IMG/VR virus record: IMGVR_UViG_2974729571_000001
Coordinates: 29,788 to 93,787 of that record
Origin: a virus
Taxonomy: Duplodnaviria; Caudoviricetes
Length of the DNA stretch: 64,000 bases
Strand: one strand, 5' to 3'
Numbering within the stretch: the first letter of the stretch is position 1; each line of letters begins with the position of its first letter. Under the pieces are notes generated by a model. That model saw nothing but the letters and a program-made list of their open reading frames with translations, searched no databases and had not been told where the DNA came from. A program made the translations under genes and the position numbers. Shown here piece by piece: positions 1 to 64,000 of this stretch.

Positions 1-1602
1 CTAGTTCTTCCTGCAAATAGTGTAATAGAGCTTCCTCTTAATTCATTTAAGACTAATTACAATCTTACTAATATATCATATCTATATTATGATATGAAGA
101 ATTGTAAGTACTCGCTTACTGGTAAGGGCTTCTCTAATTGTAAACTAATTAATGTTCATAGATGCTTCTCTGAAATAGAAACTAGCTTCGTTAAGAAAGG
201 TTTTATTCCTTATGGACTATTCTATATGGAACAAACTTCTAATGTTAGCTATAAAGGTTGGAATGAACTAGATGCAGCTAGTCAAAATATTACAGAGAAC
301 TATGGTATAGATAGTGACGGTAATTGGATTGAAAGTGCTGAAATGCCAGTAGAGATTACTTATAGTAAACAACGAACTCGTCCTAGAAAGACAATAGTTA
401 ATATGTCTTATTGCTTAGAAAGATTTCAAAGTACAGAAGCACAAGGTTATACTGGGAATTATGGTAATTTTACTCCTAGTAATTACGGAGATATAATAGT
501 CCCTAATGAAAAGTATAATCCAGTTAAGTATATTCTTAATCCAAATTATGACCCTAGAGAATATCTTGATGAAGAGCAGACAATGATTAACTATAATAGA
601 GATATTCATAGAGTAATCTTAAATAAAGATTATGATAAATATGAATATGCTTGGAATGAATATGCCTACGATGGACTTAGTGGACTTGAAGATATTATAT
701 TAAATAGTAGTCTTTATACAGCTGTTTCAAATGGAACAATAAATTGTTCTCCTGTTATACCCGATGTATTTAAAGATGCTGCTGCTTCAATTGCTCCACC
801 TAGTTCTGTTCATGCTAATAGAAAAGTATTAAATTACTTATGTTCGCCTGACTTATTCTATTATTGTACTAATGAAACTAATATGGTTATTGAAGGTGTG
901 TTTAGTGGTAGTGGTAGACCTAATGGAGACTCAACATACGATTACTTTAACTATGGTATTCGTGGTCGTATTCCAACTAACTTATTTAAACCAGTTAGTA
1001 ATGTTACCGATTTATCAATGACATTCCATCGTTGTCCTTTAATTCTTCCATATAAATGGAATAATTCCACAGGAGATATTGGTGAAATGTTCTCTAAGCA
1101 AATGTTCGCAGGATTAACTAAATTAACTAATATATCTTATATGTTCTATTTCTGTGTAATTCCTGCCGATGTTATTGTGCCTGTTGAATTTGTAATTGAT
1201 TGTATTAACTTACAGGATATATCTTGTTTGTTCTTAGCCGCACAATTTGAATCAACTGCTAGTCAAGCACAACAAGTAGACGATAACATATTCGCTAAGA
1301 ATGTTAATCTAAGGAATATTAGTTATGCTTTTGCTAGTGGGCAAAGCCAAGGAGACTGGTCAGGTAGAAGTCCTAAGAAGATTAGTTCTACATTGTTTAA
1401 TGCTAATAAACATAAACAACTTACTAATGTTACTGGTGTGTTCTATAATGCGACTTCTACTACTGGTAGTGTTCCTGAATTTTGGAATTGGCTAAATAAT
1501 CTATCCTCTGTTAATAGAGCGAACGTATTCTATGCTATGCGTAAGGCTAATCTTACTAATGGTAATAATGTTCCTAGTAGATGGGATACAGGTATGGTAT
1601 AA
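1..1602 (+). CDS. C-terminal part of a large leucine-rich-repeat (BspA/DUF285-like) virion or surface protein; 5' end lies outside the window
   Basis: Frame is open from base 1. Repeats VTDLSMTFHRC, LTNISYMFYFC, LQDISCLFLAA, LRNISYAFASG and LTNVTGVFYNA match the DUF285/BspA LRR pattern. Confidence 0.7.
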   Translation, partial: LVLPANSVIELPLNSFKTNYNLTNISYLYYDMKNCKYSLTGKGFSNCKLINVHRCFSEIETSFVKKGFIPYGLFYMEQTSNVSYKGWNELDAASQNITENYGIDSDGNWIESAEMPVEITYSKQRTRPRKTIVNMSYCLERFQSTEAQGYTGNYGNFTPSNYGDIIVPNEKYNPVKYILNPNYDPREYLDEEQTMINYNRDIHRVILNKDYDKYEYAWNEYAYDGLSGLEDIILNSSLYTAVSNGTINCSPVIPDVFKDAAASIAPPSSVHANRKVLNYLCSPDLFYYCTNETNMVIEGVFSGSGRPNGDSTYDYFNYGIRGRIPTNLFKPVSNVTDLSMTFHRCPLILPYKWNNSTGDIGEMFSKQMFAGLTKLTNISYMFYFCVIPADVIVPVEFVIDCINLQDISCLFLAAQFESTASQAQQVDDNIFAKNVNLRNISYAFASGQSQGDWSGRSPKKISSTLFNANKHKQLTNVTGVFYNATSTTGSVPEFWNWLNNLSSVNRANVFYAMRKANLTNGNNVPSRWDTGMV

Positions 1603-1750
1603 CAAAAAGTTGATAATAGTATTGTATAATTAAACAAAATTTAGTTTCTTGTAGCGTCCCCCCATAAAGGAGTGAGTATTAACAGTAATCACACCTCTTT
1701 ACGGGGGAATGTTACAAAGACCAATTAATAATCATTTAAAAGTAATTATC

Positions 1751-2029
1751 ATGGATAATCGTATTTATAACAGAGCTAATGCAGCTAATAGTTTACAGAT
1801 TTCTATAATGGGTAAAGTTGAAGCTGTTGCAGAGTTTTCTATTCCTAATGGAATGGGTGGTAAAGAACCTTTCCTATTAAAGAATATAACCGAAGACCCA
1901 ATACAAGTAGAAGTAGTTCTTGCAGGTATGGAAGAACCTATTACTACAACTATTTATTCCGGTTGGAATGTTGAGTTAGTTAAACAAGTTAATAACGCTG
2001 TTGCTGATACGTTACAATATGGGTACTAA
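1751..2029 (+). CDS. Small structural/tail-associated hypothetical protein
   Basis: ORF 1709-2029. Likely start is ATG 1751 (MDNRIYN) after an AT-rich leader. Phage-typical codons; overlaps the next gene. Confidence 0.65.
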   Translation: MDNRIYNRANAANSLQISIMGKVEAVAEFSIPNGMGGKEPFLLKNITEDPIQVEVVLAGMEEPITTTIYSGWNVELVKQVNNAVADTLQYGY

Positions 2030-5000
2030 TACTGGACTTGGTATAGGTATCGGTATTCCTTTTAAAAACAATGCTCTTGGTGGAGATAAGCCTTATTTTC
2101 CACCGGAGCTTAAAGCTAGAATGATTGGTGTTTGGACTAATTATGGTAAGAAGAATACTGATGCTGATAGGAATATTATTAAGAATAAGATTCCTAATGC
2201 TGGCGGAGATTTAGAGATTCTAAATGCTGCATATAAATTAAATAGTGGATTCGGAAAATATAGTGAAGATTTTACTACTTGGACTAAAAATAGTAAGATA
2301 ACTTCTGTTGATTCCGAATCTTTTGATTTTGTTACCAATGTTAATTGGAATTTATTATATTATAAATCAAATATTGGAAAAGATATACCTTCTTTTAAAG
2401 TTCATATTAAACTTAAAGGAGAAGGCAAAGTATTTTATAATTATATAACTTCGGAAGGAGTATTTACTAATAAGGCTATTACATCAGAAGAATATGTGGT
2501 TCCTATTAGTTATAATACTAAATATACTGGTGAAACTCCTGTAAATTGTGGATTTTCTATTGGTATTACATCAGAAGAATGTAGTGGAACTATAACTCAA
2601 ATTCCAAACTTTGAAGATGCTTTTGTTACCGATGGTATAAACGATATGATTATTAGTCAAAAGACTCTTCAAGAAATGGGAGTTACTAAAGAACTTACTA
2701 TTGTTAGTATGATTCATCAGATATCTTGGAGAGATTCTGCTTCTGTTCCATTAACTAATTATATTAGAAATGGAGATACTTTTATAAGAAATTCTATTAG
2801 TAATATTGGTAAAACTGGAATATATGGTTATACATGTTTTAATATTAAAAATGTTAATTCTAGTGCTTCTAAAGTAATAAATAATATATTAGGAGATAAG
2901 AATGACTATATTGTAGAATATAAAGGAGATATATTATCGGAAAGATTTAGTGTACAAGGACATATAGATGGTAATGGTAATATACTTGAAACAAGTAGTG
3001 TTGCTCATTATTGGACTTTTGCTGTATTAGGTAAAGCTACCGAAGATGAGATTAATCTTATCATTGGTAACTATAATCTTGACCGTAGTCTTAAACCTGA
3101 TATATTATGTAATATAGGTAAGCAAGGTATTACTAATGATAATCATGCTGACTTTAATGATAAACTTGTTGATTATAGTGGTAATGGTAGAGATATTCAA
3201 ATGAATAATCTAGCTTGGAAAGGCGGTAGTGGTATTGCTGCAAAACCTTTTGAAACTATTAAGGATTATGCCATCGTGTCTGATGAAGCTAGACAAAAAC
3301 TTACTATTTATAATGAGTTTAGTTACAAAATAAAGTCTAATACCCCTAGTTACTATTGGACAGTACAATCTATTATAAGAGATAATACTTCATATCAAGT
3401 AACTATTATTACTGACAAAGATTGTTATTGGATTAATGCAACGACTTTTATCAATAGTGAAGGAAATAAAGAAAATATAAGAAAAAAATATCCAGTATTA
3501 GCTAATACACCTACACAAGTTATTATATGTGGATTAGACCAATTTGAATATCCCGAAGGTATAGAACCAACTAATGCTGTATCTTATGTTAATTTAGAAT
3601 ATGCAGGAGAAATAACTATTACATTTATTCCTAGTCATAAAGGAGGATTGTTGCTTGACGGAGTAAATGACTTCGGTAAGGTGACAGGAATGCCGATTTA
3701 CAAGGATTATACTATTATTGCTGATTATGAAAGATTTTATTTAGAACCAATTACAGGAGGTCGAGCATCTATTCTTTCTAAATCTTCTAAAGTTGGAGAT
3801 GGTTCTTTTATTTTTAATTTAGAAGACCAAGACGGAGGTAAAGCGTGTTATACATTTGGAGGAGCTAATGGTAATATATCCGATGATATAACAAGAATTA
3901 TTCGTTATCAAAGTAAGTATTATAATACTAAAACATTAAGTATTGGTACAGCAGAAGATAATGATTTTATGGTTCTTGGAAAAGTTCGTGAAGTAGATAG
4001 TAGACATTTCTATGGTGTTATCTATTCTCTCATGACTTTCCCATATAGTATGTCCGAGTTCTTGATAGAGCGTCAGTTGAAGAAGCACAAGCTGGGTACG
4101 CTGTATCCGGATATGGTGGAGTTTAGACCTGTTATAAAAGCTAATAATGACTATGAAATAGTTTATACTGCTATTATCAAACCTGATAATTGGCAAGAAA
4201 TATCTATTGGAGATTATGTAACAGTTGGTAAATCAGTAGCTATTCAAATTAAATTAAACCTTCCACTTGAAGTTACGAATGTATCTAGTAATTCTTTAGC
4301 TGATGTGTCTTTTTATAAAGAAGAGACTGGTGATAATGTTTATACTATATATGGTCGATTATTGGATGGTAAATCTCCTCAAAAGATAAACATCACAATT
4401 GACGAATACATCAGATTCGAAGATATTGTTCAGCCGTATCCATCTTTATTTACTCTTATTGATTATGATACAGAAGAGGTATATAGTTGGGGAAGTAAAC
4501 TAAAAGTAGGTGCTAGGTTTAAGGGTAACGTAGTTAACTTATTACCTAATATGTACGAATGGCAAGGTAATGTATTATATAATGGAGAAGTATTAGATTG
4601 GGGTATTAAGCCCGGAGTTGTTGCCAAAGAGATGGTCTTTAGTTGGAATATGCCATTTAAATATCTAATTGACAACAATGAACCAAAAGTAATCTTATCT
4701 CCTAGATTATTAAGAATACCCAATAGTTCATATAAGATTTTAGGTTATATCCCCGATATTAGCGGTCATGGTAACCATGGTAAGATAAACAATTCTGCTT
4801 ATGCAGAAGGAAGTGGAGTTAATGAAGATGGTTCATACCAATTTGATGGTGTAGACGACTTTGTTACTATTCCTACTATTGTTGGTGGTAAGCAGGTGTT
4901 GATGAAGGTGAATTGGGACAAGACAATTGCAGACGCTATCCTATACGACCAAAGAGGTTATCCTAATGAGTTTGCTATCTATAATGCTGATGCGGACAAT

Positions 5001-5300
5001 AATAATAATCCTGTTTTTGCTTATCAGGCAAGAAATAATGGGCAAACATATATTGATGGTATTTTGAATAAAAATATCAAAGCATCTGAATTGAGGGCTA
5101 TTACTCATAATATAACTATTACAAATGAATTAAGTACAGGGACAAATACATCTTCTCCTGTTATTGGTTCAAATAGAGTACACGATGCTTACTTTACTAA
5201 TATGGCATTGTACGACTTCATGCTCTTCGATGAAATCTCAACAGACGATAAGATTAAAGAGCTGAATGAGTATGTAGGTATAGAAGGCAATACAGAATGA
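2019..5300 (+). CDS. Tail fibre/receptor-binding-like protein with three LamG/concanavalin-like repeats
   Basis: Repeated FVTDGINDMI, LLLDGVNDFG and YQFDGVDDFV, plus DYSGNGRD and DISGHGNHG motifs typical of LamG-like lectin domains. Probable start ATG 2019. Confidence 0.65.
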   Translation: MGTNTGLGIGIGIPFKNNALGGDKPYFPPELKARMIGVWTNYGKKNTDADRNIIKNKIPNAGGDLEILNAAYKLNSGFGKYSEDFTTWTKNSKITSVDSESFDFVTNVNWNLLYYKSNIGKDIPSFKVHIKLKGEGKVFYNYITSEGVFTNKAITSEEYVVPISYNTKYTGETPVNCGFSIGITSEECSGTITQIPNFEDAFVTDGINDMIISQKTLQEMGVTKELTIVSMIHQISWRDSASVPLTNYIRNGDTFIRNSISNIGKTGIYGYTCFNIKNVNSSASKVINNILGDKNDYIVEYKGDILSERFSVQGHIDGNGNILETSSVAHYWTFAVLGKATEDEINLIIGNYNLDRSLKPDILCNIGKQGITNDNHADFNDKLVDYSGNGRDIQMNNLAWKGGSGIAAKPFETIKDYAIVSDEARQKLTIYNEFSYKIKSNTPSYYWTVQSIIRDNTSYQVTIITDKDCYWINATTFINSEGNKENIRKKYPVLANTPTQVIICGLDQFEYPEGIEPTNAVSYVNLEYAGEITITFIPSHKGGLLLDGVNDFGKVTGMPIYKDYTIIADYERFYLEPITGGRASILSKSSKVGDGSFIFNLEDQDGGKACYTFGGANGNISDDITRIIRYQSKYYNTKTLSIGTAEDNDFMVLGKVREVDSRHFYGVIYSLMTFPYSMSEFLIERQLKKHKLGTLYPDMVEFRPVIKANNDYEIVYTAIIKPDNWQEISIGDYVTVGKSVAIQIKLNLPLEVTNVSSNSLADVSFYKEETGDNVYTIYGRLLDGKSPQKINITIDEYIRFEDIVQPYPSLFTLIDYDTEEVYSWGSKLKVGARFKGNVVNLLPNMYEWQGNVLYNGEVLDWGIKPGVVAKEMVFSWNMPFKYLIDNNEPKVILSPRLLRIPNSSYKILGYIPDISGHGNHGKINNSAYAEGSGVNEDGSYQFDGVDDFVTIPTIVGGKQVLMKVNWDKTIADAILYDQRGYPNEFAIYNADADNNNNPVFAYQARNNGQTYIDGILNKNIKASELRAITHNITITNELSTGTNTSSPVIGSNRVHDAYFTNMALYDFMLFDEISTDDKIKELNEYVGIEGNTE

Positions 5301-5353
5301 AGAAAGACGAAATAATTGATTTAACTAACCCGATATTTATAAAAAATGAATAA

Positions 5354-5452
5354 ATGAAAATAATGCCTTATAAACTACTTAAAGTAGTTTATATAATACT
5401 TGCTATAATTGCAGTAGTTATGTATACATTAAGTTTAATATTTAATATTTAA
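5354..5452 (+). CDS. 32-aa single-TM peptide (MKIMPYKLLKVVYIILAIIAVVMYTLSLIFNI)
   Basis: Translated by hand. Fills the gap between genes; one hydrophobic helix. Confidence 0.45.
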   Translation: MKIMPYKLLKVVYIILAIIAVVMYTLSLIFNI

Positions 5453-5457
5453 AGATT

Positions 5458-5769
5458 ATGATTGATTACATTGTGTTTCCTATTGCTGATATAGATGAAG
5501 AGAAGTCAGCAAAGATTGATGAACTTAATTTAGTTCCTCGTAGTAATGTTAGTAAAGACAAAGTATTGATGAAGTGCCAACATTATAAAGAAGTGTTTCC
5601 TGAAAAAGTAACTAGAACAGTTACTACTGATGAAGAAGGATTGGAAATTATTAGTATTGAATATCCTTATGAAACTTATTCTAATGAAGCACTTGCTACT
5701 TTATTGTCAAGTCCTGAATGGAATTTTAAAGAAGATGAGGTAATAGAAGATTCCCCCATAGAGGAATAA
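5458..5769 (+). CDS. Acidic hypothetical protein (possible tail-fibre assembly chaperone)
   Basis: 103-aa ORF downstream of the fibre gene; function inferred from position only. Confidence 0.6.
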   Translation: MIDYIVFPIADIDEEKSAKIDELNLVPRSNVSKDKVLMKCQHYKEVFPEKVTRTVTTDEEGLEIISIEYPYETYSNEALATLLSSPEWNFKEDEVIEDSPIEE

Positions 5770-5788
5770 CATTACTTTTATTGCTTAA

Positions 5789-6004
5789 GCTGCTATTCGT
5801 CCTTATCAGGATAAACTTATCCAGTGCGAAATCGAGAGAGCGTTCACCGCAGGTATCAATTATGTCGATAAAAAGACTTGTAATGTTATCTATGGTGTTA
5901 CTTGTCTACCTAATGAGCCTACTACAACAGGTCTTGTTGGTAGAAATGCCAATGGTTGTCTACCGTGCGGATTTACTCAAACTGCTAGTACTCCTGCTAC
6001 ATAA
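5789..6004 (+). pseudogene. 5'-truncated gene remnant (AAIRPYQDKLIQCEIERAFTAGINY...TPAT*)
   Basis: 71 open codons with protein-like composition, directly preceded by in-frame TAA (5786-5788), with no ATG. Confidence 0.55.
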
Positions 6005-6031
6005 TATTACTAATCAACTAAAGAATAAGTT

Positions 6032-6547
6032 ATGTTACCTATTAATCAAGTTATACTGGGCGGAACAGACCCTTTGTTAAATACTGGAAGTCTTACCGAC
6101 CAAATCCAATATTTAGAAGAACAGAAACGACTTATTGAAGCTAGACAAAAACAGATTCAACAAGCTGCTAATGGACAACAAACTTTACAACAAGTTAGTC
6201 CTCAACAAACTGCTAAAGTAAGTGTTTGGGACTTGATTGATGCAGAGATTGAACCTCTTACTAATGAGCAAAGAAATATGCTTGCTACTAATGAAGAATA
6301 TGTAGCTAACTATAATAATCTTCAATCTATGGTTCAAGCAGAAGTTCTTAATCTAGTAAGAGCTAATATTGAAAATAGTCCGGAAGGTAAAACTCTGTTA
6401 GATAATCAACTAAAGTTAGTTAAGAATCTAAAGACTAGTATAATCGAGATGTCACAAAGAGAGATGCAATTGTTCAATGCTTTTAAAGAAGCTAGTGCAA
6501 AGAATCCTTCTCTTACTTATGAAGAATTTATTAAAACTATGAAGTGA
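6032..6547 (+). CDS. Gln-rich coiled-coil hypothetical protein
   Basis: 171-aa ORF with phage-typical codon usage. Confidence 0.75.
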   Translation: MLPINQVILGGTDPLLNTGSLTDQIQYLEEQKRLIEARQKQIQQAANGQQTLQQVSPQQTAKVSVWDLIDAEIEPLTNEQRNMLATNEEYVANYNNLQSMVQAEVLNLVRANIENSPEGKTLLDNQLKLVKNLKTSIIEMSQREMQLFNAFKEASAKNPSLTYEEFIKTMK

Positions 6548-6735
6548 TGGTAGAAGTTGCTGATGTTTATGTAGCTATTAATGCTCAATATCACGACTAC
6601 TGTGAACTATTCGAGAAATGGTTCGGAAAAGGAAACTTCGACGATATGATATTCGAGAGTGCTATCAGCTTTTGGTTCGATGATGTAGACTTCGGAGAAG
6701 ATAAACTCTGGAAATACTTTAATGAATTGAAGTAA
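6547..6735 (+). CDS. Short acidic protein, possibly a deletion-fusion remnant
   Basis: 62-63-aa ORF overlapping the upstream stop (TGATG) and followed by a terminator. Confidence 0.55.
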   Translation: MVEVADVYVAINAQYHDYCELFEKWFGKGNFDDMIFESAISFWFDDVDFGEDKLWKYFNELK

Positions 6736-6756
6736 TACAAGTTCTGTTATATTCCT

Positions 6757-6797
6757 AAAGAGAGATTACTAAATAATAGTAGTCTCTCTTTCTTTTT
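6757..6797 (+). terminator. Intrinsic terminator
   Basis: AAAGAGAGATTACTA-AATAA-TAGTAGTCTCTCTTT followed by CTTTTT. Confidence 0.8.
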
Positions 6798-6809
6798 AAA
6801 ATAAAGTCT

Positions 6810-6817
6810 TATATTTG
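6810..6817 (+). promoter_or_regulatory. Bacteroidota -7 promoter element (TATATTTG)
   Basis: TAnnTTTG match right after the terminator, about 20 nt before ATG 6838. No clear -33 element. Confidence 0.5.
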
Positions 6818-6837
6818 CACCTGTAATATAAAACTTA

Positions 6838-7011
6838 ATGCTTATGGGAATCTTAATGAAAGTGTTATTTGTTGCTGTAATAGCTATTACTATTATAGCA
6901 TTTGTATGGAAAGAAGCTACTAGTGTTCTTCCTGCAAAAGTTGTTACCTACATAAGAGTAGGAGGTGTGTTGTTAACTATTATTCTTGGTACTTTGTTAT
7001 TCTTGCTGTAA
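6838..7011 (+). CDS. 57-aa two-TM membrane protein (not in ORF track)
   Basis: MLMGILMKVLFVAVIAITIIAFVWKEATSVLPAKVVTYIRVGGVLLTIILGTLLFLL*. Ends 1 nt before the next ATG. Confidence 0.65.
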   Translation: MLMGILMKVLFVAVIAITIIAFVWKEATSVLPAKVVTYIRVGGVLLTIILGTLLFLL

Positions 7012-7012
7012 T

Positions 7013-7372
7013 ATGGACTTCGGGAATATACTTAGTGAGATTCTACGTACTACGGCTACTAGTTTTGATTTTGCGTTTGTAATCTGTGTAAATGTGCTAG
7101 CATATCTAGTAATTAAACTAGTTGACAAACTTAATGGAAACAAAGTAGTAAGTACTTGGAATAAAAGAGTAATAACTCTAGTATGTGCTTTAATAATGGG
7201 AGTAATATACTTCTCATTAAAGCTAGGAGATGTTAAGGTAGTACTTAATTCTATTATTCTTAGCTTCGTATTTTGGAGCTGGATTATGAAGCCAATATTG
7301 GCGTTCTTCAATATAGACTATCGAAAGTTTATAGAAGTTGAAGATAATGAACCTAATCAATATCCAAAGTAA
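7013..7372 (+). CDS. Putative holin (three TM helices, charged C-terminus)
   Basis: Start MDFGNIL at 7013. Three hydrophobic segments and a hydrophilic tail, a class-I holin-like topology. Confidence 0.55.
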   Translation: MDFGNILSEILRTTATSFDFAFVICVNVLAYLVIKLVDKLNGNKVVSTWNKRVITLVCALIMGVIYFSLKLGDVKVVLNSIILSFVFWSWIMKPILAFFNIDYRKFIEVEDNEPNQYPK

Positions 7373-7397
7373 GTACTATTAGTAAGATTAACAAGTG

Positions 7398-7426
7398 AGA
7401 GTCGACTAGAGATAGTCGGCTCTTTT
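7398..7426 (+). terminator. Intrinsic terminator with GAGA tetraloop
   Basis: AGAGTCGACTA-GAGA-TAGTCGGCTCT followed by TTT. Confidence 0.75.
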
Positions 7427-7659
7427 AGTATACACGCTCCTTTATGGGGGAATAAAAGTATGCCCCACCTTCCTACGCTTTCATAGAAGCTCACCATAGG
7501 ACTTTAATACCTTTCCTTAACTTACTATTATCCGACAGTATTGCGTGCCACCACGGGTCTTAAAATGCGTCACTTGTATAAAAATGTTTACAATGCGAAT
7601 ATCTGTAAGCTAGATAGCAAGCTAGATAAAAGTGCTGAATTAAAATTATTAGTAAAAGT

Positions 7660-7690
7660 CTTGTCGATACCAATATAATAACTATATTTG
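7660..7690 (+). promoter_or_regulatory. Bacteroidota-type promoter for the tail operon
   Basis: CTTG-N19-TATATTTG, 30 nt upstream of ATG 7720. Confidence 0.65.
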
Positions 7691-7719
7691 TTATAATACT
7701 AATTCAAAATAATAGTGAT

Positions 7720-8412
7720 ATGAGTTCGTTAAATCAAATTGTATCTGAAATAGCTCATGCTATTCATCAGCCGAATAACTTTACTGCGAGACGTACTATT
7801 CGTAGTGCAATTATTCATACGTTCAATGAACAGATACGTCAGACTTATCAACGTCATGCTAATGTCGATAAGATATTAATGCAAAGATACAGGATAAGTT
7901 TAATTAATGTTCCTGACGGAGATATATTCCAAACTCTTGTTAGTACTAAGTATAAAGTTAAGAGAAGTAAGGATAGAGTTCCTAGACCAGTTCGTCTTGA
8001 TAACAATTTACCATTTGTTAGTGTTCGTACTGTTGGATATGATAATATGGCTATTCCATTTATTAAGGAAGCAAATGCTCAATTTTATAAAGCTCTTCCA
8101 GGAATGTGTACCAGTTTAAGTTATGATTATATCAATGGTTATTTATATGTTAATAGTAATGGTAATCCACTTATTGAACCATTAGGTCATATTATCATCG
8201 AATCTCCATTTGAGATACCTACTGAAATTCCAATTGAAACTAATGAAAAAATGGAATCAAGTATTGATAATGATGATGAATTTATTATTCCTGAAGATAT
8301 GGTAGAACGTATTAAAGATGTAATCTATAAACGTAATCTACTTAATGTCGAGAGAGTAACTAATGAAGTTCCAGTTAAAGATGATATAAACCAACAACAG
8401 ATAGAAGTATGA
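7720..8412 (+). CDS. Tail ring/adaptor protein
   Basis: 230 aa. Size, position and the C-terminal F-I-I-P-E-D-M motif fit crAss-like ring proteins. Confidence 0.6.
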   Translation: MSSLNQIVSEIAHAIHQPNNFTARRTIRSAIIHTFNEQIRQTYQRHANVDKILMQRYRISLINVPDGDIFQTLVSTKYKVKRSKDRVPRPVRLDNNLPFVSVRTVGYDNMAIPFIKEANAQFYKALPGMCTSLSYDYINGYLYVNSNGNPLIEPLGHIIIESPFEIPTEIPIETNEKMESSIDNDDEFIIPEDMVERIKDVIYKRNLLNVERVTNEVPVKDDINQQQIEV

Positions 8413-9386
8413 AAGTAAATGCAATAGATAGATATGACATACGTAATATGTATACACATTTTATAGAGACAAGTGAAGAGGAGTACGACCTTGTGTCTCA
8501 CAACATAGTCAGATATAAATCTTTGCTTTATCGAATTAAATACTCTATTGAACAAAATAGAAATGCTGTTGAAGCCATATTTGATATATGTGTATATAAC
8601 TACTGGGAATGGAATACAGATGAGTTAGATACTAATCAAAAAATGGAGAAAGCCATAGATGAGAAGTATGTTAAATTTACGGATGTAAAACAATTAAGAT
8701 ATGGTAATCTTTATCGTAATCTAAAGCAATACTTTAGAGTGCTTCGTAAGATAAAAGATTGTGAGATAAGACAAGATGTATTAAAAAAGCGTAAGTTAAT
8801 TACAAGAGAACAATACAAAAAGTATTGTTACCTGTTCTTTGGAGAAATAGGAAGGCAAGTATTGAGGGGAAAGATTTATAAGTTTGAGAAGAAAATAGGT
8901 TGCCTTATTATAGAAAGAGTAAAAAGAACTGAATCACATGTTACTGCTGACGGTAAAGTTATTAAGCATAGAAAACGTATTAACTTTGTAGAAACTAGAA
9001 GAAATAAAGAAGAACTTATTATTAAAGGACTTACGCCTTATAATAAAAAGAAACATCTTGAAGCTATTGCAAAAGGAGAGGAATACGACGGTGTTAAATA
9101 TATATCTTATAATAATTCGGATTGGTCTTGTAGAGTTATTATGATTGACGGTGCAGTTAAGAATAGGACAGTATTTAAGTTTTGCGGTATAAATAATCAC
9201 ATGAATGTTACAAATGCTGAACTACTTGCAAAATGTCATAGTGTAGAAGATATAATAAATCTTGATACTGATATTAACAATCGTGTCTCTCTTATTTCTA
9301 AGTTTGACCCAAGTTATACTCAAAAATATATTAGAAACAATGAACAAAAACCTATCTTCAATAGAAACTATTATCGCAAGACTTGA
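8409..9386 (+). CDS. Basic protein with HU/IHF-like domain
   Basis: FFGEIGRQVLRGKIYKFEKKIGCLIIER resembles the HU/IHF core. crAss-like phages carry IHF-like genes just upstream of the tail tubular gene. Confidence 0.55.
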   Translation: MKVNAIDRYDIRNMYTHFIETSEEEYDLVSHNIVRYKSLLYRIKYSIEQNRNAVEAIFDICVYNYWEWNTDELDTNQKMEKAIDEKYVKFTDVKQLRYGNLYRNLKQYFRVLRKIKDCEIRQDVLKKRKLITREQYKKYCYLFFGEIGRQVLRGKIYKFEKKIGCLIIERVKRTESHVTADGKVIKHRKRINFVETRRNKEELIIKGLTPYNKKKHLEAIAKGEEYDGVKYISYNNSDWSCRVIMIDGAVKNRTVFKFCGINNHMNVTNAELLAKCHSVEDIINLDTDINNRVSLISKFDPSYTQKYIRNNEQKPIFNRNYYRKT

Positions 9387-10071
9387 TAATGATTTCAATA
9401 TTATGAGTAGCGATTATATACCTAGAGTTGGTGCTTGGTGTATAGATGCTATGAATGAAATGGGTATTCTTCAATATGAAGAAAAAGAAACTACTATTGA
9501 AGTTATTGATAGAGTTGCTTATTTCCCATGTTGTATGAACGCATTTAAAGTGTATGCAGACGGGTGTGAGGTTTCCCCCATAAAGAAAGGGAGCTGTCAT
9601 TGCTCTTCCGGTACTACTGAATACTTCACTCAAGACCGAGAGAAAGCTAGGGAACGAGAAAGTAAGCGTACTGTCGAGATTGACCCCGAAGGTTACGAAG
9701 GAAAGAATTACGTGTATCTTCGGGATGCTAATGCAATCCAATTAAACTTTGATACTGATATTGTTACCGTATCCTATCTTACAGTTAAGACTGTATATAG
9801 TGATACGTTTCATTGTAATATACCTGTTATTCCTAATAACGGTAAACTTATTGAAGCACTTGAATGGTTCTGTATGTGGAAGTTACTAAGTAGAGGAATT
9901 AAACATCAGGTCTATTCTTTACAAGGTTCTATGCCAGTTAATCCATATTTGTTATGGAGAGATTCTCGTGACAGAGCTAGAGCTTCTGTTATTAATGAAA
10001 ATCAAGATGCTAATGCTTATAAAGGTTGGTCGTCATTCTTTTATAATTCAACATTTAGACCTAGAGACTAA
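9340..10071 (+). CDS. Tail tubular/ring protein (P22 gp4-like, Ttub)
   Basis: Probable start ATG 9340 (MNKNLSSIETIIARLDNDF). Conserved position immediately before the muzzle gene. Confidence 0.6.
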   Translation: MNKNLSSIETIIARLDNDFNIMSSDYIPRVGAWCIDAMNEMGILQYEEKETTIEVIDRVAYFPCCMNAFKVYADGCEVSPIKKGSCHCSSGTTEYFTQDREKARERESKRTVEIDPEGYEGKNYVYLRDANAIQLNFDTDIVTVSYLTVKTVYSDTFHCNIPVIPNNGKLIEALEWFCMWKLLSRGIKHQVYSLQGSMPVNPYLLWRDSRDRARASVINENQDANAYKGWSSFFYNSTFRPRD

Positions 10072-13000
10072 TGGAAATAGTTAAAGAACTTAATAAAGAT
10101 GGAGGTTACGAATCTATTAAAAATGGTTCAATGACCCATGCTGTTAATGCTATGGTTTCTCGTGATGGTAATTCTATTCAGAATGAACAATCTATTGAGA
10201 CAATCATAACATTAGAAGAAAACGAAGAGATAGTCGGAGTTATCTCTTGTTCTGATGAAATAGTTATATTTACTAATAATAATAAGATTAGAAGATATAA
10301 AGAATCTACTAAAGATATTACCGAAGTTATTACTAATTGGAATTATCAAGGAGGTAAAGTTATAGGTACTTATACTTATAATGTAAATAATGAATTAATT
10401 GTTGCTATTACTGAACTTAATTCTAATGAAGATGTTCCTTTAAAAATAATCAATCTTAATAAACCTAATTATTTAGAAGGAGGAAATGATATAAAATATA
10501 CATTAGTTCCTAATACACCTAAAGCAAATATTAATAACTGGAAACTTGTATCAGGAAGTTCTATATATAAAGGTATATATAATTTCTTTATAAGATATAA
10601 GCAAGGAAGTGATTATACTGGTTGGTTTCCAATAGGAGCTCCTGTATTAGTATATGATTTTGATAACGAAAGCGTTGTTGAAGATAGTAGTTTCGGCTAT
10701 GACGATAGTAGTGGTAACCTTCCAGTTAATTATAAGATAGGAAACTTCGTATTTAAAGAAAGAACAAATTTAAGTACTGAAAAAGTTAATCTAAATATTG
10801 AGTTAGGATTACAAATAGATAATTCAGGTCTTAATTATACAGCTTATCAAATAGGCTACATAATCAATACTCAAAAAGGAGATACTAAAGTATATAATAC
10901 TTCTGATATAAATATAGGAACTAGTAGAATAACAATAGATGATGTTTATAATGAATCATTTAGTCTTGACGATATTACTAGTTCCTTCTTTAATTTGTAT
11001 AATGTAAAAACTATATGTAACTATAATAATAGATTATATGTGGCAAATTACAAAGAAGAAAATATTAATAGTCTTGTAAGTTCTATTGATACTAGTAATA
11101 TACAAGTTAGAATTAAAGATTTCAGAGGTAATAACGCTATTAAAGTTTATGCTAAAACAAGAAGTGTTGGTTCTTCAATAATTAATAATCCTAGAACCTT
11201 TGATATTGGTAGAGGTTATGTAGTTACTATTAAAGGACGTGCTTACGGAGATGGTACTGAATATAAAGAAGTTACTAGAAAGTTCTTTCTTACTCGTATT
11301 GGTAAGAATAGTTATGGTACTAAATGTCTAATGATTGCATCACAAGACTTTATTAGAGCTTTCTATAAAGATAGTAATTATGATAGCCATTCTACCCCAT
11401 TCTATGTTTCCTATCAAAATGCTAATAATCTATATGAACCAGCAGCTTTCGTAGTTATTAAACCTGATGATGAGAATTGGTATATATTAGAATTTAGTAG
11501 AAATTCTAACCCAGCTGATGTATATCCTAATGAATATTCTGTTATATCATCTTTAGGATTTGTAAGTCATCCTTATGTAAGATATGGACGTACTAATGAT
11601 TTCTTTACTAATACTCCTTATAGTGCTCCTGATATTCAAAGAGATTTTAATAACGATTTCAAAGTAGTATCTATTGAAGAATTTGATTTAAATATGGATA
11701 GTAGAGAAATTGTTGAACCTATGTGGTTCTATTTAGGAGATGTTACTATTGGAGAAAATACTTATAAATTAAAGTATGACCATTATAATCCTACTGACTA
11801 TTATTATTATAGATATGATATGTCTAGTGGTAGTCCAGTAGAAGTTGGTGTAAGGTTAAGAAAATCTTTTCAAACTGCTTATGTAGATTATCCTGAAGTA
11901 ATGCAGGAAATTCGTACTAAGTTTCCTAATTCACAAATAGTTCTTATTACAGAATATGAAACTGTTAATCCTAGTGGTGGTAATGCTGATGAACTTGCTA
12001 AATTTAGAGGTGAGAGTGTTGATGAAAATATAAGAATAGCTTATGATGTATCTAAACATAAATTTATTTTTTCAATTAAAGAAACTAATATAAGAGATGA
12101 TTATTATAAACGTAAATCAGATGCTGTATTAATAACCAATGCTGATGGAGAAACTACTAGATATACAGTAAATGAAATATTTCCTAATATATCTGTTACT
12201 TTCAATAATGAAGATAAATCTACTCAAGATTTAATTAATGAAATCGAAGGTATTCATAAAACTGTATATCGTTGGAAAGAAGATAGAGAACCAACAGAAG
12301 AAGATTTTAATATTAATGAAACTTATACTGTTGATTTCTATGATATAAGTAGTTTATCAGGAAATAAAGGTTCTACTAAAAGTTTTACTGATTTAAAAGC
12401 ATATCCAGTTGGTTATATTAAAGAAACAGTAGAAGAAGGTAATCAAACTATAATAACTGCTGAAAAAGAATTTATGATAGTTATACCTTTTATTGATTAT
12501 CTTAAAACAGTTTCTAATTACGATTATGACGGACATGAAAGATATCACATATATGATAGAGTAAGTGTTGAGAGTACATTAGCATTTGAAGGAATAGTAA
12601 AAGACTTATATATCTGTTTCCAAAAGGATACTAAATTCAATATGGACGGTGTAAGTAATTATAGTGCTTTACTTCTCGATATTCCTACTTTTGGTAGAAG
12701 TGACGCTTTAGCAATAAGTGAAGGAGGTGTTCGTTCTACTGGTAATGAGTTCTTTGCATTAGGTAGTAGTAATCAATATAAAGAACTTCGTGTTGATAAA
12801 CCAGCTGGAGATTATCTTAGTTATGCTTTTGGTTTTGCTTCTCCTAAGATATTAGATAGTCAAACTAAACCAGAAGATACAGAGTTCTATGGAAATATCT
12901 ATAAGCATGCTATTAACTATTGTGTATATAACTTCTTTATTCATTATGTTTTTCCTAACGGCAATATAACTGATGGTGTTCGTATTGCTAATAATATGAC

Positions 13001-15488
13001 TTATTCAGAAACTATTAGTTTAGGTACTGTTAATAAAGGAAATATTCCATTAACCATGGATGTTAATGAAGATACTTTAATATCAGATATTAAAACTAAA
13101 TTTGATTCTTACAAAAGTCAGTATGGAAATATAAATACTACTAATGCACATGAAGTAGTTAATATATTCGATGCTATAAGTAATGTTAGATTTTGTAATA
13201 TATTTCCTAAATATAATGATAGTGGTATTGCTCTTTATAAGAATAACAAAGGAGATAAAATGTTTAGAGGAACTAAGATTGCTGATAGTACTTATGTTCA
13301 ACCAATAGAGTTCTTATTTGATAATATACCAATGAAAGAAGATTTCGTAGGATATTTTATATCTTATGAAAAGACAGAACCTATATTAGTAAGTCAAGGA
13401 GTTCCTGTACGTAGAGATGATGATTTTAATACTGCTTTTAATGAACAGGTTAATAATATTCGTTTCTATTATCCTGAATTTGATATATTAAAGAAAGCTG
13501 GAGTAGGTAATATATTTATTACTCAATCTAGATATACTATGGGTAATGCTCAAAGAGGTCCAATGTTTACTGACTTTTATAATAGTGATGATGCTTACAG
13601 TATGTCTACTCCTGATGATGAATTTGGAGACATTAGAGCTGTTAAAAGTTCTAAGATTATAATGGCAGATAGTAGAGATGACAATAATGCTGGGAGAGAA
13701 GCTGTTGTTAATTTAGTATTAAATAAGTCATTAAAATTAGGGTTACATATAGGAGATGGTAGAGGATATGTTAAAGGTATTCTTCTTAATATAAGTGATA
13801 ATCTATATATGTCAGAAAATAAAAGTCTTATTCCTCTAGGCTATATTAAATACGTTAATCCAAAAGGAGATATTTATAATTATGGGTATGAACAATATTA
13901 TTATAATTATAACTATTATTTCATGACTAGTTCCGTATATGCTTTTAATCGTAATGGTGTGTATTATGATGCTAATGACCCAATACCTAAAAAAGCTACT
14001 GATAATAGTAATCTTTATCCTAAATTTCCTAGAGTACATTATGATAGTCAAAGAGTTGGTAATACTCCTATAAGTAGAATAAAGATTGATGTTTTTTCTT
14101 TATATCCGTTATTTGCTAAAACAATTAAAACTGCTCCTGATGAAAGATATTATACTATTAATACAGATGATAATTCTTTTGTTCAGAATGTTCGTATGAT
14201 TCATATGTTACCTAGTACTATTAATGATACATTTGAAATAAGTACTATGTATCTTGATTATGCAGGTAAGAAGTTTATTAATTATAATGAATTACTATAT
14301 ACTAACTTTATTACTGAATATAGACAAACTATTCGTAGAAGCGATGTTATTAGTGATGAATCAGTAGAAAATAAATGGCGTATATTTAGACCTAATGCCT
14401 ATAAGATAATTAGTGAAAACAAAGGAGACATTATTAATGTTATTGGTATAGGTACTTATCTTATTGCTCATTGTGAACATTCAATGTTTATCTTTAATAG
14501 AGATAATACTCTTTATACTAAAGATAAAGATGTGCAAATGTTAATGCCTGATGCTTTTGATATAGATTATCAAGAAGTATTTACTAGTGAAAAAGGTTAT
14601 GGAGGTCTACAAGATTTTGAAGCCTATGTATGTAATGAAGCCGGTTATATATTCCTAGATAGAAGTAAGAAACGATTATATAGATTTGATGAAAAGAATC
14701 TAAATGATTTAGGTGATGGTGTGCAATCTATATTAGATGAATATCTTACTAGTGATACAAAGATACTAATGGGAATGGATAAAGAGAATAATCGACTAAT
14801 CTGCTCCTTTATGGGGGAAGTTTCAGATTTTACCCTTAGTTATAACTTTGTTACTAATACTTGGATTAGTGTTCATACTTATTTATGTCGAGGATTTTAT
14901 AATACGAAAACTAATTTGTATATTAGTTCCTTCAATAAGAAAAACATTATAGGTAAAATAGGATTTGTAAAACCTTCAAGTTATCTTAGATATACAGATT
15001 TTGAGATACCTGTTGATAAGAATCCGTTCTATGTAGGAGAGAATAACAATACTATGGTAGTCGATGTATTATTTAACCTTGAATACGATACTATTAAAGT
15101 ACTTAACTACATTAGTTACGACTTATATAAAGCAAATGATATTAATTTTGCAGGTAATAAGATATTGTTGTTTAGTAACACTTCTATTAGTAGACTAGAA
15201 GACATTACTGTAAATGAACGTAATACTTTTGATACTGTTAAGCCTTATTATGAACATGGCAAATGGAATTATAATTACTTCCGTAGTGTTCTTAATGAAG
15301 TTGTTACTAGTTATCCAATAGATAGACTTACTGGTAAACTTAATGTCGATGTTGATAAGAAGTATGAACCATTTAAATCCAATCTTATTAACGGTAAATA
15401 TTTAGGTGTACGATTTGTAATTAACGATGGTACAGCTAAAATAGAGATTAAGAAGATTGAATGTTATGTTAATAAATATAGAGAATAA
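10071..15488 (+). CDS. Tail stabilization/muzzle protein (P22 gp10-like, Tstab) with large central insertion
   Basis: 1805 aa, beta-rich. LNKD...NA N-terminus, NNRLYVANY and a C-terminal TLSYN...WISVH pattern typical of this family. Confidence 0.7.
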   Translation: MEIVKELNKDGGYESIKNGSMTHAVNAMVSRDGNSIQNEQSIETIITLEENEEIVGVISCSDEIVIFTNNNKIRRYKESTKDITEVITNWNYQGGKVIGTYTYNVNNELIVAITELNSNEDVPLKIINLNKPNYLEGGNDIKYTLVPNTPKANINNWKLVSGSSIYKGIYNFFIRYKQGSDYTGWFPIGAPVLVYDFDNESVVEDSSFGYDDSSGNLPVNYKIGNFVFKERTNLSTEKVNLNIELGLQIDNSGLNYTAYQIGYIINTQKGDTKVYNTSDINIGTSRITIDDVYNESFSLDDITSSFFNLYNVKTICNYNNRLYVANYKEENINSLVSSIDTSNIQVRIKDFRGNNAIKVYAKTRSVGSSIINNPRTFDIGRGYVVTIKGRAYGDGTEYKEVTRKFFLTRIGKNSYGTKCLMIASQDFIRAFYKDSNYDSHSTPFYVSYQNANNLYEPAAFVVIKPDDENWYILEFSRNSNPADVYPNEYSVISSLGFVSHPYVRYGRTNDFFTNTPYSAPDIQRDFNNDFKVVSIEEFDLNMDSREIVEPMWFYLGDVTIGENTYKLKYDHYNPTDYYYYRYDMSSGSPVEVGVRLRKSFQTAYVDYPEVMQEIRTKFPNSQIVLITEYETVNPSGGNADELAKFRGESVDENIRIAYDVSKHKFIFSIKETNIRDDYYKRKSDAVLITNADGETTRYTVNEIFPNISVTFNNEDKSTQDLINEIEGIHKTVYRWKEDREPTEEDFNINETYTVDFYDISSLSGNKGSTKSFTDLKAYPVGYIKETVEEGNQTIITAEKEFMIVIPFIDYLKTVSNYDYDGHERYHIYDRVSVESTLAFEGIVKDLYICFQKDTKFNMDGVSNYSALLLDIPTFGRSDALAISEGGVRSTGNEFFALGSSNQYKELRVDKPAGDYLSYAFGFASPKILDSQTKPEDTEFYGNIYKHAINYCVYNFFIHYVFPNGNITDGVRIANNMTYSETISLGTVNKGNIPLTMDVNEDTLISDIKTKFDSYKSQYGNINTTNAHEVVNIFDAISNVRFCNIFPKYNDSGIALYKNNKGDKMFRGTKIADSTYVQPIEFLFDNIPMKEDFVGYFISYEKTEPILVSQGVPVRRDDDFNTAFNEQVNNIRFYYPEFDILKKAGVGNIFITQSRYTMGNAQRGPMFTDFYNSDDAYSMSTPDDEFGDIRAVKSSKIIMADSRDDNNAGREAVVNLVLNKSLKLGLHIGDGRGYVKGILLNISDNLYMSENKSLIPLGYIKYVNPKGDIYNYGYEQYYYNYNYYFMTSSVYAFNRNGVYYDANDPIPKKATDNSNLYPKFPRVHYDSQRVGNTPISRIKIDVFSLYPLFAKTIKTAPDERYYTINTDDNSFVQNVRMIHMLPSTINDTFEISTMYLDYAGKKFINYNELLYTNFITEYRQTIRRSDVISDESVENKWRIFRPNAYKIISENKGDIINVIGIGTYLIAHCEHSMFIFNRDNTLYTKDKDVQMLMPDAFDIDYQEVFTSEKGYGGLQDFEAYVCNEAGYIFLDRSKKRLYRFDEKNLNDLGDGVQSILDEYLTSDTKILMGMDKENNRLICSFMGEVSDFTLSYNFVTNTWISVHTYLCRGFYNTKTNLYISSFNKKNIIGKIGFVKPSSYLRYTDFEIPVDKNPFYVGENNNTMVVDVLFNLEYDTIKVLNYISYDLYKANDINFAGNKILLFSNTSISRLEDITVNERNTFDTVKPYYEHGKWNYNYFRSVLNEVVTSYPIDRLTGKLNVDVDKKYEPFKSNLINGKYLGVRFVINDGTAKIEIKKIECYVNKYRE

Positions 15489-17866
15489 TGAAACGTATTA
15501 ATGAACAAAGACCTAAAGCATTTATAGGTGCTGCGATTTCTGTTGGTACTAGTATTGTTAGTGGTATCATAGGTAATCGTAAGAAAAAGAAAGCTGAACA
15601 AGCTGAAAGGCTTAGACAAGAACGGCTTCAAAATCTACAAAACCATCAGGCTTTAGCTAGTGCTCAAAATGAAAGTATGATGTCAGAGGAAGATAGGACA
15701 CAGTTTTTAAGCCAGTATTTATCTAAAGGAGGGAGAGTGAAAACTTCCCCCCGTAAAGAGGTAAAAGCTCGTATCGTTGAAGGCGGTACAGCTATTCCTA
15801 TTAAGAAGGATTCGTTTCTTCTTAAAGGACGTAAACACAATGCTGGTGGAATTGTTATTGACGCTGGTAAAACTGGTGTTGAAGCTGAAGGTGGAGAAGT
15901 AGTACAAATTACTCCTAAACAACTTAAAGTGTTTAGTGCTCAACCTATTCTTAATGGTAATAGTCCTGCTGAACTAGTTCAAAAAGGTGTAGAACCTTCT
16001 AAAGTATTTAATGCTCAAGAATCGTTTAAAGATAAGAATGGTCTTAATGACGATGGTACTAAAAAAAAGAAAGTAATGGGTGGTAAAGATAAATTTGGAA
16101 ATAAATTAGCTGAAAGTAGTAAAAGTCAAATAATGCAAAGGATTCCGAAATATAATAAGTTAAATATTAATAGAGGAACTTTTAATGGAGGTAAAGGAAG
16201 TGGAGGTGGAGCAGGAACTAAGTTTAATTATTCCGACGATATTATTGAAATAAATAAAAAGGATACTATATATGTTCCTATTGAGAGAAATCGTAAATTA
16301 CGTACAACAAATAAAAATACTAAAATGAAAAATGGTGGTATTCGTAAAATTTATCCAAGTCTTTCAGGAAGATATGATGGAATAAATGCAGGAAAAGCTA
16401 TTCGTAGTTTAAGAGAAGCTCGTACTAATTCTAATTATCAATATAATAATGGTAATAATGTTCCTTCTATGCCTTCTCTTAATAGCGAATTAAGACCTAT
16501 TAAAAGAGAAGATGTTAAAAAGGAAATAAGTAAACCTAAGAAGCAATCTTTTAGTTCAGCTTTTGCAGAAGCTCGTAAACAAGGACTTAAAATATTTGAA
16601 TGGAATGGTAAAAAGTATGGTACTCAATTAGCTAACGAAGTAACTAAGAAACCTACTTCTAATAATATTAAACCTAAAACAACTAAAGTTGAACCTAAGG
16701 TTAAAACTATTGAAAAAGAACTTCCCGAAGTAGTTATTACAGCTCCTCGTAAAAAGCAACCTGTTTCTAATAATAGTTCTTCTAATAAGATTGAATCTAA
16801 AGCTAAAACAAATAATATTCCTGAAGTAAATGTAGTAGGTTCTCGTATTTCTAAAATGATTAATGATAATACGTTCGTTCCTGGTCGATATCCAAATAGT
16901 AGTAATAATGTTACTACTCCTAGAGAATCTACTTCTACTTCTTTATACAAAGGAATTAAAAGTATGTTAGGATATCCTAATCGTAAGAAATCAGCTCTTG
17001 GTTCTAAGACAAAACTATTAAAAGATAATTATAATAACTTTGGTTTAGAAAAAGATTATAGTAAAAGTTTTGCTCCAAATGCTTTAACTAAAGCTAATAT
17101 GAATTCTGTTAAAACTAATAGTATAGTTCCAACTAAACCTGTTGGAGCTTCTATTAGTTCTAGTACTAGTCCTTTATCTAAATCAGGAGGTTTTAAGAAC
17201 TTTATGAGTGGAATTGGAGGAGAAGCAATTAGTGCAGGAATAGGAGCTTTAGGAAATATTATTAGTGGTGTTACTAATAAAAACAGTATTAATAATATTC
17301 AAGCTCCTACTAGACCTAGAACTGTTGTTCCTGCAAGAATGAGAACTACATATAATATAAATCCTCAATTAGCAGAAAGTAGAGATTCTGAAAGAAATAT
17401 GGCTAGACTTATTGATTCTAATACTTCTAGTTCTTCGGGAAAGATTGCTCGTATTCAATCTCTTGCTAATCGTGGAGTTCTTGAACGTAATAAATTAAGA
17501 GGAATGAAAGAAAATGTTGAGACTGACCTTCTCAATCGTTCTACTCTTAATCGTCAAGGAGTAGAAGCTGCAAACAATCAAATACTAAATGCTTATGATA
17601 ATGCGGTTACTCAAACAGAAAACGAAAAGATTCAAGCAAGGGCTAATAATCGTACTAATATAATTGAAGGTCTTACTAGTGCGGTTAGAGATTATCAATT
17701 AGGTGTTGATAAGAGACGTTCAGAAGAAAATGCTACTGCTGCTATGATGTCTGCTAATCCTGAACAAATGGAATTATTCTTAAAATTAATGAATAAGAAT
17801 AAGGGTAGACTAAGTAATATACGAAGTACTTTATTCAAATGTGGCGGTAAGAAAAAGATTGCTTAA
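15488..17866 (+). CDS. Virion cargo/ejection protein (C1-like), basic and low-complexity
   Basis: 792 aa following the muzzle gene. Glycine-rich amphipathic segments, HNAGGI...EAEGGE motif, and a SFSSAFAEARKQG...FEWNGKKYGT domain. Confidence 0.6.
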   Translation: MKRINEQRPKAFIGAAISVGTSIVSGIIGNRKKKKAEQAERLRQERLQNLQNHQALASAQNESMMSEEDRTQFLSQYLSKGGRVKTSPRKEVKARIVEGGTAIPIKKDSFLLKGRKHNAGGIVIDAGKTGVEAEGGEVVQITPKQLKVFSAQPILNGNSPAELVQKGVEPSKVFNAQESFKDKNGLNDDGTKKKKVMGGKDKFGNKLAESSKSQIMQRIPKYNKLNINRGTFNGGKGSGGGAGTKFNYSDDIIEINKKDTIYVPIERNRKLRTTNKNTKMKNGGIRKIYPSLSGRYDGINAGKAIRSLREARTNSNYQYNNGNNVPSMPSLNSELRPIKREDVKKEISKPKKQSFSSAFAEARKQGLKIFEWNGKKYGTQLANEVTKKPTSNNIKPKTTKVEPKVKTIEKELPEVVITAPRKKQPVSNNSSSNKIESKAKTNNIPEVNVVGSRISKMINDNTFVPGRYPNSSNNVTTPRESTSTSLYKGIKSMLGYPNRKKSALGSKTKLLKDNYNNFGLEKDYSKSFAPNALTKANMNSVKTNSIVPTKPVGASISSSTSPLSKSGGFKNFMSGIGGEAISAGIGALGNIISGVTNKNSINNIQAPTRPRTVVPARMRTTYNINPQLAESRDSERNMARLIDSNTSSSSGKIARIQSLANRGVLERNKLRGMKENVETDLLNRSTLNRQGVEAANNQILNAYDNAVTQTENEKIQARANNRTNIIEGLTSAVRDYQLGVDKRRSEENATAAMMSANPEQMELFLKLMNKNKGRLSNIRSTLFKCGGKKKIA

Positions 17867-17883
17867 CTATAAATAATATAACT

Positions 17884-20652
17884 ATGCCGATAGATATTAG
17901 AACAGCTGGTTATCAGAAGAGGGAGCGGGTTGCCGCTCCTTTAGATGTTTACAATAGTACGTTAAATACTCTTCAACAGAAGCATGATACTGCTATTGAA
18001 ACTAGTAATCAGATTAAAACATTTCTTGCTAATAAGCAATTAAATGAAGCTGAAAATGAATGGCTCGATAACTATTCAAGAGATATTAATGCTCAAATAG
18101 AAGCTAGTGCACAAGACGGAAGTTATGCCACTGCTTTAACTGCTGCTAAAAGATTAGCAGGAGAAGTAGCTAGTAATCCAGGTCTTATTGGTCGTGAACG
18201 TTATCAACAAGAGTTTAAAAAGTTCCAAGGTGAAGTTACTAATAGTAATGCTTATGATGGTGACGTTAAAGCATACACATTAGAACAAAATAAATATAAT
18301 TATCAAGACCAAATAGATGAAACAGGTAAAGTAATAGGTGGTAATCAGTTCCAACCTAATTATCGTCCTGTTGAACAAATAGATTATAGTGCTTTATATC
18401 AGAAAGTATTATCTACCGTTGGTGTTGATTCTAGTTCTGGTGAACAACTAGTATGGGGAGATGCAGAAGGTAATCTTAAAGATGGTCAAGGTAATATTGC
18501 TGCTGGTGATGTTCCTTATCTTAAAACAGCTAGTGGTGTTCAACAACTATCAGCAGATAAGATTCGTGCTGCATTTGAATCTGCTTTAAATGAAACTCCG
18601 GGTGCTCGTGCTTCTCTAGAACAAGACTATAAAGTAAATGTTTGGAAAGCTAATAAAGGTAATAAGAATAATCTTGTTACTAAGCCTGACGGAACTATTA
18701 TGTCACAGAGAGAATTTGAAGAGAACTTATTTGCACCTAGATATGCTGCTTCTGCTTATCGTAGAGTTGAAAGTAGAATTAATCCTGAATTAGGATTTAA
18801 TATATTAGCTGCTGCTCGTAAAAATTCCGCTAAACCTAAGACTGGTAAAGAACCTGATTTACTTCCTTCTTTGGCTACAATTGGTGGTAAAGAAAAAGTA
18901 GAACCTGATACTCCTGCTAAAGTACAGTCTCAATTAAATACTCTTAATGGACAATTATCTAATATGTTTTCTTCTTATGGAATATCTAAATCTCTTCCTT
19001 TAGATGAAGCATATAGTAAACTACGTTCAGGTATTGCTAATAATGTAACTTTATCTGATACTGCTAAGAAACAATTATTGGATGAAGCTAATACCTATTA
19101 TAGAGGTATAGCTAATGCTAATAATCGTTTAGATGCAATGAAAGGACATCTTACACAAGAAGAACAATATGCTTCGGAGTTCTTAGGTAAGAGATTAAGT
19201 AACGGAGATATGGCAGATACTAATAATCCTATGCAACTAGAATATGCTAATAGAATGAATAAGTTATTTACTGATTCTAAAGGCAATAGTTTCGATACAG
19301 TTCTAGTTAATCCTATTAACGATAGTAGCAAAGCTGCTATTATATCTAAACTTAGAATAGATATGGGATTGACTAATCAAGATGTGTCGTTTAGTAAAAT
19401 AGGAGATAAAGAATATATTCGTATTAGTAAAGACGCTTATATTCGTTTAGCTCCTGAAATAGCAGATGTTCTTAAACTTAGTCCCGTAGGATTTACTACT
19501 GGTAATAATGCTCCTGAAAAATTTACTAGAAACGATGAAGTTTTCTATGGAAATAAAGTATATGGTAGTTTAACTACTATAGCTATTGCAAGTTTTAGAG
19601 CAATAGGACGAGGTGAAATAATTACTGCTAAGAGTACTAAAGATTCTCCTGCTTACGTATATGAAAAAGCTGCACAAATGTCTAATGCTGCAACTAAACG
19701 TATATCTAAATCATTACCACCTAGTTATGTTGATGTTAATGTATTTGATTTACCTCCTCATATAGTTGCTACTGGTCAAGGATTTGAAGATGACCAATTA
19801 AAGAACTACAATGAAAGAGTAATGAATATGATTAGTATTGCTAATCCTGGAAGTATTGTTATTAAGAAACGTAATGCCGAAGGAGTTCTTGAACCTGTTG
19901 AAGATAGTAGAGAACGTGATGCTATTATGCAAACTATTCAAGCACAAGTTAAGAAGAAAAATATTAATAATGGTTGGTGTAGTTCTGCTTCTACTGGTGA
20001 ATATGGAGTATTCTTAAATATTCCTTATACTCCTAAAACTGGAAAGAATAGTGCTAAGAATCCTGATTTTGAAATGGAAGAAAGAATACAAAATGCAGTA
20101 GCCGGAGACTATATGATTACAGGTGCTATCCTTAATGATGAAATAGAAAGATTCAAATCTTTACCTGCTGTTAAAGCAATGGACACTCTTAATTCTATTA
20201 AGTATAATAACGCACTTAAAAGGAATTATCGTTTATCTGATGCTGAATTTGGAGATGGAACATATTCTGCTGTTACTGATGGCGGTAGTTTCTATCAGAT
20301 ATTAGATGCTAATGATGAACCGGTAATTAAGATTACAGAAGGTGAGTTATTTCAACGTATGTTTCAGAATAATCAAGCTAATGCTATTCTTGCTCCTGTT
20401 AAAGAGGATATAAATCTTATTAGTGCAAGGAATGGTTCTATTGCAAATTCCCCCATAGAGGAGCTGCAAGTTATTGCTCGTCCTCTCATGCAGAAGGCTA
20501 TGATTATGGCAGGTGCTACTGGTAATCTTAGAGAACTAGATATTGATACTAAGAGACAAGTATTCCAGTTCTTTAATAGAATGTATTCAGGACTTACTGG
20601 TGAATCGCCTAGTCAAGTGATACTTAATCAAATGAACGATTTAATGAACTAA
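17884..20652 (+). CDS. Virion ejection protein / RNAP-associated subunit 1
   Basis: 922 aa; first of the three giant genes typical of Crassvirales. Confidence 0.65.
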   Translation: MPIDIRTAGYQKRERVAAPLDVYNSTLNTLQQKHDTAIETSNQIKTFLANKQLNEAENEWLDNYSRDINAQIEASAQDGSYATALTAAKRLAGEVASNPGLIGRERYQQEFKKFQGEVTNSNAYDGDVKAYTLEQNKYNYQDQIDETGKVIGGNQFQPNYRPVEQIDYSALYQKVLSTVGVDSSSGEQLVWGDAEGNLKDGQGNIAAGDVPYLKTASGVQQLSADKIRAAFESALNETPGARASLEQDYKVNVWKANKGNKNNLVTKPDGTIMSQREFEENLFAPRYAASAYRRVESRINPELGFNILAAARKNSAKPKTGKEPDLLPSLATIGGKEKVEPDTPAKVQSQLNTLNGQLSNMFSSYGISKSLPLDEAYSKLRSGIANNVTLSDTAKKQLLDEANTYYRGIANANNRLDAMKGHLTQEEQYASEFLGKRLSNGDMADTNNPMQLEYANRMNKLFTDSKGNSFDTVLVNPINDSSKAAIISKLRIDMGLTNQDVSFSKIGDKEYIRISKDAYIRLAPEIADVLKLSPVGFTTGNNAPEKFTRNDEVFYGNKVYGSLTTIAIASFRAIGRGEIITAKSTKDSPAYVYEKAAQMSNAATKRISKSLPPSYVDVNVFDLPPHIVATGQGFEDDQLKNYNERVMNMISIANPGSIVIKKRNAEGVLEPVEDSRERDAIMQTIQAQVKKKNINNGWCSSASTGEYGVFLNIPYTPKTGKNSAKNPDFEMEERIQNAVAGDYMITGAILNDEIERFKSLPAVKAMDTLNSIKYNNALKRNYRLSDAEFGDGTYSAVTDGGSFYQILDANDEPVIKITEGELFQRMFQNNQANAILAPVKEDINLISARNGSIANSPIEELQVIARPLMQKAMIMAGATGNLRELDIDTKRQVFQFFNRMYSGLTGESPSQVILNQMNDLMN

Positions 20653-20655
20653 GTT

Positions 20656-23600
20656 ATGCCAAATATATTTGATGATATATCAGTAGAAAAAGCTCCACTA
20701 GACAGTGGGGCTAATTCTGTTAATATGGCTAAAGAAGCTCCTACTGTTACTAAATACAAACTTGATGTAGCTGCACAAGGCGACTTCATGTTTCGTAATC
20801 TTAGTGGTAAAGAAGTCTTTACTGGAACAGAGGAAGATTATCATTCTTTAGCTAAGTATGGTGCTGAACCTAATCGTTATCAAAGTAGAGAAGAATTAGA
20901 AACTCTTCGTGCTAAAAATCAATCAGCTTGGAAACAAGCAGGTAATGCTTTAGGTCAAACTATTGGAACAGTTATAGGAGATACTGTTGGTGGTATAGGT
21001 ATGTTAGTAGATTTAGCTACCGCTGGATTATGGGATGATAAACCGTTTAGTAATCCTATTACTAGAGCAGGTGATGCTATATCTGACTATGTTCGTGATG
21101 ATTTGTTTCCTATATATCGTGAGAATCCTGATAAAGCATTTGATATGAATGACTTTTCGGGTTGGTTCTTTAGTCAAGTTCCAAGTATTGCTAGTTTTTT
21201 ATCTTTAATGGTTCCGGGTGCTTTATTAACTAAAGGAGTTGGAGCTGTTGGTAAAGGTGTTGCAGCATTAGGACGTAGTAGTTCTAAAGTAAGTCGTGCA
21301 ATGAATTGGGCAAAGAAGGCTACTAAATTAGATAATGTATATCGTGCTAATAGATTAAAGATATTAGTTAATGACGGTATTACAGCTATTGGTATGCGTT
21401 TAGGTGAGAATTATCAAGAAGCTCGTGGTGTTGCAGAACAGATAGAAGGTGAAGCATTGTCTCTATTTACTGGAATGTCTGACGAAGAGTTTCAGAATTG
21501 GTTAGATAATAATCCCGATATTGCAAATGAGACTAAAGGTAGAACTAAAGAAGAAGCCGCTCTTATAGTTGCAGATAAGGCAGCTATGCGTAACTTTGGT
21601 TATAACGCAGGTAACGTATTCTTTGATTTCATGCAGTTACGTGCTGTTAATAAAGCAATAGGACAAGTCAATCGTGCTATTACTCCACGTATTCGTTATT
21701 CACAGAATCAAGCTCTTGATAGAATAGCTTCTACTGGAATTGAATCTACTAGTCAAACACTTGGACAGGCAGCTAAAGGAACTATTAAAGATTTCGCAGG
21801 AAAGATAAATAGACTTATTAATTCTAGTGAGATTCTTTTGTTATCTGAATTATCAGAAGGTATTGAAGAAGCAATAAACTACGTAGGTCAAGAAGAAGGT
21901 ACTTTATACGGTCGTTATTTATTAGGTCAAGCTGGACAATATAATGGTGCTGTTTCTATGGATAGAATAGAGAAGTACTTACAGAATCCTCAATTATATA
22001 ATGCTGCACTTTGGGGAGTTATTGGCGGTATTACTTTTGGCGGTACTATGTCAGCCATTAATAATCGTAAAGGTGGTAATGTAGAAGAGGAACAACGTAT
22101 TGCTGAAATAAATGGTCGTGAACAGGTATTCAATGAGTATGCTCGTCAGATGCAGATTATTGATAATGGTGAAAATCCATATCAAATAGAACGTGATGCT
22201 AATGGTAATCCTATTACTTATTTAGATGACGGTACTGTTAGTCAAGACCCAACAGTTGGTACTACTCGTTATAGTAAGGTTAGTCCCGAAGAACAAGAAG
22301 ATTTACGTGCTGCTGCTAAAGAGAAGTTTACTACTACTCTTACTTTAAATGCTATTCGTTCAGGTAATTATGAACTACTTGAAGATTATATTGAAGACCC
22401 TAGACTAAAGAAGAAACTAGTTGATTCAGGTCTTGTAGATGATGCTGAATACGATAGAGATACGCAAGAATTAAAGAAAACTATGCGTACTGTTCTTGAT
22501 AGATACGTTAATTATTCTACTGCATTACGAAGTGCTAATATTGATGATGCTTTACTAGATGTTGCTATATCAGAGAATATAGTTAATGCACAAGAAGCAG
22601 ACTTATTAAATAAACGAGTAGAAAGACTTAATACTATTCAATCTCAATTAGAGAATAGCATACCGGCTATTAATGAAGTTCTTGACCCAATGGCTAAGAA
22701 TCGTATGCAATTAGGTATATTAGAACAGTATCGTAGAGAAGTAATGTCTGCTTATAATAGTCTAAAGAATAGTAAAAATCCTTTAGATAGAGCACAAGCT
22801 AGTCAATATCTTGATTTATCACGAGTAATCGAATCTAAGGTTACAGACTTACGAAGAGGTTTAAATCCTATGGAAAGTTTGTTCCTAGATAATGTTCGTA
22901 GTGTAGAGAATATTGCATTAGGAATAGAAGGTAGCGAAGAACAGAATAACTTAATCAAGAAACAAATAGAAGAACTTGATGAAAATGATGTGGCTCTGTT
23001 TAAACAGGCAGGTAAAGACTTTAATCTTGGTACTCTTGCTAAACAAGTTCGTAATATTAATTCAGAGTATATGGATAATATGGGACAGATACTTCTTGAT
23101 GAAATTCGTAGAGATAATTATCGTTCTCGTATTATTACTACTAATGAACAAGCTAAGGAATTTGAAGATACTTGTAAGAAAGAATTAGAAGATGCAGCTA
23201 AGAATCTAGTTAAGTCAGCAAAGAAGAATCTTAATGACTTTGTTAATATGGCTAATGAAGAAGAGCTTGGTAATCTTGAGAAAGCACTAGATAATGCGTT
23301 TACTGATGAAGAAAGTCAGAATACTAGCAATAAGAGTTTATCTAATGCTGTTAGTATTTTAACTAATTCAGAGAATGGTAAGAAAGATATAGCGTCTTTA
23401 AGAGAAGCTATTACTAAGAGAAGAAATAGTCTTGCTGCACAAAGTCAGGCACAGCAACAGAATGGGAATAATCAGCGACAAGACTCCTCTACGGGGGAAG
23501 CGAGGAGCGAAGCGACGAGGCAAGAAGAACCAGAGGTTAAGCCTATTCCAAAACCTAAACCAAAGACTGCTAAAGAGAAGAAGTTAAAAGAGACATTAGA

Positions 23601-26600
23601 TAAAGTAGTATCTAAAGCTAATTCAGGTGTTGTAAATAAAGCTAATATTAATAACTTAGAATTTACAATAGTAAAACCTTTTGCTAGTTTAGGAGATGTT
23701 AGTAGAAAACCAGTTAAAGTAAGTGCAATAGACGTACGTGTTAGTAAATTTGGCAATGTTAGTATTGATGGAATGGATACCAAAGGTAATATCATTGCTG
23801 ATGTTACTATTGATGAACTAAATGCCGCTATTGCTATCGGAGATATTACTTATGTAGATACTAGTAAATCTGATGAATCTACTTCTTCCGATACTAACGT
23901 TCTTGAATCATCTATATCTGATAATGACTTAGAAGGTCAACGCCAACGTATAGAAGAGATAAATTTAATTATAGATTTATATAATCAAATACAAGGTAAT
24001 CAGATAGAAGGTAAGACATTTACTAGTCTTAATGATATGATGATTTATCTACAACAGTTAAATCCTAGAGCTGTTAGTTTGTATAATGATATTAAGATTC
24101 TAGCTAATCGTCAAATAGTAGACGGTAAGATAGTTAATGTTGATGAAGAGATTAAAACTCCTTCTGATATTATACAAGAAGCAAGTAAGACTTTAGATAA
24201 AGCTGTTGCAGAAGATAAACAGAATAGTAAAGACAATGGTTATTTCTTTAATCTAGTTAATCTAAATGATAGTAAGGTTTATTCTCGTATTGGTCAATTA
24301 AAAACTAATGATACAGTAAGCGTAGAACTAGATGAAAATGATAATCTTATTGTTAAGTCTCGTGGAATTAAGATAGGTGAGTTTCCTAAGATTGGTTATA
24401 ATAATGGTAATGTTGAAGTTATGAATCAAGGTTGGAGATATACTGTTAGAAACGATAGTATAGATTTCATAACTCAACTTCAATCTATTATTGCTAGTGA
24501 AGAACCTAGTGCTAAAGAATTTGTACAATTACTTAATAATATACGTCGTCTATATCGTGTTCGTAATAATCCCGAAGTTGAGGGAACATTCGGACATCAA
24601 CTTAATGCTTTACAAGAGAATGAACATTGGAAGAACTTAACTAGTTTGTTTGGCGATACTCAAACTAATCTATTAGATAGGATTAAACATCTTAATAATA
24701 TTATATTCTTTAATAATGCTCTTAATGTTAATCAGTCTAACTTTAGTACCATTGTTAATGAATCATTAACTAATTGGATGAATAAACTCAAGAAGTCTTA
24801 TACTGACATTAATAACTTAAAGTCCTCTATTAGTAATACTAAGTCTAAAAAGAAACGTCTAGTTGTTGGTCGTACAAGTTCAGGTAGTGTTATTTATGCT
24901 AGAGATAAACAAGGTAATCCTATATATCGTAAGTTTGGAGACGTAGCTACTAGTGAATCTACTGACGGTTATCGTCTAGTAGTAGGAGTTGACGGAGGAG
25001 TTGCCGATATTAAATCTAATAGTATTATTGCTGCTAGTCGTATTCCTATAGGTGTAGTTGGTATGACTATTAAAGATTCAGAAGGCAGACTTATTGCTGT
25101 TACTAGTCGTGAAAATACTATGAGTAATAGTGAAACAGAAGCTACTGAATATACTAAAAGGTTTAACGAAGGATTAGATAAATTATTCCATTCATTAGTA
25201 GATGCTACTCTACAAGGAAATACTGATTTACATCAACAACTATTAGATGAAATATCTAAATACGTAGGTAAGCAAAAAGCTCTTTATGGTTATGAAGTTG
25301 TAGGTCGTGCATTTCGTCCTCTTAATAAGATTGGAGCTACTATTTACTTTAACGTTGCTGATAGAAACGTAGCATTTGCTATACCTGGCGAAACTAAACC
25401 TAGAAGACTTATGGCTCGTATGCCTAATGGTTTTGTTCCTACTAATAATCATGGTAACTTTAGCACTATGATGGAAGGAGTATATGCTACATTAACTCGT
25501 AATGTTATTAATTCAGCTATTCGTGGTGAATCTAATTTATTTAGAATGGTAGACGGTAAACTACAAGCTAAGATACCTAATATACTTCAAGATGAATGGA
25601 TGGACACAGGTTACAGTAGTTATGAAGAGTTCGTAGCTAAAGACGGAGTATTAGTTACAGACTTAGGTAATGTTACTGACAGTAAAGGTAATATTATTAG
25701 TAACTTTAATTATGTAGGAGATGTATATAATCGTAATATTACTCTTATGAATCCTAGTCGTAGTACTGGTCGTACTAACGCGGCTGACGCCGCTGTTTCC
25801 CCCATAGAGGGGCAACAAGTTGTATCTCCTATTGCTACACCTGACCCACTTGCTAGTCAAGATAGTACTTCTCAAGTAGGTACTCTTATGGAAGTTGCGC
25901 AAGCTAATACTAGTAATCCTAATCTATTATCTGTTGTTTCGGCATTAGAATCTGCTGGCATTGCTCTTAATCCTGATATTGAAATAGTAGGTGAAAAAGG
26001 TAGATTTGCAGGAATAGTTGCTGGTGGTAATACTATTACTCTTAGTAATCGTTTTAATAGTCTTGCTCCTGAACGTAGAGTTCTTACTCTTATACATGAA
26101 GGTGTACATTATCTACTTAATGATGAACGTGCTAATATAGAACAATCATTCGGAGACTTATATGATAAGTTTGCTAACTTTATTAATCAAGATTCTCGTC
26201 TAGTAGATGAGTATGGAGATTTCTTAAATAGTAGTAAACCTAGAGCTGTTGCTATTGAAGAGTTTGTAGTCGAAGCTATTACTAATCGTACATTTGCTAG
26301 ATTACTAGCTAGAATTAAGTATGATTCTAATCCTACTACTGAATCAAATAACCTGTTTACTAAAATAGTAGATGCTTTAGTAGAATTAATAGGTAAGATA
26401 GGACAAATAGATAATACATTACTTGGAGAAGTTCGTAATCGTTTATCTACTATTGGATTAGAAACTAGTGATACAGCTAGTACTTCTACTGTTACTTATG
26501 ACGATACTTTTGATAGAGCAGAGGAAGATGTTAGCGTTCCTACTGATGATGTATTTGATATTCCTGATATAGACTTAGATTTAGATAGTAGTATAAGTGA

Positions 26601-26715
26601 TAACTACCGTCAAGTCGATAATTTCGATAGTCTGATTGAGGGATTGAATAATCGACAAAAGGCTATTGTGACGCATTTGTTTGACACTGGTGAGCTTAGT
26701 TTTGTATGTAGTTAA
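20656..26715 (+). CDS. Giant ejection protein with N-terminal TM segments, coiled coils and a C-terminal zincin metallopeptidase
   Basis: 2019 aa. TLIHEGVHYLL (HEXXH, 26095-26109) followed by EEFVVEA; hydrophobic Gly/Ala helices near the N-terminus. Confidence 0.75.
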   Translation: MPNIFDDISVEKAPLDSGANSVNMAKEAPTVTKYKLDVAAQGDFMFRNLSGKEVFTGTEEDYHSLAKYGAEPNRYQSREELETLRAKNQSAWKQAGNALGQTIGTVIGDTVGGIGMLVDLATAGLWDDKPFSNPITRAGDAISDYVRDDLFPIYRENPDKAFDMNDFSGWFFSQVPSIASFLSLMVPGALLTKGVGAVGKGVAALGRSSSKVSRAMNWAKKATKLDNVYRANRLKILVNDGITAIGMRLGENYQEARGVAEQIEGEALSLFTGMSDEEFQNWLDNNPDIANETKGRTKEEAALIVADKAAMRNFGYNAGNVFFDFMQLRAVNKAIGQVNRAITPRIRYSQNQALDRIASTGIESTSQTLGQAAKGTIKDFAGKINRLINSSEILLLSELSEGIEEAINYVGQEEGTLYGRYLLGQAGQYNGAVSMDRIEKYLQNPQLYNAALWGVIGGITFGGTMSAINNRKGGNVEEEQRIAEINGREQVFNEYARQMQIIDNGENPYQIERDANGNPITYLDDGTVSQDPTVGTTRYSKVSPEEQEDLRAAAKEKFTTTLTLNAIRSGNYELLEDYIEDPRLKKKLVDSGLVDDAEYDRDTQELKKTMRTVLDRYVNYSTALRSANIDDALLDVAISENIVNAQEADLLNKRVERLNTIQSQLENSIPAINEVLDPMAKNRMQLGILEQYRREVMSAYNSLKNSKNPLDRAQASQYLDLSRVIESKVTDLRRGLNPMESLFLDNVRSVENIALGIEGSEEQNNLIKKQIEELDENDVALFKQAGKDFNLGTLAKQVRNINSEYMDNMGQILLDEIRRDNYRSRIITTNEQAKEFEDTCKKELEDAAKNLVKSAKKNLNDFVNMANEEELGNLEKALDNAFTDEESQNTSNKSLSNAVSILTNSENGKKDIASLREAITKRRNSLAAQSQAQQQNGNNQRQDSSTGEARSEATRQEEPEVKPIPKPKPKTAKEKKLKETLDKVVSKANSGVVNKANINNLEFTIVKPFASLGDVSRKPVKVSAIDVRVSKFGNVSIDGMDTKGNIIADVTIDELNAAIAIGDITYVDTSKSDESTSSDTNVLESSISDNDLEGQRQRIEEINLIIDLYNQIQGNQIEGKTFTSLNDMMIYLQQLNPRAVSLYNDIKILANRQIVDGKIVNVDEEIKTPSDIIQEASKTLDKAVAEDKQNSKDNGYFFNLVNLNDSKVYSRIGQLKTNDTVSVELDENDNLIVKSRGIKIGEFPKIGYNNGNVEVMNQGWRYTVRNDSIDFITQLQSIIASEEPSAKEFVQLLNNIRRLYRVRNNPEVEGTFGHQLNALQENEHWKNLTSLFGDTQTNLLDRIKHLNNIIFFNNALNVNQSNFSTIVNESLTNWMNKLKKSYTDINNLKSSISNTKSKKKRLVVGRTSSGSVIYARDKQGNPIYRKFGDVATSESTDGYRLVVGVDGGVADIKSNSIIAASRIPIGVVGMTIKDSEGRLIAVTSRENTMSNSETEATEYTKRFNEGLDKLFHSLVDATLQGNTDLHQQLLDEISKYVGKQKALYGYEVVGRAFRPLNKIGATIYFNVADRNVAFAIPGETKPRRLMARMPNGFVPTNNHGNFSTMMEGVYATLTRNVINSAIRGESNLFRMVDGKLQAKIPNILQDEWMDTGYSSYEEFVAKDGVLVTDLGNVTDSKGNIISNFNYVGDVYNRNITLMNPSRSTGRTNAADAAVSPIEGQQVVSPIATPDPLASQDSTSQVGTLMEVAQANTSNPNLLSVVSALESAGIALNPDIEIVGEKGRFAGIVAGGNTITLSNRFNSLAPERRVLTLIHEGVHYLLNDERANIEQSFGDLYDKFANFINQDSRLVDEYGDFLNSSKPRAVAIEEFVVEAITNRTFARLLARIKYDSNPTTESNNLFTKIVDALVELIGKIGQIDNTLLGEVRNRLSTIGLETSDTASTSTVTYDDTFDRAEEDVSVPTDDVFDIPDIDLDLDSSISDNYRQVDNFDSLIEGLNNRQKAIVTHLFDTGELSFVCS

Positions 26716-26735
26716 GTAAGATAAGCCTAGAGACG

Positions 26736-26798
26736 AAAGTCCGGCAGAGAGCCTTAGAATGAGCCATTTTAAGCGCATCTGCCGGACTTTTATATTTT
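26736..26798 (+). terminator. 13-bp inverted repeat / probable terminator
   Basis: AAAGTCCGGCAGA (26736-48) and TCTGCCGGACTTT (26778-90), followed by TATATTTT. Confidence 0.55.
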
Positions 26799-26911
26799 CC
26801 TTATCTTACTATCACGACAGCATATAAAATGCGAAATTCGGCAGGAATTTGCGGTCTACGGGCATCCGTCCGCCTTCGTAACGTGCGGTTTTCGTCCGTC
26901 TAATAAATCTA

Positions 26912-26942
26912 TTTGATAGTATTGATAATAATGTTATCTTTG
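26912..26942 (+). promoter_or_regulatory. Consensus Bacteroidota promoter upstream of the virion RNAP gene
   Basis: TTTG-N19-TATCTTTG, a full -33/-7 match 38 nt before the ATG. Confidence 0.8.
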
Positions 26943-26980
26943 GTAATGTTAGTAATTACTTAATTAATAATATAAAGTAT

Positions 26981-29900
26981 ATGAGTTGTACTCCTAGTAA
27001 TCCTAAATTAGATAAGCTATTAGAGCTTACTAATAATGATGTTAGAAAATCTACTGAATACCTTGCTACTATCGAAGACAATAGTTTTCGTGATTGGTAT
27101 AAAGAAAAGACTGGTAGAGATTTTAATGATGAGAATATTGATACTAATACTGTTAATGCTATAATAGCATATAATAACAGAGAGACTATCAATACTAAAG
27201 ATTATGTTCAGAACGTTCGTACTTCACGGACTGGTGTATTTGGTAATGACATAGCGAAAGAAGACCACGCTATTAATATTCTTGCTACTATTTATTTAAA
27301 GAGTCAAGGAAGTATTCGTAAAGCTCTTGCTAATAAAAAACGTAAGGGTGAAAGCGAAGTAATAAAGGATAAAGCCGGTAATGAGTTAAGTCCTCAATCC
27401 GCTATAAAGCTGACTATGATTACTTATCTTAATAGACATCTGAAAGAGAATGATAAAAAACTTACTCAGGAACAAAAGGCTTATGTAGGTACTATTATTC
27501 GTAATCTTTACGATGGTGGTAATTATAATCGTAATGAGTTATTTGATATAGTAATTAACTCACCGGAAGTAGTTAGTCTTAGCAAAGAATTTGGCATAGA
27601 TACTAATGAAGACTATGAAGCTAGCGATGATGTTAAAGAAGATAGTGAACAGAACTCTCGTCAAGATGACCAAGAAACTATTGCAGCTCTTCGTGCTGAT
27701 TGGTCTGAATTATCTGACCAACGAAAAGATATAGATAAAAATGTTAGCAAAGAAGTAAAAGAATGGTTTGCTCGTTTACCTAAAACAAATAGTAATAGTT
27801 TTATAAATGAACAACCTGATACTTCTAATAATACTTATTCAGGCATGGCTGAAAGTGCTACTTTTTCTAGTTCTTTTAAAGCTATTAATAACTATGGTAA
27901 TTTCTCTAGTGTTGAAGCTATGGTAGAAAGTTTCCATACTATTGCTGCAAGATTTAAAGAAGTATCTCATTTAGAATATGCTGCACGTTTACTAGAAGAC
28001 GAAGCTAATGTTCAAATGAGAAATAAGATATTTACTCAACTAAAACAATCTATTTGGGAACGTAATGAAGTAGTTTATAGTCAAGACGGTTCTAATGTGG
28101 TTACTAAGAATCGTAATACTTTTCCTAAACTTAATCTACAAAACAAAATACTTAATAGTTTCGATTCACTTATTCACAATCCTTCTATTATGGCTAATGA
28201 TATTGCCGTATTAGACGAACTTAAAAACAGATTATCTACACTAAAAAATTCTAACACAAATGAAATCCAAGAAATTACGGAGCAAATTGCTGCAATTTTT
28301 AATAAGTATAACTTCGGCATCAATAGACAGGGTGTTGTTAACTACGTTCGTAACTTCGGTGATAACCAACTTTCTAATATCTCTTCTATTGTCGATGATT
28401 TGCTAGAGTTCAATAAAGTAGTAGGTAAGGCGACTAATCTATTAAAGATAGATAATGAAGCACAACGTATCTATTATGCAAGTGAATATGCTAAAACTAA
28501 AGAGAACGAAGAATATGTGGTAGTTCCTTTTGATAAATCTCAACTACAATACAAAGGTGGTTATGCTAATAATATAGCCAATCGTATATCTAATAGATTT
28601 AAAGATTATCAGATAGTAGATTCTGAATTTAATAGTATTAATGCAGAGAACAATCTAGTTAGTGATATTTTAAAGAACAACTATATAAGTAAGTTCTTTG
28701 AAAGAATTAACGATAATCGTTATAATGATAATCCTGTTAGTAATACCGAACTACGTGATTACTTAGTTAAATTTGCTAATATTCCTCAATACAGATATAG
28801 TAATATTCTTATTGAGAAAACTTTGTCTAATGGAAAGATAGTCCCAGGTTTACTTCGTCTTACAGATACTGGTTATGAACTAACTGAATATTATCGTGAA
28901 TTTGGCGCACAACTATATAATGGAGTTAGTAACAAAGTAACAGGAAAGGCTAAATCTTATAAAGATATTAATGCTCTTGAATGGGATATTATTACGCTTA
29001 ATGAATACGCTAATAATGGTGACAATTATGAGATGACTAAAGGAGTTAAGAAATCTAAGTTCTTTACTCAAACACCTTCTGATGCACCTAAGACTTTCGT
29101 ATTTAATAGTTATAAGTTAGATTATACTGGACTATTTAATGCTAACGGCTCTATTAATCGTGGACATCCTATATATGTAGCTTATGCTAATATTTATGCT
29201 AAAGAACTTGCAGAAATGACGCAAGCTATTAACTTCTTATTTGAGACAACTGTTGAGAATGGAGTAGTAACTATCGTATCTGATGAAAATGGTAAACCTA
29301 AGATAAAAGAAGAGTTTAAAGATTTACGTAAATCTGAAGCTAGACTTAACTATCATTATCGTAAAGGTATTCTTGATTCAAATGGTGTTCCTACTGGTAA
29401 TGTATTTAAGTTTAGAAGTCTACTTATTGATAAAGTTAAGAACCTTAATAAGTATAATAGTGAGACAGCTAAAACGGTAGATATGAATTGGCTATTTGAA
29501 GGAGGTGATGTATTCTCACTCCTTTATGGGGGAAAGAATAGTGAAATATCATTGATACAAGACGAGAATGGAGAATATAATATTAGACTTACTGGTGAAC
29601 TTCGTAATTCAGTTTATAATTATATAGATAATTATATTAATTATAGAATACAAGAAGCTGTTGCTAAATACAGTTCTAATAAAGAGTTTGTAGATAGATA
29701 TAAGAACGCTAGTCAAGAATCATTTAATGCTTTTATTGCAGAAATGGTACTTAACTATGAGATTCAATATAACAATCTTAATGATATGTTCTTTGGAGAT
29801 GAAGCATATTATAAAGATTCTCGTGATACAATTAAACGTAATAAAGAATATCAAGCCGGAGGATTAGCTTATGCAGGTTATGACTTATACAATGTACAGA

Positions 29901-32900
29901 AGCATTTGGGAGATATAGTAGTTTCTCCTAATAAGACTATTAGTGTAGATAGTAGTTTTAAATATATTACTCTTGAAGATGTTCAAAGCAAAGGTGGAGT
30001 TATTGAAGATTTAAAGAAACAATTAAAGATAGCTAAAGTATCTAAAGAGACAGAAGCATTTGTACTTAAACAGTTTGCTAAAGATAAATCAGAAGTAACT
30101 GATGCTCAATCGTTCATAACCTTAGACGAATTTGTTCGTAGAATATATCTACGTGGCGAGTATGATAATTATAAAGACTTAATTGAAGCTCTTTATGATG
30201 AAAGTAAACCTATTGATAATGTTAAGTTAGGAGAATTATCTAAGAAAATACAAGTTCAAAAGAACTTCTATTATGATTTAGAAATAGATAATGATGCTAA
30301 ATTAGCTAATCCTATTCAGATTAAAAATGCTGAATTTGTACTCATACCTAGATTTTTAGGTAATAGTGAACTTGGTTTACTTGCTAAATATATGACTGAT
30401 AATAATATTGGTCAGGTAAACTTTACTACTACCGAAAAGGCTACAACTAATAGAGTATTAGAGTTTTGGGATGCTCATGGAAAATTCCCCTCTAAAGAAA
30501 GGTTGAAACAGTTTAACTTGGATATCCAAACTAAGTATAAAACTGGTTGGTATTCCAATCTTTATACCCAGCAAGATATTCCTCAACACATGGATGGTGA
30601 GAATAAAGCTGGATTGCAGATAGTTAAGAAACTAATTGATAATATAGGTAATACTCCCGAAGGACAATCTCTTATTAAAGATTTCTTTGATAACTTTACC
30701 GCTAATATTCAAGATAGCTTTAAAGATGCGGCATCTCGTATTGGAGTTAGTATTGACGCTAGAGGTAACGTAGTATATGAAGAAGGAAAAGTTAAGATTG
30801 ATAATAATCAATTTATAGCACTTATTAAAGACGAGTTAACTCGTAGAGGATTAGATAGTAATTATCGTAAATATGCCGAAATCAATCCTGAAACTGGATT
30901 GCCTTATATGCCTGCATGGACTAACTTAGTTCGTAGTAAGATAGAAAACATTGTAAATAGTATATTTACTAATCGTGTTACTCGACAAGTACTTCCTGGT
31001 TTTCATGCTAGTCAAATATCAGATGTTGGTATAACAGCTTTATCTGGTCGTACAGATTTAAGAGATTTAATGCAATCAAAAGTAGAAGAGAAGCACGGAT
31101 ATAGTCTAGGACGTAAACTTACTTATCATAAAGACGGAAGTCAAATAGTAGAAATACTATTACCTAAATGGATGGTTAAGGCTTATAATACTTATGATAA
31201 TGAAGGCAATCTTGTACATGAAGTAACTTTAGAGGACTTACAAAATGCTGGATTAGATACTATGATTGGTTATCGTATTCCAACAGAAGGTAAACAATCT
31301 ATTGCTGTTATGAAAGTAGTAGGTTTGTTAGATGAATCTCAAGGTTCTACTATTGTAGTTCCTGATGAATGGGTATTACAGACTGGTGCTGACTTTGATA
31401 TTGATAGTATTTATGGTATATATCATACAGCTTATTTCGATAGAAATGGTAAACCTCATAAGGTCGAATATATAGATGGAGAAGATGAAGTAAGTACTTA
31501 TCGCAGATATATTGGTTATATAAATTCTTTAATAGATAAAGAAACTCGTAAAGCTACTAATTCTGAATTTACTAAAGAAGAATTTAAAGAAGCTCGTAAA
31601 GCTGCAAGAGAAACTGTTCGTAAAGCTAATGAAGAATATGATAAATTCTTAATTGACCAAGTTAGAGATTTAATAGCTGAAACAGATGAAACATGGGCTG
31701 AGCTTCCAAGAGAAATAAAAGATAATCTTACTATTACTTTTAAATCAAAAGAATTAAAGTTTGGTGAAAGAGTAGACGTTATTGTAAGTAAGATGGACTT
31801 TTATGAAAGTGAATATGCTAATGATGAATATGTTGCTAAGTTTGCACAACAGTATCGTAATATTCAATCTGTTATTAATGAACAAAGAGAATTTTATCAA
31901 AATGTAAAAGATAACGCTGAACAACTAGCTATTGATTATGCTGATGAAACTCGTAGAGCTAGATTAGAACAAACTATTCAAGCAAGAGCTGAAATAGTAG
32001 GAGCTATGTCTCTTGAAGAATTTAGTCAATTAACAGTAGCTCAACAAAATACTCGTGATGCTCGTAACAATAAAATAGTAGATACATTTATTAATATAAT
32101 GAATCTACCAGTATCTATTGGTGAGAACTTATCGTCTAGTAATTTTGAAGATATTAAAGCTGCAAAGAGTAATATCTTTGAAGGTTTGTCAGAGACTTAT
32201 CGTAATATTAATTCAGTAATTGCTCAAAATTGGTATCGTGATGCTAATATGTCCGGTGCACGTCTTAAAGCTATTTCTGTTAATCGTGACAACTTTGCCT
32301 CTATTAGTAATAAAGCTAAGACTATTATTGACGGTGCTTATGGTGGTTTTAGGTTTGTATATACATATAATACAGAGAAAGAAGCCAAAGACGCTCAAGC
32401 AAAATTAAGAAAACGTTTCAGAGACGTAACTAGAAGTGGAAAAGAAGTAATGGTAGACCATAATCAGTTAGGTTGGAGTTACGATAATCTTAATATAGAT
32501 AATCGTTTAATTACTCCTTACTCTTCTGAAACTACTGCACTTATTCTTGACGGTGTAAAAGAAGGTGGTGTACCTAATGTTGATTTATATACTTTCGATG
32601 TATATAAGTCTATTGTTGATTGTGGTGCAAACTATGAAACTTCTATCTTATTCGTTAATCAACCTGTAATAACCGAACTTATTGCTAGACAAAATGCTAA
32701 TGATAATGTATTCGGTGAAACTGGATTTAATCCCCTTATAGGATTGAGACGAGATATGTATATAAGATTGGCTAAGACTGTTGGTATTCCAGCTAATAGT
32801 ATTACTAAGAAAACTCGTCTTAAAGATGTTAAAGCAATGCTTGAAGCTAGAGGAGTAACTATCAATGAAGATGAATTACTCGAAGAAGGAATACGAGTAA

Positions 32901-35900
32901 CTGAATTAAGAGAACATCTTAAAGATGATGTAGAAAGTACTAGCTATAATAATACAGATAATCTTATATATCAGATTAAAGCATTAAGGGCATTTGAATA
33001 TTTCAAAGAGATAGGTGACCAAATCAATACTAACATGATGGTTATTACTAGTGATAAGTTTGGTGCTGGTAAATCTGCTAACGAAATTGACAATGTAATT
33101 AATCGTATTACTGATATTAAGAATAACAATATTGCTCGTATTAAGAAAGGTAATCCTGTTCTTAAAGCTGTTACAGAAGAAGGTAATAAATATCTTATAG
33201 ATGCTATTTATCCTAAGATTAGTTTTAATACTATTAACGATATTAATCAGGATGATTCAGAATCAGCATATCCTTCTTTATATTATCAACTGAAGTATAG
33301 CTGTATAGCTACTGAAAAGATTATTCGTGATAGTGAAATATTCAAAACTCAAACTCCACAGTTCCGTGAGTTAGTTAGTAAGTTCGATGTTCGTAATCTA
33401 CAAACTATTCAACAGTTAGAGAGTTTCATAATTAATATGAGTCAAGCACAATCTAATTTTGTTAATACTAATAGATTTATAACTAGAAGTGATAATGAGT
33501 TTATTCCTAGTTATAATTTGAATCTTATTAGTAGTCAACAGAATACTCGTGCTAGATTATATGGTTATACTGATGTAGTAGGTAGCTTCGATATGTCTGA
33601 TATGTCTGAAAAGAATGTAGAAGCATTTATGAAGTTGTCTCCTGCAAATAAAGTAGTATTGATTCAAAGATATACTTCGGATGATAATCTATTTAAAAAT
33701 CTAAATGTGGAGTATAAAGGTCATCGCAATAGTTATGATAGGATATCTATTATTGATAGTACTATATCTACTGAATCTCAATATCAGATGTTTCGTAATG
33801 CTTGGCATAGTAATAATCCTTTCGTTAAACTTACAGCTATGGACCTAGTAAGATATTCTATGGTAGTAGAAGGTTATAAGTTTAAAGGTGGAACAGTTAG
33901 TAAGATTATTCCTGTTGAGCTTTTATATGGACAGGATACTGATATTGATTCTGATAATGGAGTTTCAACAGCTACTAATATTATTAATGATTCAGACAAA
34001 GCTATTAATAGTATGATTCAATACGGTAGTGAAACAGGAACTTATGAAAGACTTAGTAATGATGATAAGGCAATAGAAAAATTACGTGACTTATTCTTTA
34101 GAACTAATCCTAATAATCCTGATGTACTTACATTTGAGAATAAGAAGTATAAGGAATCTAATAAAATAGTATTCAATAGACTTGGTGTAGGTGTGCTTAG
34201 TTTTAAAGAAGCACAAGAACGTAAAATGATTACTGGTAGTGAAAATAATCGTAAATATCGTCATTATGCTAAAACTAATGATAATAATAAAGTTCTACGT
34301 TTATATAAGCTAGTATATGATAATGATGTTGTATATATGCTTCCTACTAATCCATTGGAACAAAACGAAATTGGAGAAGTTAGTGTTAATCCTGATAATA
34401 ATAGAATGTATCTTCCTTTAGATATACTGGAAGAAGTTTCTATTCGTCAGCACGACCCTGCATTTATTAGTTCTATTAATATAGCTATGAACTCTGATAT
34501 TCGTAAGTTTGTAGTTCTTCCTAAGGTATTTGAAGTTGGTGCTAGTTTATTAATTGAAGAAGCATTTCCTAATAGTACAGTCTTGACTTCCCCCATAAAG
34601 GGGCAACAAATTGATACTTCTCGTAGATACATTATTGCTACTACTGATAATCAAGCTATACTGGATACTATTGAATCTCTTGAAGCTGTTGGTATTACTA
34701 ATTATGTTGTTGCAGCCCCGAATATGAATTATGGTAATATTCGTAAACTTATTAATGACCGTAATAATGAGGATATTGCAGCTAAGAGACTACAAACCGC
34801 TATGACTAAGTTAGAAGCTAATGAAATTCAGCTTAGAAAAAAGAAGTCAGATAATTCTGAATCTCCTTATTATGCTCAACTTAAAGCTAGCATTAATCAA
34901 ACTATTGAAGATGTTAATGTTAATGGTATTGGTTTTGTTCCTGTTCTACAAACTGTTGTAGATAATACAGGTTTTAGAGCCGGTGGATATTTTAGATACG
35001 AAAAAGAAGGTAATGTTTATATTGTTACTAACTTAGGTCGTGTAACTACTAAATCTGTTAGTCTCACCCCTGACTATATGTATAGTAAGAAAGTAACTAT
35101 TAATAGTGTTAGTCAATTAGAATTTCCTAGACGTAATGCTTTAACTCAAGTAGTTAAAGAAAATGCTAGATTAGATAAGTTCGCTAATAATAATATTATT
35201 CGAGTTCAGACAGAAGAAAACTTTATTAACGAAGATGTACTTGAATCAGCATTAGTAGATAATGATAGAGAAATTAACGAATATATTTCTCGTGTAATTG
35301 AAAGTGTTGAAAGAAGTAATGCTAATGTTGAAGAAGCAGCTCTTAATGACGCTTTCCGTTCATTTGCTGCTATTGATTTACGTTCTAATACAGCTACTAA
35401 GTTAAACGATAACTTACGTGAGCAAGCATTGAAAATTATTAATGGTTATACTAATAGACGTATTGATGATTTCTTATTTGATATTCATAATTTCTATACT
35501 ACTTATGTTACTAATCCTGATGGTACTTATAAACTAGACGAAAATGGTAATAAGATAGTAATGGAGAAATGGGGTATAACTAATAAGAAGTTATTCGACC
35601 GTATGTTAGAAGATGAAACATTACGTACTCGTTATGAAATGTTCCTAGATGACATTAATAGATTTGTAGAAGATTATTCTATTATTGAAGCTATTCGACC
35701 TTATGATATTGATGAAGCTCATAGTGTAAGTGAAACAGAAGAAGAAATAGAAGGTCTACGTAGAACTAACGATATGCTTAAACAAATTAAAGATAAGTTT
35801 AAACGTATCAAAGACTTAGATAATGTAGTTAAACGTAGTACTAAGATGTACTTTGATAGTTATATTACTAGTCTTTCTAGTGACCCTCGTGTTCAATCTA

Positions 35901-38900
35901 ATATGCTTAGTATTACAGAAGCATTTGAAGATGAGAACTTCTTCCAGTTTTGGTTAGCTGATAGTCAGGAGACACATATTCCAATAGTTCAGATAGTTCT
36001 AAAACAAATGATGAATCAGTTAAGAGCTAGTGAGATTAGTGCTCGTGATAAGAAGATAGCCTTTACTACCACTATTTCAACGATTATCGAGGATGCAAAA
36101 AACAACGGTATAAACGTGTCTCTGAACGATATTTTGGACGAAAATGGCAACCTTTTGCTGCCGTATAATGAATCGTTCACCGACAAATTAAGGTCGCTAA
36201 AAGAGGCTGTAAAGCTGGCTCAAATCGACGACCCGAATGGTCGGGACGGTCTTATATATAAGAAAGCTAAAGACGAATTAGAGAAGTTCTTAATAGATAA
36301 TGTAGAACGTGAGTACAATAAAAAATTCTATCAAGACTACTATAATATGAACCAAATACTTAATAAATATCCTCAAACTTATGTTAAGTTAATGAAGATA
36401 TTACATGAGGAAGGAGATATATTAAGTACGATGATTGATAATGATTATAGTACTCTTACTGTTCAAAACGCAAGAAGACTTGAAGAGCTTAGACATGAGT
36501 TAGCAGAAATGCGAGCTACTATTGATATGGACGGTAATTATAAAGAGAATTATCAAGAAGCTAATGCTGTTAATAATTACTTATCACGTAGACGTCAGTT
36601 AAATAATAAGTATAAAGAAAGTAAACCTAAAGATGCTTTTACTATTCGTTATAAACAAGCTATTGAAGGTTTACGATATCCTGAAACTTCTGAAACTTAT
36701 AGAGAATCAGTAGAATGGTTAAAGGCTAATACTGATTATAAGTTAAAAGAAGAGTTCTTAGATGAACTAAAGAAAGCCTATATGGATACTCGTCTAGGTA
36801 ATCCTTTTGATAGTTTCGTTCGTACTATGGCTTATGGTAAGTATGATTCAGAAGGTGTTATTGATGGTACTAAATTTACAGATGTTCAAATAGCTAATCT
36901 AAAGAAACATCAGGAACAAATGTTTGCTGCTGCCGTTGGTCGTGTTAAGCCAAATGAACAGAAAGCTCAAGAATGGTTAGATAACCATGTTAGTTATATC
37001 AATACTGTTTATTATGAAGCTATGTATGTAGCTATGAATAAGATGGGTAAAGAAGTATTTGATAAATGGTATATTGATAACCATGTTGTTAATCCTATTA
37101 CTAAAGAATATGAACCGTTGCCTATTTGGAGACAAATGGTAGTTAAGGATGAAGCTAACAACATGGAATATAGTGCTAAATACAAATGGTTAGAAACTAA
37201 AGTTAAAGAGCAGTATAAGAATCCTAACTACGATGAAGTTAAACTACAACCTTCTACTAATAAATATCGTAATGATAAGTATTATGGAATGAATAATTAT
37301 CAGCAACAGTTATATAACGAAGTAGATTCTCTTCTTAATGAACTTGTTAAAGATAAACGTAGTCGTACTTATATTAATCGTGGTTATCTGCCTAATCAAG
37401 CTATTGAACAACCTAGTCAAGGTTTTGCTGACTATTGGCAAGACTTTAAACGTAGTCATGGTTGGTATGATACTCCTAATAAGTCTGATATAGAACTTAA
37501 TCTATATAAGAGATTTAGTAATGCTCCTATGCTTCATAGTTTATCGGAAGTTAAGTTACTTCCTATTCGTGAACAACAAAAAGGAGAAACTAAAGAAGAG
37601 TATCTAACTTATGTTCGTGAAACTCAAGCCAAGAATAATGAGTTACGTAAACAAAGAGCACAGGAAAATGCAGAACGTAATAATCCCAATGTTCTTGAAA
37701 GACTTAATTCATTTATAGATAGTATGTATAACTTTAATACTCGTAATGATATAGCTAGATTAGCTAAGATTACTAGTAATCAATTACGTAATATGGATAT
37801 TATTAAGAGAAATCCTAATGATAAACTTATGGATAATAGATTACTTAGTAGAATTACTGGTAAACAAGAAATACGTACTACTAAGAGTGATGATTCAAAT
37901 ATAGTTAAACACTTCGAGAATCAAGTTCGCAAGTTAGTATTTAATGAATTTGAAATGGATGAAGGTACTCGTTCTAAAGTATCTCGTGTTATGCGTAATA
38001 TGGTATCTAGTAAGTTTATGATGTTAAATATTACTGGTGGTATTGCTAATGTTTTATACGGTAAGACACAGATACAAATGGAAATGGCTGCCGGACAATT
38101 CTTTAAATACAAAGACTTTCGTAAAGGTGAAAATGAATGGATGCAGAATATAAGTAGTTATCTAGCAGATGCTTATAATGAAACTACTAATAATGAAACT
38201 AATGCCATTATTAGATTATTCAATGTTATTAAATCTGATATGGTAACAGAACGTTATGGTAAAGGTAACAATCCTATGGGTAAATTAGAAAATCTGTTGT
38301 TTATCCAACAGACAGCAGGTGAGCATTATATGCAAAACGCTACATTATTAGCTATGCTTCATTCTCATAGAGTAGTCAATGTTGATGGCAAGAATAAGAT
38401 AATGTCATTTGAACAATATGCTATGAATCTTAGAGAAGAAGCATTACTTAAAGTTCTTCGTAAGAATAATCCCAAATTAGTTTCTAAGTATGAAACCTTT
38501 AAAGATAAAGTACTTGAATCTTACGTTGAGAAAGAACGTTATGTTAAGTTTAAAGCTGATATAATAACTGATTTCTTACGTTCGATTCCTAAAGAACTAA
38601 GACAAGAGTTTAAAACTACTTATAAGGAAGATACTAAAGAAGAACGAATTAAGTTTGAACAACATCCTTCATTTAGAGAAAGTCTTATATTGAAGAATGG
38701 TGTTGCTACTCTAAAGAAAGATAGCGGTCTTACTAATGATGATATTGCAGCTTTCCGTAATAAGGTTATATCAGTTAATCATCAGATACATGGTATCTAT
38801 GATAAGATTGGTGCTAATCAGCTACAACAATCATGGTGGGGAGCTTTACTAATGCAGTTCCATAAACACTTAGTTCCTGGATTCCAAAAACGTTTTGGTT

Positions 38901-39622
38901 ATCGTTTAGGTCACTTTGACGGTATATATAATGAAACTAGAGAATCTATTAGTAAAGGAACTTATGTTAGTTTAGGAGAGTTTATAGCAATGCCATTTAA
39001 GAAGTACTACGAACTTAATGATAGTAACGAACTTCAAGCTGTTCGTACTCTTCAAGGTATTGCTAAAGGTTATGCAGATTTTGTAGCTAATCTTACTACT
39101 TATTATAATATTCTTCCTGAATATGATAAAGCTAATATTCGTAGATGTTTGGGTGAATGGATAGCTATTACTAAAGCAGTAGCATTATTCGTAGTTGGTA
39201 AGTTAATGCTTGACGATGACGATGATTCTACGCAAGTAGCAGATTATATCTTATATAGTGCTGACCGTCTAATGTCTGAAACTATTCAGTATACTCCGTG
39301 GGGTATGATTAACGAAGGACAGAAATTATATAGTCAACCTGTTGCTGCGTTAAGTATCGCATCTGATAATCTTAAATTACTAGAGGCTTGTTGTAGTTAT
39401 ATAGTTACTGGTAATCCCGATGATTTATATTATAATTCAGGTACTTATTCAGGTGAGAATAAACTTAAAGTTAATATAATGAAACAGATACCATTACTTA
39501 ATCAGATTAATAAACATCAAAGACTTGGTGCTAACAACAGTTACTATAAAGTTCGTAGTAGTCCATTTAGTGGTCTAGGTCAAATTGTTGCTAATATGAT
39601 TACTGATGAAGATGAAGAATAA
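26981..39622 (+). CDS. Virion-packaged two-barrel DNA-dependent RNA polymerase polyprotein
   Basis: 4213 aa. Catalytic QTGADFDIDSIY (DFDID at 31391-31405), GYRIPTEGKQS, TDAQSFIT; C-terminal hydrophobic segments. Hallmark of Crassvirales. Confidence 0.9.
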   Translation: MSCTPSNPKLDKLLELTNNDVRKSTEYLATIEDNSFRDWYKEKTGRDFNDENIDTNTVNAIIAYNNRETINTKDYVQNVRTSRTGVFGNDIAKEDHAINILATIYLKSQGSIRKALANKKRKGESEVIKDKAGNELSPQSAIKLTMITYLNRHLKENDKKLTQEQKAYVGTIIRNLYDGGNYNRNELFDIVINSPEVVSLSKEFGIDTNEDYEASDDVKEDSEQNSRQDDQETIAALRADWSELSDQRKDIDKNVSKEVKEWFARLPKTNSNSFINEQPDTSNNTYSGMAESATFSSSFKAINNYGNFSSVEAMVESFHTIAARFKEVSHLEYAARLLEDEANVQMRNKIFTQLKQSIWERNEVVYSQDGSNVVTKNRNTFPKLNLQNKILNSFDSLIHNPSIMANDIAVLDELKNRLSTLKNSNTNEIQEITEQIAAIFNKYNFGINRQGVVNYVRNFGDNQLSNISSIVDDLLEFNKVVGKATNLLKIDNEAQRIYYASEYAKTKENEEYVVVPFDKSQLQYKGGYANNIANRISNRFKDYQIVDSEFNSINAENNLVSDILKNNYISKFFERINDNRYNDNPVSNTELRDYLVKFANIPQYRYSNILIEKTLSNGKIVPGLLRLTDTGYELTEYYREFGAQLYNGVSNKVTGKAKSYKDINALEWDIITLNEYANNGDNYEMTKGVKKSKFFTQTPSDAPKTFVFNSYKLDYTGLFNANGSINRGHPIYVAYANIYAKELAEMTQAINFLFETTVENGVVTIVSDENGKPKIKEEFKDLRKSEARLNYHYRKGILDSNGVPTGNVFKFRSLLIDKVKNLNKYNSETAKTVDMNWLFEGGDVFSLLYGGKNSEISLIQDENGEYNIRLTGELRNSVYNYIDNYINYRIQEAVAKYSSNKEFVDRYKNASQESFNAFIAEMVLNYEIQYNNLNDMFFGDEAYYKDSRDTIKRNKEYQAGGLAYAGYDLYNVQKHLGDIVVSPNKTISVDSSFKYITLEDVQSKGGVIEDLKKQLKIAKVSKETEAFVLKQFAKDKSEVTDAQSFITLDEFVRRIYLRGEYDNYKDLIEALYDESKPIDNVKLGELSKKIQVQKNFYYDLEIDNDAKLANPIQIKNAEFVLIPRFLGNSELGLLAKYMTDNNIGQVNFTTTEKATTNRVLEFWDAHGKFPSKERLKQFNLDIQTKYKTGWYSNLYTQQDIPQHMDGENKAGLQIVKKLIDNIGNTPEGQSLIKDFFDNFTANIQDSFKDAASRIGVSIDARGNVVYEEGKVKIDNNQFIALIKDELTRRGLDSNYRKYAEINPETGLPYMPAWTNLVRSKIENIVNSIFTNRVTRQVLPGFHASQISDVGITALSGRTDLRDLMQSKVEEKHGYSLGRKLTYHKDGSQIVEILLPKWMVKAYNTYDNEGNLVHEVTLEDLQNAGLDTMIGYRIPTEGKQSIAVMKVVGLLDESQGSTIVVPDEWVLQTGADFDIDSIYGIYHTAYFDRNGKPHKVEYIDGEDEVSTYRRYIGYINSLIDKETRKATNSEFTKEEFKEARKAARETVRKANEEYDKFLIDQVRDLIAETDETWAELPREIKDNLTITFKSKELKFGERVDVIVSKMDFYESEYANDEYVAKFAQQYRNIQSVINEQREFYQNVKDNAEQLAIDYADETRRARLEQTIQARAEIVGAMSLEEFSQLTVAQQNTRDARNNKIVDTFINIMNLPVSIGENLSSSNFEDIKAAKSNIFEGLSETYRNINSVIAQNWYRDANMSGARLKAISVNRDNFASISNKAKTIIDGAYGGFRFVYTYNTEKEAKDAQAKLRKRFRDVTRSGKEVMVDHNQLGWSYDNLNIDNRLITPYSSETTALILDGVKEGGVPNVDLYTFDVYKSIVDCGANYETSILFVNQPVITELIARQNANDNVFGETGFNPLIGLRRDMYIRLAKTVGIPANSITKKTRLKDVKAMLEARGVTINEDELLEEGIRVTELREHLKDDVESTSYNNTDNLIYQIKALRAFEYFKEIGDQINTNMMVITSDKFGAGKSANEIDNVINRITDIKNNNIARIKKGNPVLKAVTEEGNKYLIDAIYPKISFNTINDINQDDSESAYPSLYYQLKYSCIATEKIIRDSEIFKTQTPQFRELVSKFDVRNLQTIQQLESFIINMSQAQSNFVNTNRFITRSDNEFIPSYNLNLISSQQNTRARLYGYTDVVGSFDMSDMSEKNVEAFMKLSPANKVVLIQRYTSDDNLFKNLNVEYKGHRNSYDRISIIDSTISTESQYQMFRNAWHSNNPFVKLTAMDLVRYSMVVEGYKFKGGTVSKIIPVELLYGQDTDIDSDNGVSTATNIINDSDKAINSMIQYGSETGTYERLSNDDKAIEKLRDLFFRTNPNNPDVLTFENKKYKESNKIVFNRLGVGVLSFKEAQERKMITGSENNRKYRHYAKTNDNNKVLRLYKLVYDNDVVYMLPTNPLEQNEIGEVSVNPDNNRMYLPLDILEEVSIRQHDPAFISSINIAMNSDIRKFVVLPKVFEVGASLLIEEAFPNSTVLTSPIKGQQIDTSRRYIIATTDNQAILDTIESLEAVGITNYVVAAPNMNYGNIRKLINDRNNEDIAAKRLQTAMTKLEANEIQLRKKKSDNSESPYYAQLKASINQTIEDVNVNGIGFVPVLQTVVDNTGFRAGGYFRYEKEGNVYIVTNLGRVTTKSVSLTPDYMYSKKVTINSVSQLEFPRRNALTQVVKENARLDKFANNNIIRVQTEENFINEDVLESALVDNDREINEYISRVIESVERSNANVEEAALNDAFRSFAAIDLRSNTATKLNDNLREQALKIINGYTNRRIDDFLFDIHNFYTTYVTNPDGTYKLDENGNKIVMEKWGITNKKLFDRMLEDETLRTRYEMFLDDINRFVEDYSIIEAIRPYDIDEAHSVSETEEEIEGLRRTNDMLKQIKDKFKRIKDLDNVVKRSTKMYFDSYITSLSSDPRVQSNMLSITEAFEDENFFQFWLADSQETHIPIVQIVLKQMMNQLRASEISARDKKIAFTTTISTIIEDAKNNGINVSLNDILDENGNLLLPYNESFTDKLRSLKEAVKLAQIDDPNGRDGLIYKKAKDELEKFLIDNVEREYNKKFYQDYYNMNQILNKYPQTYVKLMKILHEEGDILSTMIDNDYSTLTVQNARRLEELRHELAEMRATIDMDGNYKENYQEANAVNNYLSRRRQLNNKYKESKPKDAFTIRYKQAIEGLRYPETSETYRESVEWLKANTDYKLKEEFLDELKKAYMDTRLGNPFDSFVRTMAYGKYDSEGVIDGTKFTDVQIANLKKHQEQMFAAAVGRVKPNEQKAQEWLDNHVSYINTVYYEAMYVAMNKMGKEVFDKWYIDNHVVNPITKEYEPLPIWRQMVVKDEANNMEYSAKYKWLETKVKEQYKNPNYDEVKLQPSTNKYRNDKYYGMNNYQQQLYNEVDSLLNELVKDKRSRTYINRGYLPNQAIEQPSQGFADYWQDFKRSHGWYDTPNKSDIELNLYKRFSNAPMLHSLSEVKLLPIREQQKGETKEEYLTYVRETQAKNNELRKQRAQENAERNNPNVLERLNSFIDSMYNFNTRNDIARLAKITSNQLRNMDIIKRNPNDKLMDNRLLSRITGKQEIRTTKSDDSNIVKHFENQVRKLVFNEFEMDEGTRSKVSRVMRNMVSSKFMMLNITGGIANVLYGKTQIQMEMAAGQFFKYKDFRKGENEWMQNISSYLADAYNETTNNETNAIIRLFNVIKSDMVTERYGKGNNPMGKLENLLFIQQTAGEHYMQNATLLAMLHSHRVVNVDGKNKIMSFEQYAMNLREEALLKVLRKNNPKLVSKYETFKDKVLESYVEKERYVKFKADIITDFLRSIPKELRQEFKTTYKEDTKEERIKFEQHPSFRESLILKNGVATLKKDSGLTNDDIAAFRNKVISVNHQIHGIYDKIGANQLQQSWWGALLMQFHKHLVPGFQKRFGYRLGHFDGIYNETRESISKGTYVSLGEFIAMPFKKYYELNDSNELQAVRTLQGIAKGYADFVANLTTYYNILPEYDKANIRRCLGEWIAITKAVALFVVGKLMLDDDDDSTQVADYILYSADRLMSETIQYTPWGMINEGQKLYSQPVAALSIASDNLKLLEACCSYIVTGNPDDLYYNSGTYSGENKLKVNIMKQIPLLNQINKHQRLGANNSYYKVRSSPFSGLGQIVANMITDEDEE

Positions 39623-39654
39623 CTAACTACTTAATATTACAACTCATGTAGAAA

Positions 39655-39691
39655 GCCGGATTGCTTGTGAAAGTAGTCCGGCTTATTGTTT
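39655..39691 (+). terminator. Intrinsic terminator of the late module (GTGA loop)
   Basis: GCCGGATTGCTT-GTGA-AAGTAGTCCGGC followed by TTATTGTTT. Confidence 0.8.
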
Positions 39692-39715
39692 ATATCGAAA
39701 TAATTACTACCTTTG
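39685..39715 (+). promoter_or_regulatory. Bacteroidota-type promoter facing an ORF-less region
   Basis: ATTG-N19-TACCTTTG. Confidence 0.6.
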
Positions 39716-39721
39716 CAGTGA

Positions 39722-40070
39722 TTAAGTACCTACCGTCTCGGACTGTTGTACGGGATTTAGTATTTGCTATCTGACTAACTAGATTAGTTGCGTGTAGTGT
39801 GGAGAGCTAGGGAACTCGATTAGTCTTAGTACTTATAAGTATTATTTCATTTAGGCAGTGTCTCCGCCCTAGTGCAAAACCTCGGACGATAAATAGAAAC
39901 AAAGCTACAAGGATTAGTAGAATGATTGTCAATAGAGATTGATTTAGCTTCACTACCCGAAAAAGAGCCGAATACTATTTACTCCGTCTATGACCTTACT
40001 ATATCCAAAAAGTTCCCAAATGTTCTATCTAACGAAGAACATCTCCATGAACACTATCCCCAGTGCCGCT
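39722..40070 (+). ncRNA. Candidate structured non-coding RNA (about 350 nt)
   Basis: No ORF; upstream promoter; five nested long-range helices between 39739-39816 and 40011-40068, plus local hairpins. Confidence 0.4.
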
Positions 40071-40268
40071 AGTATTATTGTTTGAAATACTATTATCAAT
40101 ATTAACTTCACTATATCCCGCTAGCCTAACGGCTAGCTTTCTTCCCCCATAAAGGAGCAGGTTTGCTGATAATTCCACTCCTTTATGGGGGATTTAGCGA
40201 GCTTGCGAGCGTAGGCAAGTCCAGCAATATAATTATCCCTAGTACGTTGGTTTTATCCAAGTACAGTT

Positions 40269-40312
40269 TAAAAAAAAGAACTATCAACAGTATTGCTACT
40301 ATTAATAGTTCT
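40269..40312 (-). terminator. Intrinsic terminator ending the minus-strand module (GCAA loop)
   Basis: Minus strand AGAACUAUUAAUAGUA-GCAA-UACUGUUGAUAGUUCU followed by a U-run. Confidence 0.85.
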
Positions 40313-40316
40313 AAGT

Positions 40317-40499
40317 TCATTTACTTTCTTTCATATCTTTCTTAGCTCTTTTGTATCCTTTCATATAACCTTCTACATAGGCTTTAGTACATAGATTTGA
40401 TTGTATTGGAGTACAAGGTCTATAAATATAATTCTTACAAGCTCTACTAAATCCATTAGATTGATAGGCTTTTACTTTAACGCTTATTCTTTTTGTCAT
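40317..40499 (-). CDS. Small basic hypothetical protein
   Basis: Start MTKRISV at 40499; ends just before the terminator. Confidence 0.55.
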   Translation of the reverse strand: MTKRISVKVKAYQSNGFSRACKNYIYRPCTPIQSNLCTKAYVEGYMKGYKRAKKDMKESK

Positions 40500-40505
40500 A
40501 GTATT

Positions 40506-40545
40506 ATAAAATAAGAGTACCAGTATTACTACTAGCACTCTTATT
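40506..40545 (-). terminator. Terminator/attenuator hairpin (GUAA loop)
   Basis: Minus strand AAUAAGAGUGCUAGUA-GUAA-UACUGGUACUCUUAUU followed by UUAU. Confidence 0.65.
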
Positions 40546-40570
40546 AATGTATAACTAAAATGATTATTAC

Positions 40571-40687
40571 TTATTCGTTCTTATATTTCTTCTCTACTTC
40601 TTGTAGTTTCAGATAGATATTATTACGAGCTTTAAGTTTTGGCAGACTAGCCGCATATCGCATAGCTTTACGAATTTGATTACGCAT
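40571..40687 (-). CDS. 38-aa basic peptide (MRNQIRKAMRYAASLPKLKARNN...)
   Basis: Translated by hand; overlaps the end of the upstream gene. Confidence 0.5.
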   Translation of the reverse strand: MRNQIRKAMRYAASLPKLKARNNIYLKLQEVEKKYKNE

Positions 40688-40973
40688 GAACTTCTTCTCC
40701 GACTTCATCATTTACTTCTTTAGGTTCAACATAAGGATTCCAAGTATTCATAAACTGATTAAGTTCAACCACAACTTTTTCTCGGTTATAAATATCATTA
40801 TCAGCATCGGGAGTTATATCTTCAAGAACAACATGAAGAGTATTACCACCGTTCTTGTCTTGCATACGAGCTAGACTATTACACTGATATACCTTATATG
40901 GTATTTTAGGATTTACTACTTTAGATTTATCTCCATAAGTATCTATGCATAATATATTATTTAATTTAAGCAT
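40680..40973 (-). CDS. Hypothetical protein
   Basis: ORF 40680-41009; likely start MLKLNN at 40973. Confidence 0.65.
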   Translation of the reverse strand: MLKLNNILCIDTYGDKSKVVNPKIPYKVYQCNSLARMQDKNGGNTLHVVLEDITPDADNDIYNREKVVVELNQFMNTWNPYVEPKEVNDEVGEEVHA

Positions 40974-40983
40974 ACTTTTTAGT

Positions 40984-41667
40984 TTAAATAAGTTCTTTGA
41001 AATCAACACCAGCTCTAGTAAGACGAGAAAGAAGAATATCAGAATAATTTCTCATAGATGTAAGCTGACAAGCCATATCGTTTCTCTCTTCTGCATCAAG
41101 TTTCCTAAAGATAGGATTACCATTAATAAACGCATTAAGTTTATCAATCTTATCATTAAGTTCTTCATATTCTGTAATTACACGTTGAATATGAGAAGGA
41201 TACTTACTTTCTTTAGGCTTAACATTAAGACCATATTTAGCCCATTGAAGAACAAAACCAAGATGTGCCCAAAGGTCATTAACAACTTCTTCCATAGCAT
41301 ATTGTTTGCCAAGTTCCTCACTATAATTCTTTGGGTCAACACAAGAAGAATGACGAACAGTATCGAAACCACTGCGAGTATGAGCATTAACAACAGTAGT
41401 CTTTTCTCCTATTGTTGTAACATCTACATCTGTAATAAAGTTCTCAACATCTTCTTTTAGAATCTTAGTACCGTCATTATTCTCTGAAAGAGGATAATAC
41501 GCAGCATCAGCTACATCTTTCGGTGACCAACTTTTATATCCGTCAGGATAAGTAACTTCATAACCCATATCATCGGGATGAGCATTACCTATTTTATAAC
41601 CAGTTGATAGAGCCATACTAGCTCTCATTGGTTGAAGTTCAACCATTTTAATTCCAATTGCTTTCAT
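40984..41667 (-). CDS. Three-domain protein (GY-V-Y-DGY-SWSP domain, Phage_gp49_66-like domain, crAss001_48-like helical domain); candidate anti-defence fusion
   Basis: Motifs GYEVTYPDGYKSWSPKDV; GFDTVRHSSCVDPKNYSEELGK...WAHLGFVL; RVITEYEELNDKIDKLNAFI...QLTSMRNYSDILLSR. Confidence 0.65.
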   Translation of the reverse strand: MKAIGIKMVELQPMRASMALSTGYKIGNAHPDDMGYEVTYPDGYKSWSPKDVADAAYYPLSENNDGTKILKEDVENFITDVDVTTIGEKTTVVNAHTRSGFDTVRHSSCVDPKNYSEELGKQYAMEEVVNDLWAHLGFVLQWAKYGLNVKPKESKYPSHIQRVITEYEELNDKIDKLNAFINGNPIFRKLDAEERNDMACQLTSMRNYSDILLSRLTRAGVDFKELI

Positions 41668-41703
41668 AATTTAATTGTTTATTGTTTAAAATTAATAATT
41701 AGT

Positions 41704-42372
41704 TTATTTTCCAGTACTACCAAATCCTTCTGTACTTCTTTTAGTAGTACCAAGTTCTTCGAGAGTTTCAACTTCATCCCAAGTAATCTTCTCACGACGA
41801 CGAACAAGAAGTTGACAAACACGGTCGCCTTTCACATAAGGACATTCTTCTTTCTTAATTAACTTATTAAACTCTTGTCTTGCACACATAATAGAATTAT
41901 AAGCATTTTCGTGTTTAACACGTGTAACAATATCGTTAAAAGCATTACCAAAAGTACTAATAATTCTAATTAATTGACGAGAAGTACGATTCTTGAAAAT
42001 AACACGAAGTTCTCCTCTATAACCCCAATCAAGAGTACCAGGACTATTAGGCATATAAAAATCTGTTTTAGTATTGCTACTACGTGGGCGAAGTTCCATT
42101 TCATATTCATCAGGAAGAGCAAAATATAATCCTGTGTGAATAATAAATCTATCTTTGTCTGAATCATATTCTATACTCTTAGCATAGACATCACAACAAG
42201 CATCTCCTTCTCTACCATAAGTAGGTAATGGAACAGATTTATCTTCACGCCATACTTTAACAGAGACATCATCAATGTCTTGTTCTAGTTTTTGATAAAG
42301 TTCATCTTGTGTTAATAAACCAGCATTAAACTCAATAATAGCATTAGCTATTGCTTTACTTAATTTACTCAT
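41704..42372 (-). CDS. dut: Trimeric dUTPase
   Basis: All five motifs present: ACCDV, RPRSS, GTLDWGYRGEL, GDRVCQL, RSTEGFGSTG. Start MSKLSK at 42372. Confidence 0.9.
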   Translation of the reverse strand: MSKLSKAIANAIIEFNAGLLTQDELYQKLEQDIDDVSVKVWREDKSVPLPTYGREGDACCDVYAKSIEYDSDKDRFIIHTGLYFALPDEYEMELRPRSSNTKTDFYMPNSPGTLDWGYRGELRVIFKNRTSRQLIRIISTFGNAFNDIVTRVKHENAYNSIMCARQEFNKLIKKEECPYVKGDRVCQLLVRRREKITWDEVETLEELGTTKRSTEGFGSTGK

Positions 42373-42559
42373 TATAATTATTGTTTTTAAATTTATGATA
42401 AGGACAATCAGTTGGAATACTAGGTCTTCTATAACAAGAAGTAATAATAGTATCACTACTTCTTTCTAAGCACGTATAATGTTTATAGAAACAACCTTTT
42501 TCTCTCTTTACTAAATGAATACAATTACCACAAGTTCTTACTTTATTCTTCTTTTCCAT
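42365..42559 (-). CDS. Small Cys-rich (Zn-binding) protein
   Basis: CGNC...C...C...C...CP in 64 aa. Confidence 0.6.
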   Translation of the reverse strand: MEKKNKVRTCGNCIHLVKREKGCFYKHYTCLERSSDTIITSCYRRPSIPTDCPYHKFKNNNYNE

Positions 42560-42788
42560 ATAGATACTTTAATAAATGAACAAACCTGATTATAAATATT
42601 ACAAATAGCACATGACCTAATATTGGAATAAAGAATAAAACACAATTAAGAGTAACTGTACTTATTACTTCATCATCTAGTCTTTCCTTAGTAATCTTTA
42701 GTACTATTGCAGTTATTACAAACTGAATAAAACATTCAATAACAGGGACATCTAATAAAATTGTTTTTAATACGGTTTCTAACTCCAT
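42543..42788 (-). CDS. Small membrane protein
   Basis: 81 aa with two to three hydrophobic segments. Confidence 0.6.
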   Translation of the reverse strand: MELETVLKTILLDVPVIECFIQFVITAIVLKITKERLDDEVISTVTLNCVLFFIPILGHVLFVIFIIRFVHLLKYLYGKEE

Positions 42789-42931
42789 TCTTTACCACAG
42801 TTAATACATTTAAAAGTAATTGGGTCATTTTCCTCTTCCCGTGGAACTTCTTCTAGTCTAGCACCACAATTAGGACAACGTGGAACAGTAAATAACCCAA
42901 TTAGTTTTTCAATAAAAGTTCTTATTCCCAT
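42779..42931 (-). CDS. 50-aa zinc-ribbon protein (not in ORF track)
   Basis: MGIRTFIEKLIGLFTVPRCPNCGARLEE...FKCINCGKEWS*, with two CxxC pairs. Confidence 0.7.
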   Translation of the reverse strand: MGIRTFIEKLIGLFTVPRCPNCGARLEEVPREEENDPITFKCINCGKEWS

Positions 42932-44010
42932 ACATTAGCTAGAGCATAATTAAGAGCTTTAAGACTAGTATTGTAATCACCTTCAAATACTGTATTCTTC
43001 AAACGAAGTTCTTCTGTCTTATACTCTTTAACGTTAGAGAAATAACCAGTAACAGCATTATAAGCACCATAAGCTGTACCAGCTATTAGTCTTTGACCAA
43101 CACCTTCCTGATAATATTCAAAAGAATCACAGAGAGTATTTAGTTTCTGCATAGATATTCCAGCAGCTTCATAGGCAGAATTATCTCTACGGAATAGACC
43201 GTTATATAAAGACAATCCATCTACTCTCTCGAATTCTTCCCCCGTAAGGAAAGTTGCAGACAAATACTTTTTCACTTCTTCGTCTGATACTTTAGTTTTA
43301 TATAATACTCGATACATATCTTCTTCCTCTTCTATCTTACGTTCGGTAAGACCAAGTATTTCAGGAACAGTAAGTATCTTAGTATTGACACCTTTATTAT
43401 GTCTAAAAGATATATAACTTTCGGCTGATATTCTAGCTGCATGAAGTGCGTTCATACAAACAACTCTTATAGGAGTAATCATCGTTTGTACAGCACTACC
43501 ACCATCATGACTATTAGTAAAGACAAAGTAATGTTGAATAGTATCGTTTTTGCCACCAATATTAATATCTTTATCAAATGTTGCTGACATAAATATCTTT
43601 TGTCCATAACCAAAATATCCTGCACGGTCGAGTTTTACTCTACCACCAAGAGCATCATCAAAGAAGCCAAAAGCCATTTGATTTTGTACTACTTCGTATC
43701 GAGACTTTACTTTCCCAAGAGGAATATTAGTATCAGTACGATAAGTTGCAAACTCACCAGGAACATCAACAAATTCAAAGCCGTTAACTACATTAGGAAA
43801 AATAGAACCATCACGACTAGCACCATTATCGTGTGCTGGCATTTTAGCAGATAGCTGACATTTAGCAACTGTATAATCGAGTTTAGCTTTTACAATAGCT
43901 TCTTCTGTTGTCTTACAATCGCTAATGTCTATACCTATTTTACCTCTCCAAGCAATTCCTTTTGCTTTGAATTTACTTCTATAACTTGAATCTCTAAAGT
44001 TAAATTCCAT
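42922..44010 (-). CDS. DUF932/DUF945-family protein
   Basis: LG-V--RYEVVQN, FTNSHDGG, TPIRVVCMNAL and GTAYGAYNAVT motifs. Confidence 0.85.
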   Translation of the reverse strand: MEFNFRDSSYRSKFKAKGIAWRGKIGIDISDCKTTEEAIVKAKLDYTVAKCQLSAKMPAHDNGASRDGSIFPNVVNGFEFVDVPGEFATYRTDTNIPLGKVKSRYEVVQNQMAFGFFDDALGGRVKLDRAGYFGYGQKIFMSATFDKDINIGGKNDTIQHYFVFTNSHDGGSAVQTMITPIRVVCMNALHAARISAESYISFRHNKGVNTKILTVPEILGLTERKIEEEEDMYRVLYKTKVSDEEVKKYLSATFLTGEEFERVDGLSLYNGLFRRDNSAYEAAGISMQKLNTLCDSFEYYQEGVGQRLIAGTAYGAYNAVTGYFSNVKEYKTEELRLKNTVFEGDYNTSLKALNYALANVWE

Positions 44011-44012
44011 AA

Positions 44013-44117
44013 TTATATGTATTTACTGATTTCTATCATAGCTTGTTCACGAGTACATCCAAAGGCATTCATTATTCTTTGAATAAGTTCTTCTACCCAA
44101 TCTTCTACTTCAAACAT
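44013..44117 (-). CDS. 34-aa peptide (MFEVEDWVEELIQRIMNAFGCTREQAMIEISKYI)
   Basis: Translated by hand; exactly fills the intergenic gap. Confidence 0.55.
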   Translation of the reverse strand: MFEVEDWVEELIQRIMNAFGCTREQAMIEISKYI

Positions 44118-44118
44118 A

Positions 44119-44892
44119 TTACTTAATTATTAATGATGTATTACTTTCTTGTTTAGCAATAGTAAGGTCAGCATCCATACTCAAATTAGCTGCAATAATA
44201 GACTTACTAGTACAAGACTTAAATTCTACCTTATGAGGATTTTGTCCAATCCATTGAGCAAGATTAAAGTTAGTAACATTTGCAAGTTCTGATAGACGAA
44301 TATGAATTGATATTTCAGTATCAATAGAGAACACATCGTCAACAGTAACATCTACAAATGAAGATTGTTCAGATTCCTGCTCCTCTATGGGGGAACTTTC
44401 AGCTTTCATGTGAGCACTGATAATACGAGATAGATACTCAATACTAAGACTTTCCTTAATTTCAGTACTTGCAAGATATTCAGTAACTATATCCATAAAG
44501 TGTCTGATAATGTCGGCAATACGAACATCGTCTAACTTAGTAACAGTAGTATTACGAGAATAGACTTTATAAGTACTACCTTCGATTACTTTGTTACCGG
44601 ATTTACCAGTAGAACCAAACATAAGAACCGCTTCAAGAACCGCATCTTTAAGACGTTCAAGAGTATTATTTCTTGTTTTCTTAATTTGGTTAACACGAGC
44701 AACTTCGTCACTACATTCTTTAACGTCACACTGATAACGTTTAATTACTTGAAGATAATCTCCAATCTTGTCTTTAAGATTATCTTCTGTAATACCTAGT
44801 TTAGCAACAATTTCTTCTGTTGCTTCACCTTCTTCGAGTTGCAAGATAATATCCTGCAACTCTGCTTTAATACTAAATAGACTACTTCCCAT
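44119..44892 (-). CDS. Siphovirus Gp157-like protein
   Basis: SLFSI...L-EGE N-terminus and coiled coil E--R----K----N--ERLK. Start MGSSLF at 44892. Confidence 0.7.
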   Translation of the reverse strand: MGSSLFSIKAELQDIILQLEEGEATEEIVAKLGITEDNLKDKIGDYLQVIKRYQCDVKECSDEVARVNQIKKTRNNTLERLKDAVLEAVLMFGSTGKSGNKVIEGSTYKVYSRNTTVTKLDDVRIADIIRHFMDIVTEYLASTEIKESLSIEYLSRIISAHMKAESSPIEEQESEQSSFVDVTVDDVFSIDTEISIHIRLSELANVTNFNLAQWIGQNPHKVEFKSCTSKSIIAANLSMDADLTIAKQESNTSLIIK

Positions 44893-45052
44893 TATGTCTT
44901 GATTTAAAATAAGGTTTATCTTTAGTAGAATAACACATATAACTAACAGGACAATCCATAGTTCCCCGTCTTTCACAATCATGGCATCTAGGAGAATTAT
45001 CCTTTTTAGTTAGTTTTAATAGTTTACTTACTAACTTTTTTAGAACTTTCAT
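44882..45052 (-). CDS. Small Cys-rich protein
   Basis: CHDC...CP...C motif. Confidence 0.55.
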   Translation of the reverse strand: MKVLKKLVSKLLKLTKKDNSPRCHDCERRGTMDCPVSYMCYSTKDKPYFKSRHNGK

Positions 45053-45293
45053 TTTCAAATACATTTATTGGATATTTACTTTTAGTTTCGATAACATTTC
45101 CTTCAACAATAGTAGCTCCTCTTTTAATAGCTCTAATACGAACTTTTCTATGATATGCAGCTTCTTTAAGATTACTTCCAAATTGATTAATTAATCTTTT
45201 ATTTTTATAAATAGCTACATAAAGACCTGACGCATATTGTTGAGTAACTATCTCAACTTTACCAAGTTCTTTATCATTTATTACTGTTATCAT
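45024..45293 (-). CDS. Hypothetical protein
   Basis: 89-aa ORF in a tightly packed operon. Confidence 0.65.
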   Translation of the reverse strand: MITVINDKELGKVEIVTQQYASGLYVAIYKNKRLINQFGSNLKEAAYHRKVRIRAIKRGATIVEGNVIETKSKYPINVFENESSKKVSK

Positions 45294-45576
45294 ATTCTTC
45301 TTTGATTAACTTATTCTGTTCAGATATAGCTTTCATAATAAGTTCACGAGAATCCCAAAGACTTTCAGAACCAACACTTAGATAATAATGTTCAAGCACT
45401 TCTTCATTAGACATCTTTTGGAAGTCTATAATATGAGGAGTAGTTTTAATAACATCATCAAACTTATTGGTAACATCGTTCAACAGATTATATAGTTTAC
45501 TACGAATAACTACATTATCTGTATTGTTCTGTCTTATTCTAGCAATAAGAGCAGGAATTATCTCACTGTTATGCAT
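45274..45576 (-). CDS. Hypothetical protein
   Basis: 100-aa ORF in a tightly packed operon. Confidence 0.65.
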   Translation of the reverse strand: MHNSEIIPALIARIRQNNTDNVVIRSKLYNLLNDVTNKFDDVIKTTPHIIDFQKMSNEEVLEHYYLSVGSESLWDSRELIMKAISEQNKLIKEEYDNSNK

Positions 45577-45862
45577 TATCTAATGATTTAATATATTCAA
45601 TAGCTTCATCACGAGAATCACACAGCTTATCTAATTCGATATTGCGTTTCCAACCATCTCCTTCATTAGTAATAACAGTAACACCATACGTACCTTTAAA
45701 GGAAATACCATTAACTTCTCTATTGTATAACCCGTGTTGATTATCTTTTTCAGAACAACTAAGTTCTATAATATGATTACCAATAGTATGATAACTATCA
45801 ACAATGGGAGTAAAGAAATTACTTCCTTTAACTATACTTTGGAATATCTTAGCTTTTTCCAT
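45569..45862 (-). CDS. Hypothetical protein
   Basis: Start MEKAKIF at 45862. Confidence 0.65.
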   Translation of the reverse strand: MEKAKIFQSIVKGSNFFTPIVDSYHTIGNHIIELSCSEKDNQHGLYNREVNGISFKGTYGVTVITNEGDGWKRNIELDKLCDSRDEAIEYIKSLDNA

Positions 45863-46184
45863 ATTTACTTCCAGTTTGATTGCGACACCATTCAAGATTA
45901 GACCAATGATTATTAGCACTATTACCATCTTTATACCTAACATATTTATATATATTAGGTTTAGGATTAGTAACAAATGCTTGAGCAACGAGAGTAGCTA
46001 TAAATAGCTTAGCACTATTACCATTGTGAAACAATGTAACATGAGGTCGTTCGCAACCTTTACCACGATACCATTTAAGATAACGTTTACGATTGTCAGA
46101 CCAAACTTTTCCGTCTTCTCCTATACAATAATTAGGAAAATTAGGAATAGTGACGAATCTAACTGTGTTTTTGACTTCTTTCAT
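45849..46184 (-). CDS. NUMOD4/HNH-fold protein with degenerate catalytic site
   Basis: FPNYCIGEDGKVWS (NUMOD4-like), IATLVAQAFV, VRYKDGNSANNHWSNLEW. Confidence 0.75.
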   Translation of the reverse strand: MKEVKNTVRFVTIPNFPNYCIGEDGKVWSDNRKRYLKWYRGKGCERPHVTLFHNGNSAKLFIATLVAQAFVTNPKPNIYKYVRYKDGNSANNHWSNLEWCRNQTGSKYGKS

Positions 46185-46449
46185 ACTTTTTATTTAAATA
46201 ACGTGCACGAAGTTTAGCTTCTTCGTAGGAATAAACTTTCCTATGCTTAATAATATGATTAAACAAATCAAGAGGAGCATAAACACCAGCAGTCCTTTCA
46301 ATCTTACCGTTAAGATAATTGTCGATTTTCTTAGATACTTCTTCACGAGTTATTACAATATATAAGAACCTAATAGAATTGCGATATGCAATATTATCGT
46401 CAGGTTGTCTAACAACTATGTATTTAGCTTTTATTTGCTTCTTCTCCAT
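46159..46449 (-). CDS. Hypothetical basic protein
   Basis: Start MEKKQIK at 46449, directly after the promoter. Confidence 0.65.
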   Translation of the reverse strand: MEKKQIKAKYIVVRQPDDNIAYRNSIRFLYIVITREEVSKKIDNYLNGKIERTAGVYAPLDLFNHIIKHRKVYSYEEAKLRARYLNKKYERSQKHS

Positions 46450-46460
46450 TAGTTCATTCA

Positions 46461-46491
46461 CAAATATAATCAATCTTAATATCAGACCAAA
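46461..46491 (-). promoter_or_regulatory. Consensus Bacteroidota promoter
   Basis: Minus strand TTTG-N19-TATATTTG. Confidence 0.75.
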
Positions 46492-46746
46492 GAAAATCTT
46501 ACTGTTTTTCAGCATATACAGAAAACGATTCTAAGGCTCGTCATTAAACGTAAGACAAAAATAGTATAGTTGTTAAGGTTGGCATAGTAAATCGCACATA
46601 GACGAAATATCAGCTATTCTCGTTGATTTCCCCCATAAAGGAGCGTTGTTTCCTATACGTTCCGACAGTCCTCTTTGAGTATAAGCTAACGATTTATCTC
46701 ACAATCAGAGTATACAATAGAAACACTAACTTTACAAGGGAATAAC

Positions 46747-46784
46747 AAAAAACCCTACTGCTAATCTCTCGACTAACAATAGGG
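46747..46784 (-). terminator. Intrinsic terminator (GAGA loop)
   Basis: Minus strand CCCUAUUGUUAGUC-GAGA-GAUUAGCAGUAGGG followed by U6. G-U pairs fix the strand. Confidence 0.85.
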
Positions 46785-46803
46785 CAAGGTATCAAACCAT
46801 GAC

Positions 46804-47163
46804 TTACTTTAACAACTTATATACTATAAGGGTATCATCCTCTTCTTCTTTTTCTAACTTAACGTTAGTGTCAGATGTAACACGAAGACTTCGTATTATA
46901 TCAGAAGCATTAACAGAATAATAACCATAATCTGAAACAGATACATTTCGGCATTGACCTTGAACATCTTCTGTAAGAAAACCTAGATATATTGATTCTT
47001 GTCCTTCCACTGGGTCGAACTTAACCATTAATAACATCTTTAGTTTATCTTTCAGATGTATGTTTTTTATTATCAGTTTCTTTTTCTTATAGTCTATATA
47101 AGATTTATTATAATTAACTTTCTTCTTCGATATTATTTGGTAATCTAGTAGACTCATCATCAA
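46804..47163 (-). CDS. Hypothetical protein
   Basis: 119-aa ORF between the ligase and the terminator. Confidence 0.65.
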   Translation of the reverse strand: MMMSLLDYQIISKKKVNYNKSYIDYKKKKLIIKNIHLKDKLKMLLMVKFDPVEGQESIYLGFLTEDVQGQCRNVSVSDYGYYSVNASDIIRSLRVTSDTNVKLEKEEEDDTLIVYKLLK

Positions 47164-48379
47164 GTATTTTTATAACATTTCCATGTGAGGGAACTTCCTT
47201 GACACCTGACCTACATCTAAATTCAGCAAACGCTATCTTTCCAATAAACTTGTCTTTATTAATAAGATAACTTTGACGAGTAGAAGCATCACCAACTGGC
47301 ATACATTCAAATGTTTCACCATTAATATCATTACGAAGAACAAACTTACTAAAGTTAGGTCGTTTAGCTCCTTCGGGAATAATATCTAGGATTTCAAATT
47401 TACCATCTAATATTGGTTTACTTTTGTACATAGTAGAATTACGTTTACCAAACTGATATGTAGCATAAGGATTTCGGAGAATAGCTCCCTCGAACTTAGC
47501 TTCAACAAAGATGTCTCGATATTTAATAATATCTTCATCTCCATTTACATTATCATAAGTATGAATAAGAACGAAACGATTCTTATTATTCATGTGATAA
47601 TCAAGAATAGCTTTAGCATTAACGTAATTAGGCATCTTAAACTTGCCAAATTCTGACTTCAATAATGATATACGATTAGTTTGAATCATATCATCAATAG
47701 CTAAATCATAACACCAAAATTGAAGAAAACGATTATACGGACTTTTAAGATTCTCGGCAGCACTTAGAATATCATTTAGTTCAAGACCTGGAATATATAA
47801 TTCTCCGTCTAATACTAGATTATCTTCTAACATACGATTGAATAGCTTGTCTGTAATAACATCATCAAGCAATATATTCTCCAATACAGGACATTTATAT
47901 TCAAGTCCTTTACGACTATGAAATACAAGACCTTTAGTTTTAAAGAATCCTTCACCACGCATAACAGCTGATATATTACAACGAACACCGTTAATCTTAA
48001 TTTGAGCTAACAAGTTTTGTTCGTTATTATATTCATATATCTTAGCTAGCATAGGAAGAACAAATCCTTCATTATTAGTATTGTATTTAGGAAGATACAT
48101 ATCAAGATAATGTTTCAAAGCCTCAATATTAGGTATTTCTTGAGGAGCTGCATCATATAATTCAGACAGTTCCATACCTCCTTCTCTACGCTTAGCTGCG
48201 ACAATAGTTTTCCATTCTTTCTCAACACCTCTAGGTGGAACATATTCAGATGTAGTCCCTTCTTTACCAACAATACCATACTTTAGTATAATCTTGTGTC
48301 CTAGTATTTCAGCTGACCAAAAGATTGGTTTACCTTGTGCATTACGTTTATAAAGAATAATACTTTTCGATTCGCTCAT
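47114..48379 (-). CDS. lig: ATP-dependent DNA ligase with N-terminal WGR-like domain
   Basis: PMLA, motif I QIKINGVRC, VLDGELY, FEGAILR, KR...K-K and a C-terminal OB fold. Confidence 0.9.
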   Translation of the reverse strand: MSESKSIILYKRNAQGKPIFWSAEILGHKIILKYGIVGKEGTTSEYVPPRGVEKEWKTIVAAKRREGGMELSELYDAAPQEIPNIEALKHYLDMYLPKYNTNNEGFVLPMLAKIYEYNNEQNLLAQIKINGVRCNISAVMRGEGFFKTKGLVFHSRKGLEYKCPVLENILLDDVITDKLFNRMLEDNLVLDGELYIPGLELNDILSAAENLKSPYNRFLQFWCYDLAIDDMIQTNRISLLKSEFGKFKMPNYVNAKAILDYHMNNKNRFVLIHTYDNVNGDEDIIKYRDIFVEAKFEGAILRNPYATYQFGKRNSTMYKSKPILDGKFEILDIIPEGAKRPNFSKFVLRNDINGETFECMPVGDASTRQSYLINKDKFIGKIAFAEFRCRSGVKEVPSHGNVIKILDDESTRLPNNIEEES

Positions 48380-48858
48380 AGTTCTTCAATTTTATATTTG
48401 TTAGGTTGTTCACGCATAAGACCAATAGCAACTTCTCTATCAATAATCATAGACTTATTAGTTTCAATAACAATAATCCTAACTTTAGGATTAGGAGAGG
48501 GAGATGTAACAGATTTCCGCTCCTTTATGGGGGAAGGTTTGGTAATCTGTTTACTAGTCTTATTAGTTCCCTTTTTCTTTTCGTAAACAATAGGAGGATT
48601 AACTTCTTCATATTTAAGATTAGCTTCATGAATCTTTTCAAGAGATTCTTTATCGTAACCTATATATATAAGAGCAGCCATTATCCATCTATATCTAAAA
48701 TGAATAGTTTGAATATAAGGATAATTAGGTAAATCTAATTCATGAAGATAACTAGCAATAGTATCGGAAGTACCGTTAACTTTAAGATTATGTTGAATCA
48801 TCCTTATATCAGAAGCATCTAACTGATAACTAAACGGATTTACATTGTTTAACTTCAT
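48376..48858 (-). CDS. Hypothetical protein
   Basis: 160-aa ORF in the replication operon. Confidence 0.65.
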   Translation of the reverse strand: MKLNNVNPFSYQLDASDIRMIQHNLKVNGTSDTIASYLHELDLPNYPYIQTIHFRYRWIMAALIYIGYDKESLEKIHEANLKYEEVNPPIVYEKKKGTNKTSKQITKPSPIKERKSVTSPSPNPKVRIIVIETNKSMIIDREVAIGLMREQPNKYKIEEL

Positions 48859-49375
48859 TTGCTGTAAGTCTTACAATTATATACTTTTTAGGTTTACCTA
48901 TTCTCGCATGATAGAACTTGAAACACTTTAGATAATCAGTACTTTCAGTCCACTGTATAAAGTTTCCTTTAGATACAGATGTATTAGTTTCATAATTAAA
49001 CTCTCTTGGAATCTTATGACTACTATACATGTCTTTATCTAAGTAATTCTTAATGATAGCTAAGTGTTCAGGATTATCAAACTCAAAGTTACCATAAATT
49101 TTTATCTTAGAAAAGTCAATTGGTGTACCGTCAGAAAGAGAGAGACGAATTAAAATATCAGGATTATCAACCATTTGTTGTCTGACATCATCAAGATACT
49201 TCTCTTCTTCATCTGTTAAAGGATACATAAAATAATAGCTATAAACATTTCCGCTATTACCGAAACTGTTTATAGCTATTCTCTTTAATGGAGCAAATGA
49301 ATTAAAATCAATTACTCTACGTTCTTCTTGTGCCTTTGGAAATGACACATATTCTTCTTCTCTACTCATATTCAA
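48830..49375 (-). CDS. Hypothetical protein
   Basis: 181-aa ORF in the replication operon. Confidence 0.7.
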   Translation of the reverse strand: MNMSREEEYVSFPKAQEERRVIDFNSFAPLKRIAINSFGNSGNVYSYYFMYPLTDEEEKYLDDVRQQMVDNPDILIRLSLSDGTPIDFSKIKIYGNFEFDNPEHLAIIKNYLDKDMYSSHKIPREFNYETNTSVSKGNFIQWTESTDYLKCFKFYHARIGKPKKYIIVRLTANEVKQCKSV

Positions 49376-50495
49376 ATAATGATTCAGTTTGTTCTATAAA
49401 CGAATTAATAGTTTCTCTTGAATACATACTAACTAACTCCGAGAAATCTTTAGCACCATAACTTCTTGGAATAACAATAGGTATAATACCATATTCTTTT
49501 CGTAACCTACGAGCACCACGTACACCTGTCAGGTCATTGTCAAAAAAAGAAATAAGTATTCCATTGTCGTTTAGCTTAGATTGAAGCCAGTTATATTCGT
49601 AATCTTTGAGAACATAACTCTCCGAAGTAACATTAATTACTCCTATTTGAGACTCTGACAAATTCCCCCGTAAAGGATAGGAATGTAACCAGTAACTTAA
49701 TGCTAGATTGTCCTTATATGATTTAGTAATAATAATTATATCATACTTAGGTTTATCAAGATTAAGTATTCCAACAAGACCATTATGATTAGTTATAAAC
49801 TTGATTTCTCCCTTACTTCTATCTCGAAGAGGAAAATAACATTCGATATTATAAATACCGTTACTATCAAGTCCAGTAACATAAGCATAACAAGGGTCTG
49901 ATTCCTTATATGTATATTTAGGACTAGGTTGACAATACCTATTAATATACATTTGGTCAACAGGATAGACAAAATGAGTATTAAGCCAATGTAGACTAAC
50001 TCCCCATTTTCCCCAAATATTCTTATCGTTATTAGTCCAAGTTCTAGTAGCTATTTCAATAATTGGTTTACTAGCTTTGATTTTAGATATTACTTGTTTA
50101 AGTAAGATTTCATTCTCTTCATCTACTTCTCCGTCATATATTATCTTACGGAAAGTATAAGCTATATGCTTTAATATATAATAGAAATCTGCTTTATTAG
50201 CAACATTTATATGACGACCAGTTTTAAAACTTAGTACATAAGCTACTAGGTCGAAACAATCACCAAAGAAAGAGCCATTAAAATCACGAGCTTTTAGCTT
50301 GTGTTTATTATTGAAAGCAAAACCAAATGTTGGATGATTATCAACACGTAAAGGAGAACATATAAGAACATTGTTTTCAACACAATCATTAACTACTGAT
50401 ACAGGTATACCCATATACTTAGCCATAATCATTTCCTGACTAACCTTAGATAATATAAACTCTTTTGTTAAGTCTTGTCTTATTCCTCTACGCAT
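49362..50495 (-). CDS. DNA primase (DnaG/TOPRIM type)
   Basis: SPLR-D-HPTF N-terminal domain, GDCFD, ITKSYKD, and TOPRIM FDNDLTG...KDFSE. Confidence 0.85.
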   Translation of the reverse strand: MRRGIRQDLTKEFILSKVSQEMIMAKYMGIPVSVVNDCVENNVLICSPLRVDNHPTFGFAFNNKHKLKARDFNGSFFGDCFDLVAYVLSFKTGRHINVANKADFYYILKHIAYTFRKIIYDGEVDEENEILLKQVISKIKASKPIIEIATRTWTNNDKNIWGKWGVSLHWLNTHFVYPVDQMYINRYCQPSPKYTYKESDPCYAYVTGLDSNGIYNIECYFPLRDRSKGEIKFITNHNGLVGILNLDKPKYDIIIITKSYKDNLALSYWLHSYPLRGNLSESQIGVINVTSESYVLKDYEYNWLQSKLNDNGILISFFDNDLTGVRGARRLRKEYGIIPIVIPRSYGAKDFSELVSMYSRETINSFIEQTESLFEYE

Positions 50496-50507
50496 AGTAT
50501 AACTAGA

Positions 50508-50538
50508 TAAAATAAGCCTAGCTTTACACTAGGCTTAT
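50508..50538 (-). terminator. Terminator hairpin after the SSB gene
   Basis: ATAAGCCTAG-7 nt-CTAGGCTTAT with a U-run on the minus strand. Confidence 0.7.
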
Positions 50539-50568
50539 AACATTATTAACGAAATATATTTGGATTAC

Positions 50569-51609
50569 TTAGAATGGAAGTCCACCATTGTCTTCTGAAT
50601 CAGGAGCAAATGCAGAACCTTCAGTTGGATTAAAAGTACCTGCCGCACCAAAGTTTGGCATACCACCCATATTAGGTTGAACAATTCCTGCACCCATTGC
50701 AATACCACCAATACCTGGGGCAGCTGCAAGATTAGGAGCTTTCTTTTGTTTTGATTGAACACCGTCCATAGGAGCAATACGTTCTTTAGTAATATCAAAC
50801 ATAAGACTAGGTTCTTTAAAATGAGTAGCATCCAACATGAACTTCTCTTCAAAGATACCTTGTCCGACAATGTTCGGGAATACTAAGTCGCCTTCTTCTG
50901 AACCTTGACCGGAGAAAGCCCAATCACCTTTGTTCTTGTAGTAACGATTAAGTCTGAACCAAAACTGTCTTTGGTTGCCTACTTTATCAAGTAATGCAGA
51001 CTTACCATTTTCACCACCTGTTTCAACAAGTTTAACTACATTGTCAAACAGAACTCCCCATGCCTTGATAACATCTTCTACTTCAACTGGTTCATACTGA
51101 CCATTATCATCATAGTCAACATAACCAAGTTCAAGCATTTCAGATTCTTCGTCAGTCATTTCACGACCTTTGAATACAACTACATCAAGGAAGTGTTTTA
51201 TCCAAGCAAAGTCCATATTAATAAACTTCTCTTTAGCACCGCCAGGAATATAGTCAACATTACTTTCATAAGCCCAGAATGTCTTACTAGCAACACGAAC
51301 ATCAGCAGGATTAGTATGAAGAGAAGTAGCTTCAATAACAAGCTGTGGAACAGCTTTTCCTGCAAATGCCGGACGCATATTGCTTTCTTCTTTCATAGTT
51401 ACCCAAGCAACACGAGCATGAAGATGACCAACAAATAACCAAAGATTATTAATAGCATCTTTGTGAGAGAACTTCTTACGAGAAGTAGTTCTTGTCTCAT
51501 TACTAATACCTCTACGACGCTTTTTAGGAGCAGTAGTTGCAGCACTATTAGCTGGTTGATTTACTACTGATTCATCTACTTTGGCAGTTCCTTCTTTTTG
51601 AGTACTCAT
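50569..51609 (-). CDS. Putative single-stranded DNA-binding protein
   Basis: Gly/Pro-rich linker and acidic DSEDNGGLPF C-terminus, an SSB-tail signature. Start MSTQKEG at 51609. Confidence 0.6.
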   Translation of the reverse strand: MSTQKEGTAKVDESVVNQPANSAATTAPKKRRRGISNETRTTSRKKFSHKDAINNLWLFVGHLHARVAWVTMKEESNMRPAFAGKAVPQLVIEATSLHTNPADVRVASKTFWAYESNVDYIPGGAKEKFINMDFAWIKHFLDVVVFKGREMTDEESEMLELGYVDYDDNGQYEPVEVEDVIKAWGVLFDNVVKLVETGGENGKSALLDKVGNQRQFWFRLNRYYKNKGDWAFSGQGSEEGDLVFPNIVGQGIFEEKFMLDATHFKEPSLMFDITKERIAPMDGVQSKQKKAPNLAAAPGIGGIAMGAGIVQPNMGGMPNFGAAGTFNPTEGSAFAPDSEDNGGLPF

Positions 51610-51684
51610 AAAAATTGTTTTTATAAAGATTAATACTAGCAATAACAAGTTGTACAGGCTTGCTATTGTTTATTGCAAAGTTTC

Positions 51685-51716
51685 CAAATATAATAAATTT
51701 CAAAATTATAGCCAAT
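51685..51716 (-). promoter_or_regulatory. Bacteroidota-type promoter
   Basis: Minus strand ATTG-N20-TATATTTG upstream of the SSB gene. Confidence 0.55.
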
Positions 51717-51754
51717 AAAAAAGAGCTAAATTCAATTAAGAATTTAGCTCTTTA
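51717..51754. terminator. Bidirectional intrinsic terminator
   Basis: AAAAGAGCTAAATTC-AATTAA-GAATTTAGCTCTTTT. Confidence 0.85.
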
Positions 51755-51780
51755 TAATCTAACTATTACCGGAAGAAGTT

Positions 51781-52536
51781 TTATTTAGCTGACTGACGAA
51801 CAGAAGGTTCTCCATCAGATTGGAAGACAATCTTGTAAGCACTAACTTCAACAGTTTCTTTTTCGTCACCGATAACTCTACCAGTTTCAACAGCAACAGA
51901 GAAAGGTTCGTTAAGTTTAACCTCGAATACACGGTTGATTTTCTCTGCATCTTCACCGAGATTCTCTTTCAGTTCATTCCACATACTGGAATCAGAGAAA
52001 GTCAACGGCAAACCAACACCATTAAGATTGGAAGAAGTAGAAGTACGTGCACCAGAGTAAGCACGAGTAACAGGAGCATAATCATCAATAGTGATTTCTT
52101 CTACTGACTTGCCAAGTTCCTCTGCAATCTTCTCTTTGTTCAGTTCAAAAGCAGCAGCCTTTTGTTCAGCTGTCATACGAACACCAACAAGTTTAACTTT
52201 ACCGTCTTTCTCGAACAAAGGTACACCTTTACAGATACCATATTTACCGAAGTTCTGAATAAGAATAGCACGAGCAGCTTCTGTACCAAACTCAACATTG
52301 TTCTCTTCGCACCATGCCATTACTTCGGCATCACGTTCAGCAATAGATGCATCAATATCAGCAATATTACTAACAAACTGAACTGTATCGCCAGGAACAA
52401 GACCCATGATACGAGTAACCGCACCTGTAAGACTAAATTTAGCTTTAGTACTATTAGCTGTCAATGTAGGTTCGTTACTAGATTGCATTGCTCTCTTACC
52501 ACTCTGTACTGCGGAAAATCCAAATTGAAGTCCCAT
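51781..52536 (-). CDS. Hypothetical protein, probably highly expressed
   Basis: 251 aa with strong optimal-codon bias (CGT, GGT, TTC, AAC) and its own terminator. Confidence 0.75.
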   Translation of the reverse strand: MGLQFGFSAVQSGKRAMQSSNEPTLTANSTKAKFSLTGAVTRIMGLVPGDTVQFVSNIADIDASIAERDAEVMAWCEENNVEFGTEAARAILIQNFGKYGICKGVPLFEKDGKVKLVGVRMTAEQKAAAFELNKEKIAEELGKSVEEITIDDYAPVTRAYSGARTSTSSNLNGVGLPLTFSDSSMWNELKENLGEDAEKINRVFEVKLNEPFSVAVETGRVIGDEKETVEVSAYKIVFQSDGEPSVRQSAK

Positions 52537-52658
52537 AATTGTAAAATTTTAAATGATTAATAATTAATTATTAAAAGCGAGCATATAGCTCATTGTTAGC
52601 GTAAAGTTTTGTCTTATTTCGTATCTATTGATTAGCAATAGTTAGACTTCTATTACTA

Positions 52659-53573
52659 TCAAATCTCTACAATATCAGCATCATCAATACTCATATTGTT
52701 CACTATCTTAGCTTCTGTTGTTTCCATACAACCAAGTATTACATCAGCCGCTATATCACGAGCTGCAAGCGTAAAAGCTCTATGACCGATAAGTGTTCTC
52801 ATATACTTAGTATAAGTATCTTTACTAGCAAGTCCGGCAGTTACAGCATCGCTATAACTAAAATGACCAATACTAGTAATAACTCTATTATCTACTATAC
52901 GAGTAAGTTTATATTCAGTAATATAATCACAAGGAACATTAGGTATTCGGAATATTGGAACTAATCCTTTCGCTGCAATATCTTTAGCTTGTTGTTGATT
53001 AACTGCAACACCGAATTTATTATTCAACTGATATTCCTTGTAGATTGTACCGTTATAATCTTGATAATTTCTAACTGGATAAATACCAATTTCGTCATTA
53101 TCAGAACTAGCATTAAATTCATCAGCTTCTCTCTTGCTTTTGAATCTCCTACAATAGTCAGGTATCTTACTATCTATATAAACATTATTACCGTCTGTAT
53201 ATTCATACAGAGCTATATAATCTTTTGTGCACTCCCATGTTATAGCTGCCTTCAATAATAATGCTTTGATTAAGTGAACGTCTAATGTAGTTTTACCATT
53301 AATAACTCCTAGATGTTCAATACAACTAGTAAACGGTAAACCTAACTCTTTAGCACGGCTATATATTGCAAGACCGTCTTGAATAGTCTTAATACCGCAC
53401 TTATCACTAGACATTACTGATTTCAGATACGACTCTAACTTACTCCTATCATCGGGATTGTAAATGTTTAGGGTATTAAGAGCAGAAGCCATAATCATAC
53501 TACTATTATTTGATTTTGCTTTTGGTTCTGTCTTAGCTAGAGTTCTTTCATTCTCTGTCTTTACTTCTTCCAT
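52659..53573 (-). CDS. RecT/Sak-like single-strand annealing protein
   Basis: ELGLP...I-H--VINGK and FSYSDAVTAGLASKDTY-KY-R-L---RA---AAR motifs. Confidence 0.7.
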   Translation of the reverse strand: MEEVKTENERTLAKTEPKAKSNNSSMIMASALNTLNIYNPDDRSKLESYLKSVMSSDKCGIKTIQDGLAIYSRAKELGLPFTSCIEHLGVINGKTTLDVHLIKALLLKAAITWECTKDYIALYEYTDGNNVYIDSKIPDYCRRFKSKREADEFNASSDNDEIGIYPVRNYQDYNGTIYKEYQLNNKFGVAVNQQQAKDIAAKGLVPIFRIPNVPCDYITEYKLTRIVDNRVITSIGHFSYSDAVTAGLASKDTYTKYMRTLIGHRAFTLAARDIAADVILGCMETTEAKIVNNMSIDDADIVEI

Positions 53574-53603
53574 TATTTCAAAGGTCGCTTATTGATTACT
53601 CTA

Positions 53604-53634
53604 CAAAGATACTAATTTCTTTGTTAACTCCAAA
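53604..53634 (-). promoter_or_regulatory. Consensus Bacteroidota promoter
   Basis: Minus strand TTTG-N19-TATCTTTG, 30 nt upstream of ATG 53573. Confidence 0.8.
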
Positions 53635-53646
53635 GACTAGCATCAA

Positions 53647-55122
53647 TTATTCTCCTATTATGAAATCAATTTCATTATCTTTAACTATTTCATAGTCTTT
53701 TCCTCCTTTCGTCTCTATTAACTTCTTCTCTTCGTTCGTACCTCGACAATATATCTTATATATAATGTTAGGTACAGAACTAAAAGATAGATTAGGTATT
53801 CGATATTTTAAGTCTCGTATGGAGCTACAAAGAGGTGACGTGAAAATTACAACGTCTACAACTCCTTTAAAGCTCGTATCAATAGAATTATTTGCCGACA
53901 ATACTTTCATATAGTCGTCATTAAACAGTTCCAAATTTCGCGTTCTTTGGGCTTGAGCTTTTATGATTACAGGCTGTCCGACTTTAGCTCCTGATTTATA
54001 TACTTTAGGTTTTCCGTTTTTGTCATAAGCCTGTATTCCTTCCATATCGTTATGATAGTTTCCGCAATAATCATACTGTAATATACTTATTCCAGTTTGG
54101 AATATCTCACCATTAGTCATAATAGATTTGCCCTCATACTTTATATTAGCATTTAGATATTCTGTTACTTTACTGGCAAATACTCCATTTTTTGAAATAA
54201 TTAGTATTCTCTTGCCTATATTTTCCTTAACTATATCAAGTATAGCATCTAGCTTAACAATATTATCAGTTATTATCTTAGTTCTTTCTCTGATAATATT
54301 ATAAGTTTGATTAACTCTCTCAATTAAAGAACTAGGATTATATAGTTCGTCTATCTTACGACACATAGCATCAGTCATATCCATTTTAGCTGACCAACCA
54401 TTACTTTCCGCTACTTGTAATCTACAAGTTTCAGCTGCAATATTTAATCTAGGATTACCAGTACGACATTCTTCTAACTTATCAAAACTACCAAATATAG
54501 TAACACTTTCATTAATATATTGGCTACATCTATCATAATAGATTCTATCAGCATCAGTTAGGACAACACCCTTTTGGTACTCCTTTATGGGGGAATGAAT
54601 AGAACGATTAATTAAGTGAGCATAATTAATTTCATATACTTTAGGAGCATACTTATACATAAGTACAGCATTATCAGCAACACTATCAATAGCATTAGTA
54701 GCAAGTAGCTTAAACTTAAAATAGTTACCACTATATTTCTCTGCAATCTTTCTGAACTTCTTTACATTAATAGTAATAAGTACATCTTTATGACTATTAG
54801 AACTCGGTTTATATGGAGAACGTTCAACATAATCACGAGTAAGTATAAGACATCGCTTATCAGTTATTAATTGTTTATGAATCTCTTTAAATTCAGAAGT
54901 ATTATCGAGATAATAATTAATGTTAGCTCTATCTTCCATAGTCTCTGTTATAATAAGAGACGTTAAATCAGGAGTTTTAGCTACCATTTTATCTAACACC
55001 ATTGTAACAAAGTTCATTACACTTAGTGGTTCAGATAGAATAACACTACCCACGCCTTTGTTAGCAGACCATTTATTAGCAGCTTCATTATAAATATCAG
55101 TTACATCATTCATTTTAATCAA
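53647..55122 (-). CDS. SF2 helicase-like protein with degenerate ATPase motifs
   Basis: SF2-like framework (W---KG-G, KRILI, C-terminal IY--Y-RGTNEE) but no GKT or DExH. Confidence 0.55.
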   Translation of the reverse strand: MIKMNDVTDIYNEAANKWSANKGVGSVILSEPLSVMNFVTMVLDKMVAKTPDLTSLIITETMEDRANINYYLDNTSEFKEIHKQLITDKRCLILTRDYVERSPYKPSSNSHKDVLITINVKKFRKIAEKYSGNYFKFKLLATNAIDSVADNAVLMYKYAPKVYEINYAHLINRSIHSPIKEYQKGVVLTDADRIYYDRCSQYINESVTIFGSFDKLEECRTGNPRLNIAAETCRLQVAESNGWSAKMDMTDAMCRKIDELYNPSSLIERVNQTYNIIRERTKIITDNIVKLDAILDIVKENIGKRILIISKNGVFASKVTEYLNANIKYEGKSIMTNGEIFQTGISILQYDYCGNYHNDMEGIQAYDKNGKPKVYKSGAKVGQPVIIKAQAQRTRNLELFNDDYMKVLSANNSIDTSFKGVVDVVIFTSPLCSSIRDLKYRIPNLSFSSVPNIIYKIYCRGTNEEKKLIETKGGKDYEIVKDNEIDFIIGE

Positions 55123-57310
55123 ATAAAGTATTTCTCATTCCATAGTATTTCTTAACTAAACGTTTACCTTTACCTTTATTATTACGACTTTGTTCTATTG
55201 GTTCTATAATAGCCATAGCTTCATTATAATAATATAAGTAATTAACATTTAATTCAGATATATCAGTATCATCAACAGTATTACATATAGAAACACGTTG
55301 ACCTGCACATAGAGAACTCTTTTTAACTTGTTCTTCATTATGCTCATTCCAGCCCATACTCTCGACTTTCATCAATGTTCCCCCCGTAGAGGAAATGTAA
55401 AACCTTGTATTCCTCTGTACCACATCTGTTCTTATCTTTCCGTCTACGACATGAGTAAACTCTAGTCTATACTTATGATTAACATTTTGAGTACGACAGA
55501 AATCAAGAATAGATTTAGCATTTCTAAGAGTTTCCATTACAGGAGTTCCATTAATAAAGTATTCAGTAACACATTTAGCTACAATAGGAGAATTATATCC
55601 TTTAGATAAATCCTCTAAGAACATCTTAGGATTCATTCTACCTTTGAACTTACTACTTCCACCACGTTTAACAGTAAGATAACTATTAACGCCTTCGGTT
55701 ACATACTTTGTATAATATGTAAATTCTAGCTCTAACCCTAGATGTTTCTCCCACCAATGACAAATATCATCAGCAGTTTGTTCTAATTCTCTAGGAACAA
55801 TAGTTACAATACCATCTGTATTAGCACTTATAACATGAATACCTGCAAGTTCAAGTTTCTCTATTAACATCAATAAAAATAACTGACCGTTAATAGTAAC
55901 TTGATACATTGCTTTCTTGTCACATAAGAAAGACTTTTCACTTCCCATTTTACCAAATATACCAGCATTTGCTACAATCTTTAGACAAGCAGCAGCAGTA
56001 GCATGTTTATCTCTCTCCATAACATCAAGAGATTTATCTTTGGCTAAATGTTTATGTTCTAGTCGTTCATCAACAATAGTATCAGCTATACGAAACCATG
56101 CTTTAGGAATAAGGTGTTTCTGACATACTTTAAGACTACGTATCATATTAGGATAATAACTTGCAACATCTCTGTCAACAATAATACTATCAGAATTTTC
56201 AACATATACGGCTGGAATCTCATTTGAATGTAGACCCCCAGTTGCGATGGTATAGGACGTGCCCATAAAGGTAAATTCTCGGTCAAATTCGCCCTTTTCT
56301 CCCTTCAAGGTAAGGGAACGTATGCCTGACAAAATATCGTTCAATTCAGGGGTCGAAAATGCGATTTTATCTGACAAGATTTCGGAAACCAAGATTTTCC
56401 TACGTATTGTCTTAGTATCAATAAAGGCTTTAGGATGTAGACCAGTGAACTTACTATATAGTTTAACAATAACTTTATCAGCTATTGTACTTCTACTAGC
56501 AGAATACACATCTACTTTATATTCCTCACTAATACGATACCTTAGAAGAACTTCTTCCTGATTCATCCTGATTAACTCGGCAACAATATATACATCATTG
56601 TCGTTATAATCAGCCATTTCATTAAGATATTCTTTAGGAATAAATCGCTCAAATACATTACGATAATGAATGTTAAGTTCTCTATCAGTCATTCCCTTTG
56701 CTTCGGGTAATCTCTCGTGATAATAATGTCTATCTAAATCACCAATAGGTGGCATAGTATACTCTTTTAGATTATACCATTTAATATTAATAGAAGTCTG
56801 TTTAAGACTTTTATGATAATGGTCTAACCTAAATATTTGGAATAAATCTAAATCTCTAAATGCAACGTTATTACGAAGTATAAGAGAAGTGAAGTTATCA
56901 GTCCAAAGAGTATCATTATTAGAACTACGAATAACTCTCTGTGATGTTTCATATAAGAATGTAATTAACTTACTAGGTTTATCAAATTGATTATAATACA
57001 TAAGTAATGCACTTAACATTAAGCGGTCGTACTTCCGATTATTATATCCGAAATAATCTGCTTTCTGTTGTAACCAATATAATAAACTGAATAAATCAGT
57101 ATCATCATCTTCATATAAAACAAAACGTTTCTTAGGTATTGTTTCTAAACGTTGTTTTATCTCTGCAATAGTAAGTTTATCAACAAGAGGAATAGCTTTT
57201 CCATCATTATCGACACAATCACTAAATATTTTGAGATAACTACGTAAATCAACAAATACTACCGAGAAGTAATTTCTAGTTACTTCGACATCATAACACA
57301 TAGAACTCAT
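55115..57310 (-). CDS. polB: Family B DNA polymerase with 3'-5' exonuclease
   Basis: Exonuclease motifs YDVE, GYNNRKYD, YNDNDV; polymerase motifs DVASYYPN, KIVANAGIFG, ANTDG. Confidence 0.9.
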   Translation of the reverse strand: MSSMCYDVEVTRNYFSVVFVDLRSYLKIFSDCVDNDGKAIPLVDKLTIAEIKQRLETIPKKRFVLYEDDDTDLFSLLYWLQQKADYFGYNNRKYDRLMLSALLMYYNQFDKPSKLITFLYETSQRVIRSSNNDTLWTDNFTSLILRNNVAFRDLDLFQIFRLDHYHKSLKQTSINIKWYNLKEYTMPPIGDLDRHYYHERLPEAKGMTDRELNIHYRNVFERFIPKEYLNEMADYNDNDVYIVAELIRMNQEEVLLRYRISEEYKVDVYSASRSTIADKVIVKLYSKFTGLHPKAFIDTKTIRRKILVSEILSDKIAFSTPELNDILSGIRSLTLKGEKGEFDREFTFMGTSYTIATGGLHSNEIPAVYVENSDSIIVDRDVASYYPNMIRSLKVCQKHLIPKAWFRIADTIVDERLEHKHLAKDKSLDVMERDKHATAAACLKIVANAGIFGKMGSEKSFLCDKKAMYQVTINGQLFLLMLIEKLELAGIHVISANTDGIVTIVPRELEQTADDICHWWEKHLGLELEFTYYTKYVTEGVNSYLTVKRGGSSKFKGRMNPKMFLEDLSKGYNSPIVAKCVTEYFINGTPVMETLRNAKSILDFCRTQNVNHKYRLEFTHVVDGKIRTDVVQRNTRFYISSTGGTLMKVESMGWNEHNEEQVKKSSLCAGQRVSICNTVDDTDISELNVNYLYYYNEAMAIIEPIEQSRNNKGKGKRLVKKYYGMRNTLFD

Positions 57311-57323
57311 ATACTTATACTTT

Positions 57324-58781
57324 TTATTTACCGTAACACAAATATAAACGATTTTTGCATCTACTACAAGCTGTATATAATCTACGAAGAGTATTATCTA
57401 TATCTCCCCAAGGATTACCAGTACGCATATCAAATACAATATCATTTACATCTATATATACATCGGCATAAGTACTACCCTGTGCTTTATGACTAGTAAG
57501 AGCAAAACCGTAATCTAAATCACGACTAAACTTTATTTTACCAGTAGACCTATCTAATAAGTTGGCTAGTAACAAGTTTCTCTCTCTAAATTCATAGTAT
57601 TCCTTCCAACGCTTACTTCTATTATATTTCTCTGCATTAATTGCATTTTGAATATAAGTTTCACCTAACTTATAATAAAGCATAACATTATTAAAATTAG
57701 AATGGTCTACTACAAATAAAGGTTTAGTTCTATTGCCACCATTAACTTGAATAAACGTAACGTTAAATCCAAAGATTTCATCTTTATTAGTAAAATTCTT
57801 AATATCATGTATTATATAATCTTCAGAATTTACAATAATAGTATCTTTAAACTCATCAACAAAAGTATTATAAGACATTACTAAATCATTACGAGTTAGA
57901 ATTGCTTTATCACTACCTTCAATGATATTTTTACGAATGAATTTATTCCATTCAGATACAGACTTATTAGTATAAGTTATTAGTCGACAAGTATCAACAT
58001 CTCTAGTAAACTCTTCGTTATAAAATCCGTTTATTACAAGAGATTGAAACTCGTATGCACCACAAGTATAATATCCTTTAGTTTGAGTTGAATCAAAAGC
58101 ATATCTATTTTTATTGATATATTCTAGGAATTTCCAACTCCTATTATCAATATCTTTTCTTAGTATCTTTAATAACTCACTAACAGGATTATCTTCTTCT
58201 TGTCTAACAATCTGTCTAAGAGTATAAAACTTAACATTATCAAAACAACGTGAACGAGACTCTTTAACAGGTGGTAATTGGTAATTATCACCCATATAAA
58301 TAAGCATACATTCAAACTGTTCACATTCTCTTTCTATAAGAGTTTTAAGATTAATACCAATCATAGACGCTTCATCAACAATATATAACTTATATTGTTT
58401 AATCTTCTTTTCAGCCAAAGGGTCAAAAGGAGGATTATTAACATCAAAATCAGTAACATCGGTATTAAGTCTCAAACCTAAATCACTAGCCACAGTAGAC
58501 GTAGAATATCCAGTAGATGCACGAAGTACACGAGCTGCCTTATGAGTAGGAGCTGCAAGACCAACAACAGATTTAGATAAACCACATCGTCTAATTACTT
58601 CACGTATCATATAAGTTTTACCCGTACCAGCAGCACCAATAAGTGCACGCTTATAATCACCTGCAACATAACCTCTTTCTATAAAGGCAACAAGATTTTC
58701 ATAAGCAATCTTTTGGTCACGAGTAAAACTACTCAAGACTTTATCGTCTTTCTTAGCATCATCAAACTTTTCAAAATTCAT
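57324..58781 (-). CDS. SF1B Dda/RecD-like DNA helicase
   Basis: GAAGTGKT, APTHKAA, IVDEASM, GDNYQLPPV, L-QIVRQ, TSHKAQGST, LYTACSR. Confidence 0.9.
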   Translation of the reverse strand: MNFEKFDDAKKDDKVLSSFTRDQKIAYENLVAFIERGYVAGDYKRALIGAAGTGKTYMIREVIRRCGLSKSVVGLAAPTHKAARVLRASTGYSTSTVASDLGLRLNTDVTDFDVNNPPFDPLAEKKIKQYKLYIVDEASMIGINLKTLIERECEQFECMLIYMGDNYQLPPVKESRSRCFDNVKFYTLRQIVRQEEDNPVSELLKILRKDIDNRSWKFLEYINKNRYAFDSTQTKGYYTCGAYEFQSLVINGFYNEEFTRDVDTCRLITYTNKSVSEWNKFIRKNIIEGSDKAILTRNDLVMSYNTFVDEFKDTIIVNSEDYIIHDIKNFTNKDEIFGFNVTFIQVNGGNRTKPLFVVDHSNFNNVMLYYKLGETYIQNAINAEKYNRSKRWKEYYEFRERNLLLANLLDRSTGKIKFSRDLDYGFALTSHKAQGSTYADVYIDVNDIVFDMRTGNPWGDIDNTLRRLYTACSRCKNRLYLCYGK

Positions 58782-59136
58782 TGCATTTTAGTAAGAATCT
58801 ATTAATATTATCACGACATTTAAGTATATAACCTTTAACAGACAATCCTATCTTAAATGGAATATAACAACTAGGCATAACACAATAAGCATCAGTACAT
58901 CTAACAATCTTAGTAGGTCTACCATGACTATCTAGTGCACGAGTATATATTGTTTTAAAACCTTTACATGAGTACGAACGTTCAGATAACATAATAAGTT
59001 CATCACTATCTTTAGGTTTAAACTTATACATGTTATCATGTAGAACAATAGTTCCAGTAACAATCTGCATTATTACTTTCTCACGAGGAATCTTCTTTTC
59101 CTCATTTACCGCTGATAGTTTGAAACTTAATCCCAC
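58771..59136 (-). CDS. Hypothetical protein
   Basis: 121-aa ORF overlapping the helicase start. Confidence 0.65.
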   Translation of the reverse strand: MGLSFKLSAVNEEKKIPREKVIMQIVTGTIVLHDNMYKFKPKDSDELIMLSERSYSCKGFKTIYTRALDSHGRPTKIVRCTDAYCVMPSCYIPFKIGLSVKGYILKCRDNINRFLLKCNEF

Positions 59137-59140
59137 AATA

Positions 59141-59392
59141 TTAAGGTTTGACTATTTGGTTAACACTATACTGTACGCAACACGTTCCTTTACGGGGGAA
59201 TATCTTATATTTATCAGTATTCATAATTCTAGGTAATGGAGTAATTTCACAACATCTATCACTATGAACATCTACGATAATACAATGATAAGCATTAACA
59301 CATAAATCATGAGATATAACAGCTTTAAGTCCTTCAAAATATACATCAAAAGTACTATCAGGATTAACACATTGTTTTAAATCTACAACCAT
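59141..59392 (-). CDS. Small Cys-containing hypothetical protein
   Basis: Start MVVDLKQ at 59392. Confidence 0.6.
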   Translation of the reverse strand: MVVDLKQCVNPDSTFDVYFEGLKAVISHDLCVNAYHCIIVDVHSDRCCEITPLPRIMNTDKYKIFPRKGTCCVQYSVNQIVKP

Positions 59393-59393
59393 A

Positions 59394-59705
59394 TTAATTA
59401 GCTTTAGTTTTATATATTTCGTATAACTTACTAAATTCATCAGAGGGCATACAAACAATAGGAACATTAGTATGCATTTGTTCTTTAGGAACAATACAGT
59501 TTCTTGCAGTAACTATTCTATCATCTTCAACAAACATTGTTTCAAGAACTAGACAATTACCAGCATTTAATATTTCCTTACACTTAGGACAGATATAAAT
59601 AGTATCCGTACCAAACACAAGAAGCTCATCGCCACAAACTAGACATTTGCCAGTCGTGACAATGAGCTTACCATTATCTTGTTTAAACTCATTTAGCTTG
59701 GACAT
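59394..59705 (-). CDS. Zinc-finger protein
   Basis: CLVCG...CPKC. Start MSKLNEF at 59705. Confidence 0.65.
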   Translation of the reverse strand: MSKLNEFKQDNGKLIVTTGKCLVCGDELLVFGTDTIYICPKCKEILNAGNCLVLETMFVEDDRIVTARNCIVPKEQMHTNVPIVCMPSDEFSKLYEIYKTKAN

Positions 59706-59835
59706 AACTAGGAATACGTCTCCTTTCTTCCATTCTAATGAGTTTAATACTAGTACTTTCAAGTACATTAAGAGTAAAAGCTACTAATTTGTAACTTCTC
59801 TCACTTTTTCCAAGTTTAATTTTCTTCTTAATCAT
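59689..59835 (-). CDS. 48-aa basic peptide (MIKKKIKLGKSERSYKLVAF...)
   Basis: Translated by hand; fills the gap. Confidence 0.45.
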   Translation of the reverse strand: MIKKKIKLGKSERSYKLVAFTLNVLESTSIKLIRMEERRRIPSYVQAK

Positions 59836-59857
59836 TACGTTTAGTATTTAATTATTA

Positions 59858-60178
59858 TTATTTAATAGGAGCATCTGACCGCTCCGCTTCGCTCCGCTTA
59901 TTCCCCCGTAGAGGAGTTGTGAATTGTTTAACCTTTTGCTTAATTTCATCTATAATAGCTTTATTCTTATCAATACTATCGTTACTATAAAGATTATAAC
60001 TATGTGTTTCATCAATATTTCTATTAATATCAAGAACAAATAGATACATACTAATATAAGAAGTATTGTTAAGATTACAATTAGTATAAAGGTCACTAGA
60101 GAGTTTAGTACTATACAACAGACTAAGCTGTATTTTCTGTAACTCTCTAAACAATTTAGTAAATTCTTTCTTATTCAT
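59858..60178 (-). CDS. Hypothetical protein
   Basis: 106 aa. The C-terminal tail (PLRGNKRSEAERS) is dictated by the overlapping DNA motif and hairpin. Confidence 0.6.
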   Translation of the reverse strand: MNKKEFTKLFRELQKIQLSLLYSTKLSSDLYTNCNLNNTSYISMYLFVLDINRNIDETHSYNLYSNDSIDKNKAIIDEIKQKVKQFTTPLRGNKRSEAERSDAPIK

Positions 60179-60210
60179 GTCAGTATATTAGTTTTAATTA
60201 ATAATCATAG

Positions 60211-60235
60211 AAAAAGGAGCAGACGCTTCTGCTCC
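60211..60235 (-). terminator. Intrinsic terminator
   Basis: Minus strand GGAGCAGA-AGCG-UCUGCUCC followed by U5. Confidence 0.8.
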
Positions 60236-60268
60236 AAGCTAAATAATTAATATTTATAAAAGTCCTAA

Positions 60269-60342
60269 TTCTATCTCACGACAGTAATTTAAATTAGGGG
60301 TAAAAATTAGATTAAGTTCTGTTCTATCTCACGACAGTAATT
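60269..60342 (-). repeat. Two 21-bp direct repeats, each a CUGUC-GUGA-GAUAG RNA hairpin
   Basis: TTCTATCTCACGACAGTAATT at 60269-60289 and 60322-60342. Confidence 0.85.
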
Positions 60343-60377
60343 AATAAACTTGTATTAAACACAAATACTATGTATTT

Positions 60378-60462
60378 ATAGCTGACATTTTACGAAGAGG
60401 ATTTCCCTTACTTCAACCATTTGGTCAATGTTTCAACTTAGATTAGTCATCATCAGAGCTAT
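60378..60462 (-). ncRNA. Type I hammerhead ribozyme
   Basis: Minus strand AUAGCU-CUGAUGA-U-GACU(AAUCUA)AGUU-GAAA-CAUU[insert]AAUG-UC^AGCUAU. Full catalytic core, stems I-III and a GUC cleavage triplet. Confidence 0.75.
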
Positions 60463-60575
60463 CAAGAAAAGAAATAGTGCGATTCTCACGAACAGCACTA
60501 TTATAATTCCATAAAACCAATAAATACTATTCTCACGAATAATAGATATTACAATACGACAAATTTAATTTTAGT

Positions 60576-61148
60576 TTAACTAAAACAGATAAAACAAAAT
60601 TGGCAATTACTTATTATATATATCTTTGTATAATCTACACAATAAAAATCAGGACAATCTTTAAGAAACGATTCACATATTCTACGAGCTTCACCTTTAC
60701 TATTACCAGAGTAAAGAGTTTTAGCATTACCATTAAAAGACTTTCTTAGCTTATCATTCTTGTCTAGGAATACAAGATGATTTTCAGAACAATAGAATAC
60801 AGAATAAATCGGAGCTTTACTAGCTTCATATTTAGCAAGAAGTTTATCATAAGATTCTTTAGCACTGTCTCTCATATCACTAATATATTTGATATAAGAA
60901 AGCATAATACTATCCCATTGTTCAACAGCTTTAATCTTATCTTCAATAGAATACTTACCATCAAGAATATCTTCAAGAAGATTATTCAATCCTTTAACAT
61001 TAAGATTTTCTAAATCTTCAAGAATAGCTTTATTAAATTCTCCTTTAATAAAAGCCTTACGATAATCTTCTTTAATAGAATCAATAAGATTAACATCAGA
61101 ACCACTAGCTAAAGCACAAGCTAAAATAGCAGATATAATATCTTTCAT
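60576..61148 (-). CDS. Hypothetical protein
   Basis: 190-aa ORF whose 3' UTR contains the ribozyme cluster. Confidence 0.65.
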   Translation of the reverse strand: MKDIISAILACALASGSDVNLIDSIKEDYRKAFIKGEFNKAILEDLENLNVKGLNNLLEDILDGKYSIEDKIKAVEQWDSIMLSYIKYISDMRDSAKESYDKLLAKYEASKAPIYSVFYCSENHLVFLDKNDKLRKSFNGNAKTLYSGNSKGEARRICESFLKDCPDFYCVDYTKIYIISNCQFCFICFS

Positions 61149-61174
61149 TATAATAAATTTTTAAATTAGACAAT

Positions 61175-61228
61175 AAAAAACTCTACTAATATTACTCTAG
61201 TCTCACGACCTGAATAATCTTAATAGAG
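61175..61228 (-). terminator. Long imperfect terminator with GUGA loop
   Basis: Minus strand CUCUAUUAAGAUUAUUCAGGUC-GUGA-GACUAGAGUAAUAUUAGUAGAG followed by U6. Confidence 0.7.
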
Positions 61229-61287
61229 TGAACCGACATTTATTTAACCCTTTGTCAGATATTAATTAAATAGAGTACGTATCGGCA

Positions 61288-61674
61288 TTATACTAAACGT
61301 AAAATAATAACTGCAACAGCTCCTAAAGCAATAAGAGAAGCAATAACAAAACCAACAGTATTATACTGTCTTTTAGCTTTAAGCTCTTCATAGGCTTTAT
61401 TAGCTCTGTCTAATTCAATCTTGAGTTGTTCAACAGAATTACTAAGAGCTTTATTATTAGCTTCCAATTGATTCTTTGCAGAATTTAATTTAGAAGACAT
61501 ATTACGAAGTTCTTTATTTTCATGACAAACCCCTTTATACATAGTCTTATAACCATCAAGATTAGCATTAGACTTTTCATTAGATTTACGTAGACGAATA
61601 ACTTCTTTCTTTAATTCGTTAACTGTTGGACGTTTCTTACTAAGAACATCGACATCTTTCTTTAATTCGTTCAT
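61288..61674 (-). CDS. Coiled-coil protein with C-terminal membrane anchor
   Basis: Heptad pattern, then VGFVIASLIALGAVAVIILRLV. Confidence 0.7.
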   Translation of the reverse strand: MNELKKDVDVLSKKRPTVNELKKEVIRLRKSNEKSNANLDGYKTMYKGVCHENKELRNMSSKLNSAKNQLEANNKALSNSVEQLKIELDRANKAYEELKAKRQYNTVGFVIASLIALGAVAVIILRLV

Positions 61675-61690
61675 AACTATTAGTATTTAA

Positions 61691-61843
61691 TTAATCTTCA
61701 ATATGAGTTATATCTAAGTCAAGGTCTATATTATCCTCGCTTAGAGTATTTCCAGTATTCCAATTATTAGCCATTTCACAGTCGAGATAGTCTATATCAG
61801 CTACCAAACCACAAATAGGAAATTCTACACCTTCGTCATACAT
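61691..61843 (-). CDS. 50-aa highly acidic peptide
   Basis: MYDEGVEFPICGLVADIDYLDCEMANNWNTGNTLSEDNIDLDLDITHIED; no Lys or Arg. Confidence 0.55.
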   Translation of the reverse strand: MYDEGVEFPICGLVADIDYLDCEMANNWNTGNTLSEDNIDLDLDITHIED

Positions 61844-61915
61844 AATCTTAAATTTTGTAATACGGATGCAAGTATAGCAATAAATAATGGAAATACCAAA
61901 CAATAATGATAATAT

Positions 61916-62860
61916 TTAATGAGTATTGCTATTAGCTATATCATCTTTGAAGCTATCCATTATATCACAAACTGATATATTAGAACAATTCAATAGAGTA
62001 TTAATAGTATTAGCAGTACGTTGGTCTTTACAAGTAATATTAAAATTATCATAATTGAACTTACGAACAACATTAGGACTAGCTTTATGAATATAATAAA
62101 TATCCATATCAGAGACATTGAAGTCTACAATATCATTTTCATATTTATCTAATACGTCTTTAAGAGATATGTAATATCTACAATCACCAATAGCTCTAGC
62201 AGCACTAGCAGTATCTTTAAATCGAATAAAGAAACCGGAATCAATAGAATTACGAATAGTTAGCCATTCAAAATCTAGCTCGTATTCTTTATATGGTTGA
62301 ACATAAAGTCTCAAATCATAAAGAGCTTTTTTAAAAACTCTTAAAGCATGAGTTCTTTCAGCTAGTAGAGAAGTCTTTTCTTCTAATCGTTTATTGAGCT
62401 TATCAATATCTTCTTTAGAACGGCTTAATTGAGTATTGAGTTCCTCATTAACTTTAACAGTAGCATTAAGAGTATCTTCGATATTCTCTAACTTAATAAG
62501 ACTATTAGTTTTCTCTTCAATAATCTTATTTAATTGAGCAATACGTTCTCCACGAAGATTAAGTTCATTATTAAGACCATTAATTTGATTACGTAATTCA
62601 GTAATTCTATTATCACTATTAACAAGTTGATTTTCAAGAAATTTAACTCGTTCAGTTAACTCATCATTATTAGATTTAAGAGATTCAATCTCATCACAAT
62701 CTTTAATAGTATAAGTATTGCCTAAATCAGCAAGTTCAAAAATAGAACCAAGTGATTGAAAATCTAAATCAATAATACAACCACTTTCTTCAACAATAAC
62801 AACTCCATTAGTATGAGACACAAGAGTTAGATGCTTTTTATCATTTACAACAGCTTTCAT
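61916..62860 (-). CDS. Long coiled-coil protein
   Basis: 314 aa with a central heptad region of about 130 aa. Confidence 0.75.
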   Translation of the reverse strand: MKAVVNDKKHLTLVSHTNGVVIVEESGCIIDLDFQSLGSIFELADLGNTYTIKDCDEIESLKSNNDELTERVKFLENQLVNSDNRITELRNQINGLNNELNLRGERIAQLNKIIEEKTNSLIKLENIEDTLNATVKVNEELNTQLSRSKEDIDKLNKRLEEKTSLLAERTHALRVFKKALYDLRLYVQPYKEYELDFEWLTIRNSIDSGFFIRFKDTASAARAIGDCRYYISLKDVLDKYENDIVDFNVSDMDIYYIHKASPNVVRKFNYDNFNITCKDQRTANTINTLLNCSNISVCDIMDSFKDDIANSNTH

Positions 62861-62912
62861 AAATACATGTATTAATTATTAAGAATTTAATTTTAAAAGT
62901 AATGAATCTATA

Positions 62913-63098
62913 TCATAATAATATAGTATGATATAGTAAACGAATAAAGCTAATAACTATTATATAAGTTATTATAGTTTGAACTAAAGAACGGACGATA
63001 AAAACCTTCTTATAAGAAAGGTAATTAAACATCAAATACAACAAACATATAACTATTCCAATTAAAGATAGAAATATGTGGAATTGATAAGTAGTCAT
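62913..63098 (-). CDS. Small two-TM membrane protein
   Basis: 61 aa with two hydrophobic helices. Confidence 0.5.
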   Translation of the reverse strand: MTTYQFHIFLSLIGIVICLLYLMFNYLSYKKVFIVRSLVQTIITYIIVISFIRLLYHTILL

Positions 63099-63274
63099 AT
63101 ACTAGAAAGATTAGATATTGCAACACAGATAATAAGTATAGCCATAACAGCTATAATAGATATTATCATAGACAAAGTACTAGACCTCCTATCAATGAGA
63201 TAGTTATTCAGTAAGAGAGTAGTAATAACAAATAATAATACAGTTATTATAAAGAAATAAATATCGGTATTCAT
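63095..63274 (-). CDS. Small two-TM membrane protein
   Basis: Start MNTDIYFF at 63274; ATGA overlap with the next gene. Confidence 0.5.
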   Translation of the reverse strand: MNTDIYFFIITVLLFVITTLLLNNYLIDRRSSTLSMIISIIAVMAILIICVAISNLSSI

Positions 63275-63458
63275 AATGATATAAGTTAAATGGTAAATAA
63301 AAGGTGAAGATGTAACAACAATCACGCTCCTTTATGGGGGAGAAAAGCGAGCTTGCGAGCGGGACTAGACCAGCTAAGTAACAAACCAAATAGTAATCTA
63401 GATACTAATAGTAATACATATCTATACATATTTATACATATTACTATACTTATTCTAT

Positions 63459-63772
63459 TATTCAATCTATTGGTAATAATACTATCCAGTCTATTATATA
63501 GCCTTATATTCAATCTATTGGTATTCTCGTTATCAGGTGTTATATAGTATTAATATACTAGTGAACTATTCTGTAAGAATAGGAACTAGACCTCATACAA
63601 TACAACCAAGATATAATACTAATAGTATATAGTGAGATTGGCAATAGTAAGATTAGATTAAAACATAATAGTAATAGTAATAGTAATAACATGTGATAGT
63701 ACAATAGTATATAATATAGTAACATGTGATAGTAACAACAGCGATAGAGTATCGGAAATATAGTATCGGAAA
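63459..63772. repeat. Cluster of short direct repeats in an ORF-poor AT-rich region
   Basis: TATTCAATCTATTGGTA x2 (63459, 63507), TAACATGTGATAGTA x2 (63687, 63720), AGTATCGGAAA x2 (63748, 63762), (TAATAG)3. Confidence 0.75.
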
Positions 63773-64000
63773 CATAGCGATAATAGTACAATCGAATAAA
63801 TTTGATTTATACTCTATATGGATTTTGAATTAGCTTTAGGGTCAACATTAAGAGGTTTAGTTGAGTAAGTATGAGGAGTTGTATTGAGTTAAGGGAATGT
63901 AGTTTCGCTATCATCTCTATATCTTACTATTCATACTACTATTGATGCTATTGTTATTAGTAATAGTCTTCTTCCTACTGATGTTCATACTACTGATGTT

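Follow-up and report, generated by a model that had tools for sequence, protein, structure and literature searches.

Hairpins that share a GUGA loop and a nearly invariant apex are repeated on the minus strand of a short intergenic region of a crAss002-like phage, on both sides of a variant hammerhead ribozyme, and they belong to a wider family that recurs beside ribozymes, tRNAs and tmRNAs in phages and mobile elements of the Bacteroidales. We propose that these hairpins are stable RNA end-caps that delimit ribozyme-cut RNA units, one of which would be a GibS-like RNA of 173 nt. This function, which we infer from comparative analysis, is assigned a probability of about 45%. The stretch of DNA analysed here (64,000 nt, referred to as the window) comes from a phage of the Jahgtovirus type, and the region of interest is 89.5% identical to Bacteroides phage crAss002, which infects B. 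xylanisolvens. The human gut harbours few viruses as abundant as the crAss-like phages, whose early regulation and non-coding RNAs are largely uncharacterized. Since crAss002, a close relative, and its host Bacteroides xylanisolvens have both been cultured, the predictions made here are directly testable.

The gap that contains the hairpins (60179-60575) is 397 nt long and separates two early genes of unknown function on the minus strand, P0001 (60576-61148) on the upstream flank and P0002 (59858-60178) on the downstream flank. Neither protein has an informative Pfam or PHROG match, and in the sense of transcription both genes are located upstream of those encoding the helicase and the DNA polymerase. 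Read along the minus strand, the gap contains hairpins HP1 and HP2, a hammerhead-like element, a weak A/U hairpin, hairpins HP3 and HP4, and an intrinsic terminator. The predicted fold of the sense strand has a free energy of −86.9 kcal/mol (z −3.2) versus −66.7 kcal/mol (z −2.6) for the antisense strand. Fifty-odd related loci were gathered by means of the upstream protein, 28 distinct orthologous spacers were aligned, and 82 pairs that cover all of the elements were imposed on the alignment. Pairing was retained in 98% of the 2262 pair cells, compared with 35-46% when the partners were slid by 1-3 columns, and compensatory changes were found in HP1, HP2 and the terminator. Across relatives the spacer itself keeps 78-99.8% identity, whereas that of the flanking proteins is as low as 38-57% (59858-61148 compared with loci L001 and L455-L491), and the two flanks assort independently, P0001 being 98% and P0002 42% identical in L460, L462 and L466, with the reverse in L480, L482 and L490. 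Judged from these alignments, the spacer behaves as a conserved recombination joint. Even at the orthologous locus L493, where the flanking proteins are only 36% identical, two GUGA hairpins, the hammerhead, one further GUGA hairpin and the terminator are all kept. The most conserved element of the region is not a protein but a 400-nt module of ribozyme and repeated hairpins, which maintains ~90% identity while both of the neighbouring genes are replaced.

The original prediction described four minus-strand hairpins with a UC-GUGA-GA apex, two on either side of the ribozyme, and a fifth that caps a terminator, and all five are present. HP1 (60519-60550) has an 8-bp core stem (60544-60525) that can be extended to 60550-60519, with its loop at 60536-60533. 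Three structural variants of HP1 occur among relatives, all of which retain the GUGA loop; two of its pairs are changed on both sides, including the loop-closing pair, which is U-A rather than C-G in 11 of 28 orthologues, and four pairs are changed on one side. HP2 (60473-60502) consists of 4 bp, a U.C mismatch and 8 bp beneath the apex GUUC-GUGA-GAAU, and it is located 10 nt upstream of hammerhead stem I. Its cells are 100% paired in the 28 orthologues, with two compensatory pairs (U-A/C-G and A-U/G-C). HP3 (60322-60342) and HP4 (60264-60298) contain the two copies of a 21-nt repeat (60342-60322 and 60289-60269), and these are identical, as had been claimed. In HP3 the repeat forms a 5-bp stem (CUGUC/GAUAG) with a GUGA loop (60337-60324); among relatives a G-U pair is replaced by G-C, and one relative has a GUAA loop. 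In HP4 the corresponding inner stem (60284-60271), invariant in the 28 orthologues, stands on a 7-bp outer stem (60298-60292/60270-60264) with a 7-nt asymmetric internal loop, which is 94% paired. In locus L479 (about 2290-2330) HP3 and HP4 are collapsed to a single copy by deletion between the identical 21-mers, and two copies are therefore not strictly required. HP5 (61181-61228, minus strand) is a long GUGA-capped hairpin followed by U6 that lies between two early genes, one gene upstream of the gap. A sixth family member, with the apex GCUU-GUGA-AAGUAG and no clean U-tract, is found on the plus strand (39652-39685) where the rightward gene block ends; the 93.8-kb genome contains no further GUGA-capped hairpin of 6 bp or more.

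The clustering of these hairpins is far beyond chance. The sequence TCGTGAGA is present in 8 copies in the window versus 1.0 expected, and none of 100 shuffles reaches 8; five of the copies fall within 935 nt on one strand and are all hairpin apexes, and the other three are in coding sequence with no hairpin. With the family model R1, HP2 is the best match in the window (30.3 bits, E 6e-6), followed by HP5 (22.8 bits, E 0.0011), the plus-strand copy at 39652-39685 (22.6 bits, E 0.0012) and HP1 (17.6 bits, E 0.037). The model misses HP3 and HP4, in which the apex is one pair shorter, and both were assigned to the family by eye. G-U pairs, taken in the original prediction to fix the strand, are present in every one of the hairpins, and together with the compensatory changes and the co-orientation with genes they support an action of the hairpins as RNA on the sense strand. 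The covariation called for by the original prediction is likewise present. Its further claim that the four hairpins of the gap lack a strong U-tract stands for HP1 and HP3, which have no proper U-tract, and needs qualifying for the other two, since HP2 is trailed by the U/C-rich run UCUUUUCUU, which is not conserved in relatives, and UUUU occurs two bases past the outer stem of HP4. Long terminators elsewhere in the window are also capped by GNRA loops, those at 7409 (plus strand) and 46770 (minus) by GAGA, that at 40529 (minus) by GUAA and that at 40296 (minus) by GCAA, a preference not seen in a Bacteroides chromosome sample.

The element between HP2 and HP3 (60378-60462, minus strand) was identified as a variant type-I hammerhead by a rule-based search, which demands that all 6 pairs of stem I and all 4 of stem III form and that UH be present, and by comparison with relatives. 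It consists of a 6-bp stem I (60462-60457/60383-60378), the core CUGAUGA (60456-60450) followed by an extra U, a weak stem II (60448-60435), the core GAAA (60434-60431) and a large branched stem III (60431-60385), and cleavage is predicted to occur after C60384. All ribozyme stems are invariant within the genus in the 28-spacer alignment. The hammerhead was recovered in four lineages with the unrelated stem I sequences AUAGCU, CUCUAA, CUUGUA and CUACAA, each of which has a perfect complement. Among relatives G is never found as the cleavage base H17, which is C, A or U, and the free core position N7 can be U or C. Between lineages, GACU/AGUU in stem II is replaced by GGCU/AGCC, and AGG/CCU in the inner stem IIIb by AGU/ACU. 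Stem III of this subtype is branched in the window, is enlarged by ~85 nt in the L139 group and in L198 takes the form of a long hairpin interrupted by an internal loop. The element thus shares with type-I hammerheads (Rfam clan CL00010) the conserved CUGANGA and GAAA cores, an NUH triplet and three helices that covary between lineages, but differs from them in the U that follows CUGAUGA, the weak stem II and the large branched stem III. No Rfam hammerhead model matches the window at gathering score, or the region 60100-61350 at E≤10. By comparative criteria the hammerhead is genuine, with self-cleavage being predicted from its conserved architecture. Directly past stem I is the weak A/U hairpin (60363-60377, minus strand), which contains the 9-mer CAUAGUAUU (60372-60364) and is invariant in the 28 orthologues.

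A terminator scan located the intrinsic terminator at 60211-60235 on the minus strand, with an 8-bp stem, an AGCG loop and U5, 33 nt ahead of the next start codon. Two of its pairs show compensatory changes (CAG/CUG to AGG/CCU). The hairpin core GCAGAAGCGUCUGC within it (60216-60235) is also found in an unrelated phage group (L139, L151 and L155; minus strand about 8660-8690 in L139), and in relatives the stem of this type of hairpin covaries while the loop region GAAGCGUC is kept. The predicted cleavage site and the terminator together would define a 173-nt RNA (60383-60211, minus strand) with a 5′-OH end, a weakly structured, A/U-rich leader of ~46 nt, HP3, HP4, a linear stretch and the terminator. 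A ribozyme-released RNA of about 170 nt, as envisaged in the original prediction, is a reasonable expectation from the arrangement of these elements. The layout of GibS (RF04182; PMC7366714) agrees with that of the predicted RNA, and both GibS and FopS (RF04319; PMC11697453) begin with a long single-stranded 5′ stretch, which is followed by hairpins and, at the end, by the hairpin of a terminator. A FopS sequence is reported from a Bacteroides-targeting phage (PMC11697453). Unlike FopS and GibS, however, the RNA of the window would owe its 5′ end to a ribozyme rather than a promoter, and the FopS terminators of B. neonati have GGGA or GGCG loops, not GUGA with GAAUAG. Neither RF04319 nor RF04182 matches anywhere in the phage genome, and neither gives a match at E≤10 in 60100-61350, where the only Rfam match at that threshold is a weak one to BTnc231 (E 1.7). 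The 9-mer CAUAGUAUU was considered as a FopS seed and rejected, as the likeness is at chance level and a FopS profile gives no match in the spacer but chance matches that are as good or better in other parts of the genome.

Pattern scans of IMG/VR defined a family, which includes HP1 and HP2, with a variable lower stem of 6-10 bp under the apex GGUUC-GUGA-GAAUAG, in which the pairs are, in order from the loop, C-G, U-A, U-A, G.U, a G.A mismatch and N-G. A shorter form with one pair less, GUC-GUGA-GAUAG, also exists. In IMG/VR viral contigs, 85 of 95 exact-apex matches have at least 6 flanking pairs. The 185,579 prokaryote genomes searched gave 122 exact-apex matches, of which 70, from unrelated taxa and with 0-1 flanking pairs, resemble chance occurrences, and 33 have at least 5 flanking pairs and are mostly from Bacteroidales (Prevotella, Bacteroides, Parabacteroides, Alistipes and Muribaculaceae). 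The open reading frames downstream of these Bacteroidales copies look phage- or mobile-element-like as judged by their first residues only. Across 65 non-redundant hairpins, each of the central lower-stem pairs (columns 5-9) shows all four Watson-Crick types; the invariance of the apex in this set is fixed by the search pattern. The family is rare in host chromosomes (TTCGTGAGAA is weakly above control in five host genomes), and a CGUGAG loop is absent from the 63 tetraloop terminators of a 400-kb portion of a Bacteroides chromosome. The element is therefore not simply a host terminator cap. The extended motif was not found in crAss001, DAC15, phi14:2 and B40-8, the cultured phages with transcriptomes that were examined besides crAss002, no Rfam family matches the hairpins of the window or those of 13 other hairpin-rich loci, and a full-text literature search for the motif string returned no relevant paper.

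Members of the family are co-oriented with the neighbouring genes, by 54:8 for those upstream and 43:9 for those downstream, and are typically placed 2-30 nt upstream of hammerheads, tRNAs or tmRNAs, or ahead of a U-run. In a set of 121 non-redundant copies, a T-run of at least 4 follows 61, and a tRNA follows 14, beginning 2-13 nt downstream in 13 cases and 48 nt downstream in one. CUGANGA is found within 60 nt of 15 of the 121 copies, a figure to which one scan pattern contributed by selecting for CTGATGA. Where a hairpin closely precedes a phage tRNA, GUGA also predominates among the loops (22 of 71), and here the closing pairs vary, which points to selection on the loop itself. Complete hairpin-ribozyme-tRNA units occur in L148 (minus strand, about 3700-4020), L149 (plus, 6979-7201) and L203 (plus, 416-670), each with a GUGA hairpin, a canonical type-I hammerhead, the hairpin variant GGUUU-GUGA-AAAUAG, a tRNA-Gln(UUG) that begins 2-3 nt past the variant hairpin, and a GUGA hairpin with a U-run. 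In other contigs of crAss size, a GUGA hairpin and hammerhead are located directly upstream of a permuted (two-piece) tmRNA in L195 (minus, 2127-2483) and L172 (plus, about 4250-7430), and in L149 (plus, 6990-7200 and 12111-12325) a hairpin-preceded hammerhead is upstream of a tmRNA that lies further downstream. A hammerhead in such a position may make the 5′ end of the permuted tmRNA. Terminator-type hairpins, hammerheads and processed small RNAs are known kinds of element. What appears to be undescribed is the conserved apex, the association of the family as a whole with ribozymes, tRNAs and tmRNAs, and the subtype of hammerhead, and the recurrence of the hairpin beside ribozymes and tRNAs points to an undescribed RNA-processing or small-RNA module. 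That a single type of hairpin ties together hammerheads, tRNAs, tmRNAs and small-RNA-like seeds suggests a common way of cutting and stabilizing phage RNAs.

The common denominator of these contexts is a very stable hairpin just 5′ of an RNA end or cut point, and it is for this reason that we favour a role of the hairpins as end-caps. Bacteroidales phages and mobile elements would, on this proposal, use a sense-strand hairpin module as a very stable cap for RNA ends. In the window the intergenic region would be transcribed together with the early genes and the hammerhead would cut after C60384. The ribozyme would then form the end of the upstream RNA, and the hairpins behind it, HP2 and HP1, would block 3′ exonucleases. 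The downstream product would be the 173-nt RNA, with its 5′-OH end, HP3 and HP4, ending at the terminator (60235-60211), in a layout that recalls Bacteroides trans-acting small RNAs such as GibS, and it may have a regulatory role. In other phages, where the hairpin is followed by a tRNA (which would be cut by RNase P), a hammerhead or a U-run, it would delimit an RNA unit on the 3′ side. The non-random clustering, the strand-specific structure, the covariation and the contexts of the family all support such a role. Several observations count against it. Protection alone leaves 13-15 conserved apex bases unexplained, including the step from a G.U pair to a G.A mismatch; the type-I cut is ~80 nt beyond HP2, so that the immediate 3′ end would be the body of the ribozyme; and the stem of HP3 is only 5 bp. 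In addition, the predicted RNA has no significant similarity to FopS or GibS and no target complementarity beyond chance in the phage genome, where the longest complementary run is 15 nt, within the shuffle range of 12-17 nt.

The same contexts bear on the other functions that the hairpins might have. They could be ordinary, weak intrinsic terminators or attenuators between early genes, built with a stable loop that the phage prefers; HP5 and the plus-strand copy are located at gene ends, and HP5 has U6. The T-run after half of the family, the GNRA loops (GAGA, GUAA and GCAA) of the other terminators of this phage, and the UUC-GUGA-GAA hairpin in which the Rfam consensus of the B. thetaiotaomicron small RNA BTnc231 ends, are all consistent with this. 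However, a stable hairpin with an immediate U-tract, as a terminator should have, is found in HP5 and at 60235-60211 and is weak or absent in HP1-HP4, where HP1, HP3 and HP4 are without a proper U-tract and the run after HP2 is not conserved. The other half of the family also has no U-run, and many copies are 2-13 nt ahead of a tRNA or 6-10 nt ahead of a ribozyme, which requires that they be transcribed through. We consider termination an improbable general function for these reasons. A role as an accessory to the ribozyme is slightly less probable again. The hairpin might insulate folding of the ribozyme from the flanking RNA, or, given that stem I has no more than 6 bp, provide the hammerhead with a tertiary contact, and GUGA loops are known to dock into the minor grooves of helices. 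A GUGA hairpin is indeed located 15-22 nt (from loop to stem I) upstream of the hammerhead in all four lineages and of canonical hammerheads in other phages, but the same hairpin also precedes tRNAs, tmRNAs and plain genes, the hammerheads of L404, L271 and L231 have no such hairpin, and HP3, HP4 and HP5 are too distant from the ribozyme to assist it. The least probable of the functions weighed here is one at the level of DNA, whether as a joint for recombination, in the manner of the PeSL cassettes of T4-type phages, as a hairpin promoter that the virion RNA polymerase would use, as in N4, or as replication iterons. The far greater conservation of the spacer than of its independently assorting flanks would fit a DNA element, as would the recombination of the HP3/HP4 repeats to a single copy in L479 and the position of the hairpins directly ahead of RNAs that are to be made. 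The crAss virion polymerase prefers single-stranded templates and has no known promoter (10.1101/2020.03.07.982082), which also leaves room for such an element. The PeSL cassettes (PMC2839356, PMC4122927) resemble the spacer as conserved intergenic stem-loops among small early genes whose flanks are swapped, whereas the unit of the window is 400 nt and includes a ribozyme, and its G-U-rich, strand-specific pairing indicates a function in RNA. The frequent G-U pairs of the family (such as U-G in 34 of 65 hairpins at one position) would be A-C mismatches on the other strand, and copies of the motif are also present in large non-crAss contigs and in the prophage-like parts of host genomes. TAnnTTTG, the −7 box of the host, precedes only 18 of the 121 copies, with no fixed spacing, and the TAAATTTG box ahead of HP1 is not conserved; a host promoter upstream of the hairpins was rejected on these grounds, and a replication origin because there is no GC-skew switch near 60 kb.

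The conserved apex that protection of RNA ends leaves unexplained could be a specific handle for an RNA-binding protein of the host or the phage, with the arrays acting as platforms, decoys or sponges, or in antitermination of the nut or put type. We regard this as unlikely as the principal function, though less so than termination, assistance to the ribozyme or a role in DNA. The apex is nearly invariant while the lower stems vary freely, the GUGA loop is retained when its closing pair changes, several copies occur per locus, and the host terminators sampled do not carry a GUGA cap. About half of the copies precede a U-run, with too little space ahead of the next gene to fit a promoter, and read-through must therefore occur there. 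These points favour specific recognition, as does the preference for GUGA over other stable loops. Set against them, no partner protein was identified among the neighbouring genes, which have no Pfam or PHROG function, and the search pattern itself accounts in part for the invariance of the apex in the large family set. The element occurs in very different phages and mobile elements, which makes one phage protein common to all of them unlikely. The boxB-like antitermination sites put forward in the original prediction are not supported by what was found. A lambda-type nut site has a five-bp stem, a GNRA-like pentaloop and a boxA upstream; it occurs once in each early operon and is served by a cognate N protein. 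Both boxB of lambda nut and HK022 put resemble the hairpins of the window in being short, GNRA-type and, in some cases, tandem hairpins of early phage transcripts. The window hairpins, by contrast, have a true GNRA tetraloop and an extended conserved apex on a variable lower stem, there are five to six copies of them, no annotated N-like protein is encoded near the locus, and elsewhere the family is directly ahead of tRNAs, tmRNAs and ribozymes, not placed once in each operon behind a promoter. Recognition of the apex by a protein may in any case be complementary to, and not a rival of, the capping of RNA ends. A bolder version, about which we are similarly doubtful, is that the apex with its G.U/G.A step is a dedicated handle across Bacteroidales phages that marks small RNAs cut by ribozymes or RNase P for a host factor, the arrays being deployed as decoys or guides that would reprogramme host translation or RNA decay early in infection.

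Some members of the family are accompanied by small-RNA-like sequences. A FopS-like seed is ahead of 4-8 of the 121 copies, directly so in L350 (E 3e-6), L234, L319 and L347. In L350 (about 6270-6345) the hairpin with the seed GUGUUUUUCAUGGUA... directly ahead of it is followed by a U-run, and in L234 (about 5080-5170) the same arrangement is situated between two tRNAs. The hairpins of L350 and L234 look like FopS-type small RNAs of phages or mobile elements with a GUGA terminator. Separately, in 12 of the 121 copies, versus ~1 expected, the heptamer TTGTC[AG]T ends no more than 45 nt ahead of the base of the hairpin, and in the window it is found at 60562-60556, ahead of HP1. It could be the remnant of a promoter, or a seed that pairs with AUG by means of G-U wobble.

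Follow-up and report, generated by a model that had tools for sequence, protein, structure and literature searches.

A predicted type I hammerhead ribozyme with a branched stem III at the end of the terminal small-gene block of crAss002-like phages

The RNA encoded at 60462–60378 on the minus strand of the window (the whole 64,000-nucleotide stretch of viral DNA analysed here) folds as a type I hammerhead, and every element of the hammerhead could be read at its own coordinates. The hammerhead identity is strongly supported by the comparison of related sequences, and the covariation among them indicates that purifying selection acts on the folded RNA. We consider it probable that the element is a functional type I hammerhead variant, with an inserted U and a three-way junction in stem III, which processes the transcript at the end of a block of small genes. 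It adds a structural variant to a well-known ribozyme class; the class itself is not new. A preliminary description of this DNA had proposed a type I hammerhead that has one base inserted after A9 and whose stem III is branched, and the comparative evidence bore this out with the elements at the positions first assigned to them.

Genomic setting

The window is taken from a 93.8-kb virus record that has terminal repeats; it makes up the rightmost 64 kb, and the ribozyme lies ~3.5 kb from the right end of that record. By its sequence the window is assigned to a crAss002-like phage (Jahgtovirus). It shares 88% identity with Bacteroides phage crAss002, also Jahgtovirus, in which the corresponding segment is intergenic and carries no annotation. 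Homologues of the protein encoded upstream of the ribozyme were restricted, among the matches listed, to this crAss002-like genus-level group. The helicase gene was of no use as a synteny handle because it encodes a broadly distributed Dda-like helicase.

Hammerhead architecture

The elements of the hammerhead are given below in the order of the RNA, together with their behaviour in the related sequence types A–E.

60457–60462, minus strand: 5′ strand of stem I (positions 2.6–2.1); all six pairs covary in types A–D
60450–60456, minus strand: core C3–A9, CUGAUGA; invariant in 55 distinct contexts except for one change of U7 to C
60449, minus strand: inserted U between A9 and G10.1; kept in types A–E
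60435–60448, minus strand: stem II hairpin (60448–60445 with 60438–60435); 4 bp, 6-nt loop, G·U at 10.1–11.1
60432–60434, minus strand: core G12, A13 and A14; invariant in all types
60427–60431, minus strand: 5′ strand of stem III (15.1–15.5), paired with 60389–60385; compensatory replacement in type D
60415–60426, minus strand: hairpin IIIa of the three-way junction within stem III; hairpin kept in types A–D, with varying sequence and length
60394–60414, minus strand: hairpin IIIb, 4 bp, bulge, 3 bp and GAAAU loop; loop invariant in types A–D
60390–60393, minus strand: junction strand GUAA, joining IIIb to stem III; invariant in types A–D
60384–60389, minus strand: 3′ strand of stem III (60389–60385) and C17 (60384); position 17 is never G
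60378–60383, minus strand: 3′ strand of stem I (1.1–1.6), paired with 60462–60457; start of the predicted 3′ product

Both RNA ends lie in stem I, and stems II and III are closed, which satisfies the type I topology. The scissile bond is predicted between 60384 and 60383. Stem II is weak. The 10.1–11.1 pair of hammerheads is usually G-C and is quasi-conserved; here it was G·U in types A, C, and D and G-C in types B and E, with G10.1 invariant. Two changed pairs of stem II in type B still pair, one going from A-U to G-C and the other from G·U to G-C.

Stem III contains a three-way junction made up of IIIa, IIIb, and the 4-nt GUAA joiner. The preliminary description had drawn two hairpins inside stem III; both were present, but the first is better read with 4 bp and a 4-nt loop, as the 5 bp and 2-nt loop given for it are sterically impossible. 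The IIIa loop is GUAA in types C and D. Position 60426 in IIIa showed a G/A/U polymorphism facing a U. The inner stem of IIIb showed compensatory changes from G-C to U-A in type B and from G-C to A-U in type D. The junction has no linker on two of its strands and a 4-nt linker on the third, a geometry in which IIIb is expected to fold back along stem III toward the core.

The contact between stem I and loop II is what makes natural hammerheads fast at cellular Mg2+. On inspection of types A–E we observed no conserved contact of this kind, as stem I has no internal loop and loop II has no covarying partner. Pairing of loop II with the flanks or with the inner loops was looked for by eye, and nothing covarying was found. 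A IIIb hairpin folded toward the core might replace the missing stem I/loop II contact.

The 13-nt substrate strand, which consists of the stem III 3′ strand, C17, and the stem I 3′ strand, has an exact second copy at 43851–43863 (minus strand) inside a 362-aa ORF. A second copy would be expected by chance at a rough value of ~0.02, and the type B and type C substrate strings occurred on that strand only at their own ribozymes. This site was rejected as a trans-target and taken as a coincidence, because the closed stem III could not take a substrate in trans and because types B and C were negative.

Conservation and covariation

The 27-nt core was exact in 26 of the 26 loci fetched via the neighbouring protein (79–98% identical). 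Over 34 distinct 1.3-kb contexts, the segment 60462–60358 showed 3–6 variable columns per ~100 nt, and the flanking genes showed 10–17 per 20. The element was the most conserved ~100 nt of its neighbourhood in all relatives fetched. The sparse changes in close relatives fell on the cleavage-site base (C, A, or U), on one base of IIIa (G·U to A-U), and on one stem III pair (U-A to U·G).

A covariance model made from close relatives was searched against loci fetched via the DNA polymerase gene and gave the diverged types B and C. For types A–C (11 distinct sequences, 22 pairs), all 242 of the 242 pair cells held standard pairs, and 8 pairs showed compensatory change. This covariation was matched by 0 of 500 shuffles, and slid controls paired at 34–47%. 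All six stem I pairs covary, since the stem I sequences of types A–C are unrelated and the pairing is kept. Type D was found with a second covariance model, with a score of 71 bits in ‘Rudgehvirus jaberico’. Its stem I is a fourth sequence, its stem III has changed in a compensatory way with A15.1–U16.1 kept, and its position 17 is A; its inner IIIb is altered but paired, and its GAAAU loop and GUAA joiner are identical. Across the four sequence types A–D, stem I was wholly replaced yet remained paired, and compensatory changes were seen in stems II, III, and IIIb.

Over the 55 distinct contexts, position 17 was C in 50, A in 4, U in 1, and G in 0, and position 7 was U in 54 and C in 1. These variable core positions (7, and 17 as non-G) are exactly those that the hammerhead mechanism leaves free. 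Apart from the quasi-conserved 10.1–11.1 pair, every defining position behaves as the family requires. The preliminary description had made its assignment depend on core conservation in relatives, and the core was indeed invariant except at position 7, with a deletion in a single contig. This contig (L176:6836–6942) lacks the three core bases U2.1, C3, and U4 and is likely a dead copy or a sequencing error. A 1.8-kb contig with a coverage of ~1 (L216:61–179) carries a type A 5′ half and a type C 3′ end, its stem I is unpairable, and it is likely a chimeric assembly. The metagenome scan added only type C; its other returns were a chimeric contig of low coverage and a single chance match, present on two contigs.

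Chance occurrence and folding energy

The hammerhead descriptor (stem I of at least 5 bp, stems II and III of at least 4 bp, 0–1 inserted base, and wide loops) matched one site in the window when both strands were scanned, and 0 of 300 dinucleotide-preserving shuffles matched. By nearest-neighbour energy the hammerhead fold had a value of −12.3 kcal/mol and the MFE structure −13.9 kcal/mol, which places the hammerhead 1.6 kcal/mol above the MFE. The MFE z-score of −0.46 was uninformative. This result indicates that the hammerhead fold is accessible, because its energy is near the MFE, and that thermodynamics by itself does not pick out the fold.

Rfam models and known hammerheads

A comparison with the Rfam hammerhead models had been proposed as a check in the preliminary description, and these models did not detect the element. 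No Rfam hammerhead family reached the gathering threshold in the window, and no Rfam hammerhead match was obtained even at E up to 10 on 801, 141, or 111 nt of the window and type B. RF00163 gave no match in five crAss-like genomes, and RF03152 gave no match in the window. L299, a cousin without the inserted U, showed sub-threshold matches to RF03152 and RF00008. Because the covariation is decisive, we attribute the silence of Rfam to a limit of the models and not of the RNA.

Intergenic phage hammerheads are established and have been proposed to cut long transcripts into gene-length RNAs (PMC3088659). The element has the same topology, full core, A15.1–U16.1 pair, and non-G base at position 17 as the phage and bacterial type I hammerheads (RF00163 clan; PMC3088659), and like the phage examples it is intergenic and lies on the gene strand (PMC3088659). 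Unlike the phage and bacterial type I hammerheads, it has an inserted U after A9, G·U at 10.1–11.1 in three of the four types, a three-way junction in stem III, and no recognisable stem I/loop II contact.

The preliminary description had also stated that insertions after A9 occur in natural hammerheads, and published work agrees with this. The CChMVd plus hammerhead has an extra base after A9, and changing this base to U raises its activity (PMC3705267); the hammerheads of Penelope-like elements (PLE) retain a base between positions 9 and 10.1 (PMC4209133). The inserted base between A9 and G10.1 is thus shared by the element with both groups (PMC3705267, PMC4209133). In context and peripheral structure, however, they are unrelated to the phage element: the CChMVd hammerhead belongs to a plant viroid and is of type III, and PLE hammerheads belong to eukaryotic retroelements, have a minimal stem III, and are dimeric. 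The RAGATH-1 or pseudoknot hammerhead (RF03152) has a 1-bp stem II and a pseudoknot, whereas the element here has a 4-bp stem II and a pseudoknot was not detected. A RAGATH-1 identity was rejected, as stem II has four covarying pairs and RF03152 did not match. Hatchet ribozymes are described in a preprint as largely confined to Crassvirales, and we found no paper joining ‘crAss-like’ with ‘hammerhead’.

Hammerheads in other crAss-like phages

The second covariance model also detected a simpler hammerhead in phage cr110_1 (Delmidovirus), with the same inserted U, a G-C-closed stem II, and a plain stem III hairpin. In other Intestiviridae, this position upstream of the DNA polymerase gene is occupied by simpler hammerheads that likewise have the extra U. 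A type I hammerhead was present at most 8 kb upstream of the polymerase gene in 13 of 40 distant crAss-like loci (DNA polymerase 37–40% identical); every one of these hammerheads was on the gene strand, with no example on the opposite strand, and most had the extra U. Other structured inserts of 76–92 nt were observed in stem III at the same slot in L300:891–1007, L305, L313, L316, L318, L320:3349–3481, and L321, and the insert of the distant cousin L320 contains a GUGA-type hairpin. The various inserts of these distant cousins indicate that stem III is a recurrent site for added structure. By comparison of these sequences, the junction of types A–D appears to be one stem III addition that became fixed.

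Two side observations concern the DNA polymerase gene of the relatives. The DNA polymerase match was ~3.17 kb in L202, L203, and L205 in place of 2.19 kb, and the gene is ~1 kb longer in some relatives. In cr3_1 (MT774381, L232) the DNA polymerase gene is split, and a homing endonuclease is annotated inside the match in the RefSeq copy NC_055874. A loose pattern scan of viral contigs gave mostly chance matches, with two unrelated hammerheads among the matches listed. L081:4331–4385 and L095:5273–5350 are unrelated viral contigs with clean type I hammerheads; in one of them a U is likewise inserted after A9 and stem II is rich in G+C.

Surrounding module and transcription context

The hammerhead is part of a larger intergenic module, with the following features on the same strand.

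60525–60544, minus strand: GUGA-loop hairpin, the first one 3′ of the upstream gene's stop codon
60474–60501, minus strand: terminator-like hairpin with GUGA loop and a U-rich tail to 60463 that abuts stem I; hairpin and U run in types A–E
60364–60376, minus strand: small hairpin directly 3′ of stem I; invariant in type A, absent from types B–E
60264–60337, minus strand: spacer with two identical GUGA-loop hairpins (60337–60324 and 60284–60271)
60211–60235, minus strand: G+C-rich intrinsic terminator, predicted to end the 3′ product, ~35 nt before the next ATG (60178); equivalent in types A–E

The same layout was kept in types A–E. The stop codon of a small gene is followed by GUGA-loop hairpins (one or two) and a U run and then by the hammerhead, and 3′ of the hammerhead come a 90–170-nt GUGA-hairpin spacer, a G+C-rich terminator, and, after ~30–40 nt, the next ATG. 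The two identical hairpins and the terminator downstream of the hammerhead had been noted in the preliminary description, and they are present; the hairpin at 60284–60271 is nested in a longer stem (60298–60264). The spacers of types B–E contain GUGA-type hairpins, with unconserved sequence, and similar GUGA hairpins flank the ribozyme in all related types. The core octamer of the GUGA hairpin had 8 copies in the window against 1 expected, and six of them were on the minus strand within 59079–61208, around the ribozyme. The octamer was also seen at 41790 and 21117.

The terminator at 60235 is the sole strong minus-strand terminator in the rightmost ~7.4 kb of the window and the first minus-strand match above 52592. 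The ribozyme therefore marks the point where the terminal small-gene block stops, with the replication genes next. It is plausible from their position in the genome that these terminal small genes are early. The virion RNA polymerase transcribes the early genes of phi14:2, another crAss-like phage, and the long intergenic stretches of its early region yield large amounts of stable non-coding RNAs whose function is unknown (10.1101/2020.03.07.982082).

A short A+T-rich motif lies between the terminator and the next start codon (60179–60210) and recurs in types A, B, C, and E (L188, L190, L237); it may serve as a promoter or in translation signalling. A match to a Bacteroides-type promoter upstream of the hairpins was set aside, as on inspection it was not conserved in crAss002. 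Scans for sigma-70-type promoters stayed at chance level.

Contigs that span the ribozyme and cross the predicted cut site were found in two RNA-labelled wastewater libraries from different studies, covering 60330–60496 and 60264–60503. These runs were found via this stretch, and the assembled contigs carry no ends, strand, or level, with DNA carry-over possible; gaps in their coverage of the stretch carry no meaning. If the contigs represent RNA and not carried-over DNA, some molecules were uncut.

Alternative explanations

The point of the ribozyme could lie in its 3′ product, that is, in the 5′-OH end of a functional small RNA of ~173 nt, from 60383 to 60211, with the GUGA hairpins and the terminator. 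We regard this as unlikely. The layout of hammerhead, GUGA spacer, and strong terminator is kept in types A–E, the first ~20 nt of the product are invariant within type A, and stable non-coding RNAs reach high levels in the early intergenic regions of phi14:2 (10.1101/2020.03.07.982082), all of which would suit such an RNA. However, the spacer could not be aligned between types, the hairpin adjoining stem I was absent outside type A, and the ribozyme body was far more conserved than the product. The small RNA of about 170 nt in the preliminary description stands in its geometry but not as a conserved species, because the piece varies in sequence and in length (~100–170 nt) between types. Because its sequence is not conserved, an independent function of the piece is disfavoured, as is a sequence-specific small RNA.

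It is also conceivable, and in our judgement improbable, that the RNA is a hammerhead-like fold without catalysis, or one that has lost it, with the three-way junction serving as a site bound by a phage or host protein or as a transcription or stability signal. IIIb and its joiner are more conserved in sequence than stems I–III across types A–D, stem II is weak and closed by G·U, and Rfam gave no hammerhead match, which would agree with such a reading. Against it, the catalytically required bases are all invariant and variation is confined to the tolerated positions 7 and 17 (non-G), and sister lineages keep the hammerhead without the junction. This last result indicates that the hammerhead is the ancestral, selected part. 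Least of all do we expect a chance resemblance inside a DNA-level element (promoter, origin, or protein-binding site) that is conserved for other reasons. With its flanking hairpins and A+T-rich motifs, the region looks like densely regulatory DNA, and CUGAUGA alone has 22 occurrences in the window. This explanation is already contradicted by the covariation, in which pairing is kept while sequence is wholly changed; in addition, the homologues are all on the gene strand and the shuffled windows gave no match to the descriptor. A functional hammerhead variant that processes the transcript remains the best explanation.

Proposed role and significance

The most likely role of this hammerhead variant is to cut the RNA where the block of small terminal genes ends, and we infer cleavage in vivo. 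A polymerase that reads through the upstream hairpins would allow the ribozyme to fold and to cut between 60384 and 60383. The upstream RNA would keep the ribozyme body, ending in a 2′,3′-cyclic phosphate, and a 5′-hydroxyl would be left on the released piece of ~173 nt that ends at 60211. The upstream messages would thereby gain a fixed, structured 3′ end, and the RNA transcribed beyond would be uncoupled from them. Trimming of the mRNA of the upstream gene (60576–61148) had been suggested in the preliminary description; two terminator-like hairpins intervene between this gene and the ribozyme, and trimming is a function that we only infer. These hairpins lie directly upstream and could stop most transcripts short of the ribozyme.

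The RNase III sites of the T7 early genes need host RNase III and leave 5′-phosphate and 3′-OH ends. As in the role proposed here, an early multi-gene transcript is cut there between genes, and a protective hairpin is left on the upstream 3′ end. Unlike the T7 sites, the element would cut itself without a host enzyme and give 5′-OH and 2′,3′-cyclic phosphate ends, so that the analogy is functional only.

A more tentative proposal, to which we give a rather low probability, is that the stem III junction is a hammerhead peripheral domain of a new kind, acting as a tertiary stabiliser or as the docking site of a phage or host factor that switches cleavage on or off. If this is true, transcript processing would be a regulated step in very common human gut phages. 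A branched stem III that serves as an alternative stabiliser or regulatory handle would also be a new structural solution for a well-studied ribozyme.

The current Rfam models miss a whole set of Intestiviridae hammerheads, which means that ribozyme counts in the gut virome are underestimates. The element offers a tractable case for learning what phage hammerheads do. It is fixed in crAss002, which is in culture with its host Bacteroides xylanisolvens; its position coincides with a defined transcription-unit boundary; and nature supplies variants that have the extra stem III domain as well as variants that lack it.
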